In this document: in pieces, positions 1 to 42,434 of the stretch
How the letters are laid out: each line of letters opens with the position of its first letter
How positions within the stretch are numbered: position 1 is the first letter of the stretch
Source of the DNA: Macrostomum lignano
Taxonomy: Eukaryota
Assembly: GCA_002269645.1 (NCBI GenBank)
Contig: NIVC01001191.1
Span: 1 to 42,434 of the forward strand
Direction of reading: 5' to 3'
DNA: 42,434 nt
The notes under the pieces: model-generated
Told to the model about the DNA's origin: nothing
Database searches by the model: none
Seen by the model: only the letters and a program-made list of their open reading frames with translations
Made by a program: the position numbers and the translations under genes

Positions 1-144
1 TCGTAATCCCCTTATCGATTGCTCCAATTGATACATTTATCCATTGTCTACATTTCATAAAAATCTTGATTTACCTTATAATTTACTGACGTCTACTGAT
101 GCATGAGTAGTAAGCTTGAAAAATATCAATATTTTTGCTTTCAG

Positions 145-792
145 ACAGTTTCTATAGCTCGAAGTCTGTGAGCTCTAAAAGCAGTAGAATATGGCTCACT
201 TTATGCACACCTCGTCAACTGATGAGTTCTCTTTGCGAGAGAGAGACCCAGCAACAGCAAGCATGCCAGGGCTGCAGCCAGCAGCACCAACAACAACAAC
301 AACCAGCAGCCAGCAGCAGAGGAAAATTTCCTACTGCCAGCCTCCGCCATCTGGCCGGCTGACTGCCCGGATTCTCCAGCACCGTTCGGCAACTGTGGAC
401 GCGGCCGCGGCGGCAGCGCTGCTGGAACTTCCGCCATCAGCCGGAGCACCGCAGCGGTTCTCCTGCGCAGTCGCCTATCCGACAGTGGTCGCAGCCGACA
501 TCACACAATGACAGCGAAACAACGCCAGGAGCAGCCGGCGAATTCGATAGACGCGAGCTCCGAGGCGAAGGGCAACAGCAGTGGCGGCGGCGGCGGCGGC
601 GGTCGGCCCAGCTTGGGCAGTCTGCTGTTCCCGGAAGAAAAGCCTAGCGGCCGCGGCGGCTGTCTCAGCAGCGGCAGCGGCGGCAGCGGCGGCAGCCACA
701 TCCGCATCGTCCGGCAACGCGCGGCTATGAGGCTGGAGTCTCGGATGCTGGCAGTCTGGCGGCCGCTGAGGAGCCGGGCTACTCGGGCAGGC
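145..792 (+). other. GC-rich, low-complexity exon-like segment of an unidentified gene (reading frame unresolved)
   Basis: Acceptor-like tttttgctttcAG at 143-144 and donor-like GTGAGT at 793. Overlapping + ORFs 135-362, 191-511 and 508-936 carry poly-Q/T/A/G runs. No single frame spans the segment and no domain is recognised. Confidence 0.3.
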
Positions 793-858
793 GTGAGTAG
801 ACTCAGCAGCCTTTCGGGGGAGAGTCTGGGAGCCGACACGTGGAGAATAAATACTCTT

Positions 859-1166
859 GCTATGACCCTGGAGAGTAAGTACCGTAGCTATGACCCTGGG
901 AGAGTAAGTACCGTAGCTATGACCCTGGGAGAGTAAGTACCGTAGCTATGACCCTGGGAGAGAGTAAGTACTGTAGCTATGACCCTGGGAGAGTAAGTAC
1001 CGTAGCTATGACCCTGGGAGAGTAAGTACCGTAGCTATGACCCTGGGAGAGTAAGTACTGTAGCTATGACCCTGGGAGAGTAAGTACCGTAGCTATGACC
1101 CTGGAGAGTAAGTACCGTAGCTATGACCCTGGAGAGTAAGTACCGTAGCTATGACCCTGGAAAGTA
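859..1166 (+). repeat. Tandem minisatellite, 28-30 bp unit (gctatgaccctgg(g)agagtaagtaccgta), about 10 copies
   Basis: Directly visible; copies differ mainly in G-run length. Confidence 0.95.
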
Positions 1167-1917
1167 AAAGGGAGCAAAAATCGAAAAAGGTTACCATTGG
1201 AGGCTACCTTCGATTCGTACTTTAAAACGATTCAGTAGCTTCTTTAATGTCAAGGTTCATTTTATAGCTAAATAATTTTTTTAATAATGTATCTATTGAG
1301 TTAAAAAAACATTTTTTTGTTATGACTTAGGAAGTGAAAAATGTTAAAACTTACACTTACACATTTTCAAAAGTAAATTCGTCAATTTAGTGTGCTCTTG
1401 TCAAACAGAATTGTCATTTGTAGAAATCGAATTTATTTCCTAAAAAACTCAGCTTAGACAGTGGTCAAGTTTACCGCCATTACTTTATTGTTTTATGGGT
1501 CGGAAAAAGATCCTATTGGAACAAAATGCAAAGTGTTGCGTCATCCTATTTTAGCTGTCCTTGGGATAAGCTCAACCGGTGGCGGTAAAAATCCAGGCCG
1601 AATCGCGATTTTCTAGATTTTTTTTCTACTAGAACAACTGTTTCTTATGAAGAAATGAATAAAATGAAAATTTTTCGCGATTTCCCCAAAGAACCTGTGG
1701 CAAGTGGCAGGCTGGGGGGGGCTCAGAAATTTCCTGCTTTTTTCTTCTACGCAGCAGGTTTGCCTGCTTCGCCGCAGCCGTGGAGTTCTGGACTGACCAA
1801 TCTGGATTGGAAATCCAATGGAAAGCATTATGGGAGCAGCGGCAAGGACACGCTCATACGAAGTACACGCTCTCACAGGGTTTATAAGAGAAAATAAGAC
1901 ATCATATGGCCGTTAAA

Positions 1918-1978
1918 GACGATTCTAGGCGATTCTAGACGATTCTAGACGATTCTAGACGATTCTAAAGACGATTCA
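1918..1978 (+). repeat. 10-bp tandem repeat (gacgattcta), about 6 copies
   Basis: Directly visible. Confidence 0.85.
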
Positions 1979-2967
1979 GTCCTTCTAGGTCCTGACTTTC
2001 TCATTGTCAGACATGTAGAAAGCCTCTGGCATATTACATGCATTAGAAAGAAGAACAAGAAATCCGCGACCTTTGGGGTCTCAGTGAATGAAGATCTCAC
2101 AGATGAATGTTGGTGACTGTAAATTTAATTTTTTTTCATATTTAGCTAAACGCACGGGCTTGTCGATCAGCCTGGTCATGTGGCAGAACACATTGCCTAG
2201 TGCGTACTCGATCTAGTACTCCAGTCACGGCCTGTGGCAAGACTGCTTAGTCCCGGCTCTCTCCAGTAGCAGTTCTACCCTATAGTGTTCATGCCCACTC
2301 GGCCTGTGGCTATCAGACTTACCTTGGAGCTATAAATTAGCTTTGGATTCGTTATCCCACGCCATTTATCTTTATCTTCCCCTAAATCTTGCGCCAATAC
2401 CGATTTACCAAGCATAATCAATTTCTAAGTGCCTTCCGGAAGTGCTGCACTTCTGGCGCAGAACGGCCCAAACGGAAGAGCAAATGGGCTCTTTCTCATT
2501 GCTTGCTTTTGAATGCATGTGATTTTTAGGATTTTCGCTAGCAGACCCGGCCTTTTTAGCGCTGAGGGAATCGTCTTTAACGGCCATTTGATGTCTTATT
2601 TTCTCTTGTTATTCCACTTCGGGTCCAGCCTCGCGGCCCCGTGTGGAAAGCCAATCAGACAGATATAAAAACAAGTTTCCAGTGTAAAAAGTTTATAGTA
2701 TTCTGCAAGAAGCGCACTGCTTCAACCAAGATCCTCCATCGCGGATGGACAGCTCAGAATGGGGCTTGAAATCCAACCAAAAATCTTTCTGACCAATCAA
2801 AATTTTCCGGGCCAGTATATCAGTTTCCTTGCACCAAGATTTCCCATGCGTAAGAAAGTTGAATTTCTATTTCCTAGAATCCCATTCAAGGAGTGAGCTG
2901 CATTGAAAATCATCAGAAACTTGACAGAGGTTGTGAGGCTGAGATTTGAGCAGCTTTGAGCGTGGGC

Positions 2968-3088
2968 ATGCACTGCCAACGCGTCGGACGGGTCGACGAC
3001 TTCTCAAACAGGGAGCAGCACCACTCTGGTGCCTCCGCGTCCGCCGCGGCCTCCGATGCTCATAGAGTTGGTTTGGGTAACTCCACAG
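2968..3088 (+). CDS. Kv channel putative exon 1 (MHCQRVGR...GLGNST)
   Basis: ATG at 2968 after an in-frame TGA at 2947; donor G|GTAATG at 3089 is phase 1 and matches the acceptor at 3516. Confidence 0.5.
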
Positions 3089-6000
3089 GTAATGATTGGT
3101 AACTCATGGCCTCCGATGCCGTCCAGATTATTTCTGAACTTAACAAATGCTCTCAAATGTCACCATCTGCATGCACCGTTTTGCTTTACTTTGGAAGACA
3201 TGATACAAGGCTACTCGTATTTCAAAATATTCCAAATATATATTTGTAAAACAAAATTTTACATGATATGAATTTCCATAATTTTTCTGTAACTCTGTAC
3301 GTTTTTGAAAGAAACATTTACAAAATGTGAAATTTCACTAAAAGGTACACAAATTAATACTTAATTCCTCTTAGAGAACAATTTTTTTTCACATTTTTGC
3401 ATTTCCTGATTACCAAGAATAGTTTTGAGTAGGCGAAATTTTGAGTACTTGAAGTTTTTTAGGATTTGAGAAAAACGATTCCATTTAATCCCAAAATCGA
3501 CGTCCCGTCTCTTCAGTCGGCCGCCGAGGTCGCAAGGGCAGCCGCGCGTCCTCGACAGTGAGCGACCCGCAGCGCCTGCAGCTGCTGGAGCTGGCCAAGA
3601 CAGACTTCGAGAATCTGCACTTCATCGACGAGGCCTCGATGGAGTGCGGCGAGTCGCTGGACTTGGACAGCATCGACGTGCTCGGATTGGTCCGCATGAA
3701 CGTCAGCGGCACCCGGTTCGAGGTGCTGCGCTCGACTCTGCTGAAGCAGCGGCACATCTACGATAAGCTTCTGCACGACGGCATCTACAGGGCAGCTCAG
3801 CAGGAGTACTACTTCGACAGGGACCCGGCCATCTTCAAGATCGTGCTGTGGTACTGCCGCTACGGTGAGCGATGAGATGTTGACAGCTTCACAGTCTCGG
3901 GCTGTAAACTTATCCGAATAGCGTGGCAGATAAATAAGTTAAGCTTCTTCAAGTCATTGCGACAGTTGTACCTATGAGACAAGTAGTTATTCATATTTTG
4001 CTGACCTTGGGGGAAGCATACATGTATACGAGCGTACGAAGAGAGTACAGAGGTCCTGACCTTTGCATCTACTGGCATGTACACACCTCTGTGAGGTCTG
4101 GCCCGAGCCCTTGCATCGTGAATGGCAAGTTCGAGGGTAATATCGATCTGCTACTAAACCCAGGGGCAGGTGATACAGGTATACAGCACTTCAGGCATTA
4201 TACAGTTGTCTAGACCAGTTGTTGGCCAGTTTTATCAGGTCAGGCGCTAACTATAAAAACCCAAAAAACCTATAAAAACCGATAAAAAAATAAAATCCAA
4301 ACCTTCAAGGTGAACTGCACGTACCGCATCACTATTGCGGCCCGCTGCTGGAGCGCGAGCTGGCCCTGTGGGGTGTCCAATCCGTGATCGAGATCCAGAA
4401 CTGCTGCGTGAGCCACCTCATGGATACTAAAAGTCGTCTGGTCAGCTTGAAGAAGTTTGAAAATTTCTTCAAAGAAGAGATGGAAAGCGAGCCGCTGCTG
4501 CTGCCTGAGGGGTGGAGTTTGACGATCCGCTGGACCTTGACCCGGCCAAGGCGCATGGTTCGTAAATAATGGAGTGATCCTTGGGACTTCCAGATGCTTG
4601 ATATTCCTTGTTTAGTCTCTAAGTCTCTAGTATGGGACTCCCATATCTTGCTGAACTGATTCTAGGAAGGGATCTTCTGTTGGATCGAATTGAAAACTAA
4701 AAGAGGCGGATAACCTTGGCCAGAGAATCGGGTGCATGAGTGCGAGCCAGAGGAGGGTAGAGAGGAGAGAGAAGAGAGAGGAGAGGAGAGAGGGGAATAG
4801 ATGGGAGAGAAGGAAGAGAAGACGAGAGAAGAGGTAAGAGAGAAGATTGGAGAGAAGAGACACAAACCTTGAGCGGGGCCGGATTGCTATTGTGAAGTTT
4901 CAAAGGACCCGAAGGCCAGATAGAGAGGCTTCGCGTGCCGCATGTGGCCCCCGGGCTGGGGTTTGCCGACACCTGAAGTAAAGTGACAATCTAACTCAAG
5001 CAAAATCGAATCGAGAATTTCAGTCTATCTTCCTTCCGAAGCAAGCGATAAAACAGCTTCCTATATAGGAAAATCCCACTAGATCTGTCGTAGTATTTCT
5101 GGACGAAAATAGCTTACGAGCTCGCATAATCCTTGTTTTCCAACGACACCAAATCTTGTCTCAAAAGCGCTTCACCAGTTTTGAAATCTTCTTTAATTCC
5201 AACTCGCCGCAGGATGGCGCCGGCGCGTGAAAGACGCCCTGGCCGCTCTGCGCCGTCGCTGCTGGAAGATTCTGGACCATCCGTCGTCCAGCTTCCCGGC
5301 GGCCGTGTACGCCGTCATCCTGAGCGTCACGGTGCTTTACACGGTGTTCAGCTTCGTGGCCAGCACCTCGGATCGATTTCAGCGGCCGATGTCGCCAGGC
5401 GAGATTGCATTCTACTCGGCCAAGCATCCGGCCTGGTACGGAAACCACACGAACGCCAACCCGCAGATCAAGGTGGACTGGCTCACCTTCCCAGACTGGA
5501 TTGCTTTCGGCGTGCTCACGTTCGACTTTTTCGTCCGCCTGCTCTTCTGCAAGAACAAGCTGGCCTACTTTAAAAACAATTACACTATCATCGACATGCT
5601 GTCTATTTTGCCATTCTACGTGAACGAGCTGCTGAAGTTCTTCTTTGGCATTATCGAGTTCTCGGACAGTAACGATTTCGGCCTGGCTGAGTACATCTCC
5701 TTCCTGAAGATCGCGCTGTTCATGCGGCTGCTTCGAATCGGCCGGCACTACAGAGGCCTGCAGGTGCTCATTTATACTCTGCGCACCTCATTCCGAGACC
5801 TCATGCTCATGGGAGTATTTGTTGCCCTGGGCACCCTGCTGTTCAGCACGTTGATCTTCTTCTGCGAGAAATCCCGCAACGAGCCGACCAGCGGAGGCGG
5901 CGGTGGCAAGGGAGGTGCCGTTGACTGTTCAAAGTGCCCGGGCGGTGGCGGCGGGGCAACGGAGGTGGCAGACAGGGCACCGACTCGCGTTTCACCTCCA

Positions 6001-9000
6001 TGTTCGACGGCTTCTGGTGGTCGCTGGTTACCATGACAACAGTAGGCTACGGAGACCTGGTACCGCAGACCAACGCTGGTAAGTTGTTACGAAAATGCTG
6101 CTATGCTGGGAGTCAGACAAAGCCAGACGGTTGGGGTCTCTGGGCATGTTCCTGACCGATTGGTTGGGTTCTCTGGGCATGTTCCTGACCGATTGGTGGG
6201 GGTGTCTGGGCATGTTCCGGACCGATTGGTTGGGGTGTCTGGGCATGTTCCTGACCGATTGGTTGGGTTCTCTGGGCATGTTCCTGACCGATTGGTTGGG
6301 TTCTCTGGGCATGTTCCGGACCGATTGGTTGGGGTGTCTGAGCATGTTCCTGACCGATTGGTTGGGTTCTCTGGGCATGTTCCTGACCGATTGGTTGGGG
6401 TGCCTGGGCCTTTTCCTGACCTATCGGTTTGGGACCCCTGGTCGGCAGCTTTCTCAATATCCAGCCCACTCCGCCCAAACGGCAGCATTTGACTGAAGTT
6501 TTCTTGAAGCTTTGATTTTCAGTCCCGATCATCGCCATCAGAGATTGGAGCATTGGAGAATGGAGAGCACCTGGAGCCAGAATAAATTGATTAATTTCCA
6601 AATGGCCGGCTTCACTCCCCCTCTTCGCATGGTATTCTTTTCCTTCTATCAAAATTTTACAATCACTTCTACTGCAGTTGCTTTTGTTTCCTATATTTCC
6701 ACGCGTGCAGCCCTGAAAGCACTGGCCCCTGCCCTACCATTGGGTTTCAAGATGCAGATTCAGATGCAGTAACTTCAAGGGTTTGCTGCATTTTATGCCG
6801 GTTTTACTCTTTAAAAAAGAAGAATGTTTAGCCCAGCAACAGACAGGCTTTAAGGACGCTGCGCACTCAGCTTGCCATCGACATCAAAGTCAGAAGCAGT
6901 CTGTCAGTCAGTCAGTCAGTCAGAGTTGCCCAGTTTTTAATTCTGATTAAAGGGGCAAAATCTGGAGAAAATTACAACCGAAATTTAACGCACATTCGCT
7001 CACCCATTCCCCAGTTCCCCAGTTGCGCCCACTTGGATGCTTACAAGTAATACGGGCAATTCTGCTTGTATTTGGTGCAGAAATCCAATGCACTTTTAAT
7101 TTTATAGCGTAAAAAAGTCTAGTAGGAGATAAAAATAGATTCGAATGCAGTTCAAGGCCTGCAGTTCATCCCTGACTGCATGGCACCACGGTCGGTCCGT
7201 CACGCTTGGCCGAATGGTTTACGTTTCAAAATTTCGTGTCCGATTTGACAGACGACCAATTTGCCGCTCGAATACTACATCGATCAACTGCGGACCATGG
7301 TAGCGACCCCCTTCAGCTCCCACTTGAAGCCAGAGTCTATAGTTAGGTTATGAAATTCGTCAACTGTTTCCACTCCAGGCACTAAAGTTTTCAGAGTCCT
7401 CCACGACCGCAATGGAAGGCTGTTTTCCACTCCAGTTACTTAGTCCTTCGGATTCCATGACTGATGCAATGAAAAACGCTTAGCTACTTGTTGGCTGAAT
7501 CAACAAGTCCGCTTATGGAACCAAGACTATCGTCGTCCTTTGTTCATCCAGCAGTTCAAATTCACGACTGCTACGAGTATCTACAGCTGATAGAAATTCG
7601 TTCATTTAGAACATTTTGGCGTCTAGCGCACGCCAGCTACATACACTGGCTCTTAGGAATTAATGAATTAAGATAGGGGATTGCATAAATAATCTACTGT
7701 AGCCATTGGCCCGGCAAAAATAACCCAATATTCCTGAGGGATGGGGTGTAGTCCAGGAAGCAGTACCAACGATGAGCATCAGTTGCCTGACACTATTGAT
7801 TGACTGGTATTGTAGTGGCTTAATCCAGGGAATAAAACAGAATTAATCCGAATCGGGAAGCGGACGGAGGAACCACGAGCTATATTGGGATGGGCAGAAA
7901 GGGAGATTCACTGGTCGCGGCAGGGAAAATTACGAAGCTAAAACATCTTTAAAAGCAGTAGCTATTGCGAAGATTATTGCTCTAATCCACCATTTTTTCG
8001 CTGCTTTGAAGGGGCAGACAAAAGGACAGTCTTCGAGTTTGTACTACACAGGATATAAAATCGAGTGGCGGAAAAATTCATTCTATGATTTCGTCAGTTT
8101 CGGGAGCTGCGCATTTCTTAAAGTTCTACTAGAAGTAGCAACCTTTGATCGTGTTAAGAATACTTTACTGAATATTGGGTACTGGAATTGGTGTACTGAA
8201 TATTGTACAGGATCTTATGTACTGAATATATTACAAGATCTTGTGTACTGAATATTGCACAGGATCTCGTGAACTAAGTATTGTACAGGATCTTATGTAC
8301 TGAAATATATTACAGGATCTTGTGTACTGAATATTGCACAGGATCTAGTGAACTAAGTATTGTACAGGATCTTATGTACTGAAATATATTACAGGATCTT
8401 GTGTACTGAATATTGCACAGGATCTCGTGAACTAAGTATTGTACAGGATCTTATGTACTGAAATATATTACAGGATCTTGTGTACTGAATATTGTACAGG
8501 ATCTTTTGTACTGAATATTGTACAGGATCTTGTGTACTGAATATTGTACAGGATCTTGTGTACTGAATATTGTACAGGATCTTGTGTACTGAATATTGTA
8601 CAAGATCTTGTGTACTGAATATTGTACAGGTTCGTATACGATTTGTGCACCAACACGCGTACTTCTTCTTGCACAAAATGCTGTACAGAAACAAACAGGC
8701 TTTTTAACCAGTTAAATCTAACAGTCCACAGAGTACAAAATCATTGAACTCCACAATAAAGCTGCTCCCTCTGCACTCCTAAACGCAGGTCGCATCGTCG
8801 GATCCGCCTGCGCCCTGAGCGGCCTCCTGCTGATCGCCTTCACCGTGCCCATCCTGGTGAACCACTTCATGCTCTACTATTCGCACTCTCAAATTGTGCA
8901 CGTGTCCAAGAGCTCCGTGCAGGAGTACGCCACCAAGGCGCTGCTGGCTAAGGTGAACAGTTTTGCTGGCGGCAAAGTCAAGCAGATGCGCAAACTGGTG

Positions 9001-9198
9001 GTGGAGAGCGCCAGCCACGCCCAGCACTCGCAGAAGCTGGGCCGGGCCTACTGGAAGAAGCGGCTGCGGCTGCGGACCAAGGAGCAACGGCCCGGCTCCC
9101 GGCGCTGCTCCCGCCACTCGGAGCCGCTGTTGGAGCAGCCGCTGGTGCCCGGCGGGTGCAACGCCGGCGGCGGTAGCCCGCCGGCCACCGATCTTTGA
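2968..9198 (+). CDS. Shaw: Shaw/Kv3-like voltage-gated potassium channel alpha subunit, 5 exons, about 664 aa; frameshifted as assembled
   Basis: Exons 2968-3088, 3517-3864, 4310-4557 (or 4561), 5213-6078 and 8789-9198, all GT-AG with compatible phase-1 junctions. T1 domain ([42 protein letters not shown] with the Shaw-type CGP motif, IQNCC), S1-S6, pore [14 protein letters not shown] and S6 [19 protein letters not shown] (Shaw-like YYSH). Subfamily assigned from remembered motifs, not from a search. Confidence 0.88.
3517..3864 (+). CDS. Kv channel exon 2, first half of T1/BTB domain
   Basis: gtctcttcAG acceptor; [17 protein letters not shown]...[21 protein letters not shown]; donor G|GTGAGC. 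Confidence 0.9.
4310..4557 (+). CDS. Kv channel exon 3, second half of T1 plus T1-S1 linker
   Basis: [32 protein letters not shown]. The 3' end is ambiguous: donor 4558 with one G missing at 4509-4512, or donor 4562 without a frameshift. Confidence 0.85.
4749..4861 (+). repeat. Degenerate GA-rich microsatellite in Kv intron 3
   Basis: Purine-only gagagga/gagaa tract. Confidence 0.8.
5213..6078 (+). CDS. Kv channel exon 4: S1-S5, turret, pore helix and TVGYGD filter; internal frameshift near 5953
   Basis: [44 protein letters not shown] in frame 5227; [25 protein letters not shown] in frame 5934; donor G|GTAAGT at 6079. Confidence 0.92.
6128..6425 (+). repeat. 33-bp minisatellite (tctgggcatgttcctgaccgattggttgggttc), about 9 copies, Kv intron 4
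   Basis: Directly visible. The unit is a multiple of 3, which explains ORFs 6028-6652. Confidence 0.95.
8191..8630 (+). repeat. 26-bp minisatellite (gtgtactgaatattgtacaggatctt), about 17 copies, with a 79-bp trimeric higher-order block
   Basis: Directly visible; variants atgtactgaaatatattac, gtgtactgaatattgcac and gtgaactaagtattgtac cycle three times. Confidence 0.95.
8789..9198 (+). CDS. Kv channel exon 5: S6 and cytoplasmic C-terminus
   Basis: ctaaacgcAG acceptor; [33 protein letters not shown]; stop TGA at 9196-9198. Confidence 0.92.
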
Positions 9199-9526
9199 AC
9201 TTGGAGAAACGATGAACTTGAACTGGCGCCAAAGCAGAGTTTCCGTAGTAAATCGTGATGTCTAATTTGAAGGTTCTAAGTGATCTTTTATTACGCCGAA
9301 GCTCTGCTAAACAATTTGAAACAATGGTAGGACTATCTACTATAGCCGAATGTAATGTAATGTCCGAAATACGAGGGCAGGTTTCCAGCCATTGCTCAAC
9401 AAAGCTACACACTAAACATTAAGCAAGTGCATTTTATATGCACTTTTCCCAGTACAGATGCCATTGTCCGGATACATACTTTCACCCAGACGCAATAGCT
9501 AGCTATTAACTTTGGCCATTATTGCA

Positions 9527-9714
9527 CAGTTGCTCCCCAATGTACATTTACCCCATGTACAAATTTCATCACGTGACTGCTTTTCCGCGGCATTATTTCT
9601 CACTAAGTTCACGCAAAAGCATGGATAAGGCGGCACGGATAGATAATAAACGTGGAAAAACCAGTCACGTAATGAAAAGTGTATATGGGGTGAATGTACA
9701 TTAAGGAGCAACTG
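9527..9714. mobile_element. MITE-like foldback element, 188 bp, about 60-bp imperfect TIRs
   Basis: 9527-9586 (cagttgctccccaatgtacatttaccccatgtac...acgtgactgcttttcc) is the reverse complement, with mismatches, of 9654-9714. No clear TSD. Confidence 0.75.
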
Positions 9715-10970
9715 TTAAATAATCGCCAAAGCTAATTGCCATTGTGTCTGGATGAAGTGTACTCGATGTAAAGTTAGACACGTCGCTCTGAGTTGAATAC
9801 AGATTGCTCACCAAGGTTTCGGGAATACATTCCGACTGGTGACTGCAAAATAGAAATGGTTCTCCGAACGCTAATTGCTGTTAAACATTTAAGTTGAAAT
9901 TTTAATATTTTTATTTTCTTATGATAAGCCCTAGACTAAAATACGTTTAAATAAATGGAGTTTGACTGCGTGTCATTTGCCGCATCGTTGGTTTTTGTCA
10001 TCAAACGCATTCTGAAAAGTCAGCCAGCCTAATTGTGAAGTTCCTAACTGTTCTTAACTTTCTAGTTTATTCTCAGCGCAACAAACTCTTACAATCTTTT
10101 TGGGTCAATTTTTGTTTTTAATTGACTTTTGCAGCTGCTTAGCACCCTCGCTGTCTGTCTGTCTGCTTGTTCTGCTTGTATTTTTCTGTCCATCAATTGC
10201 AGTGTCATAATAAACTACTCTTATCATTGTGAAATTCTCGCATCCCTTGATAAATTTTATTTTTTGTTTAGTTCTGCAAAAGGCTAGATATTGATGTAAA
10301 TCGTCTAAAATTACTCGAGAAATTCACTGCTCTCATACCTTTATGATCTGTTAAAGCATTGAGTCATTTGAAATTAAGTAGTGTAATTTTAGAATCCCAA
10401 CAAAATGCTCAAATTAATCCCATCTGCTACATCAGAGTTGTCATCTAAATGCATTATTTGTCCATTTTTTGAAGAGCAGTTCAATGCCCAGCTCCTGCGT
10501 CTGACATTCATCCATTTGCACTTTTGAGTCTGAATCAACCCGACCTTCCCCATACACCTTTATTTTGTTTTCGTTGTCCTAATTGACTGTTTAAAGGCGA
10601 TAAAAGTGGCATTCGGTTTTTTCACGTCACATCAAGTCTCAGTTTTAAAATACACAGTTTTGTGGATTGTGAGAAAAATAGACAAATAATTAACAACTGA
10701 GAGCCTCCCATGCCGCTTTGCGCTCTTTCTGCCTTGCTTCCTCATGACTTTGCAACTGGGATAGCCCCCCCCCCCCCAGTGATCTTCACTGGCTGCCCGC
10801 GTCTCTAGTGTACGAGTACACTGACCCCACACCCACCACCCAACACTCCGCTGCTGCAGAGGTACGCAGAGTCCATTAAATTTCAGACCTATACCTTGCT
10901 TCTCTTCATCATTATAATCATCATACTTCCCAGCATCGTCAGTCTCCAACAGCTGACAATAAGCAGTCAG

Positions 10971-12292
10971 ATGCAGCTGGCAAATTTCATTGCAGCAGTG
11001 GCGGGCGCAGCGGCCGTTCTTGCTGTGCAACCAGCGACTGCCGATAATGAAATTTTCATCCTGGACTCGAGTGACAGGCTCGCCCACGCCGACTCTCAGC
11101 ACGTTAAGTAAGAGAGCTTCGACTACTAGTTGATTATGTGGTAGCTGTTTTGCGTGTGCGTGTGTAACCATCGCCCAGTTCGCCGAGTCGCCGTGGCGGA
11201 GGAATTCGGCGACCTCCACGCGCCGCCGCCAGAGATCGGCAACTTCAAGATCAGATGGATTAACTGAGGAGCAGAACAGATGCGCGGCGGCCTCACAGGC
11301 CGAGCAAATGTCCTGGATCGAAGGGTCCAGACGGTGTCGGTAGCTGGCGAGAAGCATAGAATAACCGCTCCTCAGCTGAGCAAGCCGCGTGCACACACGT
11401 CTGGGGAGCTTGAATTCATTCGTTCTCACTGATGTCCGGTCAGACTCCAACCCCTTTGTTGGGTCGAAACACGCTTTTTGTGTTAAAACACGCTGCGGAG
11501 ACAAGAGACTTCATAAACCTTCCTTAGCAACACCTCACCGCGACGTCGCAAAAGTGACCAATCGAACAAAGGTTCATGATGGAGCTGCAGTATCGCTTGG
11601 TTCCATAGTACGCTTGTACCAGAAAATCAGGACTCGATTTCCTAAGTAACGACCAGGGAAGCTCAGTACTCGGAAGTACCCACATCAGTTTGGGGCTTTT
11701 GCACGAAAATTAACCCCGAGGCTTGTCGTGCTTTTCACCACCTCCATGAAGGCCAACCCCTAAGGCCCAGAGTGTGTGCATGTGAGAAAGTTGTGCGTGT
11801 TCCGGTGTCAGTAAAAATGTGTAGCTGCTTGCCTCCTAGCGTGCTGTGAGTTGACTGTCGAACTGACCCATCAAACTAACCAACTAACGATTGTGAGAGC
11901 CAATCTCGACATTCGTCTGTGATGTATCTGCGAGCCTTTGTGATTGCTGTGGAACGGTGTCACGAAAGGCCTTGAGCCAGAGTATCCAACGCTCTGCCAC
12001 TACACATATCATACATTACATGTAAGATAAACTCTGCCTTCAACACGCGCATCCCCGCAGGCGGCAGATGCAGCTGCAGTACCTGAACCTTAACTGTCAG
12101 TCGGATATCGAGTGCGGCAGCTACCTCTATTGCAACCAGAGGAGAAAGCGGTGCTGCGCCCCGCACGGTGTCAACTGCGTGAGCCACCTGGACTGCTGCC
12201 AGGCAGCCAGGCACACCTGTCGCCCGGTTGACGACGTCACGGTGAACCGGCTGTGCGTGCTGGGCAGGCACGTGGGTCGGAGGCATCCTTAG
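10971..12292 (+). CDS. Secreted cysteine-rich (10 Cys, knottin/ICK-like) propeptide, 2 exons, 122 aa
   Basis: Exon 1 10971-11107 encodes a signal peptide (MQLANFIAAVAGAAAVLAVQPATA) and pro-region, donor AA|GTAAGA phase 2. Exon 2 12061-12292 follows a ccccgcAG acceptor in phase 2. Splicing creates a KR site. AATAAA near 12400. Confidence 0.75.
11125..11490 (-). mobile_element. Degenerate 3' fragment of a non-LTR retrotransposon (LINE) ORF2 in the peptide-gene intron
   Basis: - strand peptide NEFKLPRRVCTRLAQLRSGYSMLLASYRHRLDPSIQDICSACEAAAHLFC...DLWRRRVEVAEFL matches the post-RT C-terminal LPR..LAQLRSG..CxxC..HLF region of invertebrate LINEs (RTEX-like from memory). Confidence 0.75.
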
Positions 12293-12384
12293 GGCGAATG
12301 TCTACGATAGACTGACAAAATGATAAAATTAAATAGACAAAAGGAGACATCCGAAAAAAATGGTCAGAGACTAATAGTCCATGG

Positions 12385-12410
12385 CTTATTTATTAAACAA
12401 ATAAAATATT
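12385..12410. terminator. Back-to-back polyadenylation signals for convergent transcripts
   Basis: ttatttattaaacaaataaaat contains AATAAA on the + strand and TTTATT (AATAAA on the - strand). Confidence 0.4.
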
Positions 12411-12602
12411 TACTTTTTCTGCCCATTCAATCGTCAACTAAAATGACGAGATTAACTTATGACTGTGGACCGGGATAGTGTAACTAATAAAACAGAAGCA
12501 GATTGACCCACCCAGAGTCGATGCAGGGTTGAGACAACAAGACGCGCGGCACCCGATGTGCAGAAGAAGTGCAAAGTCAATGTCACAGATGAGCTTTGCT
12601 GT

Positions 12603-13427
12603 CTAGCCCTCAAGGGTGGAGTTGAGTTCAAGCTCGACCGCATCGGAACTAGAAGCTTGAATACCGACTCTCGCCCAGAGCACGATCAAGGCGATCAGGA
12701 GTCCTGCCGTGACCGCCACTGCCGCCAACGTGGCCACTCTCACAGCCCCGCTGTCCTCGAGTAGGTGCTCGGCATGGTGCTCCATGGAACAGTTGTTGAT
12801 TGCGACAGAAATCTTCCTCCAGTGACAGCAGTGGCTGCGGCGTCGGCGACAGGCCTCAAGCGTTGGTCTGATTCGAAAGCAGACCTTGCTCTTGAGCCTG
12901 ATGACGTGAGGTTGAGAATCAGCTGTCGGTACAGGTTGAGACACGTACTGATACGTGATCGGTACAGGTTGAGACACTATCGGTACAGGTTGAGACACTG
13001 TCGGTACAGGTTGAGACACTCGGTACGGTACCGGTTGAGACACTGTCGGTACAGGTTGAGACACTGTCGGTACAGGTTGAGACACTGTCGGTACCGGTTG
13101 AGACACTGTCGGTACCGGTTGAGACACTGTCTGTACAGGTTGAGACACTGTCGGTACAGGTTGAGACACTATCGGTACAGGTTGAGACACTGTCGGTACA
13201 GGTTGAGACACTGTCGGTACAGGTTGAGAATCAACAATTTTATGCTTAGATTGTACCTGTGATGATTTATATTCCATGGTTTCAGGCTGAGGCACTGCTC
13301 CTACAGTCATGGATTCCTTTGAATTTAGTTGAACTATTGTTGCTACCGGAGTCTCTGGACGGTCATACAGAGGCTGGACGCTGGGCCGACGGAACAGCGA
13401 CCGCCGAATATGAAGCACCTGCCTCAT
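12603..13427 (-). CDS. Possible membrane protein with (SQPVPTV)n mucin-like repeat and a C-terminal TM helix, 274 aa
   Basis: Continuous ORF with hydrophobic VATLAAVAVTAGLLIALIVLW. Repeat indels preserve the frame. No signal peptide, and the repeat could instead be intronic. Confidence 0.4.
   Translation of the reverse strand: MRQVLHIRRSLFRRPSVQPLYDRPETPVATIVQLNSKESMTVGAVPQPETMEYKSSQVQSKHKIVDSQPVPTVSQPVPTVSQPVPIVSQPVPTVSQPVQTVSQPVPTVSQPVPTVSQPVPTVSQPVPTVSQPVPYRVSQPVPTVSQPVPIVSQPVPITYQYVSQPVPTADSQPHVIRLKSKVCFRIRPTLEACRRRRSHCCHWRKISVAINNCSMEHHAEHLLEDSGAVRVATLAAVAVTAGLLIALIVLWARVGIQASSSDAVELELNSTLEG
12921..13230 (+). repeat. 21-bp tandem repeat (ctgtcggtacaggttgagaca), about 14 copies
   Basis: Directly visible; one 24-bp and one 33-bp variant unit. 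Confidence 0.95.
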
Positions 13428-13913
13428 TGTCGATTAGGATGAGCACCAAGTTCATTAGTGCCTAAATATGAGTACTATACTCAGACATAGTGGTTTTATA
13501 GGCTGAACAGTGAGATGCCCCATCGCTCCATCGCTTTGGAGACCAGGCCGCGGGGTCAATAAATTTTATTATTTATATTATATTTATTTTATTATTACAT
13601 GCGATGGTGGCATGTAAAAGGCGTGAAAGCTGCGCGTTGACTGCCGCTGGTCACGCAAGATCAACTATAGATCAGTGTGCTTACTGAGTAGGCTAAGCCT
13701 TACTATGGAACATGATTTTTAGTATGATAATTTAGACAGCGACTCAATCACTAGCTACTTCAATGATCAAAAAGTAGTTTCGTATAGAAAGTCCGCTGAA
13801 CTCATAAAATCATTTCTGACCAGCAAGTGCTGTTGAACATTTTGGATAATAAAAAATCTGTGTAATACGATTGTATACATATAAAAACGAAAGTAGAATT
13901 CCTATTTTTATTA

Positions 13914-14515
13914 TACTTTTTTGCGATTGAATTCGTCCAAACTCCAAAACCTTTCGTCCACTAACGCTTTCTTAATGGGAGCTAAATTTAGATCATACCA
14001 AAGACAACTGTGTTCACGCAAAACGGTTCATCCAGTTTGTAAAACATTTCGTCTAAACCCTTCGTCCAAACAGCTGGAAGCTTCTCAATGCGCCCGGTTT
14101 GAACGTAGGTGTCGAAAATCGTTTTGGCTGTCTTTCTCTTGATCCCAAGGATATCGGCCAGTTGTTTCCAATCGCGGCCTTCTTCAACAGCCAAGGCTAA
14201 TCGCCTGCGGTCTTCGTTTGACACTGGATGGTAGGGGCCTCGGTTCATCTTCGACTGTTTTGCCGGGTTCAGAATGGAAGATATGCGTTGCTGTAGCTGT
14301 AGTGGTAGCAAAAGCGAACTGTCAATTGGGTGTTAACTATGGTAGGAACAGTACACTCGGTCTCTAGTCTAGGGGACGAAATGTTTTACAAACTGGATGA
14401 ACCGTTTTGCGTGAACACAGTTGTCTTTGGTATGATCTAAATTTAGCTTCCATTAAGAAAGCATCTGTGGACGAAAGGTTTTGCAGTTTGGACGAATTCA
14501 CTCGCAAAAAAAGTA
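13914..14515 (-). mobile_element. Internally deleted Tc1/mariner-superfamily DNA transposon, about 140-bp TIRs, TA-flanked, retaining the transposase N-terminal HTH
   Basis: 13914-14053 is inverted at 14375-14515, with TA on both sides. The - strand ORF from 14248 reads MNRGPYHPVSNEDRRRLALAVEEGRDWKQLADILGIKRKTAKTIFDTYVQTGRIEKLP (Tc1-like HTH) and then runs into the TIR. No DDE domain. Confidence 0.85.
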
Positions 14516-14750
14516 TATTTAAGCTTCATCAGCCACTACCACTAACGTCCCACGCAGAAATGACATTTCTGCTCGCCCTCAAAAAATGGTGGGAATATTT
14601 ATCCCATAGACCTTGTGAGGGTATAAAGAAGGAAAGGCAGAATCACAAGGACTATGGGATGGGCATATAGTTTTCATCCACTTCCGCAGTTGAGCAATTG
14701 ATAATAAATTTTAGCCGACTGAAGTCAGAAACCGCTGAAACAGGTAAAAA

Positions 14751-16826
14751 ATGGCAGCTGTGGCAGCAGCAGCAACAGCGGCTGCAGACAGCAGCGACGA
14801 ATCTCCCAGCAACTACAGTTCAAACATTGTAAAGCAATTGCCGTACAACCGATTGCCGGATGGAACTGTGCTCACACTGGACAAGAAAAGAGCCTCATTA
14901 GGAGATGAGGACACTGCTTTGGTTGCCGCCGTGTTCGCAGTCTTGCTGGTTGTCCTCATTCTGATCTACTTTGCCCTGTTCCTCTACCAGCGGATTCGGT
15001 ATCCACTGAATACACCGCAAGAGGAGCTGGAATATGGTGGCATGGAGACCAGATGTGAGTTTTTTACGCCTACTCTAACTCTGTATTCTCTAGATTTATA
15101 GATATTCATTTGTGTAATGAATTACATCGTCTATTGATAGCCTAAAGTATTTGCTACCACTTTTCTTGAAAGAGTCGACACCTCCTCTAGAACCTGTAGA
15201 ACCTTCAATGACCTCAACTGGTACGAGGGAAAAATCTTTGATATAGAAATCATAGGAGAGTGGTGCGATTCATTGAAACTAATGAATACTCGCAAAACAA
15301 GCCTGCCATGCAATTGGCGCGTGATTCAAGGTCACTCGCCTCAATAGTTTGTACATGCACGGGGACCTATCTGTGCTAAAAATAGCATCGAACTGCGTGA
15401 GTCACCGTTTACAAGTACACTCACGGGGCAGAGTACATATTCGGAGCGCGGGAAAGTGAGTGATGAGTCATCCTGCTTTATCCTCCTGTTTTAGTCCCCC
15501 AATGTTCCGCGGGCGAAGGAGTGAGTTTAAGTCCTTGCGCAGTGTAGATCTCACCATAAGATTAAGCTGCAAAAGTAGCACCACACACTACCTCAAGTAG
15601 GAACGCAAGAATGCAAGCATATGGATCCAATAACTCTCCAGATAAACCGCCTGAGAGTGTGAACCAAGTCATCACCAAGGATGAACTGTTGGGCAAGAGC
15701 AGTCTCATGGATGCCACGAACGAGAAAACTGAAACCGGCCAGATTTATCAGAAGGCTGAACTCGATCGGGCCGAACCTAAACGGGAGGTTCCGTCAGATG
15801 CGCCATCGGACGCTGTGAGATGGTGTTTTCTTTACGCATGGTGCAGGCAAAGGCTAACTAGCCTCTTCACACTCTGGGAATATGGGGCCCTGCTTAGCGA
15901 AAATAAATTCAGTCTTGACAGGTCAATCACGATCACTTCACAGCCTGGGTGGAGTAAATGTTCGCAGGAGGGCTGTGGGGCACCCTCTGGCGCAACGCCT
16001 TCGGCGACATACGCAGACACGAACTCATACACACGCTCACACAGGGTGAGCAGCAGCTCTGACTAACCGTCAGGCATGTACACTCTCTGTGCCTGGGGGG
16101 CTGCCCTCATGGGTTGGCACGACAACCCCCGGCCAATTTTTGTGTAGATGAATGCGATTTTTTTCCAGTCCGAAGAGACAAGCGAGAGTGTCCGAGCGAG
16201 GCCTGAATTCTCGACTAGAGAAGATGTCAATGAAGTCGAAGACGTGCCTGAGTAAGTAGAGCCCCTGAAAATCAAAAATTGTTTTGTTAACTTTTGTTTT
16301 AAAAAGCATATCAATCCGATATTACACAGAAAAACTAAATTGTGTGCTTAACTATTCGAATTCTAACTTTCACGAAAGATATTTTCGAATGCATTTCAAA
16401 ACAAACTTTCGCCTTACGAATCCAACCACTGACCCGACAGAATCTTCAGGAAAATAAGCATGCCATCGTCTGACCGCGGGCGCGTCCGACTCAGCACCGA
16501 TGCACCGCGAGCGGCATTCGACGACCCCAACGTGAGTTTGAGCACAGTTTATTCCTGTCGATTCTTAGAAAGAAAGCAACTTAAAAAAATGAAGTAGTCC
16601 TTCTACCGGAGGTCATTGTGTGGCAAAGCAAAAAAGCCACATTGAAAATGAAAATTTGCAGAGCAAAGGGTTGCACCGGCCGAGACGACAAGACGACAAG
16701 AAGCGGACTCAATACCTGACCGAGTACGCCGAAGCCTACCGGCTCAGCATCAGGCGCGAGGGCCGGGTGACCGGGCAGCAGAAGATGGCCCCTCTGACCG
16801 ATTATAACAAATATTTCTGGAAATAA
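14751..16826 (+). CDS. Uncharacterised single-pass membrane protein, 6 exons, 294 aa
   Basis: Exons 14751-15054, 15642-15814, 15968-16045, 16169-16251, 16450-16531 and 16662-16826. All GT-AG, phases 1,0,0,2,0 compatible, 885 nt open to TAA. TM ALVAAVFAVLLVVLILIYFALFLY. Confidence 0.8.
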
Positions 16827-17250
16827 ATAACCGATGAAGAACATTATTTGTAACTATTTTTGTCATTTAAATGTCTAATATTTTGTTTACTAAATGTACA
16901 GCAGATATGTAAGACCCTGTATCAACAAAATTACAGTACAATTACCGGTACTGCAATGCACGTACAAATTTAACTTTGCGGTGATGCATTGGCTTTGCGG
17001 TTGTTTCTTTTTTAAACAACAGCAGCAACAACGACACTTCAGGTTCAGTAAAGATATGGCAGCAAAGGGTGCGCCCACAGAATACACAGAATACAGTATA
17101 TTCTGTGGGTGCGCCTCTGACAGAAATCGTGGTGCAAAGTCTGGGTAAACTCGTATCTGCCAGAGTGTAGTTCAGTATGAGCATATTTCAGAGCACACGT
17201 ACTCCAAGCAGAATATGTATAAGCAAGCTAAGCAATTAATTGTCTGCTCC

Positions 17251-17765
17251 TCAGCTCCGGTCCTCAGCTGATGCTGTCATCCGCCCCCCACTCCCCAGCT
17301 CCGGTCCTCAGCTGATGCTGTCATCCGCCCCCTACTCCCCAGCTCCGGTCCTCAGCTGATGCTGTCATTCGCCCCCCACTCCCCAGCTCCGGTCCTCAGC
17401 TGATGCTGTCATCCGCCCCCCTACTCCCCAGCTCCGGTCCTCAGCTGATGCTGTCATTCGCCCCCCACTCCCCAGCTCCGGTCCTCAGCTGATGCTGTCA
17501 TCCGCCCCCTACTCCCCAGCTCCGGTCCTCAGCTGATGCTGTCATCCGCCCCCTACTCCCCAGCTCCGGTCCTCAGCTGATGCTGTCATCCGCCCCCTAC
17601 TCCCCAGCTCCGGTCCTCAGCTGATGCTGTCATCCGCCCCCTACTCCCCAGCTCCAGTCCTCAGCTGATGCTGTCATCCGCCCCCTACTCCCCAGCTCCG
17701 GTCCTCAGCTGATGCTGTCATCCGCCCCCTACTCCCCAGCTCCGGTCCTCAGCTGTCATCCGCCT
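17251..17765 (+). repeat. 44-bp minisatellite (cagctccggtcctcagctgatgctgtcatccgccccctactccc), about 11.5 copies
   Basis: Directly visible and highly homogeneous. Confidence 0.95.
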
Positions 17766-18534
17766 GCTACTTCCCAATTTCATTCCTTCAACCCTCTGCA
17801 ATTATTTCTACGAGGATCGAGTCGCATAAGTCTATCTGGCAAAAGTCAGCTGAAGTCTCAGAGGACAGTGCATTGATAGAACGCCAGCTTCGCCGCAACG
17901 CATGGGCAAAGCCCCAACTGCGGGGAGATGGGATAAGAATTTTGGCCCGAAGGCGGGGAGCGGACGAATGGGGAACAAGAGCTAGTGAAGAGAGATGGGT
18001 GGGAACAAGTGATGGAGATTTGAGAGCTGGGGATGCTGGGAAAATATTCTCCCATTGCTAGCCAACCCTAAACCTCCTTCGGGAGCCTCTTCTAAGGCTG
18101 ATTTATTCATACTTTCGGCATTGAGTGGGGGATTTTCTCGCAGCACTCAGCCGCATTCTCAGATTTCCCGGCCAAACTCTTCTTCTAGCGCCACTTTCCG
18201 CTCCTCTTTTCTTTTCTCGATTCTCTCTTATCCGCCTCCCAGGCAGCGGCGACTGCGGGCTGGCCAATTAAAACTCCATTAACCCTCTGGGGCCTTCATC
18301 TCCCGGACCGCTCGGACCCGGCACCTTGGCTGCCGAGCGGCGGGCGAATCGCGAATTCCCATACGCTAAGCTGCATCCTCGCTTAGCCCCTCTCCCCCGG
18401 CCTCTCTCTCTCTTTCTCTCACTATCGCGGTCTGGTGACCGATAAAATTTCCCAACTCCCAGCTTGCATCCCGGACGTAGACCAAGGCAGCTTGAAAGTT
18501 CCCAATCTGTCTGGCATCCCCCACTGCTGTAGCC

Positions 18535-40767
<22,233 letters not shown>

Positions 40768-40883
40768 CAGTCAGATAGGATACTACAGTTTATAATTTTG
40801 CTAAATTATTTTAACTACTACACGCTACTAACAGTACTTATTCAAACAAATTCTATGCGGGAAATTTTAAACTACTAACTAAT

Positions 40884-40897
40884 ACAATAAAATAAAC
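40884..40897 (+). terminator. Polyadenylation signal(s) of the THSD7-like gene
   Basis: acaataaaataaac, about 120 nt after the stop codon. Confidence 0.5.
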
Positions 40898-41074
40898 CGT
40901 GTTTTGAGCTTGTTAAAAAATAAGGCTTTTTATTAAAGTCCATCAAACTGTCGGTCCTATAATTAACTTTCAGCTTGGTGTACTTTAGCCGCATGTACGA
41001 GTACACAAGTGTTTCAGCTTGAGCAACTCGCCTTCAGACTAAATATGTTTTGGTTTGGTAATGAAGAGTGTGCA

Positions 41075-41327
41075 GAGGAGTGAGGTGGGTGTGTGAGTGT
41101 GGTGAGTGCAGGAGTGAGGTGGGTGTGGGAGTGAGGTGGGTGCGGGAGTGAGGTGGGTGTGGGAGTGAGGTTGGGTACGGGAGTGAGATGGGTGAAGGAG
41201 TGAGGTGGGTGTGGGAGTGAGGTGGGTGCAGGAGTGAGGTGGGTGCAAGGAGTGAGGTGGGTGTGGGAGTCAGGTGGGTGTGGGAGTGAGGTGGGTGAAG
41301 GAGTGAGGTGGGTCTAGGAGTGAGGTG
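41075..41327 (+). repeat. 17-bp G-rich minisatellite (ggagtgaggtgggtg(t/c)(g/a)), about 15 copies
   Basis: Directly visible. Confidence 0.92.
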
Positions 41328-41994
41328 AATTTCGTGTGTTCTTGCTGACGAATTTGTTCATTACTGAAAAAGAATAGGACAGACTATACATGCCTTGTTT
41401 GCTTGGATAGACAAAAAATAGTTATACGAAAACATCGGGGCCTACTGACAATAGGCAATTACAAGACATTTACTTTTATTTAGGGAGTTTGCGCGGAAAA
41501 ATAACTTTTCTCTTTTCGCTGTTCGTACAAATAACAAGCTAGCTATTGAATTTTTTTACGTTATAAAATCAGTACGTCATAAATTGCAGATGCCACAGAG
41601 CGATCATAAATCACTTTGATTTTTCACGCAATTATCTGGTGTGTTAAAATTCTAAAATTTTTGCTGAAGCAACAGTTCACCAGACGACACCAGACAAGAC
41701 AAAGTGAGTTGAAACAAATACGAACTTGAAACTAATTCTATGAAATTAACTTAGTCAAACATATCTGAAAATTTCCTTGTTGCCCTAATCAGAAAAACAT
41801 TACAATAATTCAATGCAAAATACAAAATCTAAACAGATCACGTTAGTGCACAAAACATAATTTTAAAATATATTTGACTTGGATAGCTCTGAGTTTGTGC
41901 AGTAACGCGCGAATTATTTTTTATTGTTCTGCATGTCTTGCTTTTAGTTTACTGCGTTCAACTGCGACACGGTAAGGTTTCGGGGAGTAGGGAC

Positions 41995-42193
41995 ATATGG
42001 GGATGAGTGGAGACAGGTAGGGACAGGTGGGGACAGGTAGGGACAGATGGGGACAGCTGGGGACAGCTGGGGATGAGTGGGGACAGGTAGGGACAGGTGG
42101 GGACAGGTGGGGATGAGTGGAGACAGGTAGGGACAGGTGGGGACAGGTGGGGACAGGTGGGGACAGGTGGGGACAGGTGGGGACAGGTGGGGA
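41995..42193 (+). repeat. 10-bp G-rich repeat (ggggacaggt), about 20 copies
   Basis: Directly visible. Confidence 0.92.
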
Positions 42194-42434
42194 AAGCTGG
42201 GCAAGCACAAGACAGACACGAACGTGGACCGGACTGCACTGAACACGGGGATGGCGAGTCGGCAACAAGCAACAATTGAACTCCTGACCGAGCCTGACCA
42301 AACGACTGCTCCCTGCTTTTGGTCAGGCCTGGAATCGGAAATGCCGGGTCATTTGACGCCCGGCATGCCGCACAATGGCCATCGAGGACAGGCAGTTGAA
42401 AGCGATCTGGCCGCCGCTGGTGGACACGATGCAG

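Follow-up and report, generated by a model that had tools for sequence, protein, structure and literature searches.

The window analysed here, that is, the whole 42,434-nt stretch of the Macrostomum lignano contig, carries on its forward strand two exons, 10971-11107 (137 nt) and 12061-12292 (232 nt), which when joined give 369 nt, or 122 codons followed by TAG. The features of the locus, with what each assignment is drawn from, are:

10971..11042, + strand: start codon and signal-peptide-like segment, residues 1-24 (MQLANFIAAVAGAAAVLAVQPATA); GRAVY +1.43, predicted cut after A-T-A
11043..11107, + strand: acidic pro-piece D25-V45 (pI 4.3) and the first two bases of the K46 codon, to the end of exon 1; from translation and pI
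11108..12060, + strand: intron, 953 nt, phase 2, GTAAGA...CCCCGCAG
12061..12064, + strand: exon-2 part of dibasic K46-R47, a candidate proprotein-convertase site that straddles the splice junction; R47 is invariant in the four-member alignment
12065..12094, + strand: ten-residue lead QMQLQYLNLN, N-terminus of the predicted mature protein; conserved in length and helical in both AlphaFold models
12095..12256, + strand: 10-Cys domain, C58-C111; from Cys positions, invariant columns, models and Foldseek matches
12257..12292, + strand: C-terminal tail VLGRHV-G-RR-HP, non-conserved, including the stop TAG at 12290-12292
12275-12283, + strand: G118-R119-R120, candidate amidation signal within the non-conserved tail
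12328-12333 (ATTAAA), 12392-12397 (ATTAAA) and 12400-12405 (AATAAA), + strand: candidate poly(A) signals of the 3' UTR, given as pattern positions only

The boundaries of the intron are essentially forced. The ATG-initiated exon 1 closes with ...CAC GTT AA/GTAAGA, the donor GT lying at 11108, and without splicing it runs into an immediate TAA. Read upstream, the frame of exon 2 meets a stop around 12021. Since the single AG between this stop and exon 2 is that at 12059-12060, after which the exon begins (CATCCCCGCAG/G), this is the only usable acceptor. The intron splits the K46 codon as AA/G, with R47 as the first complete codon of exon 2, so that the KR site is indeed created at the splice junction, as an earlier note on this DNA had proposed; the in-frame product of the join agrees with that proposal residue for residue. 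Downstream, the candidate poly(A) signals are located 36-108 nt past the stop codon.

That no single ORF shows the gene, as the earlier note says, is correct to the letter, but the gene is not hidden, having already been deposited. UniRef entry A0A1I8HBI9, from M. lignano and automatically named "SMB domain-containing protein", is the same 122 aa (100% identical), and the two-exon model was therefore missed by the ORF listing and not by gene prediction. Furthermore, alignments to homologues run across the junction at residue 46, spanning query residues 24-99 and 25-101 in phmmer and 22-99 in BLASTP against the Lineus protein. Because an identical 122-aa model has been deposited and three independent homologues exist, the gene is far beyond chance and, judged from the sequence, 10971-11107 joined to 12061-12292 makes up a real M. 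lignano gene that codes for protein in two exons.

The translated protein has the layout of a secretory precursor, and the proposed order of signal and acidic pro-region is borne out in the predicted form of a hydrophobic segment, 1-24, with small residues at -3 and -1 of the presumptive cut (A-T-A/D), followed by the pro-piece of pI 4.3. The predicted mature protein, Q48-P122, comprises 75 aa (8.6 kDa, pI 8.8) and ends 11 residues past the tenth Cys. Its ten cysteines, at positions 58, 64, 70, 77, 78, 85, 91, 92, 99 and 111, are arranged as an N-terminal part containing four Cys, then the CCAPHG motif and a six-Cys, cystine-knot-like part (C78-C111).

In an exhaustive phmmer search of 1.84 billion representatives, eight matches, including the query itself, were obtained at E <=1e-3, with no second copy among the 50%-identity representatives. 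Of the eight, three are true homologues of small size, with E values from 4e-6 to 2e-4: P0007, the nemertean (Lineus longissimus) protein XP_064638886, annotated as "uncharacterized protein LOC135494651"; P0005, encoded on a 2.6-kb JGI metagenome contig; and P0008, encoded on a 1.4-kb Logan contig (L003) from SRR3581107. P0002, P0003 and P0006 were rejected as relatives, their sequences being long and repetitive and their scores a sum over repeats; P0004, set aside with its sequence unread, has a listed length of 7608 aa and 8 stretches that match. With a profile of the family, E values of 1e-22 to 1e-28 are obtained for its members, which is circular in that the profile was built from the same four sequences.

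The four proteins are 30-40% identical to one another, and all share the cysteine frame C-x5-C-x4/5-C-x6-CC-x6-C-x5-CC-x5/6-C-x7/11-C and the motif CC[AS]PHG. Invariant in the alignment are R47, L54, nine of the ten Cys and P-H-G, the tenth Cys being offset only through a longer loop in M. lignano. The distance from the invariant Arg to the first Cys is exactly 10 residues in every member, and the contexts of this Arg are all basic (VKR, RRSR, KKYR and VRQR), which fits furin/PC-type processing, a predicted event. The putative mature domain is likewise basic throughout (pI 8.1-9.1), and an acidic pro-piece precedes it in three members, with pI 4.3 in M. lignano and 4.05 in P0008, the Lineus protein P0007 being the third. 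In P0008, a single uninterrupted ORF on L003 encodes a signal-like N-terminus, the acidic pro-piece, the basic site and the Cys domain; when read from an upstream in-frame ATG it starts with MASSRKLLMYTLVVMVMLSVSCNCARA/EEEDDEE..., the predicted cut being A-R-A/EEE. The Lineus RefSeq model XP_064638886 lacks a signal peptide and is probably incomplete at its N-terminus.

Gene design is also comparable between members. The Lineus gene has a phase-2 intron (GC/GTAAGT...TTTCAG/A ATG CGT) located 7 codons before the invariant Arg, and a phase-2 intron is found at the same distance, as TTTCAG/G GTT CGA, on the other homologue contig, L002. The phase-2 intron of M. lignano lies 1 codon before this Arg, the linker being 6 residues shorter than in Lineus and L002, and in all three genes the basic site and the Cys domain are encoded by a single terminal exon.

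The portion of the protein beyond the tenth Cys behaves differently, as the four tails (...GRHVGRRHP, ...KNPTPARG, ...INPPPPN and ...RAP) are unrelated to each other. The C-terminal G-RR read earlier as an amidation signal is thus confined to M. lignano; of the homologues, one has a terminal Gly and the other two lack any such signal. Directly after the invariant Arg, the members have Q, A, D or Q, meaning that the N-terminal Gln put forward as a pyroglutamate candidate is present in only two of the four proteins.

Taken by their alignment, these proteins form a small family that has no name and is shared by Platyhelminthes and Nemertea, recognizable by the 10-Cys frame, CC[AS]PHG, the ten-residue lead after an invariant Arg and an invariant Leu before the first Cys, and the M. 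lignano gene is the first described member of this unnamed family of predicted 10-Cys secreted peptides. When metagenome contigs were scanned for the family pattern, none of the 291 matches was a relative, and the family was not found in the searchable literature. Keeping in mind that a Dickkopf bait retrieved just three exon fragments from the protein database, we conclude that this database is thin for animals and that four members is a lower bound.

To describe the fold, AlphaFold2 was run with the four-sequence alignment as input. The best model of the M. lignano domain reached a pLDDT of 76 (the other four of five models <=56; last 7 residues of the model below 50), and the Lineus domain was modelled at pLDDT 87. 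Both models contain a short N-terminal helix and small beta-hairpins. In Foldseek searches of the PDB, both retrieved almost only inhibitor cystine knot (ICK) knottins, among them psalmotoxin-1, Pn3a, Hm1a, hanatoxin, the DkTx lobes, atracotoxin and EETI-II, over 25-39 columns with target-normalised TM 0.57-0.72, rmsd 0.7-3 A, E >=0.2 and probability at most 0.77, none of these matches being significant. At the sequence level, the PDB yielded nothing relevant, whether it was searched with the protein or with the family profile.

Two further structures, the Draxin C-terminal domain (5z5k_B) and the Ascaris carboxypeptidase inhibitor (3fju_B), both ten-Cys two-module mini-proteins of similar size (65-66 residues), were the top whole-length rows for the M. 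lignano model. Their rmsd is 8.3 and 4.8 A, respectively, with TM of about 0.31-0.35 and E of 0.2-0.9, and neither recurred with the better Lineus model; therefore, these rows provide no real evidence of a relationship.

The cysteine spacing itself fits that of a cystine knot. Knottins follow a consensus of about C-x3-7-C-x3-6-C-x0-5-C-x1-6-C-x4-13-C, and the last six Cys of the M. lignano protein, C78-x6-C85-x5-C91C92-x6-C99-x11-C111, fall within this range of loop lengths, as do those of the homologues (x6/x5/x0/x5/x7). The spacing given in the earlier note for Cys5-10, C-x6-C-x5-CC-x6-C-x11-C, is correct, and the ICK pattern read from it is upheld insofar as the spacing fits and Foldseek returns almost only knottins, but not to the point of a significant match. 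A likeness to ICK knottins such as psalmotoxin-1, Pn3a, the DkTx lobes and EETI-II is seen both in the last-six-Cys spacing (C-x6-C-x5-CC-x5/6-C-x7/11-C across the family) and in the precursor plan of signal-like segment, pro-piece and basic site, cleavage being predicted here. In contrast to knottins, the family adds four Cys and a conserved ten-residue helix in front, has a domain of 54-62 residues vs. about 30-40, and is common to a flatworm and a nemertean instead of being lineage-specific. A "4-Cys module plus ICK" is therefore a plausible and the best available description of these models, for a similarity that lies below statistical significance.

Named families fared less well. No conotoxin, agatoxin, knottin or other toxin HMM of Pfam reached threshold with any family member, the sub-threshold matches being Conotoxin_I2 (E 0.015, one member), Toxin_27 (0.059) and Toxin_12 (0.71), each in at most one member; the conotoxin and agatoxin likeness suggested from the spacing consequently finds no backing in the corresponding family models. 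Pfam Somatomedin_B gave no match even at E up to 10. The Somatomedin B domain is, like the present one, a small disulfide-knotted module of secreted proteins (secretion here being predicted), yet this family has no C-x-C start and has 10 rather than 8 Cys, and on this comparison the name "SMB domain-containing protein" is best regarded as an over-prediction. The remark that the protein belongs to no named family holds. Profile and structure searching, which the same note had listed as a check, brought homologues and knottin-like models but neither a named family nor a significant fold match.

By its architecture, the protein would take its place among the mini-proteins that resemble cystine knots and are processed from a pro-peptide, a broad and well-known class. 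Our preferred reading, to which we give a probability of about 0.7, is that the gene encodes the precursor of a small, convertase-processed, secreted disulfide-rich protein that is most likely an endogenous extracellular ligand or modulator. In the pathway that we envisage, the hydrophobic segment 1-24 would direct the protein into the ER, where five disulfides could form; the last six Cys would probably build a core resembling a cystine knot, and the first four a small module in addition to it. A furin/PC-type convertase would then cut after K46-R47 in the secretory pathway, removing the anionic pro-piece 25-45 and releasing a basic protein of about 8.0-8.6 kDa that starts with Q48. Such a mini-protein is expected to be stable and may act by binding an extracellular or cell-surface target in a hormone- or cytokine-like role. 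Of all this, the exons, the match to the deposited model, the homologues, the conserved site, the charge pattern and the common intron design are observed directly, and we infer secretion, cleavage, disulfide topology and any function.

An endogenous ligand is favoured over a fast-evolving venom or seminal-fluid peptide because the protein is conserved across phyla with an invariant motif, and it is this cross-phylum conservation, among four sequences, that makes a ligand the most likely role. In agreement with a neuropeptide or hormone precursor, a signal-like N-terminus and a conserved basic site, the predicted point of cleavage, flank a conserved peptide; neither a conserved amidation signal nor a conserved N-terminal pyroglutamate candidate occurs among the four members. 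Nor does the family motif occur in the Lineus and nemertean neuropeptide catalogues among the supplements to PMC8557429 (27 files searched), a weak negative. As to the toxin-like or neuropeptide-like nature suggested in the earlier note, nothing favours either.

An unlikely but substantial alternative is that the gene encodes an exocrine defence product, namely an antimicrobial or toxin-like cationic knottin from epidermal, rhabdite or pharyngeal glands, with the anionic pro-piece neutralising the peptide until it is cleaved off. ICK toxins are known from the mucus of Lineus longissimus. Pairing of an acidic pro-piece (pI 4.1-4.3) with a basic mature domain (pI 8.1-9.1) would suit this explanation, and such a combination fits defence peptides and toxins equally well as it does a ligand. 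The structural neighbours, nearly all of which are venom ICK peptides and protease-inhibitor knottins, point the same way, as do the weak match of one member to Conotoxin_I2 and those to Toxin_27 and Toxin_12. All of these toxin models, however, stay below threshold. Moreover, tblastn of the protein against the window matched only the two exons, revealing no paralogue and hence no tandem array, and identity of 30-40% together with an invariant motif across two phyla is unlike rapidly diversifying toxin or AMP arrays.

Starting from the endogenous ligand that we prefer, one may go further and propose an ancient, so far undescribed spiralian family of peptide hormones or cytokines, in which the 10-Cys ligand would be released by a convertase, the helix and the CCAPHG loop would form the binding surface, and the whole might have derived from Dickkopf CRD1. 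We hold this extended version to be speculative and, as a complete proposal, rather improbable.

The Dickkopf proteins deserve attention in their own right, since Dickkopf_N (PF04706) is the sole Pfam match of the M. lignano protein, covering profile positions 1-42 of 51. It was obtained for two of the four members with 10.3-12.8 bits (E 0.16-0.94), compared with a gathering cut-off of 25 bits. Dickkopf CRD1 likewise contains ten Cys, with near-identical C1-C2-C3 and C5-C6-C7C8 loop lengths, and the two frames can be written together as C-x5-C-x5-C...C(x0/2)C-x6-C-x5-CC-...C...C, C4 and C5 being adjacent in this family vs. C-x2-C in Dickkopf CRD1. In the alignment, Dkk1 CAEDEECGTDEYC is placed against M. 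lignano CQSDIECGSYLYC, and the M. lignano protein contains the C..D..CG...YC start. In contrast to Dickkopf proteins, the family lacks a CRD2/colipase-fold domain, no second Cys domain being present in any of the four members, and instead carries the pro-peptide and the candidate convertase site; moreover, CC[AS]PHG is not a Dkk motif.

To put figures on the resemblance, the family was compared by hhalign with four Dkk CRD1 sequences, of which Dkk4 is confirmed exactly by PDB 5o57/9x64; with this Dkk profile of just 4 sequences, the probability was 7% over 16 columns. In a Cys-preserving control, in which the non-Cys residues were shuffled, the M. lignano protein and P0005 beat about 95% of the shuffles, while P0007 and P0008 did not do better than shuffled sequences. 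The solved Dkk4 CRD1 structures (5o57, 9x64) were missing from the Foldseek matches of both models. The C-terminal half of the Dkk CRD1 profile, for its part, weakly matches knottins. Membership of the Dickkopf family is thus not established by Pfam, hhalign, the shuffle control or Foldseek, and the resemblance, as we read these alignments, lies in a cysteine framework common to both, which is knottin-like in its C-terminal half.

That the gene encodes a divergent, stand-alone Dickkopf N-terminal (CRD1)-type protein acting as an extracellular modulator, for instance in Wnt/LRP-type signalling, therefore seems very unlikely to us: the only Pfam match, the ten Cys with very similar spacing and the knottin-like half of the CRD1 profile would speak for it, whereas the 12.8 bits, the hhalign result, the two members no better than shuffles (the other two being at about the 95th percentile), the missing Foldseek match to Dkk4 CRD1, the lack of a CRD2 and a motif foreign to Dkk all speak against it. 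To our knowledge, a classical Dickkopf has not been described in the flatworm phylum.

Least credible of all is that the exons are not parts of a single expressed transcript and represent a gene-prediction artefact or pseudogene, an idea to which the exact-protein look-ups (no contigs on record for the exact 122-aa or 74-aa M. lignano product, and hence no transcript returned) and an antisense ORF in the intron, possibly a repeat remnant, in a very repeat-rich window lend something, but which is opposed by the intact frame, the consensus splice sites, the retention of all 10 Cys and the family motif, homologues that share its architecture and the design of its intron, and an identical, independently deposited model.

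Invertebrate genomes abound in orphan mini-proteins that are secreted and rich in cysteine, and one more would be unsurprising; what makes this gene stand out slightly is that an invariant candidate processing site and a motif are kept between a flatworm and a nemertean, in a family for which no Pfam entry, solved relative or literature was found. If the product is the signalling ligand that we favour, spiralian signalling would gain a further family of disulfide-rich peptides, new to its repertoire, and if it is a gland product, it would represent a new 10-Cys knottin scaffold. Since M. lignano is a transgenic and RNAi model, function is directly testable. The analysis also corrects the database name of A0A1I8HBI9.

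As for the surroundings of the gene, the remaining tblastn rows, which are weak, lie within the 14-bp satellite located at 22.4-24.2 kb and were dismissed. The antisense ORF, 10632-11504, has no Pfam match and was treated as unrelated to the gene; it overlaps exon 1 as well as the intron.

Mini- and microsatellite arrays are extremely abundant throughout the window that holds the two-exon gene for the predicted secreted 10-Cys protein (34 TRF rows, one of them a 14-bp unit repeated 124 times); the GC skew swings strongly and locally along this window, and many of its long 'ORFs' are repeats in translation. Repeat-rich stretches include, for example, the following (TRF):

19751-20345
22408-24143
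34469-35478
35821-37354

The ORFs considered individually, with their Pfam matches where these were obtained, are:

5227-6036, (+), ORF with a clear match to Ion_trans (PF00520; E 1.4e-17)
10632-11504, (-), ORF of 290 aa on the strand opposite to the 10-Cys gene
12603-13427, (-), ORF of 274 aa that converges on the 10-Cys gene from its 3' side
13988-14311, (-), ORF of 107 aa matching the homeodomain-like HTH_23 (E 3e-5)
26828-27691 and 30285-31289, (+), ORFs matching the thrombospondin type-1 repeat (TSP1_spondin, E 6e-12; TSP1_ADAMTS, E 1.3e-4)

The Ion_trans ORF lies about 5 kb upstream of the 10-Cys gene, on the same strand, and probably belongs, as an exon, to a gene for a voltage-gated-type cation channel. 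The two ORFs with thrombospondin-repeat matches are likely to be exons of a gene for a large extracellular TSP1-repeat protein. The HTH_23 match is what is typically found at the DNA-binding end of DNA-transposon transposases.

The 290-aa and 274-aa ORFs gave no match in the Pfam search. The first of these, antisense to the 10-Cys gene, overlaps both exon 1 and the intron's first 400 nt, and by eye its intronic part (…LAQLRSGYSMLLASYRHRLDPSIQDICSACE…) resembles the C-terminal tail of the ORF2 proteins encoded by non-LTR retrotransposons. The convergent ORF contains the motif SQPVPTV about 13 times, the copies arising from a 21-bp tandem repeat at 12959-13229, together with a hydrophobic segment (AGLLIALIVLWA); it could be an exon of a mucin-like membrane protein or merely a translated minisatellite.

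When the Dickkopf N-terminal cysteine-rich domain (CRD1) was used as bait against the 5.8-billion-protein collection, only three exon fragments were retrieved, and the contig bearing P0005, a homologue of the 10-Cys protein, did not come up again in the metagenome scan. Negatives for animal proteins from the protein and metagenome collections searched should be interpreted cautiously.

At the locus of the nemertean Lineus longissimus (L001), the RefSeq model of the homologue has no signal peptide and its first exon is only 6 codons long, and its 5' end is therefore probably mis-annotated. About 150 nt downstream of the last exon of this gene, tblastn detected a weak echo of the region spanning the sixth to ninth cysteines (C6-C9) at L001 19342-19392 (YTCISNDNSCSEELIGG, E 0.01), which represents either a decayed duplicate exon or a chance match.
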